A stretch of 64,000 bases of DNA, taken from contig CM000155.2 in the NCBI GenBank assembly GCA_000004695.1, positions 1,824,001 to 1,888,000 on the forward strand, in the 5' to 3' direction. The stretch comes from Dictyostelium discoideum. Lineage: Eukaryota. The position numbers and the translations under genes were made by a program. The notes beneath the pieces are model-generated. The model did not search any database. It was given only the letters and a program-made list of their open reading frames with translations, and was not told where the DNA came from. This document shows positions 1 through 64,000 of the stretch, in pieces. How positions within the stretch are numbered: the first letter of the stretch is position 1; each line of letters starts with the position of its first letter.

Positions 1-243
1 TATTATTATTATTGTTATTATTATTATTATTATTATTATGTTATATATTATTATATTAAAGGTCGTTGAGTATTTTCTTTTATTTAAAAAAAAAAAAAAG
101 AAAAAAGGAATATATATATATATTAAAATATAACAAAAATTGAAGTTTTTTTTTTTTTATTTAAATAAATAAAGGTATTATTGTTTTTAATTTACACAAG
201 CTTTTTATAAATTTCAAAAAAAAAAAAAATTAAAATTTTTTTT

Positions 244-279
<36 letters not shown>

Positions 280-623
280 AAAAATTAAAAAAAAAATATA
301 AAAAAAAAAAAAAAAAAAAGATTTTTGATCAAAATAATAATAATATAATATGAATCATTTTATTTTCAAATCCAAATCCATTTTTAGGATTTGCTTTTTT
401 ATTTTTTCTTTTAAACTTTTTTTTTTTTTTTTAAAGCCTTTTTTAAATTTTTTTTTTTTTTTTAAAAAAAGGATAAATATTATTATATTATTTATCCTTT
501 TTTAAATTTTTTTTTTTTTTTTTTGGTATTTATTTGGGTTTGTATCAGTTTGGGAATGTAAAAAATAAAAAAATATTCTTTTAAATTTCTTTGTTTCCCA
601 ATTAAAAAAATAATAATAATAAT

Positions 624-671
<48 letters not shown>

Positions 672-967
672 GAATCTATTATAAATTATATCACCTGCAT
701 CATGTTCCCTGAAATAGATAAAAATTCAATTATTCCCAAATTAAAAAAATTTATGCTAGTGGGGTTTTGAAATAAATAATATTATTATAAATTAAAATAT
801 ATGGAGAATTTGAAAAAACAAAAGAAATAGATATGATTCATTGGTACTAAAAAAATTGATAAAATTATACTTTATTTAAGAAAATGAAAAATATTCAAAT
901 GTTCCAATTAAAGATGAACATATAGTTGTGGTAATAAAAAAAAAAAAAAAAAAAAAGTCTACTAATT

Positions 968-1007
<40 letters not shown>

Positions 1008-1369
1008 CAAAACCCCATTTGCATAAAATTTAAATCCGTAAAAAAAAAAAAAAAAGAAGTTATATATTTTAAAACAACGAAATTGAAAAGGAAATTAATA
1101 ATTTATTAATTAACCAAAAAAATTAAGTTATATTGGTTATATTATTTTTTAATTTATTTTAAAAAAAAAATTAATTTATAAAATCTAAAATTCTCAAAGT
1201 ATGATTCATTTTACAATTTGCGAACAATAAATTACATATGATAACTTTAAAAACTATAAATAGTCTAAATGAAAACAAAAAAAAAATAATAAAAATAAAA
1301 ATAAAAAACAATTTGTTTAATTAACTATTATAAATTTAATACTTTAAAACTATAAATATTATTTCAAAA

Positions 1370-1426
1370 ATGACAATTATCAGTAAGTAAAATAAATTAA
1401 AAACCATAATATTAGTTAAAATCAAC

Positions 1427-1458
<32 letters not shown>

Positions 1459-1662
1459 TTTAAAAAAATAGACTCAATTTCTTCATTAGGAAAAATCTCA
1501 AATAAAAACAAAAGCCAAGCTAATTTAAATAGCAATTCAACTAATTCTCCAAATAATGTTCAAGGATTAAATCAAAACACAGGATTAGTTAGTAGTTTAT
1601 TAGAATTAGTTCGTGGAGTTACTTTTGCGCTTGGTCTTGCAGTTGAGTCTGTAGGATTGTAA
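1370..1662 (+). CDS. Small 2-exon gene (exon 1 1370..1382 = ATG + 10 nt, GTAAGT donor; intron 1383..1471; exon 2 1472..1662). Encodes a ~66 aa protein [67 protein letters not shown] with a C-terminal hydrophobic segment, possibly tail-anchored.
   Basis: The region is locally less AT-rich. An ATG is followed by a consensus GTAAGT donor. The AG acceptor restores a frame that stays open to the TAA at 1660..1662. Not in the ORF track because the first exon is 13 nt. Confidence 0.35.
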
Positions 1663-2024
1663 AAAGAATTTTAAATAAATTAATATTCTTTGTATTTTTT
1701 TTTAAAAATCAAAAAAAAGTTTTATTTCTTTTTTTTTAAAAAAAAAAAAAAAGTGTCAGATTTGAATGTTTTTATCATATTAATATAAACCTAAAAAAAA
1801 TGGTTTTGGAAACAACATAATATAATTTTTTTGGAAAATAATTTCGAATCTTTCATGTTTTATTTTTTTTTTATTTTTTTTTTTTTTTTATTTTTTTTGT
1901 TTTTTTGTAAAAGATATGATGCCAAAATGTGAATAGAAGTTCATGATTTTAAAATTTTATTTAAATTTAATTTTTATTTTATTTTTTTTTTTTGTAAAAA
2001 ATTTTTTTTTTCAAAAACATTTCA

Positions 2025-2061
<37 letters not shown>

Positions 2062-2094
2062 ATTTAAAATAAAAACATATTACATACAAATAAA

Positions 2095-3141
2095 ATGAAT
2101 AAAATTTTAACTCGTAGTTTTAGTACTGGTGCAAATTTCTTTGCCTCTGGTAAAGGTAAAGCACCAGTTAGAGTTGCCATTACTGGTGCCAGTGGTCAAA
2201 TTGGTTATCAATTATTATTCAGAATTGCCAGTGGTGATATGTTAGGTAAAGATCAACCAATCATTCTCCAATGTTTAGAATTACCAGGTGCAATGAACTC
2301 ATTAAAAGGTGTTTCAATGGAATTGGATGATTGTGCATTCCCATTGCTCAAAGGTATTGTTCAAAGTGATAAACCAGAGGAAGCATTCGCTGGTGCAGAC
2401 TATGCATTATTAGTTGGTGCTCGTCCAAGAAGCAAGGGTATGGAGCGTGGTGACCTTTTAAAAGCAAATGCTGAAATTTTCTCTGTTCAAGGTAAAGCAT
2501 TAGACAAAAGTGCTAATCGTGACACTTTAAGAGTTTTAGTTGTAGGTAACCCAGCCAATACCAACGCATTAATTGCCGCCCGTAATGCACCAAATATTGA
2601 CCCAAAACGTTTCTCTGCCATGACTCGTTTAGATCACAACAGAGGTTTAGCTCAATTAGCCGATAAAACTGGTTCAGCCGTAACTGATATTGAAAAATTC
2701 TGCATTTGGGGTAACCACTCTGCCACCCAATACCCAGATATTAACTTTGGTACCGTCAAAGGTAAATCACTCGTAGATACCATCAACGATCAAAAATGGG
2801 TTAAAGATAACTTTATTCCAACCGTTCAACAAAGAGGTGCCGCTATTATTGCTGCCCGTGGTTTATCATCAGCTGCCTCTGCTGCTTCAGCTGCCATCGA
2901 TCACATGAGAGATTGGACCTATGGTACCAATGGTCAATGGACCTCTATGGCCATTTACTCTGAAGGTGAATATGGTGCCGATAAAGGTCTCTACTTCTCT
3001 TTCCCAGTCATTGTAGATAACAAAGGTAAATACGAAATCGTTAAAGGTCTTAAACTTGATCAATTCTCTCAAGAACGTTTCGATGCTACTCGTAAAGAAT
3101 TATTATCAGAAATGGATGGTGTTAAAGAATTATTACCATAA
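2095..3141 (+). CDS. mdh: Malate dehydrogenase (LDH/MDH superfamily, cytosolic/Thermus-type MDH) with a short N-terminal extension that may be a targeting presequence.
   Basis: 348 aa ORF. The Rossmann motif reads [18 protein letters not shown]. Other MDH signatures are [41 protein letters not shown] and IWGNHS. Codon usage is typical for the region. Confidence 0.9.
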
Positions 3142-3271
3142 ATTAAATTTTAAAAATAAAAATAATAAATTTTTTTTAAAAAAAAAAAAAAATAAAAAAA
3201 AAAAATAAAATAAAATATTTTATTATTATTATTATAATAATATCATTATTTATTTATTTATTTTATTTTAT

Positions 3272-4150
3272 TTATTCCATAATCCAACCATGACTAACTA
3301 ATAATGATTGACCAGTTAAACATTTATTTGGAATTGAAGAAAAGTTAACAGCAACTTCAGCAACATCTTCAACTGTTGTGAATTCACCATCAACAGTTTC
3401 TTTTAAAAGGATATTTTTAGTGACTTGTTCTTCAGTGATATTGAATTTCTTTGCTAAATCTGGAATTTGATTTTTAACCAATGGAGTAAGTACGAAACCT
3501 GGACAAATTAAATTTGCACGAATGTTATGTTTTGCACCTTCACGAGCGACACCACGACATAAACCTTCCAAACCATGTTTGGCAGTTACATATGGTATTT
3601 TGTATTCTGATGCATATTTACTATGAACACTACCCATATATAGAATTGTACCACCACGTTTAATATCCTTTTTAAATTCTTGCATTGCATATTTTGTACA
3701 TAAGAAAGCGCCATCTAAATGAACGGCCATCATTTTTCTCCAAGTTGCCAATTCAACGGTTTCTAATGTTTCAATATGTTGTAAACCTGCATTCGACACA
3801 ATCACATCCAATCCACCAAATCTTTCAACTGTGTCTTTAATACCCTTTGAAACTTGTTCCTCATTTGATACATCACATTCAACAGAAATCGTTGATCCTG
3901 GAAAACGTTGATTTAATTCTTTTGATGCATTATCAGCTTTGGTTTTATCTAAATCTACAATTGCAACTTTACCACCTTCTTTAACAAATCTTTCAACAAT
4001 TCCTAAACCAATACCTGATGCTCCACCTGTTACAAAACAAACTTTTTTTTCCATTCTACCATTTTGATTTGTACTATAATATCTAATGGTTGATTGAATA
4101 AATTGTTTATTATTTGTATTATTTGTTAATTTTTTAATTAAAAAATTCAT
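3272..4150 (-). CDS. Short-chain dehydrogenase/reductase (SDR), 3-hydroxybutyrate dehydrogenase-like, with an N-terminal extension (MNFLIKKLTNNTNNKQFIQSTIRYYSTNQNG) resembling a mitochondrial presequence.
   Basis: 292 aa ORF. Motifs are VTGGASGIGLGI (NAD-binding TGxxxGIG), NAGLQH, YVTAKHG (the catalytic YxxxK region) and ICPGFVLTPLV. These match bacterial-type D-beta-hydroxybutyrate dehydrogenases. Confidence 0.85.
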   Translation of the reverse strand: MNFLIKKLTNNTNNKQFIQSTIRYYSTNQNGRMEKKVCFVTGGASGIGLGIVERFVKEGGKVAIVDLDKTKADNASKELNQRFPGSTISVECDVSNEEQVSKGIKDTVERFGGLDVIVSNAGLQHIETLETVELATWRKMMAVHLDGAFLCTKYAMQEFKKDIKRGGTILYMGSVHSKYASEYKIPYVTAKHGLEGLCRGVAREGAKHNIRANLICPGFVLTPLVKNQIPDLAKKFNITEEQVTKNILLKETVDGEFTTVEDVAEVAVNFSSIPNKCLTGQSLLVSHGWIME

Positions 4151-4924
4151 TTTATTATTATTATTATTATAAAAAAAAAAAAATAAAAAAAAAAAAAAAA
4201 GGAAAGTTGGTGATGAATTAAAAAAAAAAAAAAAAAATTAGAAATTAAAAAAATTAGAAAAAAAAAAAATAAAAAAAAAAAATAAAAAACGATTATTTAT
4301 TATGTCAACATATCGTGATATTTTAATTTCCTTCACTTATAACGATTAAAAAAAAAAAAAAAATTAAAAAATAAAAAAATATTCAAAAAAATTTACTATT
4401 CATTATCTAAATAAAAAAGACTTTTTTCTATTTTTTTTTTTTTCTATTTTTTTTTTTTAAAATAAAGATTTTTTAAAGATAAATAAATTTATTTTTATTA
4501 TTATTGAAAAATAAAATAAAAAAAAAAAACAATTATTTTATTTTTTTATTTTTTTTTCTTTTATTTTTTTTTTTTTTTTTGGTAAAAAGAATAAATAATT
4601 TGATTGTCGAAATGTGAAAATATATTTGTTGGGAAATTTGATTTTTTTTTATTTTATTTTATTTTTATTTTTATTTCACTTTTTTTTTAAAAAACTTTTT
4701 TTTCATTTTTCATTTTTTTTTTTTTTTTTTTTTTTTTTTTCGTTTTCATTGTTGTTTTTTTCTAATATTAATCAAAAATTTAAATTTTTTGTAACGAAAC
4801 AAACTTGTACATAATATAATAATATAAAAATAATAAATAATAAATAAAATAATAATAATAATATAGTAATAAATAAAACTACTAATAATAATAGTAATAA
4901 TAATAATAATAATAATACACAAAA

Positions 4925-5448
4925 ATGAAAATGCAAAGATTTTATAAATTTTTAAATATTGAAAAACCAATGAACCATTCAGAGTTATTGAAAGCATTTT
5001 CAATGCAAAAGATTTATTTACATGATGCTAAGAAAGTCACTATTCTCACATCAAAAAAAGGTGGTGGTTTATCAGCACCTAGAATTTTCAAATATAAATT
5101 CTTAGAACCAATCATATTTTGGAATAAGGACGTTCACTTTGAATATCAAAAAAAATTTGATACTGAACCACGTGTTTTAGTTGAAAATCGTAATCAATCA
5201 TATTTTTAAAAATAATAATAAATAATAAATAATAAATAATATTATGAATTTTATTATAAATAATGATATTAACCAATTTTATTTTTTATTTTTTATTTTT
5301 ATTTTCTTTTTTTTAAAAAAAAAACTATACTATAGTTAATGGAAGTGAACACACCATTCCAATCAATTCAAAAAATGCCGATCAAATTTTAGAAGAAATT
5401 TTAAGAGCTACAAATGGAAAAAGAGTCGATGTTAACATTCCAATTTAA
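4925..5448 (+). CDS. Hypothetical ~125 aa protein in 2 exons (exon 1 4925..5189, intron 5190..5335, exon 2 5336..5448).
   Basis: The 94-aa ORF ends by reading into AT-rich sequence. A GTAATC donor sits at 5190. A TATAG acceptor at 5335 restores a frame giving ...RVLVEN|LNGSEHTIPINSKNADQILEEILRATNGKRVDVNIPI*. The second exon is markedly GC-richer than its flanks. No family recognised. Confidence 0.4.
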
Positions 5449-5653
5449 TTTAAAAAAATAAATAAAAAAAATAAATAGATATTTAAAAATAGATTTTTTT
5501 TTATTTTTTATTAATTATTTATTATTATTTTTATTCATTTCCAATATTTTTTTTTTTTTTTTTGAAAAATTGAAAATATTAAAATTTGATTATATAATTT
5601 TTTTCATTTATTCAAAAAATTATTATTATTATTACTATTATCAACTCACTCCG

Positions 5654-5692
<39 letters not shown>

Positions 5693-5783
5693 GGTTATGG
5701 AAGCGTTTTTCGATTACTGATTTCTGTGACATATTCAAACCAGTGCAAAAATATACTAGCCAAAAATTTAATTTAATTTTTGG

Positions 5784-5821
<38 letters not shown>

Positions 5822-6393
5822 AAATAAAAAAAAAAATAAAGATTGGTTATAGTGGCGGTGGTGACAGTTGTTGGGATATCTTTTATAACCAACTTTTTTT
5901 TTTAATATTTTTTTTTTTTAATTTTTTTTTTTTAATATTTTTTTTTTTTTTTAGCTCCGAAACACCTGAGTAGTGCACTCCAAAAACAAAATAAAAAAAA
6001 AAAATATTTAAAAAAAAAAAAAACATCATATAAATACTGAAAATAATAAAAATAATAAATAAATTTTAAAAAAAAAAATAATAATAAAAAAAATAAAAAA
6101 AAGAATAAAAAAAAGTTATTTTAAATAATTAAACAAATTTTTTTTTAATTTTTTTAAAAAAAAAAAACTCAAAAATCGAACCCTACAAATCTTAATCTTA
6201 TTTCTAAAAATAAAATTTTTTAACAATAAATATAAAAAAAAAAAAAATAAAAACAATTTAAAATTAAAAGGTATAAAAGTAATAATAATGTGAATTAAAC
6301 TTTCTATTTTAAATTAAAAGATAGATATATTTTTTTTTTTTTTTTTCTTTACAGGGTCTCTTTCATATTCGCCACCACTTCTTTTTTTTCCCA

Positions 6394-6431
<38 letters not shown>

Positions 6432-6848
6432 CATTTAAAACAATTTGTAATATATATTAAATATTAAAGATAAATATTTTCTTTCTTTTTTTTTTATTAT
6501 AAATATATTTATATAATTCATTAAAAACTAGTTTCAACATTAAATCAATATTAAAAGAAATCTATTTTATAATATTATTTTTTTCAATTATTTATTTATT
6601 TATTTATTTTCAAATTTAATTTCCCCACCCCCTCACACCACATTTTTTTCCTATAATATTATTTTTACAAATATTTTTTATTAAATATTATTAAGTATAC
6701 TTTTGATTTGTTGCCACCTTAATCAAACTGTTTTTTTTTTTTTTTTTTATTTTTTTGTTTTTTGTTTTATTTTTTTAAACAAATATATTCACCACGCCTT
6801 TCAATACATTCCCAATTACTCACACCAATATTATATTTTAAAAATAAA

Positions 6849-6892
<44 letters not shown>

Positions 6893-6984
6893 ATTAATTT
6901 AAAATTCAGTATTTAAAAATTATAATAATATTAAAAATCATAAACAAATAAAATATTTGTAATAAAATAATAATATATTAAAAA

Positions 6985-9081
<2,097 letters not shown>

Positions 9082-9116
9082 TTTAATTATATTAAAAAAA
9101 AAAACACAAATCCAAT

Positions 9117-9157
<41 letters not shown>

Positions 9158-9376
9158 AAATATAAAAAAAGATTAAAAAATTAAATAATAAAAAGGTAAA
9201 TTAAAAAATATTTTTTTAAAAAACTAACAATTCATATTATAAAAATAAATTTTTAATTATTTATTTATTAAATGTAAAAGAAATCATAAATTAAATAAAT
9301 TTATATTTTTTTTCAAGTTGATTATTTTACAATGTATATAATTTTTTTACATTTTTGGTGAAATTTCATCAAAAAT

Positions 9377-9449
9377 GCCTGGATGGCTCAGTAGGCAGAG
9401 CGAGCGGCTGTTAACCGCTAGGTCCATGGTTCGATCCCATGTCTAGGCG
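9377..9449 (+). tRNA. tRNA-Asn (anticodon GUU)
   Basis: Cloverleaf structure. Acceptor GCCTGGA/TCTAGGC, anticodon stem AGCGG/CCGCT with loop CTGTTAA, T-arm GGTTCGATCC, discriminator G. Confidence 0.9.
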
Positions 9450-9712
9450 ATACTTTTTTATTTTCAATATCATTTTTTTTTTTATCTTAAAAATGGATTC
9501 TCTACATCGAGACCTTTCAAAATATCAAAAATTCATCAGAATTGGCCAACGTTGAAAAAAGTTAATGCCTTTTTTTTATAATAATTAATTGATTGGTTAA
9601 AAAAAAAAAAAAAGAAATTTTTTTTTTTATTTTCACCATTTCAAAAAAAAAAAAATAAAAAACATATTGGTCTAGATTCAGTGAAATTGTTAAATTAAAA
9701 TATAAAAATAAA

Positions 9713-10839
9713 ATGAATAAAAGAATAAATGAAGTTAGTGGTAGACCTATAGGAGAATATCTTTCAAGAGATATATCAGATTTTCAGAGAGTTTCAAGGA
9801 CACTATTTGAATGTTTTTCATCATTAGCAACAGGTGCAACATTAAATTCCCAACAATTACAACAAATTCAATTACCAATTGATCAAATATCAAATAATGC
9901 AACACCTAATATGGTATTACAATTAATGAATCATTTAATTGATGTTGATAAAATTTATCAAAATACTTTAAAAAAACGTAATAATATTAATAATAATGGA
10001 TTTATATATATTATATTTATATTTTAATAATAATTAATAATTAATAATTTTTTTTTATTTTTTTTTTATTAGTTGAAAAACATCAAAAAATTCAAAAAGA
10101 AATTACAGAAATACAAAAAGAAATTGAAGAAAAAGATAAATTAATATCAACATTAGCATTAAATTTAAAAGATATTGAATCATTTTTAGAGAATGAATTA
10201 TCACAAGACAATGTAAATATAAATAATGGTAATGCAAGTGATGGTATTGTTAATGAGGTTTTAATAGATTTAAAGCAACCAGATGACGCAGCATCAATGG
10301 ATAATATAGTGAATAGAGAGGTATCACCAGAGGATTTAATATCTTATGCACATAAAATTAGTGGTACCACATCTGCACCATTTGGATACCAACCAAATGC
10401 ACCATTGGCTTCACTATTTAAACCACCTGCACCACAAGATGAAATGATGAGATCATCAGTACTCTTTACAAAACCACCACCTCATGTTTTAAAATATTAT
10501 GGTTTAGCTGAAATCGATGTTACAACACCAACAATGGCTGCAAATATTTCTTCACCATTTTCAATTGGTGGTAATGTTGGTGATGTTACAACACCAACTT
10601 CAAAAGAACAAGAAGATCAGCAGCAACAACAACAACAACAACAACCTCAACAACAATTATCACAATCACAACAATCACAACAACAAACTGAATCAGAATT
10701 ACAACCAATTCAAAGTATATTACAACCTCCACAACAATTAAATATAGATTTAGATTTGAATCCAGATTTAGATTCAAGTGGTGATGATGATGATGAAGAT
10801 GACGACGATGAAGAAAGTGAAGAAGTTGAATGGGATTAA
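9713..10839 (+). CDS. med4: Mediator of RNA polymerase II transcription subunit 4 (MED4). Exon 1 9713..9977, intron 9978..10072, exon 2 10073..10839.
   Basis: A GTAATA donor after ...YQNTLKK and a TTATTAG acceptor join the two ORFs (9713..10027 and 10297..10839) in frame. The product has a coiled-coil region (VLQLMNHLIDVDKIYQNTLKKLEKHQKIQKEITEIQKEIEEKDKLIS) and the conserved ISYAHKIS motif, which matches MED4 IIKYAHRIS. It ends in an acidic tail DDDDEDDDDEESEEVEWD, as MED4 does. Confidence 0.75.
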
Positions 10840-10901
10840 AAAAAATAATAAACAAATATATATATTTTTTTTTTTTATTTTTATTTTTTTTTTAATTTAT
10901 T

Positions 10902-11927
10902 TTATTTCTTTTGACCAAAATATTTAACAAACCAAATTATAAATTTATCAATTTTTGAAGATTTTTCAAATGGATTTATAATTTTATTCATTTTTTCTTG
11001 TTCTAATTTATGTTTTTCACCTTGTGATTGATTTGTTGAAACAAAGCCTTCTTCAATATTACGAGTTGGAACATAAACATTTTCAAATGTTTTTTGTTGA
11101 TCATTACTATTATTATTATTATTATTATTATTGTTTATTGATTTTTCTAATCTCTCAATTTCTTTTTCAATTAATGAAATTGATTTTTTATCAACTTCAT
11201 CCATTTTCATTCTTAGAAGAGTTTGTTTCTTTTTTTGTAAAATTAATTTTTGATCATCAAATGTGGTAGTGGTGGTGGTGGTTGGTCTTGCACCAGGTGC
11301 TTTATCAACTATATCTTTACTATTTTCAATGTATTCACTTTTTGATACAAAATAAGGTTCTTTAATTTCCTTTGAACCCAATGGTACATGTGGTAAAATG
11401 AATGCTGATACTCTTCTCTCTTCTTCAGCTAATATATTATAAGTACCAATTGCATTGATTGTTGTCATTGTTTCAACATTTACTTTATAACGAGTTGAAA
11501 TATCTTTTATTAATTGGTCTGGTAATTTTGAATGTGTTGCTCCTGTACCAATTAATAGGAATTCAGTTGGTGGTTCAACGATATCCAAAGTTGCCAATGT
11601 GTCAATGGTAATATCTTCAACTGAATGAACATCCCAGAGGAATAGTTGTTGTGGCATTATATTAATTGATCCTGGTATTAAGGTTTTGTTAATTGAAAAC
11701 CCAGATTCAACATATCCATCAATATTATATACCTTTGATAAATCACCTTGACTCATTTCAAATATATTACCATTGTCAATTCCTTTACAATAATTTCTTT
11801 TAAATATTTTATTTGATTTACCAAAATTTCCCAATTTATTATTATAATTATTACTATTACTATATATTATATTTTGATTTATTAAAATTCCTTTTATATT
11901 TTTTAAATTATAAAAATTTTTAATCAT
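10902..11927 (-). CDS. NDUFAF3-like complex I assembly factor (Mth938/DUF498 domain) with a C-terminal coiled-coil/Asn-rich extension.
   Basis: 341 aa ORF. The core YNIDGYVESGFSINKTLIPGSINIMPQQLFLWDVHSVEDITIDTLATLDIVEPPTEFLLIGTGATHSKLPDQLIKDISTRYKVNVETMTTINAIGTYNILAEEERRVSAFILP aligns motif-by-motif with NDUFAF3 (W.V....DIT.DS...LEP..EI.V.GTG....L......GI.VEV.DT.NA..T.N.L..EGR.V..AL.P). Confidence 0.75.
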   Translation of the reverse strand: MIKNFYNLKNIKGILINQNIIYSNSNNYNNKLGNFGKSNKIFKRNYCKGIDNGNIFEMSQGDLSKVYNIDGYVESGFSINKTLIPGSINIMPQQLFLWDVHSVEDITIDTLATLDIVEPPTEFLLIGTGATHSKLPDQLIKDISTRYKVNVETMTTINAIGTYNILAEEERRVSAFILPHVPLGSKEIKEPYFVSKSEYIENSKDIVDKAPGARPTTTTTTTFDDQKLILQKKKQTLLRMKMDEVDKKSISLIEKEIERLEKSINNNNNNNNNSNDQQKTFENVYVPTRNIEEGFVSTNQSQGEKHKLEQEKMNKIINPFEKSSKIDKFIIWFVKYFGQKK

Positions 11928-12360
11928 CTTTTTTTCTTTATTTGTTGTGGAATTGTGAATTAATTTTTTTTTATATGAAAACTAAAAAACTTTTTTTTTT
12001 TTTTTTTTCGAGAATTGCATAAAAAATAATTTCTTTTTTTTTTTTTTCAAACAACTATTTAATTTTATTTATTTTTCATATTATTCTAGTATAAGTAGAG
12101 AACTCAAAAATACACAAAATTATATAAAAGAATGTTTTTTGAATTTTATTTTTTATTTTTTATTTTTTATAATTGTTTTTTTATTTAGAATAACAACAAG
12201 TAGACAATAAAATTTTATATTATTACTTTTGATTAAAACATCTTTTTTGTCCAAACTTTTTTCTAAATCTTTTTTTATTTTATCGTCGGGTTCGTGATTG
12301 ATGACATATTATAAATAAAAAAATCGGATGACGTTATATTTTTTAAAAAAATAATAAAAA

Positions 12361-12431
12361 GCGTATGTGGTCTAGTGGTATGATGCATCCCTGCCACGGA
12401 TGCGAACTGGGTTCGATTCCCAGCATACGCA
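12361..12431 (+). tRNA. tRNA-Gly (anticodon GCC)
   Basis: Acceptor GCGTATG/CATACGC, anticodon stem CATCC/GGATG with loop CTGCCAC, T-arm GGGTTCGATTCCC, discriminator A. A conserved downstream element ATTTCCGAACTTCGGA lies ~20 bp 3'. Confidence 0.9.
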
Positions 12432-12599
12432 CATCTTTTTTGAAGTTTACAGGATTTCCGAACTTCGGATGGGGTGAAAAATAAAGAATTTTACAAAGTT
12501 TGTCAAAACTGAAAATAAAAACATTTTTTTTGTTTTTCTAAAAAATCAATTAAGTTTTCATTCTTTCAAACAAATACCACATTGTTTTTAATTTGGATA

Positions 12600-13480
12600 A
12601 AATTATAATTTATAGTAAATAATAAAAAAAAAAAAAAAATTGTAAATTATTATTACTAAACTTTTGGACTTGCAAATTTGATAATAGCTCTTGATGTAAT
12701 GTATGATTGTCAAATTATAATTGCAGGTTTGAGTAATAGTTTAAATATTTGATCAGAAATTATCGCTGAAACAATTGTCTCAAATGCTGGTTCACTGAAA
12801 TCAGTATCCAAGAGAGTTATTAGATTTCCATAATTTACACATTTAATCCCCATTCAAGTTTTCTTTGTGGAATCTAAGATTTGAAACAGGTCGTGGAAAA
12901 CTTTATGAACTAGATTCAACAATAAATTTAATAAAAATAATGAAAAAAAAATTAGAAGGGAGATAAATTCCAAATATTTTTTTGTATTTATTTATAAAAT
13001 TTTATAAAATTTTTAGAGTGAAAAATAATAATTTTAAATCAGAAGTTAAACCATTTTATTTTTAGAATTTAATTGTTTGGGAACACTATAATTTACAGAA
13101 CCATATGAATAATTTTTTTCTATTTTTGTCATATTCAAGAGTTGATAGTTTGTACCATTTGTTAATGCCGTCATGATTCCATAAGGGAAGTTTTAGGATA
13201 GGTCATGGTTTATACATATATATACCCATTCAAAGTATTCTTTGTGGAATCTTAAATTTGTGTAGTCTATGTTAACCTCTGACCCTTCTTCATATTTGGT
13301 AGAATTATAGGTGTAATCCTTTTTATAAATTTATTGTTGAATCTAGTCCTCTCGTTGGTCCAATGTTTTCATGAAAAAGAAGTTTTTCGGTTTTGGTCCA
13401 AAATTTAATAATTAAAGAATAGATGAACTAAAGGATCAATTAAAGCATCAGAAACCAATTATATTACCTCATCTCGCCAA
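12600..13480. other. ORF-free, non-AT-rich spacer (~45% GC locally) between the inverted tRNA-Gly pair, with internal direct and inverted repeats. Candidate degenerate mobile-element remnant.
   Basis: Composition departs sharply from the surrounding >85% AT spacer. A direct repeat CCCATTCAAG(T)TTTCTTTGTGGAATCT(A)AGATTTG occurs at 12841..12878 and 13225..13262. An inverted pair GAACTAGATTCAACAATAAATTTA (12907..12930) and TAAATTTATTGTTGAATCTAGTCC (13290..13313) is also present. No ORF over 60 aa. Confidence 0.3.
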
Positions 13481-13564
13481 AAAAGCTGTGAATATCAATT
13501 CAAATCAGACGTACAAATATATTTTTCCGAAGTTCGGAAATTTCGAAGCCATTAAAAAAGGTTT

Positions 13565-13635
13565 TGCGTATGCTGGGAATCGAACCCAGTTCGCATCCGT
13601 GGCAGGGATGCATCATACCACTAGACCACATACGC
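13565..13635 (-). tRNA. tRNA-Gly (anticodon GCC), second copy, identical in sequence to 12361..12431 but inverted.
   Basis: Exact reverse complement of the + strand tRNA-Gly. The same ATTTCCGAACTTCGGA element lies ~25 bp downstream on its own strand (13510..13530). Confidence 0.9.
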
Positions 13636-13695
13636 TTTTTGATATAATTTTGGAAAAAATAACGAAATGCCATTTTTAAAATATTGTGTATAATA

Positions 13696-13749
<54 letters not shown>

Positions 13750-13922
13750 TTTTTTTTTTTTTTTTTTTTAAATATTGATTAATAACAGTTTATCAATTAA
13801 AGGAAATAAACGATATTTTAAAAGTTTTATTTATTGAATTTAATTATTTTTTTTTTGTATAGAAGTTATTCTTTTTTTGATTCGAATTTTTTTTTTTTTT
13901 TCAAAAAAGGGATTTGAACTGG

Positions 13923-13954
13923 TTTTTTTTTTTTTTTTACCTAAAAGCGGTGTA
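13923..13954 (-). mobile_element. Extremely 5'-truncated poly(A) retroelement 3' end: (on - strand) TACACCGCTTTTAGGT + A16, flanked by a ~14-bp target-site duplication GGGATTTGAACTGG (13909..13922 and 13956..13969). It sits 37-50 bp downstream of tRNA-His in the same orientation, consistent with a TRE3-type tRNA-targeting non-LTR retrotransposon remnant.
   Basis: The same 16-nt + oligo(A) block recurs at 46258..46288, downstream of tRNA-Leu. The duplicated flank is itself the B-box-like external B box (GGTCACCAGTTCAAATCCCC on the - strand). Confidence 0.4.
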
Positions 13955-14005
13955 GGGGATTTGAACTGGTGACCTTAGTTTTTTCATTAAAAAAGTGCCG
14001 CGACC

Positions 14006-14076
14006 TGGAATCGAACCAGGGTCAACAGAGCCACAATCTGATGTACTACCACTATACTATCACGGCTTATTGTGAT
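14006..14076 (-). tRNA. tRNA-His (anticodon GUG)
   Basis: The reverse complement folds as a cloverleaf. Acceptor GCCGTGA/TCGCGGC, anticodon stem TCAGA/TCTGT with loop TTGTGGC, T-arm CCTGGTTCGATTCCAGG, discriminator A. There is no encoded G-1, which is normal for eukaryotes. Confidence 0.85.
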
Positions 14077-14483
14077 ATTTTTCATTAAAAATTTCTCTTC
14101 CCCATTTTATTTTAAAATGATTATCAAAAAATATCACAATTGGCTTTTTTTTTAGTTAAAAATTTCTCTTTAAGGTTTTTTTTTTAAAAAATATTAATTA
14201 AAATATTTTATCAAGTCCCCCAACCTAATAATATTCAAAGATACAAACAAAGATAAAAACATAGTATAATATTAAAAGATATACAAAAACTATATAATTA
14301 TAAAACAGTTAATGATAAAGTTGAAAATTATAATTTATTAAATTGAGAGGAAAAAAAAAAAAAAAAGTAAGATTCTACAAAATTATATTCTATTATTTTC
14401 TTTTTTTATTTTTTTTTTTATTTTTTTATTTTTTTTATTTTTTTAAAAATAAATTTTACTTTTTTTTTTTACTCGTTAAATTA

Positions 14484-15573
14484 TTAAACTTGTTGGTAAC
14501 CTTGACCTCCGGTACCAGTGACTTTAGATTTGATGAAGAAAACACCATCCTTAATTAAACCACCAAAATTAACCCACATTTCTTTATTTGGGAACATATC
14601 TGAACCGTGTTGATGTTTAACTTTGGCATTGAAAATAATACCACCAACAATGTAAACAACAGTAACTGATAATAAACTAATAATAATGATAATAATAATA
14701 ATAAATTTAAAAAGAAAAATAAATGTGGTTAGGTTTTTTTTTTTTTTTTTTTATGAAAATAAACTTGATAACAATGAAAATAAAAAAATAAAAAATACTT
14801 ACATGATAATGAAAATCCAACCACCACCAATACCACCTTTCTTTGGTTGATCACCACCATTGCTACCGCTATTATTGTTATCACCACTACCACTACCACC
14901 ACTACATAAATCTTTACCGGACATGACTGTAGAATAAATACATTTATTTTCATTGACAAGAGTTGCTTGAATTGAGTTGGCATTTTGACTACATTGTAAT
15001 GAAACTACCATTGTTCTCATGTTACCACTTGAACATTTAGAGCTAGTGGTATATTGAAGACTTGGTAAATTACTAACTGTTTGCCAACTGCCCATAGTAA
15101 TCAAACCAACAGGTGTTGGAGGACTTGTTCCACCAACTTGCATTTGACAAGCTGCTGCAGCATCATTTTTACATTGAGTTGCTACACCACAAATATTCCA
15201 ATAGTATCTATATTTACCTTGAGGATTTGTACCTGATACTGCACTTAAAGCTGAATAACTTCCACTGTAATTTATTTTTTATATTTTAACATTAAAAAAA
15301 AAAAAAAAAGTATTAATAAGTTTTTACTTTTTTATAGTAATCATTATTATTATTATTTATTATTATTTTTTTTTTTTTTATAGTTATTATTATTATTATT
15401 ATTATTATAATTTTTTTTTTATTTCTCATTGCAAAAATTAAAAAATAAAATAGTACATACTTTGATAAGGCACCATAGTTGATACCATTGTGTGTACATT
15501 GTGATGGTGATCCTTGACCAAATGCCATTGTGGCAATTGCAAGTACTAATAAAATACTGGCAATAAATTTCAT
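14484..15573 (-). CDS. Mannose-6-phosphate receptor family (MRH-domain) type I membrane protein. Three exons, approximately 15461..15573 (signal peptide), ~14803..15239 and 14484..14676 (TM + cytosolic tail). Splice phase of intron 1 is unresolved.
   Basis: Exon 1 is MKFIASILLVLAIATMAFGQGSPSQCTHNG..., a clear signal peptide. The middle exon carries the MRH-like core YRYYWNICGVATQCKNDAAAACQ...CSSGNMRTMVVSLQC...CIYSTVMSGKDLC. A GTAAGT donor at 14802/14801 and a TTATTAG acceptor at 14677 join to ILLSVTVVYIVGGIIFNAKVKHQHGSDMFPNKEMWVNFGGLIKDGVFFIKSKVTG. That matches the cation-dependent M6P receptor TM/tail ([29 protein letters not shown]). Confidence 0.6.
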
Positions 15574-16041
15574 TTTTATTTATTGTTTTATTTTATTGAT
15601 TAATTTAGAAAAAAAAAATATTACAAGAAAAAGGGGTAAAAATAATTATGCTTTCAATCAAAAAAAAAAAATTTAATGTCAAAAAAAAAAAAAAAAAATA
15701 GAAAAATCCCAACAATTTTCAAAAAAATAAAAAAAAAAAAAAAAAATAAAAATAAAAATAAAAAAAAAAAAAGAATTTTCTGTGCCACTTTGTTATATAT
15801 AGTTTAAATTTTTGAGCTAAATGAGAATTTGGAATCGTAAAAATAAAAAAAAATTAAAAAAATGAGGTGGTAAAAAAAAGATAAAAATAAAAAAATAAAA
15901 ATAAAAAATTAAAATAAATTGAAATCAATGGAATTCATTTAAATTATTTATTTTTAATTCTTATTTATCTTTTATTTCTCTTATTTAATATTTTTTCTTT
16001 TAACCTGGTCAAATTCCTTGATTTTTTTATTTGAAATATTT

Positions 16042-16072
<31 letters not shown>

Positions 16073-16388
16073 CTTTTTGAATTTTTTTTTTTTTTTTTAC
16101 CAAAATCAATAAAAAGAACTTGAATCCATTTTATTTTTATTAATGGAACCATTTTTTTTTTTTTTTTGATTTTTTTTGATTTTTTTTTTTTGATGACGTT
16201 ATTTAACAAGACTTTGTTTATTTATAAACAAATATAATAAATTAAATAATTTACTTTTAAATTAAATAAATTAATAATTCTTCGTCGGTTAATAAATATT
16301 TTTTTTCATTTTTTGTTTTTAATTTTTTTTTTTATAAAAATATCTCTTACCTTCACTTTCCCAATTCCTAAAAATATCTATTTTTTTT

Positions 16389-16420
<32 letters not shown>

Positions 16421-16464
16421 TTTTCTTTCAATTTATTATATATTTTTTTTTTTTTTGAATAATA

Positions 16465-17967
16465 ATGAATAATAATATTAAACTTAATGAATTAATTTTT
16501 AATGAAATTGAACCATTATTAATTTATAATTGTTCATTTAAAAGGATATTAGAATTATCATTATTATCAAAATCAATATTTAAAAAAATTCAATATCAAA
16601 TTTCAAATCAACAAAAAGAAATTAAATTTAAACCAGAAATTAATGAATTTTTAAATTATATTTATAATTTTAAAAAAAATGATAATAATAATAAATTTAA
16701 TTCATTTAATGAACCAATAATAAATAATGAATTAATTTCAACAATTTTAAATAATAATAATAATTATAAATTTAAATTAATTCAATTTAAAGAAATTGAA
16801 AATTTAAATTGTATTAATAATAATGGTAGTTATCAAGCAAAACAAAATAATGAAAATATTAAAACCAATTTAAAAAGAATTTGTAAAAATTTAAAAACAG
16901 TTTATTATTCAAATTATTTTCCAATTGATACTTTAGATGAAGATCCAACACTTGATAATTTTTTTAATTTTGAAAAAGTTGAACTTTATTGGGACTGTGA
17001 TGAATCACCACCAGAATCATTCATTGATGAATGTGATAACCAAGATGATTATCAATCATTTAATTACTCATTTGAATTTTTAAAAAGATATAAATCAATA
17101 AAGAAAATTTCAATTAGAACTGTAGATAATGAATCAAATTTACATTTAAAAAATTTAAATAATTTATTTAAAAATATTAATAATATTAATCAATTAAATA
17201 AAATTCAATTCAATTATCAAAATACTTCATATAATTTTTTAATAAATGAAAAATTAAATAATATTAAAAATTTAAATTCATTTTCAATTAGATTAGGTAA
17301 TTTTGGTTTAAATATTATAAACGAAGAAAATGAAGAAAATCAAGAAAATGAAGATTTGGAAATATTAAATGAAATAATTAATAATAATTGTGAAAATACT
17401 TCTAAATTAATTGAAATTATTTTTAAAAATATTAACTTATTAAAAAATAATAAATTAAGGAAATTAATAATTAATAAATGTCATTCTGATGATAATGAAT
17501 TTAATTCACCAAATTCAAATAATCCATGTGAATTTTTAAAATTATTATTAAATGAAAATTATTCAATAGAAAATTTAAGAATTTTAGGTTTGGCTGTATA
17601 TGATTTAACTAAATATGATGATTTTAAATTATTATCAGAATTAATTAATAAAAATAATAAAATTAATCAATTAATTACAAATATTCAATCATTTGAACAA
17701 TTTTTAAAACATTGTAATGAAAATAAAAATATTGAAATTTTAAAAATTTCATTAGATAAATATTCAGATAATTTAGAATTATTAAATAATATAAATTGGG
17801 AAAATATTTTAAATTTAATAAATAATAATAAATCATTAAAATCAATTTATTTATATAATAATGATCAATTTGATGAAAATTTACAATTTCTAAATAATTT
17901 AAATTCATTAAAAAATAATAATAATAATAATAATTTAAATATTACAATTTTAAATAATTTTAAATAA
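16465..17967 (+). CDS. Hypothetical Asn/Ile/Leu-rich 500 aa protein with degenerate leucine-rich-repeat-like periodicity. The N-terminus (LNELIFNEIEPLLIYNCSFKRILELSLLSKSIFKKI) is weakly F-box-like.
   Basis: Long uninterrupted ORF in otherwise stop-rich AT DNA. Its 3' third is duplicated downstream at 19193..20882. No confident family assignment. Confidence 0.6.
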   Translation: MNNNIKLNELIFNEIEPLLIYNCSFKRILELSLLSKSIFKKIQYQISNQQKEIKFKPEINEFLNYIYNFKKNDNNNKFNSFNEPIINNELISTILNNNNNYKFKLIQFKEIENLNCINNNGSYQAKQNNENIKTNLKRICKNLKTVYYSNYFPIDTLDEDPTLDNFFNFEKVELYWDCDESPPESFIDECDNQDDYQSFNYSFEFLKRYKSIKKISIRTVDNESNLHLKNLNNLFKNINNINQLNKIQFNYQNTSYNFLINEKLNNIKNLNSFSIRLGNFGLNIINEENEENQENEDLEILNEIINNNCENTSKLIEIIFKNINLLKNNKLRKLIINKCHSDDNEFNSPNSNNPCEFLKLLLNENYSIENLRILGLAVYDLTKYDDFKLLSELINKNNKINQLITNIQSFEQFLKHCNENKNIEILKISLDKYSDNLELLNNINWENILNLINNNKSLKSIYLYNNDQFDENLQFLNNLNSLKNNNNNNNLNITILNNFK

Positions 17968-18217
17968 TTTCCCAAAAAAAAAAAAAAAAAAAAATAAAAT
18001 TATATTTATAGAATTTTTATAGTGCAATTTTTTTTTTTTTCCCAAAAATAATTTCGAGAGAAGACAAAAATAGTAAAAGTTTTGGTTTACCAAGAAAAGG
18101 TAGAGTAACAAAATATTAAAACAAATTAGGAATGACAAATAGAAATTATAATCTTAGGGAACTATGCTCAAAACAAATAATGATATATTTATTTTAATAG
18201 GGTTTTTTAATTGTTTT

Positions 18218-18570
18218 TTAATTTAAACATGGTTCATCTTTAATGTCTATTTTAGAAAAATTTGAGTAAACTAAATCTATGGCATCTTTAAAGGTTTTTA
18301 GGTGGTTCATATTTGAAATTTGTAAATTTAAATTACTATTTTTTTCAATTAATTCCTTTTTTTCTTCTTCTAGTAATGCTTTACCTTGTTCTAATTCAGA
18401 TTTAACTTGACTTAATTTTTTTATATCACATCCCAAATCTGATATTTCCTTTTATTAATCAAATTCTTTGCAAAAATAATAGAATCACCTTCTTTTGAAT
18501 TTAAATTACGATTCCAACCACGTGGTCTATCTGGAGTTACTCTATTTACTAAATCATCAAAATCTTCCAT
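18218..18570 (-). CDS. Possible small coiled-coil protein gene. Exon 1 starts at ATG 18570 (MEDFDDLVNRVTPDRPRGWNRNLNSKEGDSIIFAKN...). The downstream ORF 18218..18436 (..DIKKLSQVKSELEQGKALLEEEKKELIEKNSNLNLQISNMNHLKTFKDAIDLVYSNFS..) is in another frame, so an intron is implied but the splice sites are unresolved.
   Basis: Two adjacent GC-richer open frames on the - strand. Only a non-ATG (TTG) start exists for the second ORF. Confidence 0.25.
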
Positions 18571-18700
18571 TTCTAAATATTATTTAGTTTTTTTTTAAAA
18601 AAAAATTTATATCAAAAAATAAAGATTTCAAAAAAAATTGATCAAAATTTTTTTAAAATTTTTGAAAATTTTTTAAAATTTTTGGAAAATTTTTTTACAT

Positions 18701-18898
18701 AATTTTTACATAACATTTACATTTAAATATTATTTAATATATAGTTATTAAAAAAAAAAAAATGAATTTTAAAGAGCAGAGGCTTCAACATTATAAAATT
18801 TCTAGTGTTCTACCTTTTTCCACTTTTGTAAAAAAAGGGGTATTTTTTAATAACTATATATTAAATAATATTTAAATGTAAATGTTATGTAAAAATTA
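18701..18898. repeat. Perfect ~55-bp inverted repeat (arms 18701..18756 and 18843..18898, AATTTTTACATAACATTTACATTTAAATATTATTTAATATATAGTTATTAAAAAA) around an ~85-bp spacer. Hairpin or MITE-like structure.
   Basis: The arms are exact reverse complements on direct reading. Confidence 0.7.
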
Positions 18899-19047
18899 AT
18901 TTCCTTTCCTTTTTTTTAATAATTTCCATATTAAAATAACATTTTAATAAAATTACAAATTTCAAAATAAAAAAAAAAAAAAATAAAAAACAAAAAAAAA
19001 AAAAAAAAAATAATAATAATAATGATAGTATAAAATTTCTTTCTATG

Positions 19048-19120
19048 TAACTATTTGTAAAATAAACTTTTCAAATAAATTAAAATTATTTATTTGAAAA
19101 GTTTATTTTACAAATAGTTA
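19048..19120. repeat. Perfect 33-bp palindromic inverted repeat TAACTATTTGTAAAATAAACTTTTCAAATAAAT / ATTTATTTGAAAAGTTTATTTTACAAATAGTTA with a 7-bp loop.
   Basis: Exact reverse-complement arms. Confidence 0.7.
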
Positions 19121-19192
19121 AATAATTATTTTAATGTATATTTTTCAAATTAATTATTTTTAAAATTGGAAGCTTGGCCCAGAAATTATATT

Positions 19193-20882
19193 TTTTGGTT
19201 TAAATATGATAAATGAAGAAAATGAAGAAAATGAAGATTTGGAAATATTAAATGAAATAATTAATAATGTGAAAATACTTCTAAATTAATTGAAATTATT
19301 TTTAAAAATATTAACTTATTAAAAAATAAAAATAATAAATTAATAATTAATAATTGATAAAGAAATTAATAATTAATAAATGTCATTCTGATGATAATGA
19401 ATTTAATTCACCAAATTCAAATAATCCTGTAACAACTGGTGGTCGGTTTCATCAGTGTTAGTTTTTCCTAATGATTTTTTTATTGTGTTGGTTATTGCTG
19501 CTGAAGTTATTGGTGTTGTAATGTTTGGGTGATGATGGTGGTGTTGAATGGTTATTTAATTGTTGTTGAGATTGTTGATTTATTAATTGAATGTGTTGTT
19601 GAAGAAGTTGATTTTGTTTATCTATTACCTGCTGATGTTCCCTTATTTGACGTTGCTGTTCATTGAATGTTGATACCTTTGGTTGTTGTTGTTGTTCCTC
19701 ATTATCCTGTTGTTGAGATTCATTATTATCAATATCTTCATTATTATTATTGTTGTTATTATTATTATTATTTGACATTCTTTTAAAATAAATTATTTAA
19801 TAAAATTGGGTTATTTATTATTATTAATTTAATTTATTGTTTTAATATTACTGAATTTATTTATTTTATTATTATAAAAATAAATGATTAATTATTTAAG
19901 AAATAAATGTACACATATATTTAATTGATGACCATATCCCTATCGCGTTTTTATTATTTTTAACTATTTATTACTGAGGTTAAATTAGAAACCTAGTTTC
20001 TTTTTATAGTCCTCAGATTTGAGCGAACTCAAATCTGTTAACTACTCCAACCTCAGCAGATAGGGTTAGATCCAATTTAAACTACAATATTATATTATTT
20101 TAATTTTTAATTAAATTATTTTTAAATTTATATTATTATTTTATATGATGATTTTGTGTGTGTGACATTTTTAATATCTGGTATATAATATCTATTGTGA
20201 AAACTTTTTTTTATTATTTTCTGAATTGTGTGTGTTATAATAAAATGTTTAAACAAAACTATATTCTAAATTATTATTATTTATTTTTTTGAATTATTAT
20301 TTAGTTGTGTTTAGTGAGTTTATTATATAAAATGAAACAATTTATTAAAATAAATTAAGTTAGTAATAATTAATATTGAATTATTAATTCAATATTAATA
20401 GTTATTTTTAAATGTTCTGTTTAGAACATTAAATGATAATTATTCAATGGCAAATTAAAGAATTTTATTTTTAGCTGTATATGATTCAACTAAAAATGAT
20501 GATGATTTTAAATTATTATCAGAGTTTATTAATAAAAATAATAAAATTAATCAATTTGTTACACATATTCACTCATTTGAACAATTTTTAAAACATTGTA
20601 ATGAAAATAAAAATATTGAAATTTTAAAAATTTCATTAGATAAATATTCAGATAATTTAGAATTATTAAATAATATAAATTTGGAAAATATTTTAAATTT
20701 AATAAATAATAATAAATCATTAAAATCAATTTATTTATATAATAATGATCAATTTGATGAAAATTTACAATTTCTAAATAATTTAAATTCATTAAAAAAT
20801 TATAATAATAATTTAAATTTTAAAATTTTAAATTTAAATAATTTTTAAAAAAAAAAAAATTATATTTATAGAATTTTTATAG
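19193..20882 (+). pseudogene. Degenerate partial duplicate (~90% identity) of the 3' ~720 bp of the 16465..17967 gene. Two blocks, 19193..19427 (matching 17302..17525) and 20441..20882 (matching 17561..18022), are split by a ~1.0 kb insertion (19428..20440) that replaces 35 bp of the parental sequence.
   Basis: Direct alignment by eye. Long shared strings include GAAGATTTGGAAATATTAAATGAAATAATTAATAAT, TGTCATTCTGATGATAATGAATTTAATTCACCAAATTCAAATAATCC and the whole ...CATTGTAATGAAAATAAAAATATTGAAATTTTAAAAATTTCATTAGATAAATATTCAGATAATTTAGAATTATTAAATAATATAAAT... block. ORF 20559..20792(-) is a near-copy of ORF 17675..17908(-). The copy lacks the 5' 840 bp and the start codon. Confidence 0.6.
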
Positions 20883-20976
20883 CCATAATAATTTGTTTTT
20901 TTTTTTTTTTTTCCTCGTTTTAAAGTTCTTAAAATTTATTTAACCAAGAATTAAAAAATTTTAAAATAAAAGGAAT

Positions 20977-21019
<43 letters not shown>

Positions 21020-21103
21020 CGTTTAAAAGTTTCTTGTTTTTTTATTTTTATTATTTTATTTTTTTCGGAACTGAAATAAAAAACAAATAAAAAAAAAAAA
21101 AAT

Positions 21104-22081
21104 ATGAATAATGTTAGCGATGAAGAAATAGATGATGTTTCAGATGATTATGTTGGTGAGAAGCCAAAGAATGACGAGGATTTTTATAGTGCAGATAGTG
21201 ATATTGAAAAGTTAACTCACAAAAACGAGGATGACATCGAACCAAATCCTTCACTCTCTCAAAAAGATGATGAAAAAATACAAAAACAACAACAACAACA
21301 GCAACAGCAACAACAACAACAACAACAACAAAGTAAAGATATTAGCATCAATTTGGACGAATATCAACAAGAAACAGATAGTGAGGAGTATGATTCTGAT
21401 TATATCGATGATATGGATTCTGACGAATATGAAGAAAAGTGTGAAAATGATAGAGAAAAAGACAATTTATATGAATTAGAAAATGAAGAAAGAGATGAAA
21501 AATTTGGTATTGAATACATTAATACCAATACTGCAAATAAAAATAATAATAATAATAATAATAACAATATAGTGGAAGTTTCACTATATGAAAGATTACT
21601 AAAAAGAGATTTCAATAGATACAATAAAAGTGATATAAACACTAAAAATAATATAAATAATAAAAATAATATTAATAATAATAATAATAATAATAATAAC
21701 AATAATAATAATAATAAAAGAAAAGATTTATATATATATAGTAGTAGCGATAAAGAATTAAACAATAATATAATTAAAAGTTCTTTATCTAATCTCTTTT
21801 TCGAAGAAGAGTGTGAGGCTGATAATGAGGAAGAAGAAGATGAAGAAGGTGATGATAAAGGTATTAAACAAAGAATTAAAAGATATCAAGATATTAAAAA
21901 TAGTAAATTAATAATTAAAAGAGCAAAAAGTTTAACACAAGGTATCATATTGGATCCTATCGATCCAACAATTAAAAATAGTTTTCAACAATATCTAATT
22001 CAAAGAGAATTAAAACAAATAAAAGTAAAAAATAATAAAAATAATAGTAATAATGATAGTAATGACGGCAGTAGTAATAAT

Positions 22082-22113
<32 letters not shown>

Positions 22114-23413
22114 TAACGGTGAGTCAGTTGATAATCAAAATGATAATAAAAATAATAATGATGAAAAAACTGTTACAATAAAAGAACCAACTCCACCACC
22201 AACACCACTAAAAAAAAAGAGAAAATCAAAATCAAAACAAGCAGAAATTGAAGTTGTCCCCTTTACAAGATCAATTTCATCAATACCAGACTATCAAAAT
22301 TTTTATAATAATAATTCAAAAAAAGTTGAAACCTTATTAAATTGGGATACTTTAAATATTAAAAATTCAATTACAAATAAAAATAATAGTATAAATATAA
22401 ATAATAGTAATAATTATAATTATAATAATAAAGGAGAATTTTTAAAATTTAAAAAAGAAGAAAAAGAAATAATATATTATTATATGATTTATTATTCATC
22501 AAGTTTATTATTTTATAGGTGTAATGAATTATGGAAGATGATTTCAAATCATTTAGATAGTAAACCATCACCATTAAAAATTGGAATTTTTATAACAAAT
22601 AAATTAGAATCTAATCAATCTTTTAATGAATGGAGTTTAAAATGTAAAAATAAATATTTCAATTTAAATAGTAATAGTAATAGTAATGGTGATAGTAATA
22701 GTAATATTCAAGAATCAATAGATTTTAAATTACCACCACATTTACAATATCCAATATCAAATTTATCATTTAAAGATAAACAAATTAAAATTATTGAAAA
22801 ACAATTATTAGAATTAAATGGAATTTATATGAAATCACCAATAACGATTGGAACAAAAGAATTCAATTATAATAAAAATAATAATAATAACAATGGGTCA
22901 ATTGGTATTGAAATTACAAATGATATTAAAGATAGTAAAAAATATAGATTCGTTGCATCAAATGAAGATTTATTAATTGAACAAATTAATACAGATTTAT
23001 TATTAGAACAAGAGAAAGATAATATTAAAAAAGAATTTAATGAATTTGAAGGTGGTGGTAGTATTGTACCACAAGTATTATCAGGAAAAGGTTTAGAAAG
23101 TTTATTAACATCAAAAGAGTTTAATCATATTACACCATATCCAACAGTTTTCATTGATATGGCAGAAGCATTAAGAGATTGGTTAAAACCAGTAGTTCAA
23201 GAATTATCATTTTTAAAACCAGTCATTCACCATCAACATGCTGATAATGAAGAAATCACAGTTGAACAAGTATTAGAATCATTAAGAGTTACTCAAAATT
23301 TACCAAATGAAAATTGGAAACCTTCAAAAAGATATAAAAAATTTTATGATGAAAAAGATAAATCAACAAATAACAAAATTGATGTTTCTATATTATTTAA
23401 AAATTTAAAATAA
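21104..23413 (+). CDS. Hypothetical 769 aa protein. The N-terminal half is acidic and Asn/Gln-rich low complexity. The C-terminal ~330 aa are non-repetitive (…KIGIFITNKLESNQSFNEWSLKCKNKYF…FIDMAEALRDWLKPVVQELSFLKPVIHHQHADNEEITVEQVLESLRVTQNLPNENWKPSKRYKKFYDEK…).
   Basis: Long ORF with (CAA)n and (AAT)n-encoded tracts. No family recognised. Confidence 0.6.
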
Positions 23414-23427
23414 ATAAATACTTATTT

Positions 23428-24828
23428 TTATTTCTTTTTTTTATTTTTAGGATTTAAATTATCATTTATAGTATTTGTTGTAGTAGAAGTAGTAGAAGTG
23501 GTTGATCTTGTTATAATTTTTCTTTTTAAATTTTCTTTTTCATTTTTTAAATTTTCTTTTTCATTTTTTAATTCAATTTTTAGATTATTATTATTATTAT
23601 TTTGATTTATTTCTTTTTTAATTTTAATATTTTTTGATTTTTCTTTAAATACTGATAATTCATTTGCAAAGAGTATAGTTTGAGCCCAACCTGCATGATC
23701 ACCGAAAATAGATTCCCAAAGGTTACTAATGTCTTGATAGAGTTTTGGAGTTAATGAAGAGGAGCTGTTTGCTAGAGAGGGTAGATATTTTTTAGAGATT
23801 TGATAGATATGAGTATCGATTGCAACGGCATTTGGATTATCCATTGACATTAGTGATACGCAATCAGCGACTTTCTTACCAACACCCATTAATGTTGTCA
23901 ACTCTTTTTGTACCTCTAAATGTGGTTTTAATTTCAACTGATTTAACCATTGTTCACCACCTTTTTCAATAACTTGTTTACATGATTCAACAATGTATTT
24001 TGATCTGTACCCGAATCCAAGATCATTCAATTCTTCTACTGTCGCATTTGACAATTGACTCAATGTTGGAAATTTATAATAATCCGTGTGATTGTAATCT
24101 GTGATTTTCGAACCGTACCCCACGATTAACTTATTCACAAGTGATGTAATTCTTGAGACATTATTATTTTGTGAACAAATGAAGCTGAATAAACAGTCAA
24201 CTGGATTCTGTCTAGTTAGACGAAGTCCGATGAATTTATCACAACTTTTTCGAAATTGGTGGTTTAATTGATGAAGTTTCTTATCACCGTTGTCATCATT
24301 GCCAATTTCATCGTTTCTCCATTTTTTAAATAATTGATTAATATCTAAATCTAGATAAAAGTAATTCTGTAAAGTTGAGATCCTATCTTGCATTTTCATT
24401 AATTCACTATCATGATTTATACGTTTCTCTGAATCTATGAATTTATATTCAATAATATCTTGTTCACTACCTTCTTTATATCTTAACACAATTATATTAT
24501 CACCAATAACTCCCACATATTCATTAACTATTTCATTTATTACTATTTCTTTCCAAATAAATGATTGTGCTGAAAATAATGTTTTTTTTAAATCTAATTT
24601 ATTTTTAAATAATTTTAATTCTTCCCAATTATTATTATTATTATTATTATCATTTTCATTTTTTATTATTGGTATTTTATTGTTATTATTATTATCATCG
24701 TTTTCATTTTTTATTTTTGGAATTTTATTAGTAGTAGTAGTTGTCATTTTAAATAAAATTTCTTTTTTTGTAGTTGTTGGTATTAATATTAAAAAATTAT
24801 TAAATTGTTTAGGTATAAATCTAAACAT
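23428..24828 (-). CDS. ogg1: 8-oxoguanine DNA glycosylase (OGG1; HhH-GPD superfamily), with N- and C-terminal low-complexity extensions.
   Basis: 466 aa ORF. LDLKKTLFSAQSFIWKE matches the OGG1 N-domain LDLVLPSGQSFRW. The HhH-GPD motif is LMGVGKKVADCVSLMSMDNPNAVAIDTHI, with the catalytic Lys and Asp in OGG1 positions. FGDHAGWAQTILF matches OGG1 WGPYAGWAQAVLF. Confidence 0.85.
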   Translation of the reverse strand: MFRFIPKQFNNFLILIPTTTKKEILFKMTTTTTNKIPKIKNENDDNNNNNKIPIIKNENDNNNNNNNWEELKLFKNKLDLKKTLFSAQSFIWKEIVINEIVNEYVGVIGDNIIVLRYKEGSEQDIIEYKFIDSEKRINHDSELMKMQDRISTLQNYFYLDLDINQLFKKWRNDEIGNDDNGDKKLHQLNHQFRKSCDKFIGLRLTRQNPVDCLFSFICSQNNNVSRITSLVNKLIVGYGSKITDYNHTDYYKFPTLSQLSNATVEELNDLGFGYRSKYIVESCKQVIEKGGEQWLNQLKLKPHLEVQKELTTLMGVGKKVADCVSLMSMDNPNAVAIDTHIYQISKKYLPSLANSSSSLTPKLYQDISNLWESIFGDHAGWAQTILFANELSVFKEKSKNIKIKKEINQNNNNNNLKIELKNEKENLKNEKENLKRKIITRSTTSTTSTTTNTINDNLNPKNKKKK

Positions 24829-25017
24829 ATATGTATGTATTTGAGAAAAGAAATTTCACATAAAAATAAGAAAAAGTAAAAAACATTTTTTTTTTTTTTT
24901 TTTATTTTTTTGTTTTTTTTTTTTTTTTTTAAAAAATCCATAACACGAAATAAAATTTTATTTTTTTAATTTTTTTTATTTTTAATTTCATCTTATAATA
25001 ATTAAAATAAATAAACG

Positions 25018-25878
25018 ATGAATTCATCATCAAATATAATTTATAAAAGTTTTAAAAATTCAAAAATATTTTTAAATAAACAATGTATTATTAATAATGG
25101 TTTAAAATTAAATAAAAAATATTTTACAACAACTTCAACAAAAGAAAATAATAATAATAATAATAATAAAAATCCAAAATTTATTGAAAATAATTTATTT
25201 CAAAAAGGATTATTAACAATTGGTAGTGCATTTGTTGCATTTATAAATCCAGGAAGAGGTGATATGGTTGCAACATTGGGTGAAATGACAGGTGGTTGTG
25301 CAATTAAATCAATGAAACAAAAGATGATGTTAGATCCAATTGGTAGACAATTGTTAAAGGAGAAACCTAGAATTAAAGAATCAACTTACCCATTGAATAT
25401 ACATTTATTACCATCAACTACATTTGGTGGTGCATACTATAGATGGATGAAAGAACATGGTTATTCACCTGATGAAAGAACAGAGGTTACTTTGATTCAA
25501 GATGAAGATGATGCTTACGTTATGCAAAGGTATAGAGAAGTACATGATTTTTGGCATGTCCTTGCCGGTGTTAGACCAGATTTTCAAGGTGAAGTTGCAA
25601 TAAAATGGTTTGAATTCTTACAAACTGGTTTACCAATGAATGCTATCGGTTCAATTATAGGTCCATTACGTTGTTCTTGGAATGAAAGAAACGAATTAAT
25701 CAATCATATGATACCATGGGCTATAAAATCTTCAAAATCTTGTGTTTATCTAATGAATGTCAAATATGAAGATCATTGGGAAGATGATCTTAATGAATTT
25801 AGGGCTAAATTAAATTTTATACCTTATAAATATTTATCTGATATTAATCAAAATAAAACGACAACTATCAATATGTAA
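25018..25878 (+). CDS. coq4: Ubiquinone biosynthesis protein COQ4, mitochondrial.
   Basis: 286 aa [50 protein letters not shown] is the COQ4 HDxxH-x11-E zinc-binding signature, nearly identical to the human/yeast consensus. The N-terminus is presequence-like. Confidence 0.9.
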
Positions 25879-25959
25879 TAAAATGAAATTATTTAAAAAT
25901 AATAAAAAAACAAAAATAAATAAAAAGAGGAAATTAAAAAAAAAAAAAAAAAAAAAAAA

Positions 25960-26850
25960 TCTCAACCTCTTTCTTCAACATCTCAACCTCTTTCTCCTCG
26001 TAATACCAACAAAATCTCTTCTCTATGGGAATTGATTCAATTCCAATACTACATACTTTTTCACCTCTTTGATTTTCAACTTTCATTATTTCCAAATTTG
26101 TTCAATTCCTCCTCAAATCCCTATCATCCCAATCTTAAATACAGACATGAAATGCAATTGTAAACTTTATTACAACTTCATCTTCAATCATCTCTCTCAT
26201 CGTATTAAAAGAATGATTCTATTTCAAAAACATCAATCGTGAAGCAATCATCGACAAATGGTCAAACCTTTACATTCCTCCAAAAATGAAAAGAAATTGT
26301 TGGCACAAAAGATTACATTACCTATCAAAGACTCTCCATCTCTATAAAACAATACAACCAGAGAAGCTATTTGTCCCGACTGTCCAGTGACTTCCTTGCA
26401 GCCTCTTCAATCAGGTCATGCAACCCCGTTATAAACTATTCCAACTATTACGGTATATTCAATTACTATACTTTGAAGCCTTTAACAAACATCCAATCAA
26501 CAATGTTAATTACTGGAAACATTATTGGTCACCAATAGTGACCAAATTAATATAGATTTAAATCCAAAGACTACTGATACACTCTGGACTGTATAATGAT
26601 TATTACCATCTCTGGAAGTCATATACTAACCATGTCTTTGGTAATCAAAGATATACCACTGAAAGAGTACTGCTCAACACATACAAATCCATTGAATTCA
26701 TACAACTCAAGGAAAATCAACGTACTGAATTCAACAAGAACTTCACAAATCCCTCTTTCCATATTAATTTCTAATCACAACTTTAAAAGATTTCATTCTG
26801 TTTTTTTAAAAATTAAATCCAAAACAAAAATAAAAAAAAATAAAAAAATC
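25960..26850. other. ~900 bp ORF-free island with atypical composition (about 35-40% GC, C much greater than G on the + strand) immediately downstream of coq4.
   Basis: A sharp contrast with flanking >90% AT spacer. There is a strong C-over-G strand skew (CTCAACCTCTTTCTTCAACATCTCAACCTCTTTCTCCTCG...) and no ORF over 85 aa in any frame. It could be a transposon remnant, a long ncRNA or an unusual UTR. Confidence 0.3.
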
Positions 26851-27061
26851 TGATCAGATTTTTTTAAAAGAAAATTGGTTCGATAAAAAAAAAAATGGTT
26901 TTTTTATGATATTTATTTCTGGGTTTGAAAATATCTTTTTTTTTTCTACTAACAAAACATGTTTTGTTTTTTTTTAATTTTATTTTATTTTTTTTTTTAT
27001 TTTTTTTTATTTTTCTTTATTTTTTATTTTTTATTAAATATCTCCAACCGTCATTTAAAAG

Positions 27062-27101
<40 letters not shown>

Positions 27102-27268
27102 AAAAAACCATTTTTAAAATTTTTATTTTTTTAATTTTTTTTGTACAAAACACAATATTCGCACAACGCATTTCATAAAAACAAATTAAAAACCTATCTA
27201 TTTTTTCTTTTTTTTTTTTTATTTTTTTTTATTTATTTTTATATATTTATTTATAAAAAAAAAAAAAA

Positions 27269-29150
27269 ATGGATTGTGTTATTACAAGTGGATGGTTACA
27301 AAAATGGTCATCAAAAGTTTTATCAGAAAGTGAAAGATCAATTTTGGATAGATCATGTTCCGGTACTTATCATTCATCAATGGCAACACATGGAGAAGGT
27401 TCTTTAAAAGCAAGATGGTTTATATTACAAAATGATTTTTTAAATTATTATGATAGGCCACCTGTAAGTTTTTTAAATTTATTAAAAAATAAATAAAAAA
27501 AAAAGAAATTAAATTTAAAATTACTAATTTTTTTTTTTTTCTTTTTTTTTTTCTTTTATTTATTTAAAAAAAAAAAAGAAAAAAATTCAAGATTATACAT
27601 GCTTAAAAGGTCAAATTTATTTAAGAGGATGTAAATTAAAACATGGAGGATTAATAACACCAATATATCAACATTGGTCAATTGGAGTTGCACCAAATAC
27701 ATCAGGTAGTAATCAAGTTTGGAAATCAATAGTTGATCAACATCAAGTGAATGGACAAATGACAATATCATTGGTTACACCAAATGGTGTGGAATATTCA
27801 TTCACCAATATGGGAGGATTGACAAATGAAGATACAATTAAAAATTTAGAGAATTGGGCATACTCAATTTCTTATGCAATCTTTTTATCAAATAAAACTA
27901 AAGATGAACCAATGTGTGGTTGGTTAAATAAACGTGGTGAGAAAGGTCATCAATTTAAAAATACAAAACGTCGTTGGTGTACACTTCAAGGTACAAAGTT
28001 ACGTTATTTCTCTTCAATTCCAAAACATAATAAAATCGGTTCACTTAAAGGTATAATAGATTTAACTCATCTTTCAGAGATTGCTGATAAAGTATTAACA
28101 GAAGTACGTTCTAAAAATGGTACATTGGTTAGTAATGGTAATCAAGATTGGAATGCTCAAAAACCATTAACCAATGGTATAGGTAGTAGTGGAGGTGGAG
28201 GTGGTTTAGATTGTTTTGGTAATAATAATCAAAGTTTTAGTTCTTCTTCTTCTTCACCCTCATCATCATCTACAACAATATCATCTTCACCAAATAATAA
28301 TTCGTCATCATCGTCATCAATACAAGAATTTGATGAAGTTTCAACTATTGTAGCATTATCATTAACAATAAATAATGAGAAAAAGTATGTTTTAATTTTC
28401 GATAATAAAGAGGATAGAATTAAATGGGTAAATGCAATTACAGCAGCAGTTGAGAAATCATATACATCTGGTAATGCATTGGCAGAGACAGTTGGAGGTG
28501 GTGATGTTTTTCAAAGTATAAATAATAATAATGATAAGCAAGTGTTGGTATCAGGTTGGATGAGAAAAACTAAAGCAAACAAATGGTGGGAGAAAAGATT
28601 TTTCCAACTTACACAAAATAGTTTAATCTACTACAAAGAGGATCCACCTCAGAAAACATTGGGTTCAATATTTCTATTGGTTTCATCATGTAGAATTATA
28701 AAACAAAAGAGTTTAGATTCTTTGGATTGGTGTTTTAGTATAGCCGATAGTAGAGGTGTAGAATACTTTTTCAATACAGAAACTTCCGATCAAATGGAAC
28801 GTTGGATTAAAGCAATTAAAGTTGCTAGAAAAAAAATGTTATTATCATTATTGGATCAAGGTGGTAAATTAATCATTCCAATTACAATTGGTAAGGATTG
28901 TGGTTTAATCACTGTTCAAACTAAAGAATCAATTCGTGTAAACTCTCTTTCTAATAAATTGGCATTTGAAATTCCAATGCCAAATGTAAAGTCAGTTTCA
29001 GTTTCAGGTGATCAAAAATTAGATGTTTCTTTCTTACCTTTGGATGGTGAAGTTTCTGAAAAAAAAGTGGAATTTATAACTCAAAATCCACATGGTGTAT
29101 TACAATTATTTAAAGATTTATTCTCTTCTCAAGAAAATACTATAAATTAA
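27269..29150 (+). CDS. Triple pleckstrin-homology (PH) domain protein. Exon 1 27269..27463, intron 27464..27578, exon 2 27579..29150.
   Basis: A GTAAGT donor after ...NYYDRPP and an AG acceptor at 27577/78 join in frame to KKIQDYTCLKGQIYLRGCKL.... There are three PH-like cores: SGWLQKWSSK...ARWFIL, CGWLNKRGEKGHQFKNTKRRWCTLQGTKLRYF (split by a Ser-rich insert, resuming at ...IKWVNAITAAV), and SGWMRKTKANKWWEKRFFQLTQNSLIYYK...ERWIKAIKVARKK. Confidence 0.75.
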
Positions 29151-29348
29151 TATATATATATATAATATTTATTTTAATAAACAAAAAAAAAAAACAAATA
29201 AAAAAAAAATAAAAAAAAAAAAGAAAAAAACAATTATTTTGTAAAATATGAAATCCATATATAAATATTTCTTTTTTACATTTTATTTTTTATACAATTA
29301 ATAAAAAAAAAAAATAAAAAAAAATAAAAACAAACAATAAAATTTTAT

Positions 29349-35570
<6,222 letters not shown>

Positions 35571-36015
35571 TGTATCTTTTTTTTTTTCGATTTTTTTTTT
35601 TTTTTTTTTTTGTTATTTTAATCTATAATTATAGTTTTATTTACTATCTATATAGATAGGTTTTTTTTTTCGTTTTATTTTATTTATTACACCACTCGCT
35701 TGTTCTTTTTTTTTTTTTTTTTTGATTTGTTCTTTTTCAAATATAAAAGAATTCCACAAATTAAAAAAAAAAAAAAAAAAAAAATTAAAAAATGAAAAAA
35801 TAAAAAAAAAAATAAAAATAAAATAAAAATAAAAAAAAAAAAAAATAAAAAAAATAAAATAAATAAAAAAAAAAAAATAAAAAAAAAAAAAATAAAAAAA
35901 ATAAAAATCAACTAAAAACCAAAAACCAAAAATAAATAAATAAATTAAAAATGAAAAACAGAAGAAAATTTTATTTAGAATATTTACAAAATTATTGGTT
36001 TTAAAAACAAACTCT

Positions 36016-38884
<2,869 letters not shown>

Positions 38885-40393
38885 TATAGGTAATTGAGGG
38901 AACCAATTTGGACTGATTCTAAAAAATTGAAAAATTTTTATTTATCTTTTTTTTTTTTTTAAATTTTATATTATTATTTTTTAATCTGCTCTTTCATTAT
39001 TAAGTCCTATTCTTTTAAAAATAAATTAATAAAAAAATAAAAAAAATAAAAAAAAATTAAAAAAAAAAATAAAAAAAGAAGAAAAAGTTAAAGTTAATAA
39101 AATTAATATTAACAACTAATATTGATGATTTATTTATTTTAAAACAACTATTTAAAATAAATTACTAGTAATTATTTATTATGAATTGTATCGAAAAAAA
39201 AAAAAAATTTAAAAAAAATAAAAAAAAAATTTTACCAACTGTTTTTGTTTTGTTTTTTTTTTTTTTTTTTTTTTAATTTTAATAAATTTTAAAAACAAAA
39301 ATTAAAAAAAACTAAAGAAAATTAAAAAAAAGAAAATAAATAATAAAAAATATTATTTTTTTTTTTTTACCTATTAAAAGCTTGAAAAATTTTATATGTG
39401 TAAATAATTTCTTTTTTTTTTTTTGGGAAGTTAAATTTTTACCAAACTAAAAAAAAAATAAATTAAAAAATTGAAAAAAAAAAAAAAAAAAAAATTTTAA
39501 AAAAAAAAAAAATTAATAATAAAAAACAAAAAAAATAAAAATAAAGAAAATTGAATGTTTTGTTTTATAAATATATAATAATTGAGTGTGTTTAAAAAAA
39601 ATAAAAAAATAAAAAAATTAAAAAAAATAAAAAAAGGGAAAAAAAAATATAAAATAAAAAAAAAAAATAAAATAAATATTTAAAACCTCTTGTTATTACC
39701 CCCCCTAAAGAATAATAATAAAAAAATTAAAAAAAAATAAAATTGGAATAGAATTAAAATGAAACGGAAATAAAAATATTTAAAAAAACTAAAGTAAGAA
39801 ATAATTAGTAATCCTCTTTTGCTATAATCCGTGGCACAAAAATAAAAAAATAAAAAAAAAAAATAAAAAAAAAAAATAAAAAAAAATAAAAAAAGAAAAC
39901 TTTAGGTACATTCGGTGTATTCAATACTTTATATTTTTATTATTTTTTTTTTTTTTTTTTTTATTTATTTTATTTGTGTATTTGTAAATTTTAGTGTAAT
40001 CACGATTCAGAAACAGATATTTTTGTCATGAGGGAAACAAAAAAAATTTTAAATAAAAAAAAAATTAAAAAAATTAAAAAATAAATATTTTTTCTAATTT
40101 TTGAAGAAAAAAAAAAAAATCATAAAAAAAAAAAATAAAATAAAAAAAAAAAAAAATAAAAAAGAATCAAAAAAAAAAAAAAAAAAAAAAAAAACCTAAC
40201 ACATTTTAGATTTAAAAAAGGAAAAAAAAAAAAAAAAAAAACAAAACACACTCCACCTGTATTATATCTTTTTTTCATATAAATATATATATATTTTTTT
40301 TTAAAAATAATAAAAAATAATAACAACTCATTTGCATCATCGCTTTTTGTAAACTAGAGGGAAGAAAAAAAATATAAATAAAAAAAAAAAAAA

Positions 40394-40586
40394 ATGCCAA
40401 TTGGAGACTACGAATTACACAAAGAAATTGGAAAGTATGTATATTATAACAATTCGACCCACACATAAACACACCTCATATAGATATATTATGTATATTT
40501 TTTTTTTTTTAAAAAAAAAAAAATAATAAAAAAATAAATAAATAAATATGTATATATAAAAATAAGTTTTGTTTAATAATAAAAAG

Positions 40587-40620
<34 letters not shown>

Positions 40621-41239
40621 CCCTTATATTATAAGAGAACAATTAATTATTATTCAATTAATTTATCTTTTTCCCAAAAAAACCTCCTTGATTCTAGCTA
40701 TCCACCATTTTATTATTTTAATTATTATTTTATTATTATTATTATTATTATTGTTTTATCATTTTGATTTGTTATTTTTTAGTTATAATAATAAGAAAGT
40801 TATACCCTTTTTTAATCAATTGTCTCAGGTCAAGGCATAATTTCTATTTTTATTTTTTTCAAATTTTTTTATTTTTTTAGGCGATTTTCCTTTTGCCAAA
40901 ATAAAAAAAAAAATAAAAAAATAAAAAAAATAATAAAATGGAATAAAAATCAAAAAACAAAAAACAAAAAATAAAATAAATATTAACCAAATTAAATAAT
41001 ATTTATAAATATTAATAATAAATAAAAATAAAAAAAAAAAAAAAAAAAGAGGTGCTTTTTCAGTTGTATTTTTAGTAACAGAAAAGAAGACAAAAAAACA
41101 ATGGGCAATGAAAATTATTGATAAAAAATCATCATCCAAAGCTGCATTAGAGACAGAAATTGAAATTATGAAAAAAGTAGACCACCCAAGTATGTAGGAA
41201 AATAAAAGAAATTTTTTTTTAAATAGTTATTTTAAAATA

Positions 41240-41283
<44 letters not shown>

Positions 41284-42302
41284 ATTTTTATTTTAATTTA
41301 TTAATTTTTAATATTTCTTCCTTTATTAATTAATTATTAATTATTAATAATTAATTATTAATAATTAATTATTAATAATTAAATTTTTATTATTATTAGA
41401 TATTGTAAAGATGCATGAATATTTCGAATCAACAGATAAAATTTATTTAGTTGTAGAATTGGTAACAGGTGGTCCATTATTTGATAGAATTGTCGATAAA
41501 AAATCATTCACAGAGAAAGAAGCAAAATTAATTACTCAACAATTACTCCAATCATTAGTTTATTTACATTCAATTGGTATTGTTCATAGAGATTTAAAAC
41601 CAGAGAATTTATTATTAAAAACACCAACCGATTTAACTGTTGCACTTTCAGATTTTGGTCTCTCCAAAATTGTCGGGGATGACGTTTTTATGAAAACTAC
41701 TTGTGGCACTCCATCCTACGTTGCACCAGAAGTATTAAATAATATTTCAAATTCTCCAACAGCCTATAGTGATGCTGTTGATATGTGGGGTGTTGGTGTT
41801 ATTACTTATATTTTGTATGTATTTTTATAATTATAATTATAATTATTATTATTTTTTTTAAAAAAAAAAAAAAAATCCAACGAAAAAAAAAAAAAAATTA
41901 ATTAATATATTAATTTTTTTTTTTTATTTTATTTTTTATTTTTAAATTTATTTTAGATTATGTGGTTTTCCACCATTTTATAGTGAAGATATTAGAAAAT
42001 TATTTGAATCAATTTTATCAGCAAGTTATGATTTTCCAAATGATTATTGGGGTAATGTTAGTAAAGAAGCTAAACATTTCATTAATTGTTTATTAACAGT
42101 TGAACCAACAAAGAGATATTCCGCCAAACAAGCCCTTGAACATCCATGGATAATTGAAAATAATCAAACACAACCATTACCACATTGGAATGATCAAATT
42201 AAGAAATATATGGTTATTAGAAGAAAAGAATCTCAAAAATTTGGTGCTGAATTAGTTTGGAAACCACAAGCCCAAACTACAAATGTTAAACCAACTAAAT
42301 AA
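40394..42302 (+). CDS. CaMK-family Ser/Thr protein kinase, myosin-light-chain-kinase-like (paralog of Dictyostelium MLCK-A type kinases). Four exons: 40394..40434, 41050..41189, 41400..41814 and 41957..42302.
   Basis: The assembled protein is MPIGDYELHKEIGKGAFSVVFLVTEKKTKKQWAMKIIDKK...[38 protein letters not shown]...IVHRDLKPENLLL...SDFGLSK...GTPSYVAPEVL...[20 protein letters not shown]...HPWI.... All kinase subdomains (GxGxxS/V, VAIK-like AMK, HRDLKPEN, DFG, APE) are present and in order. Donors are GTATGT and acceptors are AG after T-rich tracts. Intron 1 is unusually long (615 nt). Confidence 0.8.
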
Positions 42303-42597
42303 AATATTTTTCTATTCAAAATTAAATATAATAATTTTTTTAAAAAAAAAAAAAAAAAATAAAAAAAAACCAAAAAACCAAAAAACCAAAAAAAAAAAAA
42401 TAAATAAACTAAAAATGAAAATCAGGAATCAAAACTAGTTAACGAAAGGAAATTATTATTTTTATTTTTTTTTTTTTATTTTTTTTTATTTTTATTTTTT
42501 CGTTTTTTCATTCTGCACCAAAAAAAAAAAAATATCTTTTTTTTTTTTTTTTTTTTTTTTTTTTGAAATAGAAAAATTATATTAAAAAAAAAAAAAA

Positions 42598-43916
42598 ATG
42601 ATAAAAGGAATTAAATTATTTAATAATTTTACAAATACAAAACAAATTTTATTTTTTAGAAGTTTTTCAACAGCAGCAAAAGGTGATAGATTAAAAGCAT
42701 CACATTATGTAAAAACAAGAGGATCATGTAAATCAATTTCAATTGTTGGTTTACCAAATATTGGTAAATCAACATTTTTTAATGCATTAACAAGTTCAAA
42801 TGCAGCAATGGCAGCTGTAAATATCTCAAATTTATTTATTTATTTTCCTATTTTATTATTTATTATATTAACTTTTTTTTAATTTTTTTTTTTTTTTTAA
42901 AAAAGAATTTTCCATTTTGTACAATTGACCCAAATATTGGTAAAGTTTTTGTACCAGATGAAAGATTAGATTATATATCAGATTTATTAAAAACTAAAAG
43001 TAAAATTGGAGTACAATTAGAGTTTGTTGATGTTGCAGGTTTAATTAAAGGTGCAGCAGATGGTGAAGGTTTAGGTAATAAATTTTTAGGTAATATTAGA
43101 CAAACATCATTGATTTGTCATTTAGTACGTTGTTTTGAAGATAAAGGTATTACACATGTTAGTGATGAAATAGATCCAATTCGTGATATTGAAACCATAG
43201 AGACTGAATTGATTTTAGCAGATTTACAATCATTAGAGAAAATGTTAACTGAAGGTAAAAAGAAACAGTCAAATCCAGAATTACAAATGAAATTTGATTT
43301 GGTTAAAAGAATTTCAGAATATCTTCATAAAGGTTTACCAGCAAGGGATGTAGAAATCACCGATATGGAATGGCCAGTTTTCCACTCCCTACATTTACTC
43401 ACCTCAAAACCTACCATTTACACATGTAACGTTGCAGAAGGTGATGCTGCAACCGGTAACAAATATACAGATTTAGTTAAAGAGTATAGTAAATCCAAGG
43501 GATTGGAAATTGAACCAGTTGTAATCTCTGCTAAAATCGAATCGGAATTAGCAAATATGGAAGGTAATGATGAAACTAAAAAAGAGTTTCTTCAATTATA
43601 TGGTTTGGAGAATAATGGTCTTTCAAAAGTTATCAATGGTGCTTATAAATTATTGGGTTTACAATCTTATTATACCGCTTCTTCAAATGAATGTCATGCT
43701 TGGACTTTTAAAGCTGGCTGGACAGCTCCAAAAGCTGCTGGTGTAATTCATTCAGATTTCGAAAAAGGTTTCATTAAATGTGATACTATTTCCTATAACG
43801 ATTTCATTGAATGTAAAGGTGATGAAAAAATTGCAAAAGAAAAAGGTAAACAAAGATCTGAAGGTAAAGCTTATATTGTAAATGATGGTGATATTTTATT
43901 CTTTAAATTTAATTAA
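42598..43916 (+). CDS. Obg-like ATPase 1 (OLA1/YchF family P-loop GTPase/ATPase) with an N-terminal presequence-like extension. Exon 1 42598..42816, intron 42817..42905, exon 2 42906..43916.
   Basis: P-loop IVGLPNIGKSTFFNALT. A GTAAAT donor after ...SNAAMAA and an AG acceptor join to NFPFCTIDPNIGKVFVPDERLDYISDLL.... Further matches are VDVAGLIKGAADGEGLGNKFLGNIR, HLVRCFED..ITHV, DPIRDIE.IE.EL, WTFKAGWTAPKAAGVIHSDFEKGFI and the C-terminal TGS-like YIVNDGDILFFKFN. Together these are diagnostic of OLA1/YchF. Confidence 0.85.
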
Positions 43917-44073
43917 AAAAACAAAAAAAATAATAATAATTTTTTTTTTTTTTTTTTTTTTCTTAAACAATCCCCGCCCCCAAATAAAATTATTTTTATA
44001 AATTCTCTTTTTTTAACAAAAATCATTAATTAAATTAATTATTTAATACAATCACACACACAAAAATAACACT

Positions 44074-44118
<45 letters not shown>

Positions 44119-44426
44119 ATAACATCACACAATATATTTTAACCACACACCACAATAAAGTTGGGCACTCTAAAAAAAGGTTATGTGCTGTTAAAAAATT
44201 AATTATAATTTAAAATTATTTATTTTTATTTTTGTTAATATTAAACTAAAAATAGAATCGACTCATTATTCTGAGTGTTCTTTTTATTTTATTTTTTTTT
44301 TTTTTTTTTCACAAAAGTTATAAAATTTTAATTTAAATTATTATTGTTATTATTTTTAATTATTTTTTATATAAAAGTTTACAAATTCTAATAATATAAA
44401 AAAATATAAAAAAAAAGAAATAAAAT

Positions 44427-45042
44427 ATGGTACAAAATGAAAATAAAGAATTTATTATACTTATTTCAGTCAAAATTATTTCAATATTTTTGATTTCTTT
44501 TCATTTAAAAATTGACAGTATTGTGTCACCAATAGTTACAAAGATTTTATCAAATTTAATTATATTTTTTTTAGGAAAATTTCCATTCTTTAAAGAAGAA
44601 AATTGTATTAAACATAAAAATCATATTTTTTATGATTTATTATTAACACTTTTCCATGTAATTTTGGATATATTTTCTTTGGAGGTAAAAAATTTTCTAA
44701 ACATATTAACTATTGGCTCACAACATATATATGCAATTTTCGTTGATTTTAAGGTAATTACTTTTTTTTTTAAAAATAAAAAAATATAAAAAAAAAACAT
44801 ATACTCATAAAAATTTAAATTATATTTAGAACCTTTATAATTACAAAAAAGAAAAAGAGTTTGACCTTTGTGATTATGAGAATTTACAAATAGAAAACCA
44901 AAAATTAAGTAAAGAGAATATAAAAAAAGACAAAGAGATTGAAGAATTAAATTTATTTTTGAAAAGCTTAGTTCCTAAAGGAATTTTATATGTTCCTTTA
45001 AAAAAGAAAAAAATTAAAAATGAAATCTTTTTCGAATATTAA
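44427..45042 (+). CDS. Hypothetical 2-exon gene (exon 1 44427..44753, intron 44754..44829, exon 2 44830..45042). The N-terminal half is hydrophobic (membrane), followed by a coiled-coil tail.
   Basis: A GTAATT donor follows ...VDFK. The TTTAG acceptor opens the in-frame exon NLYNYKKEKEFDLCDYENLQIENQKLSKENIKKDKEIEELNLFLKSLVPKGILYVPLKKKKIKNEIFFEY*. Exon 1 is very AT/Ile-rich, so a spurious call is possible. Confidence 0.35.
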
Positions 45043-45423
45043 AGGTGTTATAAAATTTACAAAAAATAAATGTATTGTTTATATTAATATATATTAATTT
45101 TTTTTATTTTTTTTATTTTCAACCATTTTTTTATTTTTTAAATAAATGTATTGTTTATATTAAAATATAATAATTTTTTTTATTTTTTTATTTTCAACTA
45201 ATTTTTTTTAAAAAATTATGATTTTTCCAATATATCATTTTTTCAAAATTTTCTAAAATAAATGAATATTTGTTTTCTTTTTATTTCCATTTTTATATTT
45301 ATTTGTAATTATATTTTAATCTTATTGAAATAATTTCCTTATTTTTTTTTGTTACATTTGTTAATAAAATAACAGTTATTTTTTGGCTATTTAAGTTAAA
45401 AAATTTCATTATGTTTATTGTGT

Positions 45424-45494
45424 GGGAAATTAGTTAAGTGGTATAATGTTATCTTAGGGTGATAGCGTCCTGAGTTCGATTCTCGGATTTCCCC
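45424..45494 (+). tRNA. tRNA-Pro (anticodon AGG)
   Basis: Acceptor GGGAAAT/ATTTCCC, anticodon stem TTATC/GATAG with loop TTAGGGT, T-arm CTGAGTTCGATTCTCGG, discriminator C. Confidence 0.85.
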
Positions 45495-45520
45495 CAAAAA
45501 TGTTTACCTGCACCAAAATC

Positions 45521-45545
45521 CAGGCACTGGTTCGATTCTCACAAT
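45521..45545 (+). promoter_or_regulatory. External B box (exB), CCAGGCACTGGTTCGATTCTCACAA, ~30 bp downstream of tRNA-Pro. A second TFIIIC-type B-box copy outside the tRNA body, as described for Dictyostelium tRNA genes.
   Basis: GGTTCGATTCTC matches the B-box consensus GGTTCGANTCC but lies outside any cloverleaf. Analogous B-box-like elements are seen downstream of tRNA-His (13955..13974, - strand) and tRNA-Leu (46409..46428, - strand). Confidence 0.5.
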
Positions 45546-46177
45546 TATAGTTAATTGCAAAAAATTATTAATTTTGATAGATTCATAAATAAAACTATCA
45601 ATTATGGTTTATTTCCTTTCTGATTAATCAAAATTATAAAACAAAATTTCAATAGTATGGGGAGAGGTGATTTGACTTTTATGGTGTATGTTTTTAAAAT
45701 TCTATAGTAGAACGGGAAAAGTTTAACATCTTTTAATTTTCAAGGTTATTTATTTCAATAAACGCATGATTTAGGTGGAAGTAATGGAAGTGAAAGTTAA
45801 AATTTATTCAATTTCTTAAAAGGTATGGTCAATGAACATAATAACAAATAATATGATTAAATTAAATTGGGTTTTCATTGGAATTGTTATTGTATTATTT
45901 ATATATTCTATCTTAATTATTATACAATCTCCTGTAGAAAGTTTATTATAAAAAAAATTTATATATAGTTTTAAATAGAAATAAAATCCTTTAACGCTTT
46001 AACTTAACTAATTTTTCATATTCCTATAAACTTTAACTAATTTTATTAAATTCCTATGAGAACATACTAATTTGGTTAATTATTTTATTTTTGGACCCTA
46101 AATGAAATTCTAAAATAATTTTATTGTTGAAAAAATTAAGATTACTGGTAATTTCTTTTTTTGTACTTCTTTTCTGA

Positions 46178-46408
46178 AGTTGATATTTTTAGTTGATATT
46201 TATAGTTGATATTTATAGTTGATATTTATAGTTGATATTTATAGTTGATATTTATAGTTTTTTTTTTTTTTTACCTAAAAGCGGTGTAAGTTGATATTTA
46301 TAGTTGATATTTATAGTTGATGTTTATAGTTGATGTTTATAGTTGATGTTTATAGTTGATGTTTATAGTTGATGTTTATAGTTGATGTTTATAGTTGATG
46401 TTTATAGT
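46178..46408. repeat. 13-bp minisatellite (AGTTGATATTTAT)n, about 16 units, switching to the AGTTGATGTTTAT variant in the distal half. It is interrupted at 46258..46288 by the retroelement tail.
   Basis: Direct reading shows exact tandem units. Confidence 0.85.
46258..46288 (-). mobile_element. Second copy of the 5'-truncated poly(A) retroelement tail (TACACCGCTTTTAGGT + A15 on the - strand). It sits inside the minisatellite, ~165 bp downstream of tRNA-Leu in the same orientation.
   Basis: Identical 16-nt tail and oligo(A) to 13923..13954. The flanks are the tandem repeat, so the target-site duplication cannot be sized but is compatible. Confidence 0.4.
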
Positions 46409-46452
46409 TGAGAGTCGAACCTGTGATCGTTTAATGTATGGCATAAAGTCAT

Positions 46453-46535
46453 TGCAAGAGGCGAGATTCGAACTCGCGAACCGAATGGATGAGATCTTAA
46501 GTCACACGGATTTAACCAGACTTTCCTACCCTTGC
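46453..46535 (-). tRNA. tRNA-Leu (anticodon UAA), class II with a long variable arm.
   Basis: The reverse complement has acceptor GCAAGGG/CTCTTGC, anticodon stem TGTGA/TCTCA with loop CTTAAGA, a ~12-nt variable arm, T-arm GCGAGTTCGAATCTCGC and discriminator A. Confidence 0.75.
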
Positions 46536-46846
46536 TTTGGATGAATAATTTTTTCAAAAAGCGAACTAAATCAATTTTTTACCAAATTTTAAAAAATAGA
46601 ATAAAAAAATAAAAATATTAAATAAATAAAAATAAATAGATTAATAGTTAAACAAATAAAATAAAAAATAAAAAAATGAATAAATAAATATATAAATAAA
46701 CAAATAAATAAATAAATAAATAAATAAATTATTAAAAAAAAAATAATAAATAACATAACTCGGAAAATGTTCGAAAATATCAAGATATTTTTTTTTTCCG
46801 ACCTGTTTTTTCCAATTTTTTTTTAAACTATTATTTTTTTTTTCAA

Positions 46847-46892
<46 letters not shown>

Positions 46893-46946
46893 TTTTATAG
46901 TAGATTACATCATCAATAAATAATAATAATAAAAAAAAAAAAAAAA

Positions 46947-47698
46947 ATGAAAATGATTAAATTATTATTACTATTATTAATATTGTTTTTAAATAATAAT
47001 CAAGTTAAATCAGTAACTTATTTAGAAATGACACCATATGAAAAATCTGATTGTTCAGGTGAATCAGAAGGTATTGGTTATGCATTTATTGTTAATCAAT
47101 GTTTTGCGATTGCAGGTGACTATTATTCAGTATCATTAAATAGTGATCATTCAAATAGTACCATTAGTGAATATAAAGATGGTGAAAACAACCAATGTAC
47201 TGGATTAATTAGTGATAATGATAAAGTTTATGAAATTGATGGTTGTTATAATGCACCAAACTATGTTTGGAATAGTGGTGCAGTTCCAAGTAACTATGTA
47301 AAAATTTCAATCTCTGTAAATCCAACTGATATTCCACAATATGGTTTCAGACAAACTACCTATGCACCAGGTGATAAAGATTGTCAATCAAATCCTCAAT
47401 TCTATTGGTACGCAACAAATAATACAAAGATTGATATGGGTAATTTTTCTGCAACTTTTTATTGTTCTGATAATGAATCATTTGAAAGTAAGTTTTTGAT
47501 TTTTTTTTTTTTTTTTTTTTTTTTTCATATATATATATAAAGGGGTTGATTAATTTAAACTAATCTTTTTTTATTTTTTATTTTTTTTATAAAATAGTTT
47601 ATTGTGCTCCAGGATGTTTTACAACTGATTCAAGTATGACATGTATTAGAGATTTCACTCATTGGGCAACTGAAAATTATATGGCTGGTTCATGTTAA
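46947..47698 (+). CDS. Secreted cysteine-rich protein (~220 aa). Exon 1 46947..47487, intron 47488..47597, exon 2 47598..47698.
   Basis: Signal peptide MKMIKLLLLLLILFLNNNQVKS. About 14 Cys, plus N-glycosylation sequons. A GTAAGT donor after ...SDNESFE and a TAG acceptor give IYCAPGCFTTDSSMTCIRDFTHWATENYMAGSC*. No family recognised. Confidence 0.6.
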
Positions 47699-48157
47699 AT
47701 ATATATTAATTATTTTTAAAAAAAAAAAAAAAAACTTTGTGGGGGGAAAATATATGATAAAAATAAAGAAATTATAAAATATTAATTTTTTAAAAAAAAT
47801 CGAGAATGATTAGATAATTCTTTTTTTATTTGTTTTTATTTTATTCTTTTATTTATTTTGTGATAGGGATGATAATTATTATTTCTTTTTTTTTTTTTTT
47901 TAAATTTTATTTTTTTATCTTCACCTAACGGAACTCAGATTTCATTAATGTCCAGCTGAGGGTTTTGAGTGAATTTTAATCTTGCGAGATAATAAAGAAT
48001 ATCCAACCAAAAAAAAAAATATTCAGTACAAGATTGTTAGTCTTGTTTTAGTCGCAATTTAAATCTAAAAAGTATCTGAATGTGTGGAAAGCTTTTTAAA
48101 TAGTAGTTTTTAAAACTATATTTTTATGGGTCAAAAAAAAAAAGTGACTTTTTTTTT

Positions 48158-48188
<31 letters not shown>

Positions 48189-48494
48189 GTGAAGAATTCT
48201 ATTTATAAATTTACTCCGATATGCTATTTAACAAAAATTATTCCATTTTGTTTTATTTTATTTTATTTTATTTTATTTTTAAAAAATAGATACACAAACG
48301 AATTTACGATTTAAAGATTTTTTTAAAAAAAAAAAAATAAAATAAAAAAAATAAAAATAAAATAAAAAAAAATAAAAAAAAAATAAATTATAATAAAAAA
48401 AAACAGTTTCCCTCAATGACTCATTTTTTTTTTTTTTTTCAAAAAAACCTAAAACCAAAAAAAAAAAAAAAAAAACCCAAAACAAAAGCATTGA

Positions 48495-49843
48495 ATGAAT
48501 AAAATATTATTAAAACGACAAATATTATATAATTTACCTAAATATTTTAAAAATAATATACCATATACTATAACAATTAATAAATCAAACCAATTCATTA
48601 ACAATAACTGTAAAAATAATAATAATAATTTTAGAAAATTAAATTTTACTACTACTACTACTACTACTACTACCGCCCCAATAACGAATAATAAACCAAA
48701 ATCAAATATGTTATATTCACCAAAAGATAGATCATATGAAGAAGCAGTTAATGCATTATTAACACTTCAATCGAATCAAACAGTTATAATATCATGGACT
48801 AAAGAAAGAAGAGATAATAAAGAAGAGAGTGCAAAATTTTTAATGGAAGAAATGAGAAACTATTGTAAAACATTGAGTATTGATTTAGAGAGAGAGTCGA
48901 TAATTCATGTTGCAGGTACAAAAGGTAAAGGTAGTACATGTGCAATCACAGAGTCGATTATAAGGGAACAAGGATTCAGCACAGGTTTATTCACATCACC
49001 CCATTTGATCAGTCCAAGAGAACGTATTCGTATCAATGGTGAAATGATTAGTAAAGAGATGTTTTCTCAATACTTTTGGAACTGTTGGGATTTGTTAATT
49101 AAAGATTACCAAACTCAGTTACCAAATTTCTTTAGATACCTTACTCTAATGGCATTGAAAATATTTCAAGACGAAGCTATCCAATGCACAATCTTGGAGG
49201 TTGGTATAGGTGGTAGAATGGACTCGACCAATGTTTTCCCAAAACCAATGGTAACTGGTATCTCTGCATTGGGGTACGATCATCAAAATCTTTTAGGTAA
49301 TACTTTAGCTGAAATCGCATTGGAGAAGGCTGGTATTATGAAAGTTGGTATACCAATATTCACAGTTTCATCACAATTACCAGAAGCAATCAATGTATTA
49401 ATTGATCATTCAAATAAAGTTAAATCACCATTATCAATTGTACCATCAATAGACCAATATACAATTAGTAGTGGTGGTGGTAATAATAATAATAATAAAA
49501 TTGAATCAATTGGATTAAAAGGTACACATCAATTAGAGAATGCATCATTGGCGATAGCTTTAGCAAATTGTTGGTTTAAGAAACAAACTTTTAAAGATGT
49601 TAATGAAATTTTCAATAGTGAAAATCATAAACAATATAATTATGAAACTAATAATTATAATGTCACTCAATTTACACCATTATTGAAATCCATTGAATTA
49701 GGTTTAAAGAATTGTGAATGGGCTGGTCGTGCTCAACATTTTACAAATCCATCACATTTTCCAAATATGGATTTCTATTTAGATGGTGCTCATACTGTTG
49801 AAAGTTCAATTGTAATGTTAAATTGGTGGAAATCAATAGTAAA

Positions 49844-49887
<44 letters not shown>

Positions 49888-50375
49888 ATAATAATGATGA
49901 TGATACAATTCATATTTTAATATTCAATAGTACAGGTGGTAGAAATCCAACAAGTTTCTTAACACCAATCATCCAATCAATTGATAATAAAGAAATTCCA
50001 ATCTTTAATAAATCTATAATTCCAAATATTATCATTGAAAAACCAATTGATAAAAAATATTATATTAATGAAATAATTCAATCAAATCAATCTTCAACAG
50101 CAACAACAACACCAATTCCTGATAATGCCGCTGTGAAACAAACAACAGAAATAAAAGAATCATCAACATGGGAAGATTTCGTTGTAGAATGTTATGATAA
50201 ATTATCAAAAAAATCTCATCCATGTATTACAGCTGATAGTATTGAATCTTCAATTGAAATTGCTAAAGAACTATCTGAAAATGGTACTAAAAATGTAAAG
50301 GTTTTAATCACTGGTTCTTTATATTTAGTTGGTGGTGTTTTAAAAGTTTTATTAAAAGAAAAATCTTTTAATTAA
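48495..50375 (+). CDS. fpgs: Folylpolyglutamate synthase (FPGS; Mur ligase family).
   Basis: 626 aa ORF. The P-loop is IHVAGTKGKGST, followed by FTSPHLISPRERIRING, ILEVGIGGRMDSTNV, GISALGYDHQNLLGNTLAEIALEKAGIMK and DGAHT. All are FPGS/FolC signatures. Poly-Thr/Asn inserts are present. Confidence 0.9.
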
Positions 50376-50393
50376 ATATTCCTTTTCTTTTTT

Positions 50394-50425
<32 letters not shown>

Positions 50426-50503
50426 CTGGTTAAATATATATTTATTTATATCCATATACATCATTTTTAAAATTATTTTTTTTATATTTTAAAATTTAAA
50501 AAA

Positions 50504-50535
<32 letters not shown>

Positions 50536-50996
50536 GAATATGATAAAATTCATTTATAGGTATTTATATTTAAAAGTAGGCAATTTTTTTTTTCAAAATT
50601 ATTTTAAAAAACACACACAAATCTAAGATTTAATTTCAACTAAAAATTATTTTTTTTAAATCTTTTTTTTTTTTATTTTTATTTTTTTTCTTTTTTTGGG
50701 GTTTTTATTATTTTATTAAATTATTAAAAAAATGAATACTAAATATATTATAATCTTTAGTAATATTATTCAATTTTTATTGTAAATTGTAACTTGATGA
50801 TTTTTTTATTAATTTTATTTGTAAATTTAAAATTTTATATTTTATTTAGTAAAACTAGTATTTTAGAATTTTTATTTGATTTGATTTTATTTTTTTTATT
50901 TTTATATATTTTTATTTTTATTATTTTTTTTGGCAATCAATCATTCAATCAAATAAAATAGAAAAAAAAAAAAAAGTTACAAATAAAATAAATAAA

Positions 50997-51491
50997 ATGA
51001 ATAAACTATATAAAATTTTAAGTTTATTTTTAATATTTTCATTTATAAAAGAAATTTATTGTATAATGGATAATAATAATAATAAAAATCCTGTTCGTTT
51101 TGAATGTATTCCAAATTCATGTTTATCGGATCATTCATGTATTGAAGATTTAGAAACTGGTAAAAATAAATGTGTTGATGATAGTACTCGTAAAGTTATA
51201 TTTCAATCAACAATTGTTACAAAATGGCATAATGATAATGATAATGATCCTAAAATGCATGTTTCTGTTGAAATTATCAATGAAAATGTTAATACAATTC
51301 ATAATTTAGTCATTGTAATCGATTCATCAGTTAGAGTAATTGATTTGTGGGGTATGAATAAAAATAAAAGTGTTTATCAATTACCATCATATGTTCAAAT
51401 TCCACCAAATTCAACTCATAATTTTGGTTACATTTGTGATGGTTTCCAATTACCAAAAATATTTCTTGGTGCTGTGTATATTATAATTTAA
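50997..51491 (+). CDS. Hypothetical secreted 164 aa protein (signal peptide MNKLYKILSLFLIFSFIKEIYC, then a Cys-containing domain).
   Basis: ORF with an N-terminal hydrophobic leader. No family recognised. Confidence 0.45.
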   Translation: MNKLYKILSLFLIFSFIKEIYCIMDNNNNKNPVRFECIPNSCLSDHSCIEDLETGKNKCVDDSTRKVIFQSTIVTKWHNDNDNDPKMHVSVEIINENVNTIHNLVIVIDSSVRVIDLWGMNKNKSVYQLPSYVQIPPNSTHNFGYICDGFQLPKIFLGAVYIII

Positions 51492-51597
51492 AAAAAAAAA
51501 AAAAAAAAAAAATAAAATATATAAAATTTAAATAAAATGTATTTTAATAAAAAAAAAAAGAAAAGAGAAAGAATAGAATTCCATTTTTTATTTTAAT

Positions 51598-52080
51598 TTA
51601 TTCTTTTTTATGTTCTTTATCTTTTTTATCTTTCTTTCCTTCATCTTTATGTTCTTTGTCTTTTTTATCTTTCTTTCCTTCATCTTTGTGATCTTTATCT
51701 TTGTGATCTTTATCTTTTTTATCTTTCTTTCCTTCATCTTTATGATCTTTATCTTTCTTTCCTTCTAATTTTGATTTTTCTTTAGCTTCTTTCTTTAAAC
51801 GTTTGGCTTCTAATTCCTCTGGAGTTTTGTCTTTGTTTTTAGCTTCTTTCTTTAAACGTTTAGCTTCTAATTCCTCTGGAGTTTTATCTTTGTTTTTGGC
51901 TTCTTTCTTTAAACGTTTAGCTTCAATCTCTTCTGGAGTCTTTTCTTTCTTATCTTTCTTATCCTTCTTATCTTTCTTATCCTTTTTATCTTTCTTTTCA
52001 TCCTTATGTTTTTCATCCAATTTTAATTTCTCCAAGTCTTGGGCTACTTTAACATCTGTATTTGGTTTTTCGGTTTCCAT
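51598..52080 (-). CDS. Highly charged Lys/Glu/Asp repeat protein (160 aa). It contains three tandem 19-aa repeats KDKTPEELEAKRLKKEAKN (57-bp DNA repeats) flanked by (KDKKD)n.
   Basis: ORF with near-perfect 57-bp tandem repeats at ~51780..51950. The antisense ORF 51803..52090 is its mirror. Confidence 0.5.
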   Translation of the reverse strand: METEKPNTDVKVAQDLEKLKLDEKHKDEKKDKKDKKDKKDKKDKKEKTPEEIEAKRLKKEAKNKDKTPEELEAKRLKKEAKNKDKTPEELEAKRLKKEAKEKSKLEGKKDKDHKDEGKKDKKDKDHKDKDHKDEGKKDKKDKEHKDEGKKDKKDKEHKKE

Positions 52081-53099
52081 TTCTAAATAATTAAAAAAAT
52101 AAAAAAATTGTATATAAAAAAAAAAAGTAAAGTTTTGGAAAATGTGGTAATAAAAATATATATATTTGTTTTAAAAGTTTAAAGAATAAATATTAAAATT
52201 GAAATTGAAATTTTTTTTTTTTAAATGGTTTTTTTTTTTTTTTAATTTTTGGGAAAAATAAAAAATTAATGAAAATTAATAATGAATATAAAAGGAAAGA
52301 AAATTTTTTTTTTTTTGAATCTATAAAAAAAAAAAAAAAAAAATCAAAAAAAATCAAAAAAAAAAAAAAATAAATAATTACCTTATTTTTCAAAATATAT
52401 GTATAATTTACAATTAATTAATAATGATTATTGATTTGTTATTATTATTTTTTTTTTTTTTTTTTTTTTTTTTGACATTAAATATCTTTTTTTTTTTTTA
52501 AAAGAAAATTTTTTTTTAATTTTTTTTTTTTTTTTTTTTGAAAAATTGGTTTAATTAAAATTAAAACATTGAACAATGTTGTGTAAGTGCTTTTTACAAT
52601 AATAAACCAACATTCATTTAATTTGAAAGAAATCAACCGATATTTCCATAAAAAAAAATTTTTTAATTTATTTTTATTTTTATTTTTTTATTTTTTTTTT
52701 TTTTTTTCAAATATTATCAATTTTATTAAAAAAACATAATTATAAATTTTTTTTTTTTTTTTTTTTTTTTGATATTGGATATTTATTTAGCAATTTTTTG
52801 GGAACAATTTAAATTGAGCCAAAACACATTTTTTTTTTTTTTTCTAAAAATATACTACCAAAGATATGATTATAAAATTTTAAAACAAATAAAAATAAAT
52901 ATATTGAAAAATGTAAAATGAAGGAATTATTAAAAAAGAATTGAAAAAAGTTTTAGAGATCAAGAAATTAGAATTAAACAATAGAGAGTATTTAATGTTT
53001 TAAGATTTGATTGGATATTTCAATTAATTGAAATCATTTAAATTAATTAATTACAAAAGTTGAACCAATTATTTAAAAAAAAAAAATAAATTCATTTTT

Positions 53100-53131
<32 letters not shown>

Positions 53132-53347
53132 TTAAATTTGATTTTTGTTTAAATAATAAAAATTTGTATTAACGTTTTATTATTGTTTTTACTAATTTGA
53201 GTGGAGTAAGTAAATATCAAAAAAAAAAGATTTTTTTTTTTTTTTTTTTTAGTTGTAAAATTTGAATGAATTTAATTAATTTTATTTTTTTCGTTTTTCA
53301 TTTTTCATTTTTCATTTTTTTTTTCTTTTTTTCACTTTTTTTATTTT

Positions 53348-53380
<33 letters not shown>

Positions 53381-53442
53381 CAATTTTTGATCGAGGAAAA
53401 CATAATTTTGGTGTGTTTAAATAAATAAAAAAAGTCAAAGCA

Positions 53443-56400
53443 ATGAATAGAGTTAGTGTTTTAAGCAAATACCAATGCTTAAAGATTAACTCTCCAAATA
53501 GATTTTTTTCAAAATATTTTACAACATCAACAATAAATTCAACAAAAATAACAAATGATCAATCACAAACAAACTCTGCAGGAAAAGAAATATCACAACC
53601 AATTTTAAAATCTCAAGATAAACTCAAAAAATCAATTTTAAAAACATCAACAGATACAAATTTTTTAAAAGATATAAATAAAAAACATCGACAACATTAT
53701 ATTAAACCACAAAAAGATGATGAAAATATTATTTTAAAAACATTGTATGTACATACCTATTTTTATTAATAAAAAAAAATAATTGAAAAATGATTGAAAA
53801 AAAAAAAAGTGATTAAACTAACACACACATAAAATAATTGAAAATAAATAAATAATAATTTTTTTTAGAAATGATTTAAAAACAAATAATTTAAATACAA
53901 AAGAATTAATTAGTGATAGATTATCAGAATTATTTTTAAATAAAGAAATGATTAAATTAATAAGTGAAAATGAAATTGAATCAATTAATGAAATATTTAA
54001 AATAGTTTTAGGAGCTAAAAAATCACAACAACCACCAACAGTAGCATTTTTTACAAAATCATTTTTAAATAAATCATCAAAAGAATTTAAAATGAAATTA
54101 GATTCATTACCAATTATAGTTTACTTTTTATCAGTTTTTGAATCAAAAGATATAATGAAAAGTTCAGATTCAGATTCAGATTCAACAGCAACAAATAATT
54201 ATTTAACTGTTGGAAAAGGTATATCAAAAAAGTTTATTCAAAATTTCCAAGATTCAATTTCATCAGAACTTGATATAACAGATTTACAAGAACATTTATC
54301 AGATATGATTAAATTATCAAAATTTTCAAGATTACTTGGATATTTAACAAATGTTGAAATTTCAAGAGATAAAATTAAAAAATTAAAAGATAAAAATGAA
54401 ATTTTTAATCAATTAATAAATGAATTTGGTGAGAATATAAATGAAATTGAATTTCAAAATTTATTTAAAAATGAGATACATTTTATATCATTCCTATTAA
54501 CATTATCAAGAAATCAAATTATAACAATTTTATCAATAAGTAATAATAGTTGTTATGAAGAAGAAGAAGAAGTTGAAGAAGTTGAAGAAGTAAATGTAAA
54601 AGGGGAGGGAGGAGAATTATTTAAACGAGTTGACAAATATGAAGATAATAATAAAGGAATTTTTAATCAAAATAAAATTAAAAGTTTAATTGAAAATATA
54701 CCAGTTTCAAAAGTAAGAGAACGTTTATATTGGTTTTTATTAATGGCTAAATTAAGATACCCAATTAGTGAGAATTATTTTAATGATATTGAAATTTCAT
54801 TACATTATGAAAAAGATCCATCATTTATCTTGTTTTTCTTTAACCATTTCAAGATTTTTGGGTATATACCATCAGATTCATCAGAAGCAAAGATTTTCCA
54901 AAGATATGTAAGGGTTGCTACTCTTGATGAAGCTCTTCATTATTTCGATTCAATTAAAAAGAAACCTCAATCTTTAAATATCATTATGATCACTCATTTA
55001 CTTTTAGCAATGAATAAATTTAATAATCAATTAGATAGAAAAATAATAATTGATTCAACTACCAATACTACTACCAATACTACTATCAATACTACTATCA
55101 ATAATAATAAAATAAAAAAATATCAAAGATCAATTGAAAATGAAATGTTAACTCTTTATTCTAGTAAAATTAAGGATATTATAGGCTCAAATTCAAGTTT
55201 ATACAATTTTACATTATCACAACTTTTACATGGTGAAAAATGGAGAAAAGTTTTATTTAATACTTTAGTAACTCAATTAATTGAAAAACATATAAATTCA
55301 GTCACCGATGAAACACTTTTAATTATAAATGAATATTTCTCAATTCATAAAGATGATGTAATCCTTAAAAAATTGTATGAACTCTCTAAAAAAATTCATC
55401 TTTCAAAAGAGTTACTCTCAAATCTTACAATTCAATTTCTAATTCACAAAAGGGATTATTCTAATGCAATCAATTCTTTAATTGAATTATATAAACAAGA
55501 AACTCCAATTTTAAAATCAACTTTAAAATTATTAATTAAAAGTGATCCAACTCATCCAATTTTATTTGAATTTTATAAAACTTTACCACAACAATTTGAA
55601 TTAATTGAACCTACAAATCAAGAACAAGAGCAAGATCAACAAGATCAACCACCACCACCACAACAACAACAAGAACAACAACAAGAACAACAACAACAAC
55701 AAGAACAACAACAACAACAAGATCAACAACAACAAGATCAACAACAAGATCAACAAGAAAAACAACAAATTAAAGAAATTAAACCAAAATTAAAAGAAAA
55801 ATTAGAAAGTGAAAAACTTATTAATTCAGAATTATTTTTAGAATGTATAAATGATCCAATGAAATTATATAGAATTTTAGATGGAAAAATTGAAATTTTA
55901 GCAAGTACATTTCAAAGTATTGTTATGAAATCATTAGAATCGGGTAAATATCAATTTGTTGAAAGCATAATTTCAAAGAGATTTGGAGATAGTTCAAAAT
56001 CAATTGATAAGCATTTATTATCAAAATTAATTACAATTCCAAATTTACCAATTTCAAAAGATGATCCATACAATATTGAAAAACTACTATTAACAAATAA
56101 TCGATCAGAGAATTTAGCACTTTACAATAAACTTTTTAATTTATCTTTAAATAATGGTCTTTTAAATTGTGCAAAGAATTATATTTTAAAGATTATTCAA
56201 CAATCAAATCAAAGACTTGTAACATCATTATGTTATCAAGGTGAAGAAGCCTTAATTTATTCTTATATTTTATCATTAAATAATTTAAATATTATTAATA
56301 ATAATCAAGAAAATAATAATAATAATAATAATGATTTAAAAGAAACAATTGAAAATCAAATTATTAAATGGATAGAATCAGTATTTGGTTGTAATAGTTT

Positions 56401-57242
56401 AAATGAAATTAATAATGATGATTTTGTATTTTCAATTCTTTTAGGATTTCATCATTCAACATCTGCATACTATAAGAAACAAATTGGAAATTTAAATGAA
56501 CAACAACAATTACCATCATCATTATATTTAAAGATTAGATCAAATTTAATGCAAGTAATAAATAAATATTTTGATCTTATAGTTTTGGATAGAATGATAT
56601 TATCAAGTTATGGTCTTGAATCAAAATATTATGGTGAAGCTATTGATTTTCAAAAGGATTTCATCTCAATGATAACAATAAATGAACTTTACCAATATAC
56701 AATTTTAAAATTAAATTTACTTGAAAAAAAAAATAATAATAATAACAACAATAATAATAATAATAGTTACTATCGAATTTCAATAGATAAGAAATTCATT
56801 GAAAATAATGATCAATCATTTAATGAAATTGATTTATTATTAAAGAATATTAGTACAAAACAAATTTCAGTTATTGTACCATTTTTAATGGGTTTCATTG
56901 AAAATCCATCATTAATGAAATATCTTTCAGTGATATTATCAAATGATTTGAACAAATATGATACAGCAACAACAACAACAACAACAACAACAATTGGTAA
57001 TAATTTCATTCAAAGATTAATGGAATCATCATCAAATTCAAAGGAAATTGACTTTTTAAATATTTCAAATACATTCTTTTTTAAATATTTCATTTCAGTT
57101 GGTGATTTAAAAAGTGCTTTCAAAGTTCATTTTAAACAAATTCATATTTTAATTAGATTTAGATTAATTCAAGATATTTTAAAGAATCAACCATTGGTAA
57201 TGGATCATATATTTAAAATAATCTCATCAGAACTAGAACTAG

Positions 57243-57322
<80 letters not shown>

Positions 57323-58150
57323 AAATCATCATCACCATCATTAGATTATGGTTTAATTGAAAGTTTATTATCAGTTACTTCAATTTTAAATGATTCAAAA
57401 TCAATTCATTTCTCTTTAAAACTTTATAATTTAGCTAGTGAACATGCTAAATTAAACAATTCAAGAATTCCACTATCAATTACAAATTCAAAAGATTTGG
57501 TTTTATCAGGATTTAAAAATAGAAATGATCATTTCCAATTATCTGAAAATTTGAAAATTTCAGATATTGAAAAACAAATGAAACAAACACGTGGTGCAGG
57601 TGCTGATGGTGCAGATGAAATTATTATTAAAAATCATTTAACAAGTTCTCAACTTTTAAATGATATTAAATATATTTTAATTCATTCAAATTATAAGCAA
57701 TTAAAAGGTATTGGTTTCGGTGTACTTAGAGGTGACATTCCTTTTACAATAAATGATAAAATTAAAGTGTTCCTTTTAGTTGAAGCTTTTGCAGCAGAAG
57801 AAGGCAGAGAAAAAGTTAATAGCTTTTTGAATACTCCATCATTACTAAACAATTCCTTAGACTTTGAATTATTAAGAACTCCAAAAATCACAAAATTAAT
57901 CTCTTTCATTTTCAGAACTAATTCAAGCATCAAACATGATTCAAATTATTTCCCTGAATTTTCACCAGATTTCTTACCTAATAAATTCAAATTTTATTCT
58001 GCTCATCTTGAAGATATTAATAATAATGATAATGATAATAGTATTCAAGATATATCAAATATAGTTAATTGTAATAGTGGTCCAGAATCTTTTTATTATA
58101 GAAAAGTTTTAAAATATTTCTTTAAAAAAAGAATTTTAAAAAATTTATAA
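53443..58150 (+). CDS. Large hypothetical protein (~1,528 aa). Exon 1 53443..53744, intron 53745..53868, exon 2 53869..58150. It is mostly alpha-helical and Leu/Ile/Asn-rich with helical-repeat character. The N-terminus is presequence-like, so it could be an organellar helical-repeat (PPR/TPR-like) protein.
   Basis: A GTATGT donor after ...ILKT(L) and a TTTTTTAG acceptor (phase 2) join the ORFs 53443..53769 and 53948..58150 in frame. (CAA)n tracts encode poly-Q at ~55640..55760 and 57245..57320. Confidence 0.65.
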
Positions 58151-58208
58151 AAAATAAAAATAATAATAATAATAATAATATTTAGAAAATATGATTTAAT
58201 TTTATTTT

Positions 58209-58687
58209 TTAATAATCATCTTCTTTTATACATTTTTTAACTAATTGAAATATTTCAGGATTTTCTAACGCAGCTATAATTCTTTCTTTGTCATTAATTT
58301 GTTTATTAATTTCATCTTCTGTTTGGTGAGTACCTTTTTTAATGTATATTTCAATCTTTGATCTCTTTGGAAGATATTCTTTAATTTTCTCTCTTATACA
58401 TAATGCAATCGTTGGTGCTAAATGACAATGTGGTACTGTTGGTTGAAATAATATCTTTATAAAGCAATATCCTTTATAATTTTCATTATTATTATTATTG
58501 ATATCATCACTATCATTTATGTCATTATTATCTATAACAGTTATCCAATCTTCATTTACAACTTTTAATTCTTCTAATGTTTTTGGAAACTCTGGATCTT
58601 TTATATGCCTTATAATGTCTATTTTATTATTATTATTATTATTGTTATTATATTTTCAATTAAATTGTTAAATTTTTGTATTTTTTT

Positions 58688-58721
<34 letters not shown>

Positions 58722-58781
58722 ATACTTACCAAATACATCAATTTTATCTATTACATTATAGTTCATAATCATTGATTTTTT
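58209..58781 (-). CDS. MIP18 family protein (FAM96/CIA2; DUF59), cytosolic Fe-S cluster assembly factor. Exon 1 58730..58781, intron 58619..58729, exon 2 58209..58618.
   Basis: Not in the ORF track because it is split. The - strand reads MIMNYNVIDKIDVFG|gtaagt ... aatag|DIIRHIKDPEFPKTLEELKVVNEDWITV...GYCFIKILFQPTVPHCHLAPTIALCIREKIKEYLPKRSKIEIYIKKGTHQTEDEINKQINDKERIIAALENPEIFQLVKKCIKEDDY*. The DPE.P.TL.EL.VV, F.PTVPHC and INKQ.NDKER motifs are hallmark FAM96B/CIA2 sequences. Confidence 0.8.
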
Positions 58782-59298
58782 TTAAAATTATAAAACAGTT
58801 TTAATTATTAAACATATTAAAATATGAAGGGGTGTGTTAATAAAGCTTGAAAAAGGGAAAAAACAAAAAACAAAAAAAAAATTGTTTTTTTTTTTTTTTA
58901 TTTTTTTTTAATTTGGATGTCTCAAAATAAAAAAAAAAATTAATATTTTCATAAAAAAAAAAAAAAATAAAAAAATAAAATCAAATAATTTTTTAAATAA
59001 ATACAAACAACTTTTATCCAGATGTAATTTCAATAAAAAAAAAATTAATAATAATAAGGATCAAAATTAATTTATAATGGGTTTGAAACAATAAAAATGG
59101 TAACTTAGTGTTGATATTATGTGTTATTTTTTTTTTTTTTTTTTTTGAAATTGTTTTTTTTTCACCTGCAAATATAAATCAAAAAAAAAAAAAATTTGTT
59201 TAATTATTATTAATAAATATGTCAAAAAACCATTTTTTTCTGTGATCATGTTCCACACAATTACAATTTGTTTCACACAAAAAATAAAAAAATCAAAT

Positions 59299-59339
<41 letters not shown>

Positions 59340-59573
59340 GAAATAAATAATATAAAAATTATTTCGATTCAAATAAAAATATAATATAATCTTTTTTTTT
59401 TTTTTTTATTTTTTTTCCTCTCATTTTTTTCTTTTTTTTTATATTAATTTTTTTTTGAAAAAGAATACTTTTTGTAAATAATATTTAATTTCCATTTAAA
59501 GACCACCATAACCCACTCACCACTGTATATACTTTTGTTCAACCATGTTATTATTATAAGCAAACGAACAATC

Positions 59574-59626
59574 ATCACACACAAACACACACAAACACAC
59601 ACACACACGCACAACCAACCACACTA
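59574..59626. repeat. (CA)n / (CAAA)n-type microsatellite.
   Basis: CACACACAAACACACACAAACACACACACACACGCACAACCAACCACAC. This is rare GC-containing simple sequence in an otherwise >90% AT spacer. Confidence 0.8.
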
Positions 59627-60238
59627 TCAATTTATTATGTGAAAGTAACAGGTGTGGTAGTATTGAGTTAAATTTATTATTTTTGTGATAATTATTTTTT
59701 TTTTTTTACTTTTTTTTTTTTTTTTTTTTTTTTCTTTTTTTTTTTTTTTTTAAAACAAAAATATTTTGGGGAAAATTTTTTTTTTTTTTTTTTAAATTTT
59801 TTTTTTTTATTATTTTGTATGAAACTTTAATTAAAAAAAAAAAAATACAAAAAATTTCCCACAATCAAACACACTCACCACATCATTATATCGTTTTTTT
59901 ATTTGATTTATTTTTTGTATACAAGCTAAAGTATTATTTTTTAATTATTTTTATATTTTTTATTTTATTATTTTTTATTATTATTATTTTTTATTATTAT
60001 TATTTTTTTTTTTTTTAAACATCACACATCTGTTCCTAATTCATATCAATTTTTTGAAAATTATTTTTATTATTATTTATTATTAGCAATTAATATTAAT
60101 ATTTTAATTTTTAAAATTAAATTTTAATTTTAATTTTTAAAAAAAAAAAAAAAAAAACTAAAAAAAAAAAAAAAGAAACAAACAATTATTATTTTTATCA
60201 CATCAAAAATCATAAATCAAAAATAGATAATTAATACC

Positions 60239-60293
<55 letters not shown>

Positions 60294-60329
60294 TTAAAAA
60301 TATAAAAAAAAAAAAAAAAATAAACAAAA

Positions 60330-61065
60330 ATGGAAAGAAATTTTAATAATTTTTTAGTTAAAATATTTTGTCTTGGAGATGATGGAGTTGGTAAATCATG
60401 TGTAATGAACTCTTATTCAAGTGGTGGACCTTTAACATCTCTTTTCCAAGGTTCAGAATTAACATGGACCGATTATACAGTATCAGTAACACATAATCAA
60501 AAACCATTAAAATTAAGATTAGTTAGTAAGTTTTTTTTTTTTTTAAATTTAAAAAATTTCCTATAAAAAAAAAAAATAAAAAAATAAAAAAAAAAAAAAA
60601 AAAATCAAACTAATCAAAAAATAATAATAATAATATTAAAAAAAATAGTTGGTGATCAAAATGAATTAAGAAGAATAAAACAAATTGAATTTAATGATGT
60701 TTTTTTAATTTGTTTTTCAGTTGATTCAAAGGCATCATATGATAATATTGAAAAATGGAATACAGAAATTAGAAAAATCCTGCCAACTCCAAATATAATA
60801 TTAGTTGGTACAAAGATTGATTTAAGAAAAGAAGGTGGAGAACTTAAAAAATCAATTGTGACACAAGAAATGGGAATTGAAAAAGCAAAAGAAATAAATG
60901 CAATAAAATATATGGAGTGTTCAACAGCAACCTACGAAGGAGTTAAAGAAGTTTTCGACGAAAGTATAAATATCTACATGACAAAAAAGCTTTATATCCA
61001 AGATTTAAGAAAAAAAAGTTTTTTAATTCCAAAGAAAAATACAAACAAAAAATCCTGTAAAACCC

Positions 61066-61070
<5 letters not shown>
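60330..61070 (+). CDS. Divergent Rho/Rac-family small GTPase with a C-terminal CAAX box (CKTQ). Exon 1 60330..60525, intron 60526..60648, exon 2 60649..61070.
   Basis: G1 reads [21 protein letters not shown] donor (phase 1) and an ATAG acceptor give ...[43 protein letters not shown]...[11 protein letters not shown]...[20 protein letters not shown]4 (TKxD), G5 (ECSA-like) and the Rho-type FLICFSV are all present. The G3 DTAGQE motif is replaced by IGDQNE. Confidence 0.75.
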
Positions 61071-61101
<31 letters not shown>

Positions 61102-61209
61102 TAATTAATAGTAGAAATATAAATAGTTATCAGTTTTTCCAAAATATGCGCATATTTTTTTTTAAATAAATAAACCCCCTTTTTTTGTAAATAAATATAT
61201 ATTTTTAAT

Positions 61210-61242
<33 letters not shown>

Positions 61243-61257
61243 ACAATTTATTTTCTT

Positions 61258-63365
61258 TTATTTTTTATTTAAATAATTTATATAAATTAAATGTAATATT
61301 GAAATGAATAAAATTAAATTGTTGTTTAAACCAAGTGAGAATGCTGAACTTTCATTTTTCTCAACTGGAGTTGGCGATGGTGTTATGAGGGAAGGAGTTG
61401 GTGTGGGAGTTGGTTTTATTATTTGTATTGATGATTGTGATTGTATACCATCAACAGTAATGTTTAATAGAGAATTATAATCAGATTCTATTAAAGTAAA
61501 AGTAAATTTATTATCATTGATAGTTTGAATCTCTGGATTTCTACCAGAGAAATTTACTTTTAATAATGAAATTTCTGTACCAAAATTATATCCATAAATC
61601 GTTACTACTGTCATATTATAAATTTCAAAAGATGTAATTGATGGTTGCATATATGAGAATTGGGTTGTTGAATTTTCAGTTTGATATTTAATTTGTATTG
61701 AATGTTTACCGGTACCTGGAGGAATTTGACAAATTGTTGAATAATATTCTGAATTTTGTTGAATAGATGGTTTTGAACATGTGATTTCATTTTTAAAAGA
61801 GTTATCAATAATTGATGAAACTTTAGCAGTATTTGTACAATCATAATTAATTAAATTTAAAGTTAATGATGAAGTGTTTGAAACAAATGGTGAATTTAAT
61901 GATGTAATTGTTAATGGTGTTTTAATGGTAATTGAATTTGATGAAAAATTATTATGAATAATTGTAACAATTGGTTTACATTTTGATTTTTGTAAATTAA
62001 ATATTAATTGGGTTTCATCATTATTAATTGAAATTGGTAAAATGTTATCATTTAAACCTTGAATTTTTATAATTGTTTCATTTAATAAACCAAAGTTTAT
62101 ACCAACTAATGTTACAGTAGTATCATTTGATTTAATTGGTGTATGGGAATATAAAGTTGGTTTTCCATAGGTAAATGTTAAATTTGAATTATCAATACAT
62201 CCTCCAATATTAATTTTTACATTTAAATTTGAACCACCAATTTGATCGGGACTTAATTGACATTGAATTTCATTTAATGTTGAGTTTAATACTTTACAAT
62301 CGTTATCTCCAATTTTAACTTTTACAATTTCACTATCATTATTAAAATATGATCCTTTAATTGTAACTATACCAAAAATATGGTTTGATATTGAATTTAT
62401 TGATGATGGAATAGGTGGGAAACAATAAGAATAATTAGTATCCATTGAAATATTATTTACTGAGATTTGAATTTTCATTGGACCACCAGTATCTTGAATA
62501 AATTTATCAACTTGAATTAATGTATCATTTTGTATAATTGAAAATGTATTTTGTGATATACCATTGAATAGAATATTTATAAGTTGTTTTTCAGTATAAA
62601 AATTATCACCATAAATCGAAATCTTTGAATTATTTGGATCATAATTTATTGAATTTATAATTGGAGATTCATATGAAAATTCAAATTTTTTAACCAAGTC
62701 AAACATTAAATCCATTTTGCCAGATCCTGGTGGGAATGATAATGTTAGATTATTACAATCAAATGTTGGATCTTCAAAATTTCCAATTACTTTAATAGTT
62801 ACATTTGTTGATGATTGAATAATATTAAGTTGTTGAGATAATAATCTTAAATAATTTCCAGTGACAATTACATTACCGCCCTTTGTTGATGGTTTACTAG
62901 TAAATTTTACATTAATTGGTGATGGAATTTTAGCATTTGTCATCGAAATAAAACAAACTTGTCCACTACTATCAACTGCACAAAATGTTGATGAAGTTGT
63001 CCCAAATAATCTTGACATTCGTCTATTAGTAATTAATAAACAATTTCTAAAACCACCTGATGGTGTACCGCAGTCAAATGAAACTTGAGCATCTACTAAT
63101 GTTGTAGAATTATATTTCATTGTCCAACTTGCATAATAACTTTCAGATTCTTTAAATCTAAAAGTAATATTTGTAGGTGTTAAATTAATACCTAACAAAT
63201 TATAAATTATTTTAAATATATTAATATTTTTATACCAAAATTTTAATTTTTTAATTTTTTAATTTTTTAATTTTAATAATTACTTTCAGGATTAGGTGCT
63301 CTTATTGATTGAACCACTGATTTCAAAAATAAAAATAAAAATATAAAATAAATTACTTTTTTCAT
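61258..63365 (-). CDS. IPT/TIG-domain cell-surface protein of the Tgr (TgrB/TgrC-like) family. Exon 1 63284..63365 (signal peptide), intron 63192..63283, exon 2 61258..63191.
   Basis: Exon 1 is MKKVIYFIFLFLFLKSVVQSIRAPNPE, followed by a GTAATT donor. A TTGTTAG acceptor joins in frame to (S)INLTPTNITFRF.... There are repeated IPT/TIG-like beta-domains with many N-glycosylation sequons, a PTPTPTPS linker and a C-terminal hydrophobic tail LILFISILHLIYINYL (TM or GPI signal). This is the Tgr-type architecture. Confidence 0.75.
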
Positions 63366-64000
63366 TTTTTTTTTTTTTTTTTACAAATATAGTTGTATAA
63401 TTATTATTATTATTATTTCAAAATAAAAATAGTTTTTCTGGAAATAAAAAAAAAAAAAAAATAACTAATATGTGTATAATGGCAAATATTAAAAAATAAA
63501 AATAAAAAAAAAATTAAAATAAAATAAAAATATAATATTTATTACTATTCTAATATAACATTATGGTGGCATAATAATTTAGACTTTTTGTAATAAAAAA
63601 ATTGTGTGTTAATATCAAATTCACCACATGATTAGCACACAATACCCCCAAAAAAACCATATTGGTATTTTTTAACTGATTCAAATAACTAAAAAAAAAA
63701 AAAAACACCCTCCAATCTTTTTAAAATAAATTTATTTAATTTGGTAATATCATTGATGTGATAAACAATTTATTTTTTGAAAAGTTCAAAAACATTTTTT
63801 TGAATACAACATTAAATGATGTTCAAAAATAAAAATAAAAATAAAAATAAAAATAAAAATAGAAAACTAATTTTAGAATAATTTACCATTCAAATAATGG
63901 GAATAATTTATTTATAATTTTACAATTTAATTTTTATTAAGTTTTTTTTTTTGTTTTATTTTTTTTTTTATATATCGACATATTTAAAGTGTGTGTGAAT

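Follow-up and report, generated by a model that had tools for sequence, protein, structure and literature searches.

In the genome paper of Eichinger et al. 2005, a sizeable fraction of the tRNA genes of Dictyostelium discoideum is said to lie close to one or two others that share the anticodon, as pairs or triplets. The TRE3 retrotransposons have two ORFs and a poly(A) tail, and ORF2 has an APE-RT-Zn finger organization (PMC5006619, PMC5391098). Their insertion sites lie some 100 bp past the 3′ ends of tRNA genes, and a TRE is associated with 61% of the tRNA genes (PMC5006619, PMC5391098). According to the passage of PMC3159450 that cites Siol et al. 2006, 66% of the tRNA genes in D. discoideum have an external B box (exB) with the core GTTCRAnYC, at a distance of about 41 bp downstream. 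Yeast Extra-TFIIIC (ETC) sites are mentioned in a passage of PMC5391098.

Here, we describe a locus that is textbook Dictyostelium, with tRNA genes as landing pads for TRE3, a same-anticodon pair, and extragenic downstream elements. We consider it highly likely that the whole is a standard Dictyostelium tRNA neighborhood, made up of an old gene pair, TRE3-type debris, and a selected motif. This kind of locus is already known and ordinary, and it holds one modestly interesting conserved motif.

RESULTS

Two identical tRNA-Gly(GCC) genes face each other across a 1133-bp spacer

We analyzed 64,000 nucleotides of D. discoideum DNA (the window), within which an initial annotation had pointed to a pair of identical tRNA-Gly(GCC) genes (Table 1). 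ARAGORN, Rfam, and pairwise alignment agree with that call. The genes are identical at 71 of 71 positions, and both score 63.6 bits, above the Rfam tRNA (RF00005) gathering score of 29. Each has the cloverleaf and anticodon of a eukaryotic tRNA gene, and a B-box scan found the internal B box GTTCGATTC at gene positions 51 to 59, in agreement with GTTCRANNC. The pair had been described as facing, which holds in the tail-to-tail sense: the genes are convergent, with their 3′ ends turned to each other across the spacer (12432 to 13564). In the left arm of the extended inverted repeat, the tRNA gene is preceded by about 42 nt of 5′ flank and followed by 13 nt of 3′ flank.

The neighboring proteins are D. 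discoideum proteins. Assembly GCA_054883475.1, which is also D. discoideum and possibly not independent, matches positions 11928 to 14479 except in homopolymer lengths. Rfam scans of the whole window at gathering scores and of 12250 to 14200 at E ≤ 10 returned nothing beyond the tRNAs and subthreshold noise. A search for further tRNA-Gly loci by means of spurious ORFs called over the gene yielded zero candidates. Exact 42-nt scans of JGI metagenomes and GTDB genomes, two collections free of Dictyostelium, gave no additional copy of this tRNA.

Table 1. Features of the tRNA-Gly(GCC) locus, in window coordinates
Feature	Position	Strand	Basis or remark
Left arm of extended inverted repeat	12319-12444	+	Partner 13552-13677, 88% complementarity
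tRNA-Gly(GCC) gene 1	12361-12431	+	ARAGORN (to 12432), Rfam RF00005 63.6 bits; proximal to DUF498 gene
T6 run, presumed RNA polymerase III terminator of gene 1	12436-12441	+	Sequence
16-mer ATTTCCGAACTTCGGA after gene 1	12454-12469	+	Core CCGAACTTC 12458-12466, from +27
AT-rich tract, 20% GC, ending in A16 (12624-12639)	12470-12639	+	Sequence
Block with coding-like composition, stops in all frames	12640-12828		28.7% GC over 12640-12900
55-nt TRE3-type ORF2 fragment, direct repeat copy A	12829-12883	-	'..NLRFHKE.FEWG.KCVNY' region, blastn
~55-nt ORF2 fragment, inverted repeat arm A	12886-12940	+	93-96% repeat, translation vs P0010
ORF2 3′ end, TRE3-type non-LTR retrotransposon	13046-~13475	-	HMMER best E 9e-10, tblastn, blastn
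16-mer ATTTCCGAACTTCGGA after gene 2	13526-13541	-	Core 13529-13537, from +28
T6 run, presumed RNA polymerase III terminator of gene 2	13554-13559	-	Sequence
tRNA-Gly(GCC) gene 2	13565-13635	-	ARAGORN, Rfam RF00005 63.6 bits; distal copy

A 9-nt core is conserved downstream of the Gly genes

The 16-bp element that the initial annotation had seen after both Gly genes is exact. ATTTCCGAACTTCGGA occurs twice in the window, each time 23 to 24 nt past a Gly gene. When up to three mismatches are allowed, the window has 4 matches where 0.32 would be expected, and none of 100 shuffles reached 4. We aligned ten 3′ flanks and found conservation of a T4 to T6 run at +3 to +11 and of the core CCGAACTTC, and of nothing else. 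The invariant bases of the core are GAAnTTC. The exact 9-mer is common to 8 of the 10 flanks, and the maximum in 5000 shuffles was 3. CCGAACTTC occurs exactly nine times in about 220 kb of loci and twice in the window, in every case downstream of a Gly gene. The core starts at +25 to +28 in 10 of 11 genes, with the spacing held to ±2 nt, and in the eleventh it is shifted by about 150 nt through a tandem-repeat expansion. The positions around the motif (+1 to +22 and +37 to +60) are at background identity, both within and between species. The string CCGAACTTCGG was found in no relevant paper.

The 9-nt core has been held at +25 to +28 in six species while its surroundings were randomized. Because it is kept in such surroundings, selection appears to act on it as a DNA element. 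Solely from its position and conservation, we infer that the motif most likely does the job of an external B box, as an extragenic anchor to which the Pol III machinery or a factor associated with it would attach. A more specific proposal, which we put forward tentatively, is that CCGAACTTC (GAAnTTC) at about +27 is a control element not described before, which acts downstream of a single tRNA species and, in the D. discoideum group, would take the place of exB at the tRNA-Gly(GCC) genes. Its binding partner would be TFIIIC in an unusual mode, or a factor distinct from the TFIIIC module that reads B boxes, and the element would affect re-initiation by Pol III, regulation of the individual gene, or the targeting of retrotransposons. 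The sample consists of one locus with its orthologues and paralogues, and the motif may be particular to this locus and not a trait of the tRNA-Gly(GCC) family.

The element had been presented as a candidate exB/TFIIIC-related sequence. The position is that of exB: canonical exB is at +29 to +35 in 7 of 9 other sampled tRNA genes, and five species retain it at the orthologous tRNA-His. However, the sequence is not that of a B box. Neither GTTCRANYC with up to one mismatch nor GTTCRANNC is present on either strand in the 110 nt downstream of either Gly gene. The best B-box-like match of the motif, GTTCGGAAA on the opposite strand, has 3 mismatches to GTTCRAnYC; that strand reads GTTCGG, with G where the consensus needs A. 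Since the motif fails GTTCRANNC on both strands, binding by TFIIIC is doubtful. The annotation had also expected the element near other tRNA genes, and in the roughly 285 kb that we examined it is absent at other tRNA species.

We therefore regard it as unlikely that the 16-mer is a degenerate, inverted external B box (GAAGTTCGG) that binds tauB of TFIIIC. It would be suitably placed, since GAACTTC falls at +29/+30; GTTCG on the opposite strand supplies the first five bases of the B-box core, and the conservation resembles that of the tRNA-His exB. However, position 6 is G, not A, and the 3′ half (NNC / ATCC) is missing and unconserved. The conserved bases also run to the wrong side for a B box, and GAAnTTC is palindromic, which a B box is not.

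Less likely still is a functionless motif, kept by descent and by gene conversion between paralogues. Every copy examined does come from an orthologue or paralogue of one ancestral gene, and the 5′ flank hints at gene conversion. However, the background identity on both sides of the motif means that tracts of descent or conversion do not preserve its neighborhood. Moreover, the single-copy gene of D. firmibasis retains the motif, the distance from the gene is constant to ±2 nt, and 0 of 5000 shuffles match the observed sharing.

It is very improbable that the motif acts in RNA, as a UCCGAACUUCGGA hairpin in read-through transcripts that would serve as a back-up terminator or processing signal. 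A stem of 5 to 7 pairs with a 3-nt loop is possible in D. discoideum, and a consensus scan marks the gene 2 copy as terminator-like, but the motif lies downstream of the conserved T4 to T6 terminator. The outer stem bases are unconserved, D. dimigraforme and D. citrinum keep only GAAnTTC, whose 1-nt loop cannot fold, and zero compensatory changes were seen. An HSF- or STAT-type site was also considered for GAAnTTC and rejected, because the half-site spacing is wrong for such sites.

The spacer contains fragments of a TRE3-type retrotransposon

The longest ORF in the spacer has 47 aa, in keeping with its earlier description as ORF free. Its GC content is 25.3% overall and 28% in blocks 12640 to 12900 and 13046 to 13475. 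Neighboring intergenic stretches have 14 to 16% GC, and neighboring coding sequence has 25 to 31%. The repeats, reported initially as a 36-bp direct and a 24-bp inverted repeat, are real, but both are somewhat longer and less perfect. The direct repeat (12834/6 to 12883 and 13209/13 to 13260) is 48 to 52 nt long and 77 to 85% identical, and the inverted repeat (12909 to 12936/7 and 13320 to 13347) is 28 to 29 nt long and 93 to 96% identical. The spacer is not conserved in sister species. blastn and tblastn searches with it against the 64-kb window gave only low-complexity A/T matches and the internal repeats.

Searches of wider scope identified the right-hand block. In a HMMER search of 1.84 billion proteins, 6 of 8 matches were Dictyostelium ORF2-like fragments (P0010 to P0013, P0015, and P0016; E of 9e-10 to 1.5e-4), the database relatives all being named "hypothetical protein." One of them, P0012, scores 30.7 bits for RVT_1 (cutoff 29.6) and matches the 1147-aa ORF2 of L004 (E of 2e-56), which has Exo_endo_phos and RVT_1 domains. 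tblastn and blastn place window positions 13440 to 13070 (minus strand) on the last ~130 residues of ORF2 (P0010 to P0016), and the blastn identity of the remnant to L008 and L010 is 75 to 80%. The remnant covers only the ORF2 region after the Zn knuckle, about the last 130 to 140 codons, and it is 5′ truncated, frameshifted, and stop containing. Its start lies some 90 bp past the end of gene 2, whose orientation it shares, and it holds copy B of the direct repeat (13209 to 13260) and arm B of the inverted repeat (13320 to 13347).

The fragment that carries copy A of the direct repeat is 91% identical to L008 6035-6091 and 84% identical to L010 7552-7608 by blastn. The fragment with arm A of the inverted repeat is the 'TGRGK..TRFNNKF' segment, which lies just upstream in the element and is in the opposite orientation here (by eye, L010 ~7431-7495). 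These ORF2-derived pieces account for the coding-like GC content and the absence of ORFs in the right-hand block, and for both repeats. By homology, the right-hand block and both repeats are TRE3-type ORF2 debris of a dispersed family, the membership that the initial annotation had proposed to check.

Copies of this family lie downstream of, and are oriented as, genes for tRNA-Ser (L008), tRNA-Pro (L010 and L012), tRNA-Ile (L011), and tRNA-His (L003, L005, and L006). Besides the fragment in the window, eight copies are downstream of tRNA genes in the orientation of the gene, and the L009 copy alone, in a TE cluster, has no tRNA gene nearby. The Gly-Gly spacer itself contains one full-length element and three tail fragments in D. 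dimigraforme, and a retroelement tail in D. cf. discoideum Y. The region downstream of Dictyostelium tRNA genes is the target of TRE3-type non-LTR retrotransposons. Here, at least one element was inserted some 90 bp beyond gene 2 in the same orientation, was 5′ truncated, and has since decayed; two more ~55-nt pieces of the same ORF2 region sit in mid-spacer. The sole tail candidate for the 13046 to 13475 remnant is a T7 run on the plus strand (12979 to 12985), with no clear tail or target-site duplication; other family copies show clear poly(A) tails.

The left part of the spacer is less clear. The AT-rich tract may be the tail of another retroelement in gene 1 orientation, and its alignment with the 3′ UTRs of family copies was unconvincing. 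The block at 12640 to 12828 had no match in a word-indexed protein search of both strands, in Pfam, or by blastn and tblastn in 12 Dictyostelium loci, and its fold z-scores of -2.1 and +0.7 are not convincing. Because this block has no detectable homologue, the spacer is largely but not wholly explained as retrotransposon debris, and the decayed mobile element of the initial annotation stands for the right-hand block and both repeats.

We see little chance that the GC-richer spacer is an unannotated host gene or noncoding RNA gene. Its composition is coding-like, it has a 92-codon frame with a single stop, weak box C/D snoRNA-like matches occur at 13381 to 13480 (19 bits, E of 2.8 to 9.6), and the plus strand of 12640 to 12830 folds at z = -2.1. 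However, the 92-codon frame is retrotransposon ORF2, the annotated assembly calls no gene there, and the Rfam scores are far under the gathering scores. A host gene would also sit poorly with a spacer that sister species have not kept.

The gene pair is old

A tRNA scan of seven syntenic loci found a convergent pair at L001 to L004, a tandem arrangement at L005, a single gene at L006, and none at L007. The pair is at the same position in D. discoideum, two D. cf. discoideum genomes, D. dimigraforme, and D. citrinum. In D. citrinum it is a tandem pair; the syntenic locus has one gene in D. firmibasis and no gene in D. purpureum. All 11 tRNA-Gly(GCC) genes across six genomes are identical, and identity is therefore uninformative on age.

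We then compared the flanks. The identity of the 3′ flanks is 0.36 to 0.55 within species versus 0.42 between species, which is background. The 5′ flank from -25 to -1 is 0.68 to 0.96 identical within four inverted pairs versus 0.49 ± 0.12 between species (rank test, p = 0.003; the comparisons are not independent). At the D. discoideum locus, the 5′ flanks of the two arms are about 71% identical over 45 nt. Outside some 25 to 45 nt of 5′ flank and the motif, the arms do not match, and the suggestion that the whole spacer is a locally duplicated, inverted tRNA unit does not hold. The flanks beyond -25 and +1 are at background identity, the 9-nt core excepted, unlike those of a recent segmental duplication.

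The two Gly genes are paralogues, and synteny and flank divergence indicate that the pair is old and not a recent duplication. The tRNA duplication that the initial annotation saw recorded here is correct as to paralogy, but the identity of the genes does not mark a recent event, since at least five related genomes share the pair and the flanks have diverged. The tail-to-tail arrangement at this position predates the split of D. discoideum, D. dimigraforme, and D. citrinum, and the genes are kept identical because purifying selection acts on the tRNA. Gene conversion over short tracts, which would also homogenize about 25 nt of 5′ flank, probably contributes as an inferred step; its signal comes from five nonindependent pairs in AT-rich sequence.

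A recent local inverted duplication, in which gene identity and the 16-mer would be left over from a young duplicate with the spacer as its decaying flank, is scarcely credible: identical genes inside a 126-nt inverted repeat at 88%, the ~71% 5′ flank identity, and the same 16-mer at equal offset on both arms speak for it, but it is largely refuted by the synteny of the pair in five genomes, and gene identity carries no age signal, the 12 nt between terminator and motif and all beyond the motif are at background identity, and the internal repeats come from a dispersed retrotransposon and not from a palindromic flank.

DISCUSSION

As the six-genome comparison shows, identity between tRNA copies is no sign that they were duplicated recently. 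The comparison also hints at short-tract conversion that is confined, in inverted pairs, to the gene and about 25 nt of 5′ flank. As in the clustered tRNA pairs of D. discoideum, two identical same-anticodon genes lie about 1 kb apart. However, the pair here is old and syntenic in several species rather than a sign of a recent duplication wave.

The spacer fragments resemble TRE3 in the homology to the ORF2 C terminus and in having relatives that carry Exo_endo_phos and RVT_1. They also resemble it in location: the fragment in the window lies about 90 bp downstream of a tRNA gene in the same orientation, and its siblings follow Ser, Pro, Ile, and His genes. Here, however, the element is merely a ~430-bp decayed 3′ fragment with two ~55-nt pieces. 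As in TRE-TRE tandems, the fragments pile up side by side. Twin priming (5′ inversion) of LINE-1 insertions was reportedly described by Ostertag and Kazazian in 2001. The order at 12829 to 12940 is similar, with 12886 to 12940 antisense and then 12829 to 12883 sense on the element strand, and about 57 nt missing at the junction. However, the sense piece here ends after 55 nt, without a poly(A) tail. Because it stops there, a later rearrangement or chance juxtaposition is possible.

The motif is a non-B-box 9-nt element kept at the exB position for as long as the gene has existed in the group. If it is general for tRNA-Gly(GCC), it would offer a handle on gene-specific Pol III control or on how downstream-integrating retrotransposons measure distance. 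Like yeast ETC sites, it is a short extragenic element that would be tied to the Pol III machinery; however, ETC sites are B boxes that lie far from any tRNA gene, whereas the motif is gene adjacent and not a B box. It differs from exB in that CCGAACTTC / GAAnTTC is off the B-box consensus on either strand and, in the sample examined, follows only tRNA-Gly(GCC) genes. Like exB, it is extragenic, lies beyond the terminator at an equal distance from the gene, and, as at tRNA-His, is kept across species amid diverging surroundings.

The convergent tRNA-Gly(GCC) pair is shared with relatives

ARAGORN and Rfam identified two tRNA-Gly(GCC) genes around a spacer at 12432-13564 (Table). The 71-nt genes are identical and convergent, with 1133 bp between them, which confirms the inverted, paralogous pair described in the initial annotation. 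The adjoining gene at 10902-11927 (-) encodes a protein with an identical counterpart in Dictyostelium discoideum, and a second D. discoideum assembly matches the window at the pair, homopolymer lengths aside.

We retrieved syntenic loci from seven genomes via the neighbouring DUF498 gene and scanned them for tRNA genes. The convergent pair was present in D. discoideum, two D. cf. discoideum genomes, and D. dimigraforme. D. citrinum has both Gly genes on one strand, D. firmibasis has a single Gly gene, and the scan found no Gly gene at the D. purpureum syntenic locus. All 11 Gly genes of these loci are mutually identical. Therefore, their identity reflects selection on the tRNA, not recency. 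Because the pair is syntenic in relatives and 11/11 genes are identical, the duplication is judged not to be a recent one.

The 3' flank (+1 to +22 and +37 to +60) and the distal 5' flank (-50 to -26) are at background identity (about 0.35 to 0.45), both between the D. discoideum copies and between species. In the proximal 5' flank (-25 to -1), the four inverted pairs had within-species identities of 0.72, 0.96, 0.72, and 0.68, compared with a lower 0.49 ± 0.12 between species. These few, non-independent comparisons hint that short gene-conversion tracts may underlie the within-species likeness.

Features of the tRNA-Gly(GCC) pair and its spacer, in window positions
Feature	Position	Strand	Evidence
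tRNA-Gly(GCC) gene 1	12361-12431	+	ARAGORN and Rfam, 63.6 bits (threshold 29)
tRNA-Gly(GCC) gene 2	13565-13635	-	ARAGORN and Rfam, 63.6 bits (threshold 29)
Direct repeat	12834-12883 vs 13209-13260		77-85% identical
Inverted repeat	12909-12936 vs 13320-13347		93-96% identical
Direct-repeat copy A	12829-12883	-	additional 55-nt fragment, from the ORF2 segment also present in 13440-13070 (-); 91% identical to the copy at locus L008
Inverted-repeat arm A	12886-12940	+	ORF2 segment from just upstream in the element, opposite orientation

The spacer contains the remains of a retrotransposon

The spacer has two blocks at 28% GC, compared with 14 to 16% in neighbouring intergenic and 25 to 31% in neighbouring coding sequence; the whole window is at 21.9%. 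The longest spacer ORF is 47 aa, so the spacer is ORF-free as first described, and the direct and inverted repeats reported there were recovered.

Conceptual translation of 13049-13330 (-) gave one frame with a single stop. An exhaustive HMMER search with it against 1.84 billion proteins returned eight matches, six of them short Dictyostelium "hypothetical proteins" (best E value, 9e-10). One of these six, P0012 (503 aa), scored above the Pfam RVT_1 threshold, and its C-terminal end has a zinc knuckle followed by the region matching the window. P0012 in turn matched (E value, 2e-56) a 1147-aa D. dimigraforme ORF2, with Exo_endo_phos and RVT_1 domains, that sits between the two Gly genes of that species. 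By tblastn and blastn, 13440 to 13070 (-) corresponds to the C-terminal ~130 residues of this ORF2, although frameshifts, stops, and a deletion of ~87 nt have damaged the copy in the window. That copy starts ~90 bp downstream of gene 2, in the orientation of gene 2. Copy A and arm A are arranged as a twin-priming inversion would leave them, but they are too short for proof.

Other family copies lie downstream of tRNA-Ser, tRNA-Pro (twice), tRNA-Ile, and tRNA-His (three species), in the orientation of the tRNA gene, and one more lies inside a transposon cluster. D. cf. discoideum Y has a retroelement tail within the same Gly-Gly spacer. In D. dimigraforme (L004, 3368-8889), this spacer is filled by a full-length element resembling TRE3, a tRNA-gene-targeting non-LTR retrotransposon. 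The element has a 219-aa ORF1 and the 1147-aa ORF2 with APE and RT, followed by three copies (one inverted) of its own ~160-bp 3' end. The ORF2 homology and the TRE3-like siting, including the same spacer in relatives, identify both repeats and the GC-richer block on the right as retrotransposon debris. To that extent, the proposed decayed mobile element stands. Block 12640-12828 had no relative detected by protein search, Pfam, or blastn/tblastn against 12 Dictyostelium loci, and tract 12470-12639, ending in A16, gave no convincing alignment to the 3' UTRs of family copies.

The L004 locus also has a repeated AACAATAGTACAATAT that resembles a target-site duplication and lies ~60 to 70 bp beyond the proximal one of the two Gly genes. 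At L008 (5671-7669), a TRE3-type fragment also lies between convergent tRNA genes, Ser-TGA (+) and Leu-CAA (-), which suggests that such pairs are recurrent retroelement traps. Downstream of tRNA-His (13995-14066, -) in the window, the stretch 13696-13860 includes the 3'-terminal ~65 nt of another retroelement (13770-13835, -). Its poly(A) is T22 on the + strand (13748-13769), and (ATT)18 follows at 13696-13749. The tail, ATAAATAAAACT..TTTATTTCCTTTAA..ATTAATCAATATT plus an A-run, recurs after tRNA-Ser at L008 and within the Gly-Gly spacer at L003. Elsewhere in the window, two ~440-bp segments (17547-17986 and 20428-20859) have 92.5% mutual identity; one overlaps the 3' end of a 500-aa Asn-rich ORF (16465-17967), the other is ~2.9 kb away, and they are probably paralogous genes.

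A conserved non-B-box motif follows the Gly genes

In the 64 kb, the 16-mer ATTTCCGAACTTCGGA has two exact matches, one after each Gly gene, as had been noted, at a distance of 23 to 24 nt. We aligned the 60 nt 3' of 10 Gly genes from the syntenic loci. Only the T-run terminator and CCGAACTTC are conserved, the latter with invariant G, A, A, T, T, and C (GAAnTTC). The exact 9-mer was common to 8 of the 10 flanks; the maximum in 5000 shuffles was 3. The 9-nt core of the 16-mer starts at +25 to +28 in 10 of 11 Gly genes. In the remaining one (proximal, L003), an 18-19-nt tandem-repeat expansion (~9210-9379) has shifted the core by ~150 nt, yet it is still present as TTTCTGAACTTCGGA. Across the ~285 kb of Dictyostelium DNA that was searched, every exact match lies downstream of a Gly gene. 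The proximal Gly gene of D. cf. discoideum Z (L002, 8798-8806) is followed at the usual position by a variant of the motif, TTTCGGAACTTC, and ~80 nt downstream by a second copy, exact but inverted (CGAAGTTCGGG).

Although the motif is at the position of the external B box (exB), it fails the consensus GTTCRANNC on both strands: GTTCGG is found on the opposite strand, and the B box lacks its 3' half. The suggested exB/TFIIIC-related box is therefore not a canonical exB. In the positive control, orthologous tRNA-His genes, a canonical exB was found at about +29 to +34 in five species, in scrambled surroundings. Among 9 further tRNA genes in the sample, 7 had GTTCRANNC at +29 to +35, in agreement with the published exB ~41 bp downstream of 66% of tRNA genes (PMC3159450). 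Because the Gly motif sits past the terminator, and a potential hairpin is not kept in D. dimigraforme or D. citrinum, it would more likely act at the DNA level than at the RNA level. Judged from its conservation and position, the motif appears to be a cis element under selection and probably takes the place of exB.

At 13880-13975 in the window, tRNA-His has two copies of its exB, CCAGTTCAAATCCC, at +29 and at +76, with a long A-run after each one, and a third B-box-like ATTCGAATC at +108; this looks like a local duplication of the exB unit. At tRNA-Leu(TAA) (46453-46535, -), a 13-nt tandem array (46178-46411; 18.5 copies, 85% matches) starts directly after the exB, similar to the expansion that parts the L003 gene from its motif. 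The tRNA-Pro(AGG) and tRNA-Leu(TAA) genes (in regions 45424-45560 and 46380-46535) have no run of at least four T's between gene end and exB, whereas the Gly, His, and Asn genes do have a T run; tRNA-Pro(AGG) has a lower Rfam score (49.9 bits). The tRNA-Asn(GTT) gene (9451-9560 and orthologues) lacks an exB in 7/7 species, and a different block, AAAAATGGATTCYCYACA..., is conserved ~40 nt downstream among D. discoideum-group species.

Comparison with known elements

TRE3 elements lie ~100 bp downstream of tRNA genes, 61% of tRNA genes are TRE associated, and tandems arise where a gene is hit more than once (PMC5006619, PMC5391098). What remains new is the conserved motif that is not a B box and, to a marginal degree, the homogenised 5' flanks of the inverted pairs. 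In other respects the Gly-Gly locus is typical of what is already known of the Dictyostelium genome, and the placement of its retroelement family downstream of tRNA genes is the behaviour that defines TRE3.

Follow-up and report, generated by a model that had tools for sequence, protein, structure and literature searches.

A 722-bp tandem duplication and a truncated mobile-element copy downstream of DDB_G0292612 in Dictyostelium discoideum

Layout of the locus and the duplicated segment

The window, the whole 64,000-nucleotide stretch of Dictyostelium discoideum DNA that was analysed, is strongly AT-rich, and its coding sequence is rich in poly-Asn and poly-Gln. The locus described here consists of an intact gene, a split partial copy of that gene, and two stretches of other sequence, one between the gene and its copy and one within the copy:

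16465-17967, plus strand: DDB_G0292612, the parental gene, an intact ORF of 500 aa
17301-18022, plus strand: A, the duplicated segment, as delimited by BLASTN and global alignment
18023-19192, no strand: X, a unique segment of 1170 bp that separates A from its copy A', missing in isolates L002 and L005
18218-18570, minus strand: DDB_G0292614, an orphan gene in X, whose spliced translation equals the protein P0010 exactly
18700-18898, no strand: a perfect 56-nt inverted repeat in X with an 87-nt spacer, 100% complementary
19044-19124, no strand: a palindrome in X with 37-nt arms, 97% complementary, and a 7-nt spacer
19193-19427, plus strand: left block of A', a pseudogene fragment matching parental 17301-17526
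19428-20430, minus strand (the strand of its ORF): Y, a truncated mobile-element copy of ~1003 bp, the full element measuring ~1.16 kb
about 20428/20431-20882, plus strand: right block of A', matching parental 17547/17550-18022
20449-20572, plus strand: a cluster of substitutions specific to A', holding 13 of the 17 such substitutions, beside the truncated end of the element

The product of 16465-17967 is identical to AX4 DDB_G0292612, and the same protein is encoded in assembly GCA_054883475.1. Its UniRef name is F-box domain-containing; a Pfam scan of the protein gave no match at E<=0.1. Orthologues with 95% identity were found by protein search in isolates L002 and L005. The corresponding locus of GCA_054883475.1 (L001) is 99.7% identical to the window across 21.5 kb, and between 16000 and 21200 the two differ in three homopolymer lengths only. 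Apart from these, an independent assembly thus reproduces every base of A, X, A' and Y, so that the structure is no artefact of assembly.

Segment A comprises 722 bp, made up of the last 667 coding nucleotides of DDB_G0292612 with the stop codon and the 55 nt that follow it. The original prediction, made from the letters of the window, had the last ~720 bp of this gene duplicated at ~90% identity, and pairwise alignment bears this out: A and A' share ~96% identity when substitutions are counted and ~90% when indels are included. The copy lies in tandem orientation, 1.2 kb from its parent, and does lack the 5' part of the gene, although the missing portion amounts to 836 of 1503 coding nucleotides (56%) rather than the two-thirds that had been proposed. 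It was also correctly seen to be split, with breakpoints that now fall at parental positions 17526 and 17547 instead of 17525 and 17561. In the left block, 209 of 212 aligned bases are identical to the parent (BLASTN and global alignment), with deletions of 9 nt and 4 nt and an insertion of 23 nt; the block ends in AATCC (parental 17522-17526), the target of the element. The right block is identical to the parent at 430 of 452 positions and carries small indels besides.

Alignment with the other isolates establishes how the two copies are connected to their surroundings. A joins the ancestral upstream sequence without a break, and from 18023 onward unrelated sequence follows; A' in turn runs into ancestral downstream intergenic DNA (...TTTTTATAG followed by CCATAATAATTTG, as in L002) that is common to L002 and L005. 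The locus is therefore made up of an inserted segment, X (18023-19192), with 722 bp of its target standing on either side as direct repeats. It has the features of a lineage-specific tandem-type segmental duplication, that is, a colinear direct repeat, a single copy in the sister and the outgroup, and copies that group together when rooted. An origin of A' as a processed pseudogene (retrocopy), which would call for a poly(A) tail, an end at the mRNA 3' end, a dispersed site and a short target-site duplication (TSD), was considered as well and rejected because A' is continuous with the ancestral downstream DNA and stands in tandem to its parent.

The 1.17-kb segment X was not considered in the original prediction, although it is the insertion proper, with the duplication of 722 bp built around it. 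No second copy of it occurs elsewhere in the window or in any locus compared. Its gene, DDB_G0292614, has two exons (18570-18510 and 18438-18218), separated by a 71-nt intron (18509-18439) with canonical GTAATT...CAG boundaries, and encodes a product of 93 aa. Among 5.8 billion proteins no homologue was found other than this protein itself, and Pfam returned nothing significant for the X ORF.

Frameshifts and an in-frame stop mark A' as a pseudogene. Its left block requires three reading frames and contains several stops, while its right block starts after an in-frame TAA, has no ATG and stays open for 127 codons up to the parental stop. The substitutions in the right block follow a neutral pattern, 12 of 13 being non-synonymous or nonsense. 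Divergence is uneven along the copy, with ~10% in a 124-bp patch and ~0.7% elsewhere, and 98% identity across 300 bp; the concentration of 13 of 17 A'-specific substitutions within these 124 bp has a binomial P of 2.6e-7. In GCA_054883475.1 the NCBI gene caller nevertheless predicts a 132-aa product here, corresponding to 19881-20845 of the window and fusing element and A' sequence.

The element copy Y and its family

The stretch that splits A' contains the following features of the element:

19458-19778, minus strand: the Gln/Asn-rich ORF of the element, 106 codons in the window copy
19972-20058, no strand: the folding core of the element, 87 nt, which includes the hairpin at 20014-20037
20014-20037, no strand: hairpin CAGATTTGAGCGAACTCAAATCTG with a 10-bp stem, internal to every element copy
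20411-20430, no strand: palindrome AATGTTCTGTTTAGAACATT, internal to every element copy

This stretch had been taken for 1,013 bp of unrelated sequence at 19428-20440. Its left edge stands, the right edge moves to 20430 (~1003 bp), and the sequence, foreign to the gene as it is, proves to be a truncated copy of a mobile element with matches at other loci. Y is 89-96% identical to copies in loci L007, L008 and L010 (93-96% in one comparison) and matches positions 8326-7164 of L007 and 8190-7234 of L008, which lie on other chromosomes or contigs. The flanks of Y, L007 and L008 differ from one another, and in all three the homology breaks off at one common base, at TGTAACAAC; in the window this left terminus, at 19428, is intact and adjoins AATCC.

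On the right, Y stops at element position 1108 of 1163, and A' resumes at approximately parental 17547. The other copies extend 55 bp further, finishing in ...CTTGTTACA. Missing beside Y are thus the last 55 bp of the element, one copy of the TSD and 20 bp of the target. The truncating deletion ends at the 3' edge of the palindrome at 20411-20430 and shows ATT microhomology. The loss of the right terminus and one TSD copy in this ~80-bp deletion explains why the original prediction, accurately for this copy, reported neither terminal inverted repeats nor a TSD. Its suggestion of a transposon footprint was right in that a transposon is involved, but what remains is a truncated copy, whereas intact copies have TG...CA ends and 5-bp TSDs. 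Both of the palindromes and the 106-codon Gln/Asn-rich ORF that it had listed are present as well; they are internal to the element, however, and not products of the junctions.

An exhaustive profile search added two further loci. L009, from a fourth isolate, has a copy that is full but diverged, with ~82% identity, and L010 contains a near-full copy, L010a, together with a rearranged one, L010b. The unit measures 957-1197 bp (1163 bp in the L007 copy). The four other copies end in 5'-TGTAACA...TGTTACA-3': the termini of L007 and L008 read TGTAACAA...TTGTTACA, and L009 and L010a share TGTAACA...TTACA with small changes. All four complete copies are bounded by perfect 5-bp TSDs, which differ from locus to locus (AAACT in L007, CAATT in L008, GAATA in L009 and ATATG in L010a); from base composition, we estimate the chance of one such perfect TSD at ~0.004. 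Long terminal inverted repeats (TIRs) were sought without success: only the 8 terminal bases match, and the left 300 bp aligned to the reverse complement of the right 300 bp gave a gapped score of 27, compared with a mean of 20.7 and a maximum of 30 for shuffled sequences. Internal direct repeats are not apparent either, the left 500 bp against the right 500 bp scoring 57 (shuffles: mean 53, maximum 72), and with no terminal direct repeats within the unit an assignment to TRIM or miniature LTR elements was rejected. Around the L007 and L008 copies no tRNA gene lies within 8 kb, nor does one lie within 5 kb of Y.

Paralogues of the Q-rich ORF occur in the AX4-type genome. Across the family the ORF encodes 106-143 aa, rich in Gln; it contains no Pfam domain, and no integrase ORF is present in the element. 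In the window, a 1-nt insertion at about 19518-19529 shifts the last 25 codons out of the family frame, so that this copy is to be regarded as decayed. Over 87 codons, L010a and L009 differ by 25 synonymous and 16 non-synonymous changes (pN/pS 0.16, P = 1.7e-8); judged by this ratio, the ORF is a real coding sequence, on which purifying selection acts between subfamilies of the element. In the remaining full-length copies no stop closes the reading frame before the unit ends, which suggests that the unit forms one end of a larger structure. As a query in protein searches, the ORF retrieved only gene models that are short or chimeric. Among the loci compared, we found no full-length element with two such terminal repeats or a gag-pol interior, and the two L010 copies flank no RT or IN genes. 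A link to tyrosine-recombinase (DIRS) elements through the protein P0014 was dismissed, P0014 being a chimeric model in a DIRS-rich cluster; the element copy at that locus has its own 5-bp TSD.

The 87-nt core folds far better than shuffled sequences on both strands (z = -6.5 and -7.3). In five element copies the 10-bp stem of this core does not vary, whereas its loop does, and none of the 31 predicted pairs shows a compensatory double change. As candidates for this core, a tRNA or another known RNA were rejected: ARAGORN came back empty, as did Rfam both at its gathering threshold and at E<=10, and there is no covariation. We do not claim a functional RNA here.

Age of the duplication and possible histories

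The loci of L002 and L005 are syntenic with the window (Med4, DUF498, ATG27, the DDB_G0292612 orthologue, the next gene, OGG1 and Coq4). In these isolates the sequence of A is present as a single copy, X, A' and Y (2.86 kb in all) are missing, and the next gene begins ~210 bp past the stop in L002 and 326 bp past it in L005. As an unrooted pattern of four sequences cannot by itself date the duplication, we took 6.8 kb of coding DNA from the flanks in the window, L002 and L005 to root the isolates. In this DNA, L005 has 209 unique sites, compared with 74 for the window and 82 for L002, which makes L005 the outgroup. In the four-way alignment of A, A', L002 and L005, six sites group A with A', scattered across the whole repeat and one of them within the diverged patch, and one site groups A with L002; at five further sites A alone is derived, and A' keeps the ancestral base. 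The polarity of the changes specific to A' was read from more distant species: at the informative residues, the orthologues of D. purpureum and D. firmibasis side with A, L002 and L005, so that these changes represent decay in A'. This pattern places the duplication on the branch leading to AX4, probably about midway along it.

We consider it likely, with good confidence, that the locus records three or four mutational events in succession on the AX4 branch: X was inserted, a long stretch of its target being duplicated, and the dead copy was subsequently hit by the element and suffered a deletion. The 1170-bp X, with DDB_G0292614, would have entered shortly past the end of DDB_G0292612, and the 722 bp to its left (17301-18022) would have been copied again on its right, in the geometry of a very long target duplication. 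Mechanistically, staggered breaks may have been filled in around captured DNA; alternatively, replication may have switched templates out to X and re-entered 722 bp upstream. A would then have stayed in the intact gene, while A', without the 5' half, decayed. Next, the ~1.16-kb element would have integrated into A' at AATCC (parental 17522-17526). Transposition into A' is suggested by one exact terminus together with the behaviour of the family elsewhere. Finally, an 80-bp deletion with a 3-nt ATT microhomology would have taken 55 bp from the element and 20 bp from A', together with one copy of the TSD. Integration and deletion were probably two events and not a single aberrant integration. 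The cluster of substitutions in A' is read as a trace of error-prone repair tied to this neighbouring deletion, with partial gene conversion acting on an older duplication as the alternative.

This sequence of events has to be weighed against others. Y could be filler DNA, an element fragment captured during break repair or template switching, maybe in the very event that gave rise to A-X-A'. The missing TSD, the right end cut at element position 1108, the loss of 20 bp of target and the 3 nt of microhomology at the right junction are all as filler DNA would have them, and with X the locus already has one event of the capture type. We nonetheless regard this origin as unlikely: the left junction is the true terminus TGTAACAAC to the base, as in four other copies, for which random capture needs a coincidence of about 1 in 1000 positions, and the right side is explained by one ordinary deletion. 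Y is, moreover, equidistant from all copies, which favours transposition from a lost master. It is likewise conceivable that A-X-A' predates the split of the three isolates, was lost separately in L002 and L005, and owes the similarity of A and A' to gene conversion. Direct repeats 1.2-2.9 kb apart are easily deleted, and conversion tracts could produce the heterogeneous divergence of A'. With L005 as the outgroup, however, two independent losses are needed, and the six sites uniting A and A' extend across the repeat, against the one that unites A and L002. The single copies of L002 and L005 show no mosaic of A and A', and the residues specific to A' are derived rather than ancestral, which makes an old duplication improbable.

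The original prediction had also raised an exon-shuffling intermediate and a deletion in the parental copy. In the former case, the element may be thought to supply a promoter and a first exon to the right block of A', creating a functional chimeric gene, and both the predicted 132-aa model (19881-20845) in GCA_054883475.1 and the 127 open codons of the right block would be in line with this. Yet that block begins behind an in-frame TAA without an ATG, its substitutions are those of a sequence free of coding constraint (12 of 13 non-synonymous or nonsense), and the left block is broken by frameshifts; exon shuffling finds no support in these data, and a working gene of this kind appears very improbable to us. 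The latter proposal would have the parental gene losing a ~1-kb intron or insert that the copy still keeps. A GT at the left junction and TTTAG at the right one do resemble splice sites, but a splice between them would not keep the reading frame. No interruption is present in three orthologues, those of L002 and L005 among them, or in two distant ones, and the insert is a dispersed repeat that carries TSDs at unrelated loci. A deletion in the parental copy is thereby refuted, and the chance that an intron was lost is, in our estimate, practically nil.

Relation to known elements and significance

Returning to transposition followed by deletion as the preferred account of Y, one can ask to which class the element belongs. 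The TG...CA ends and the 5-bp TSD point to a retroviral-type integrase or a DDE enzyme. TGTNR termini mark Gypsy LTRs and Ginger2/Tdd transposons, and Tdd-4 and Tdd-5 of D. discoideum produce a 5-bp TSD (PMC2836005). The element resembles solo LTRs of the Ty3/gypsy type in its TG...CA (TGTNR) ends, 8-bp terminal inverted repeat and 5-bp TSD, and also in its asymmetric interior and its dispersed unit-length copies, each with its own TSD. Its ORF starts inside the unit and exits through the 3' end; in yeast Ty1, gag likewise starts inside the 5' LTR. We therefore favour, as the most likely single assignment but with chances that we would put at about even, a solo LTR from a retroelement of the LTR type that is undescribed or extinct and has a gag-like ORF starting inside the LTR. 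A non-autonomous element mobilised by an integrase-type transposase is less likely, though still a serious candidate.

The element fits the hallmarks of the integrase type and corresponds to no catalogued D. discoideum family among those compared (Skipper-1, Skipper-2, DGLT-A/H3R and Tdd), the distinction from known LTR and Tdd families being drawn from their published descriptions. The LTRs of Skipper-1 and Skipper-2 measure 390 bp and 208 bp, and catalogued dictyostelid LTRs range from 163 to 601 bp (PMC5006619). At ~1.16 kb, the element is longer than any of these and differs from Skipper-1, Skipper-2 and DGLT-A, the last being compared by the catalogued range of 163-601 bp only. DGLT-A and Skipper-2 are associated with tRNA genes, whereas the L007, L008 and window copies of the element lie near none, and the element further departs from the catalogued D. 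discoideum LTRs in its protein-coding ORF under selection, no gag-pol interior having been found. With Tdd-4 and Tdd-5 it shares the host, the 5-bp TSD and the TGTNR termini. Tdd elements are, however, 3.8 kb long with TIRs of 260-297 bp (PMC2836005) and an integrase-like transposase, as opposed to a TIR of 8 bp and no such ORF in the element, which could at most be a non-autonomous passenger of Tdd. The duplication, for its part, resembles tandem duplications of the FoSTeS/MMBIR type in being a lineage-specific 722-bp direct duplication around 1.17 kb of non-local sequence, with one copy continuous with each ancestral flank; the defining signature of that type is junction microhomology, and the locus is likened to it by its geometry.

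A regulatory role for the locus can also be imagined, with A' as a transposon-powered source of antisense RNA or siRNA that regulates DDB_G0292612 and, separately, DDB_G0292614 as a gene that arrived in a break-repair insertion. The promoter of the element would have to drive a transcript of the minus-strand ORF past the terminus at 19428 into the left block of A', which would add ~235 nt with ~98% complementarity to the DDB_G0292612 mRNA, in a host with active Dicer, RdRP and Argonaute pathways. We rate this reading as distinctly improbable.

The locus is an ordinary case of structural variation and genome decay, and not a new kind of system. Its value is mainly local, in that three AX4 gene models are explained. 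DDB_G0292614 is an orphan inside an insertion specific to a strain lineage, the Q-rich ORF model is a transposon ORF, and the 132-aa model is a chimera of transposon and pseudogene. The dated structural variant also sets the laboratory lineage apart from other isolates of D. discoideum. For a low-copy and poorly classified element, the ends, the target duplication and the coding constraint are now defined. If it is indeed uncatalogued, the element points to one more lineage of the LTR type, possibly an extinct one, whose terminal repeats are unusually long and contain an ORF, in a genome the repeats of which are regarded as well described.

Sequence differences around and within the duplication

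The locus in our window and the same locus in the independent assembly GCA_054883475.1 (L001) differ in the duplication region solely in homopolymer run lengths, which probably reflects either sequencing-technology artefacts or true hypervariable tracts.

Homopolymer runs differing between the two assemblies (window coordinates)
16388-16401: run of 14 nt
18992-18994: run of 3 nt
20979-20987: run of 9 nt

Within A', the decayed downstream copy of the 3' end of DDB_G0292612, 13 of the 17 copy-specific substitutions fall within 124 bp (20449-20572; P = 2.6e-7), a cluster that directly adjoins the truncated end of the mobile element, while divergence elsewhere in A' is only ~0.7%. The pattern points to error-prone repair confined to this stretch, or else to a gene conversion boundary.

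Upstream of the locus, four tRNA genes lie within 4.7 kb (window 9376-14066), namely Asn-GTT, two Gly-GCC genes in opposite orientation and His-GTG. Clusters of this kind commonly serve as landing sites of TRE, DGLT-A and Skipper-2 elements in the D. discoideum genome.

An orphan gene candidate and inverted repeats in the unique insertion

Features of the insertion between the two copies (window coordinates)
18218-18570, minus strand: DDB_G0292614, 93 aa, one canonical 71-nt intron
18700-18898: inverted repeat, perfect 56-nt arms, 87-nt spacer
19044-19124: palindrome, 37-nt arms

In a search among 5.8 billion proteins, the sole match of DDB_G0292614 was itself, and the 1.17-kb insertion housing the gene is missing from two other D. 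discoideum isolates; we consider the gene a candidate lineage-specific orphan. Perfect arms as long as those in the same insertion exclude chance, even in AT-rich DNA. The inverted repeat and palindrome could constitute a hairpin-forming repeat or a small-RNA precursor; miRNA hairpins have been reported in thug-S elements (PMC6161686).

Folded core, rearranged copy and reading frame of the element

Features of the ~1.16-kb element
Window 19972-20058: three-stem structure, 87 nt, with a hairpin at 20014-20037
Window 19458-19778, minus strand: Gln-rich, coiled-coil-like ORF, also at L007 8001-8432 and in the L009 and L010 copies
L010 7441-8489: rearranged copy, element 1-188 at 8299-8489, element 184-848 in opposite orientation at 8166-7441

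The 87-nt core folds with z-scores between -6.5 and -7.3, and the 10-bp stem of its hairpin is unchanged across five copies, with a tetraloop that differs between them (CGAA, TAAT or CAGA); these five copies displayed no covariation, and the core had no Rfam match. The rearranged copy lies ~440 kb from the window locus on one 2.2-Mb contig.

Two gene models involving the element, a 132-aa automatic model joining element sequence to the right block of A' (L001 13417-14381, equivalent to window 19881-20845) and P0014, a fusion of the element ORF with a DIRS-type tyrosine-recombinase C-terminus (L009 10001-12825), look like annotation chimeras, in which automatic gene calling fused unrelated pieces. 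Comparison of element subfamilies shows the ORF itself to be constrained by purifying selection, with pN/pS at 0.16. In the other full-length copies it stays open past the element terminus, without a stop, and this read-out hints at a larger parent element, itself not found.

What the first reader, a model, noticed from the sequence alone, without database searches (positions are those of the whole stretch)
60330..61070. Rho-family GTPase with a non-canonical switch II / G3 motif
The predicted protein has normal G1 (GDDGVGKS), G4 (TKID), G5 and a CAAX box. The universally conserved G3 DxxGQ (DTAGQE in Rho/Rac), which coordinates Mg2+ and the gamma-phosphate and carries the catalytic Gln61 equivalent, reads IGDQNE. 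The conserved switch I Thr (the TVFDNY region) is also absent in the aligned stretch. The catalytic Gln is displaced and the Asp-x-x-Gly spacing lost. This predicts a GTPase-deficient or constitutively GTP- or nucleotide-free Rho-like protein, i.e. a pseudo-GTPase, in an organism with a large Rac radiation.
Basis: partly seen in the sequence, partly recalled or inferred. Interest (0 to 1): 0.5.

Follow-up and report, generated by a model that had tools for sequence, protein, structure and literature searches.

The report
Dictyostelium RacJ, a known atypical Rac
The region is the already described Dictyostelium discoideum gene racJ, a real, expressed and conserved Rho-family protein. It has truly lost the DxxG "switch II" motif, so it probably cannot work as a normal GTP-hydrolysing switch, but nobody has tested this biochemically.

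Summary
Window 60330-61070 (+) is a two-exon gene. Its 205-aa product is identical to D. discoideum RacJ (RACJ_DICDI, EAL61083.1), first described in 2001. No frame of the gene encodes DTAGQE.

The gene is not a pseudogene:
- dN/dS is 0.04-0.08 among close species and 0.21 against D. purpureum.
- It has been cloned from cDNA.
- The protein is detected by proteomics, peaking at culmination.

The G3 deviation is real and conserved (LV-IGD[Q/D]NEL in place of LWDTAGQED). The rebuilt switch II is the best conserved segment of the protein (88% against 66% overall).

Three details need correcting:
- The P-loop carries Asp at the Gly12 position.
- Gln69 does align with Gln61, but it is Asp in D. purpureum.
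- A conserved Thr lies one residue from the Thr35 column.

There are further lesions: Phe28 is lost, and D. purpureum has Cys at the Ser/Thr17 position. The P-loop Lys, TKxD and ECS motifs are kept.

A pseudoGTPase reading is well supported by sequence but untested. RacJ is one of several atypical D. discoideum Racs. The gene is already known, so interest is modest.

The parts
60330..60525 (+). racJ exon 1 (Met1 to the first base of the Ile66 codon)
   Evidence: ORF and GTAAGT donor. The spliced product is identical to RACJ_DICDI.
60375..60398 (+). G1/P-loop, GDDGVGKS (Gly16-Ser23). Asp18 is the Gly12 equivalent.
   Evidence: Direct reading. Profile alignment. The published 'RacJ D18V' constitutively active primer matches this sequence.
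60423..60476 (+). Remodelled switch I region (residues 32-49, [18 protein letters not shown]). Phe28 equivalent lost, net 3-residue insertion, Thr35 column = Leu44, conserved Thr45 adjacent.
   Evidence: Lowest pLDDT of the G domain, 57-71. 39% identity to D. purpureum.
60526..60648 (+). Intron, 123 nt, phase 1, GTAAGT...TAG, 6.5% GC
   Evidence: Same position in D. purpureum (71 nt), D. dimigraforme (153), D. firmibasis (92) and D. citrinum (330).
60649..61070 (+). racJ exon 2 (rest of the Ile66 codon to Gln205, plus the TAA stop)
60649..60698 (+). Non-canonical G3/switch [19 protein letters not shown] (residues 66-82; the first base of Ile66 is at 60525). Asp57 deleted, Gly60 is Asp68, Gln69 sits in the Gln61 column.
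   Evidence: Most conserved segment between D. discoideum and D. purpureum, 15/17 identical.
60810..60821 (+). G4, TKID (Thr120-Asp123), canonical for Rho proteins
   Evidence: Invariant T-K-x-D in all orthologues.
60828..60863 (+). Shortened Rho insert (residues 126-137), 6 residues shorter than in Rac1 and poorly conserved
   Evidence: 17% identity to D. purpureum.
60915..60926 (+). G5, ECST (Glu155-Thr158). Ala159 of Rac1 is replaced by Thr (Ser in the other orthologues except D. cf. discoideum).
60981..61055 (+). Conserved C-terminal extension and polybasic stretch ([25 protein letters not shown])
   Evidence: 85% identical to D. purpureum over residues 177-196. The model extends helix alpha5 to residue 189.
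61056..61067 (+). CAAX box, CKTQ (Cys202-Gln205)
   Evidence: Invariant in all orthologues.

Best explanation
The locus is racJ of Dictyostelium discoideum. It is a genuine, spliced, expressed gene for a Rho-family small G protein found only in the D. discoideum/D. purpureum group.

Shown here:
- The gene model and splice are right.
- The protein keeps the Rac fold and the residues that hold the guanine base and phosphates: P-loop Gly16/Gly21/Lys22, TKxD and ECS.
- It has lost or rebuilt every element that senses Mg2+ and the gamma-phosphate or catalyses hydrolysis. Gly12 is Asp. Phe28 is absent. Switch I is remodelled. Asp57 is deleted. Gly60 is Asp. The residue in the Gln61 column is not conserved.
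- The rebuilt switch II is the most strongly conserved part of the protein.

Inferred:
- RacJ does not work as a GEF/GAP-driven GTP-hydrolysing switch, so it is a pseudoGTPase.
- My favoured version is that it still binds guanine nucleotide with weak Mg2+ dependence and fast exchange. In cells it would then be mostly GTP-loaded but unable to hydrolyse or to couple nucleotide state to switch conformation.
- Its output would be set by expression (late development, culmination) and by membrane targeting through a probably farnesylated CKTQ box and a polybasic tail.
- The conserved switch II surface would act as a constitutive partner-binding site.
For: - Identity to RACJ_DICDI.
- Intron position conserved in 5 species with unrelated intron sequences.
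- dN/dS 0.04-0.08 among close species and 0.21 against D. purpureum.
- cDNA-based cloning. Protein detected with a peak at culmination, and RNA expressed late in development.
- Pfam Ras hit and best PDB hits Rac1/2/3. AlphaFold model with pLDDT 81.7, core above 90, matching Rac/Rho structures.
- Residue-by-residue profile alignment. RacJ is the only one of 13 non-Rac1-type D. discoideum Racs without Asp57.
- D. purpureum additionally has Cys at Ser/Thr17 and Asp at Gln69.
- Switch II segment 88% identical against 66% overall.
- Thr35 and Gly60 bind the gamma-phosphate, and the T35S and G60A Ras mutants sit in the effector-inactive state 1 (PMC4867591).
- Loss of Gly12 makes Rnd and RhoH GTPase-deficient (PMC13236570).
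- RacJ was among the GFP-Rac fusions made for the GxcDD study and is absent from the list of DH-domain binders.
- RacJ(D18V) is not among the WASP-GBD binders in a 19-Rac two-hybrid screen.
Against: - There is no biochemical measurement of nucleotide binding or hydrolysis for RacJ in any paper I could read.
- Gln69 aligns with the catalytic Gln61 in the D. discoideum clade. Invariant Asp68/Glu71 and Thr45 lie close enough that a shifted Mg2+ site cannot be excluded from sequence.
- Switch I is modelled at low confidence, and I could not inspect model coordinates.
- The negative GEF and effector binding results involve single partners and are weak evidence.
- Only two levels of divergence are available for the conservation argument: the discoideum clade and D. 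purpureum.
Confidence: 0.7

Rival explanations
1. RacJ is a nucleotide-free scaffold, a class I pseudoGTPase like the RhoBTB1/2 GTPase domain. The G domain would be only a folded interaction module anchored to membranes by its lipid tail.
For: - All three Mg2+-site positions are compromised (Ser/Thr17 is Cys in D. purpureum, Thr35 column, Asp57), and the base-stacking Phe28 is lost.
- Class I pseudoGTPases are defined in PMC12722892.
- Switch II conservation fits a fixed binding surface.
Against: P-loop Gly16/Gly21/Lys22, TKxD and ECS are invariant in all orthologues, including D. purpureum. That is hard to explain if nucleotide is never bound. From my own knowledge of Ras biochemistry, Mg2+-free Ras-type proteins still bind nucleotide at cellular concentrations.
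Confidence: 0.22
2. RacJ is still a working GTPase switch that uses a shifted or non-canonical catalytic set. Thr45 would act as the switch I Thr, Asp68 or Glu71 would replace Asp57, and Gln69 would be catalytic, perhaps with a dedicated GAP.
For: - Gln69 sits in the Gln61 column with good posterior probability.
- Thr45, Asp68 and Glu71 are invariant among orthologues.
- RGK proteins also lack DxxG (they have DxWE) yet bind nucleotide (PMC4081519).
Against: - Gln69 is Asp and Ser23 is Cys in D. purpureum, so the putative catalytic and Mg2+ residues are not conserved.
- Asp at the Gly12 position blocks hydrolysis in Ras/Rho proteins.
- There is no Gly at the Gly60 hinge.
Confidence: 0.12
3. The odd G3 is an artefact: a mis-predicted splice acceptor, or a decaying, untranscribed pseudogene.
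For: The motif spans the exon junction, and the organism has a known rac pseudogene (racK_ps).
Against: - No frame of the gene or intron encodes DTAGQE.
- The only in-frame GT/AG pair is the consensus one.
- The junction is conserved in five species, two of them with intron lengths that are not multiples of 3.
- dN/dS is far below 1.
- cDNA clones and proteomic detection exist.
- The annotated protein is identical.
Confidence: 0.01

Closest known systems
Dictyostelium discoideum RacJ (RACJ_DICDI, XP_629540/EAL61083; Rivero et al. 2001, Okuwa et al. 2001)
   Same: 100% identical over 205 aa. Same gene.
   Different: Nothing differs. In the literature I could read, only the divergent switch I is remarked on, not the loss of DxxG or the Asp at the Gly12 position.
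Atypical Rho GTPases Rnd1-3 and RhoH (class II pseudoGTPases)
   Same: - Rho-family fold.
- Non-Gly residue at position 12 and an altered G3/switch II.
- Predicted GTPase deficiency, with control by expression level rather than by GEF/GAP.
- A CAAX ending in a non-Leu residue suggests farnesylation, as in the Rnd proteins (my own knowledge).
   Different: Rnd and RhoH keep Asp57, Gly60 and Thr35 and bind GTP-Mg2+ normally. RacJ lacks Asp57 and Gly60 and has a rebuilt switch I. RacJ is not orthologous to them; it is a lineage-specific Dictyostelium paralogue.
RGK family (Rad, Gem, Rem; G3 = DxWE)
   Same: Ras-superfamily proteins in which DxxG is replaced and switch I is not conserved. They are thought to deviate from the canonical switch.
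   Different: RGK proteins keep Asp57, lack a CAAX box, have long N- and C-terminal extensions and belong to the Ras branch. RacJ's closest relatives are Racs.
RhoBTB1/2 GTPase domain (class I pseudoGTPase)
   Same: A Rho-derived domain reported not to bind or hydrolyse nucleotide.
   Different: RhoBTB proteins carry BTB domains and no CAAX box. RacJ is a single G domain with a CAAX box and intact G4/G5.
Other atypical D. discoideum Racs (RacI, RacO, RacQ, RacH, RacM, RacN)
   Same: Same gene radiation. All lack Gln61. RacI also lacks Gly60, RacO has Glu at position 57, and RacH, RacI and RacM lack Gly12.
   Different: RacJ is the only one with Asp57 deleted and Phe28 missing. With RacO it is the most distant from a canonical Rac profile (133 and 129 bits, against 178-306 bits for ten of the other eleven and 141 for RacQ).

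Membership tests
Rho family of small GTPases | Ras-type G-domain fold | tested here: met
   Pfam PF00071, 86 bits against a cut-off of 21.6. AlphaFold model with TM about 0.8 to Rac1/Rac3/RhoA.
Rho family of small GTPases | Closest relatives are Rac/Rho/Cdc42 rather than Ras/Rab/Arf | tested here: met
   The top 60 PDB sequence hits are all Rac/Cdc42/TC10/plant ROP. The top database homologues are Racs.
Rho family of small GTPases | Rho insert (about 13 residues) between beta5 and alpha4 | tested here: inconclusive
   An insert is present but 6 residues shorter than in Rac1 and only 17% conserved against D. purpureum. Shortened inserts are reported in other amoebozoan Rho proteins.
Rho family of small GTPases | C-terminal CAAX prenylation box | tested here: met
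   CKTQ, invariant in all orthologues. Prenylation itself was not tested.
Canonical switch GTPase (G1-G5 complete) | G1 GxxxxGK[ST] with Gly at position 12 | tested here: not met
   GDDGVGKS fits the Walker A pattern, but position 12 is Asp. D. purpureum has GDKDVGKC, with Cys instead of Ser/Thr.
Canonical switch GTPase (G1-G5 complete) | G2 switch I Thr35 | tested here: inconclusive
   The profile column holds Leu44. Conserved Thr45 is adjacent. Posterior probability and pLDDT are both low here.
Canonical switch GTPase (G1-G5 complete) | G3 DxxG(Q) | tested here: not met
   LV-IGDQNE: Asp57 deleted and Gly60 replaced by Asp in all six orthologues. The Gln61 column is Gln in the D. discoideum clade and Asp in D. 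purpureum.
Canonical switch GTPase (G1-G5 complete) | G4 [NT]KxD and G5 (E)CSA | tested here: met
   TKID (TKSD in D. purpureum) and ECS[T/S] are conserved.
Class II pseudoGTPase (Rnd/RhoH type) | Binds GTP constitutively without hydrolysing it | not testable with these tools
   Needs purified protein. Sequence shows catalytic-site lesions (Gly12 to Asp) but also loss of Mg2+/gamma-phosphate ligands that Rnd and RhoH retain.
Class I pseudoGTPase (nucleotide-free) | No nucleotide binding | not testable with these tools
   Conserved P-loop Lys, TKxD and ECS argue against this. Loss of Phe28, Asp57 and (in D. purpureum) Ser17 argues for it.
Processed or decaying pseudogene | Disrupted ORF, neutral evolution, no expression | tested here: not met
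   Intact ORF in 6 genomes. dN/dS 0.04-0.21. cDNA and protein evidence.

The most novel reading that the evidence does not exclude
RacJ would be a kind of Rho-family pseudoGTPase not yet characterised. It keeps the base- and phosphate-binding scaffold (P-loop Lys, TKxD, ECS) but has shed every Mg2+/gamma-phosphate sensor (Gly12, Phe28, Thr35 region, Asp57, Gly60). Its rebuilt, hyper-conserved switch II would be a permanent docking surface used during culmination in group-4 dictyostelids. It would thus signal by abundance and membrane localisation rather than by a nucleotide cycle.
Probability: 0.45. Interest if true: 0.4.

Novelty: already known. Interest (0 to 1): 0.22.

Why it matters
If RacJ is confirmed as a non-cycling Rho protein, it would add a protist example to the pseudoGTPase group. 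It would differ from Rnd and RhoH in having lost the Mg2+/gamma-phosphate sensors rather than only the catalytic residues. That would help to define which G-box elements are dispensable for a functional Rho-fold protein.

It would also caution against treating all 20 Dictyostelium 'Racs' as GEF/GAP-regulated switches, for example by making 'constitutively active' D18V versions.

In practice this is a small, specialist point. The gene is known, its knockout has no overt phenotype, and the prediction follows directly from a published sequence.

Tried and rejected
- **Alternative splicing that would restore DTAGQE.** I listed all GT donors and AG acceptors around the junction and translated all three frames. 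Only the 60526/60648 pair gives an open frame, and no frame encodes D-x-x-G-Q.
- **Pseudogene.** Rejected by dN/dS, intact orthologues, cDNA and proteomics.
- **Orthologues outside the D. discoideum/D. purpureum group.**
  - An exhaustive profile search of 1.84 billion cluster representatives gave only the RacJ cluster above about 120 bits for single-domain proteins. The higher-scoring P0126-P0137 are tandem multi-GTPase proteins with canonical or unrelated G3 motifs, not orthologues.
  - A published table lists RacJ-like proteins only for D. discoideum and D. purpureum among eight dictyostelids.
- **How unusual loss of DxxG is.**
  - 96% of close Rac-like hits keep it.
  - 25% of the divergent Rho-like domains pulled out by the RacJ profile also lack it, so loss of G3 in fast-evolving protist Rho paralogues is not unique.
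- **Papers I could not read.** Rivero et al. 2001 (PMC29714), Stiegler & Boggon 2020 (PMC7544640) and Wang et al. 2013 (PMC3856778) are not held. I therefore cannot say whether the G3 loss was explicitly discussed in 2001.
- **Model geometry.** Model coordinates are not exposed, so I could not measure the geometry of the putative nucleotide site.

Full report
**What is there**

The window has the base composition of Dictyostelium: about 12-37% GC, with AT-rich homopolymer spacers. Between 60330 and 61070 on the + strand lies a two-exon gene:
- Exon 1 is 60330-60525.
- The intron is 60526-60648 (123 nt, GTAAGT...TAG, 6.5% GC against 26-28% in the exons).
- Exon 2 is 60649-61070, ending in TAA.

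The 205-aa product is identical, residue for residue, to Rho-related protein RacJ of D. discoideum AX4 (RACJ_DICDI, EAL61083.1). The same sequence appears as XP_629540.1 in a published table.

**Is the splice real?**

Among all GT/AG pairs near the junction, only 60526/60648 keeps an open frame. No frame of the exons or the intron encodes DTAGQE or any D-x-x-G-Q.

I fetched the orthologous loci of D. purpureum, D. dimigraforme, D. firmibasis and D. citrinum and solved their gene models against the database proteins.
- In all five species the intron interrupts the same codon in the same phase: ...GTT A | GT[A/T]... AG | TT GG[T/C] GA[T/C]...
- Intron lengths are 123, 71, 153, 92 and 330 nt, with unrelated sequence.
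- Two of these lengths are not multiples of three, so read-through is impossible.
- The product always reads LRLV-IGD[Q/D]NEL.

RacJ has been amplified from cDNA and sequence-verified by others. A published mutagenesis primer for 'RacJ D18V' matches exon 1.

**Is it a live gene?**

Pairwise Nei-Gojobori dN/dS is 0.04-0.08 among the D. discoideum-clade species (dS 0.39-0.64). It is 0.21 against D. purpureum, where dS is about 1.3 and saturating.

The literature reports the following:
- Expression is highest late in development.
- The protein is detected in a whole-life-cycle proteome, in the cluster peaking at culmination.
- The single knockout has no overt phenotype.

The pseudogene alternative is excluded.

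**Anatomy relative to a canonical Rac**

The protein matches Pfam Ras. Its best solved relatives are Rac2, Rac1 and Rac3 at 35-38% identity.

An AlphaFold2 model has mean pLDDT 81.7. Blocks of the core reach 93-98, but switch I reaches only 57-71.

I built a profile from 64 canonical Racs and aligned RacJ and its orthologues to it.

| Rac1 position | RacJ (D. discoideum) | D. purpureum, or note |
|---|---|---|
| Gly10, Gly15, Lys16 | kept | kept |
| Gly12 | Asp18 | Lys |
| Thr17 | Ser23 | Cys |
| Phe28 | no counterpart | no counterpart |
| Thr35 column | Leu44 | conserved Thr45 adjacent; low alignment confidence |
| Asp57 | deleted | deleted |
| Gly60 | Asp68 | Asp |
| Gln61 | Gln69 | Asp |
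| TKxD | kept | kept |
| ECS | kept | kept |
| Ala159 | Thr | Ser |

Switch I also carries a net insertion. The Rho insert is 6 residues shorter than in Rac1. The CAAX box CKTQ and a preceding basic extension are invariant.

G1 is not 'normal', because it carries Asp at the Gly12 position. The Gln is not displaced, but it is not conserved. The switch I Thr question is open.

**Pattern of conservation**

Between D. discoideum and D. purpureum the identities are as follows:

| Segment | Identity |
|---|---|
| Overall | 66% |
| Aberrant G3/switch II (residues 66-82) | 88% (15 of 17), the most conserved segment |
| C-terminal extension (residues 177-196) | 85% |
| Switch I | 39% |
| Rho insert | 17% |

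RacJ as a whole evolves faster than RacC, RacD, RacE and RacH, whose orthologue pairs are 90-94% identical. The non-canonical switch II is therefore not decay. It is a constrained, presumably functional surface.

**Context in the family and distribution**

I used the D. discoideum Rac sequences from the supplement of Filic et al. 2021. RacJ is one of several atypical paralogues:
- RacH, RacI, RacM, RacN, RacO and RacQ all lack Gln61.
- RacI also lacks Gly60.
- RacO has Glu at position 57.
- RacQ lacks a P-loop.
- RacH, RacI and RacM lack Gly12.

RacJ is the only one with Asp57 deleted and Phe28 missing. With RacO it lies furthest from the canonical Rac profile.

On distribution, an exhaustive profile search found no further single-domain orthologue. 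A published survey lists RacJ-like proteins only in D. discoideum and D. purpureum among eight dictyostelids.

Loss of DxxG is rare among close Rac relatives (4 of 103 domains). It is common among fast-evolving protist Rho-like domains (25 of 100).

**Mechanism**

These points come from the literature:
- Thr35 and Gly60 hydrogen-bond the gamma-phosphate, and the T35S and G60A Ras mutants occupy the effector-inactive state 1 (PMC4867591).
- Absence of Gly12 makes Rnd and RhoH GTPase-deficient and GAP-insensitive (PMC13236570).
- RGK proteins, which replace DxxG with DxWE, deviate from the canonical switch (PMC4081519).

From my own knowledge, Asp57 and Ser/Thr17 organise the Mg2+ site, and Phe28 stacks on the guanine base. 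Mutating them weakens Mg2+ and nucleotide affinity.

My inference is that RacJ cannot run a canonical GTPase cycle. Because the P-loop Lys, TKxD and ECS remain invariant, I favour a protein that still binds nucleotide, but only weakly and with little Mg2+ dependence, without hydrolysis or a nucleotide-coupled switch. It would be regulated by developmental expression and by membrane targeting. The X = Gln in the CAAX box predicts farnesylation (my own knowledge).

A nucleotide-free scaffold is the main rival. A non-canonical but active GTPase is less likely, because the candidate catalytic and Mg2+ residues are not conserved in D. purpureum.

Two published negatives fit this picture but are weak evidence:
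- RacJ is not listed among the Racs bound by the GxcDD DH domain.
- RacJ(D18V) is not among the WASP-GBD binders.

**Novelty**

The gene, its sequence and its divergent switch I are already in the literature. I could not read the 2001 papers to see whether the G3 loss was discussed. I found no biochemical characterisation of RacJ and no use of the term pseudoGTPase for it.

Verdict: a correct observation of an already known atypical Rac. The pseudoGTPase interpretation is reasonable and somewhat strengthened here, but it remains untested. Interest is modest.

Noticed in passing
window 61258-63198 (-): A 646-aa ORF with IPT/TIG and TgrO1-like Ig domains (a Tgr-family cell-surface protein), convergent with racJ. 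The same neighbour follows racJ in D. dimigraforme, D. firmibasis and D. citrinum. It is absent from the D. purpureum locus, where racJ is followed directly by an aldo-keto reductase gene.
   Followed up: partly
L001 6372-6438 (D. purpureum racJ, gene positions 372-438): D. purpureum racJ has a second, 67-nt intron between the Lys and Trp codons of 'LKW'. The D. discoideum-clade genes lack it.
   Followed up: partly
P0002 (D. purpureum RacJ), residues 17-24 and 69: The D. purpureum orthologue has the P-loop GDKDVGKC (Cys at the Mg2+-binding Ser/Thr17 position, Lys at the Gly12 position) and Asp instead of Gln69. It is therefore even further from a working GTPase than the D. discoideum protein.
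   Followed up: yes
window 60981-61055 (+), RacJ residues 177-201: The C-terminal extension ...[13 protein letters not shown]... is invariant between D. discoideum and D. purpureum and is modelled as a long alpha5 helix. RKKS looks like a basophilic-kinase site next to the polybasic-CAAX tail, reminiscent of phospho-regulated membrane release in other Rho proteins.
   Followed up: no
D. discoideum Rac paralogues (sequences from PMC8305917 supplement): Many D. discoideum Racs are atypical at catalytic positions. Gln61 is Ser in RacH, Leu in RacI, Gly in RacM and RacN, Phe in RacO and Ala in RacQ. RacQ has no P-loop. RacI also lacks Gly60.
   Followed up: partly
window 9376-9450, 12361-12432, 13565-13635, 13995-14066, 45424-45495, 46453-46535: Six tRNA genes (Asn-GTT, two Gly-GCC on opposite strands, His-GTG, Pro-AGG, Leu-TAA).
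   Followed up: no
window 60245-60289: A 45-nt uninterrupted poly(A) run about 40 nt upstream of the racJ ATG, with further A/T homopolymer tracts in the 7% GC upstream spacer. This is typical Dictyostelium intergenic sequence.
   Followed up: no
window 50997-51491 (+) and 53948-58150 (+): A 164-aa ORF with a CBM49 carbohydrate-binding domain, and a 1400-aa ORF with only weak, probably low-complexity-driven, Pfam hits (TFIIA, DDHD).
   Followed up: no
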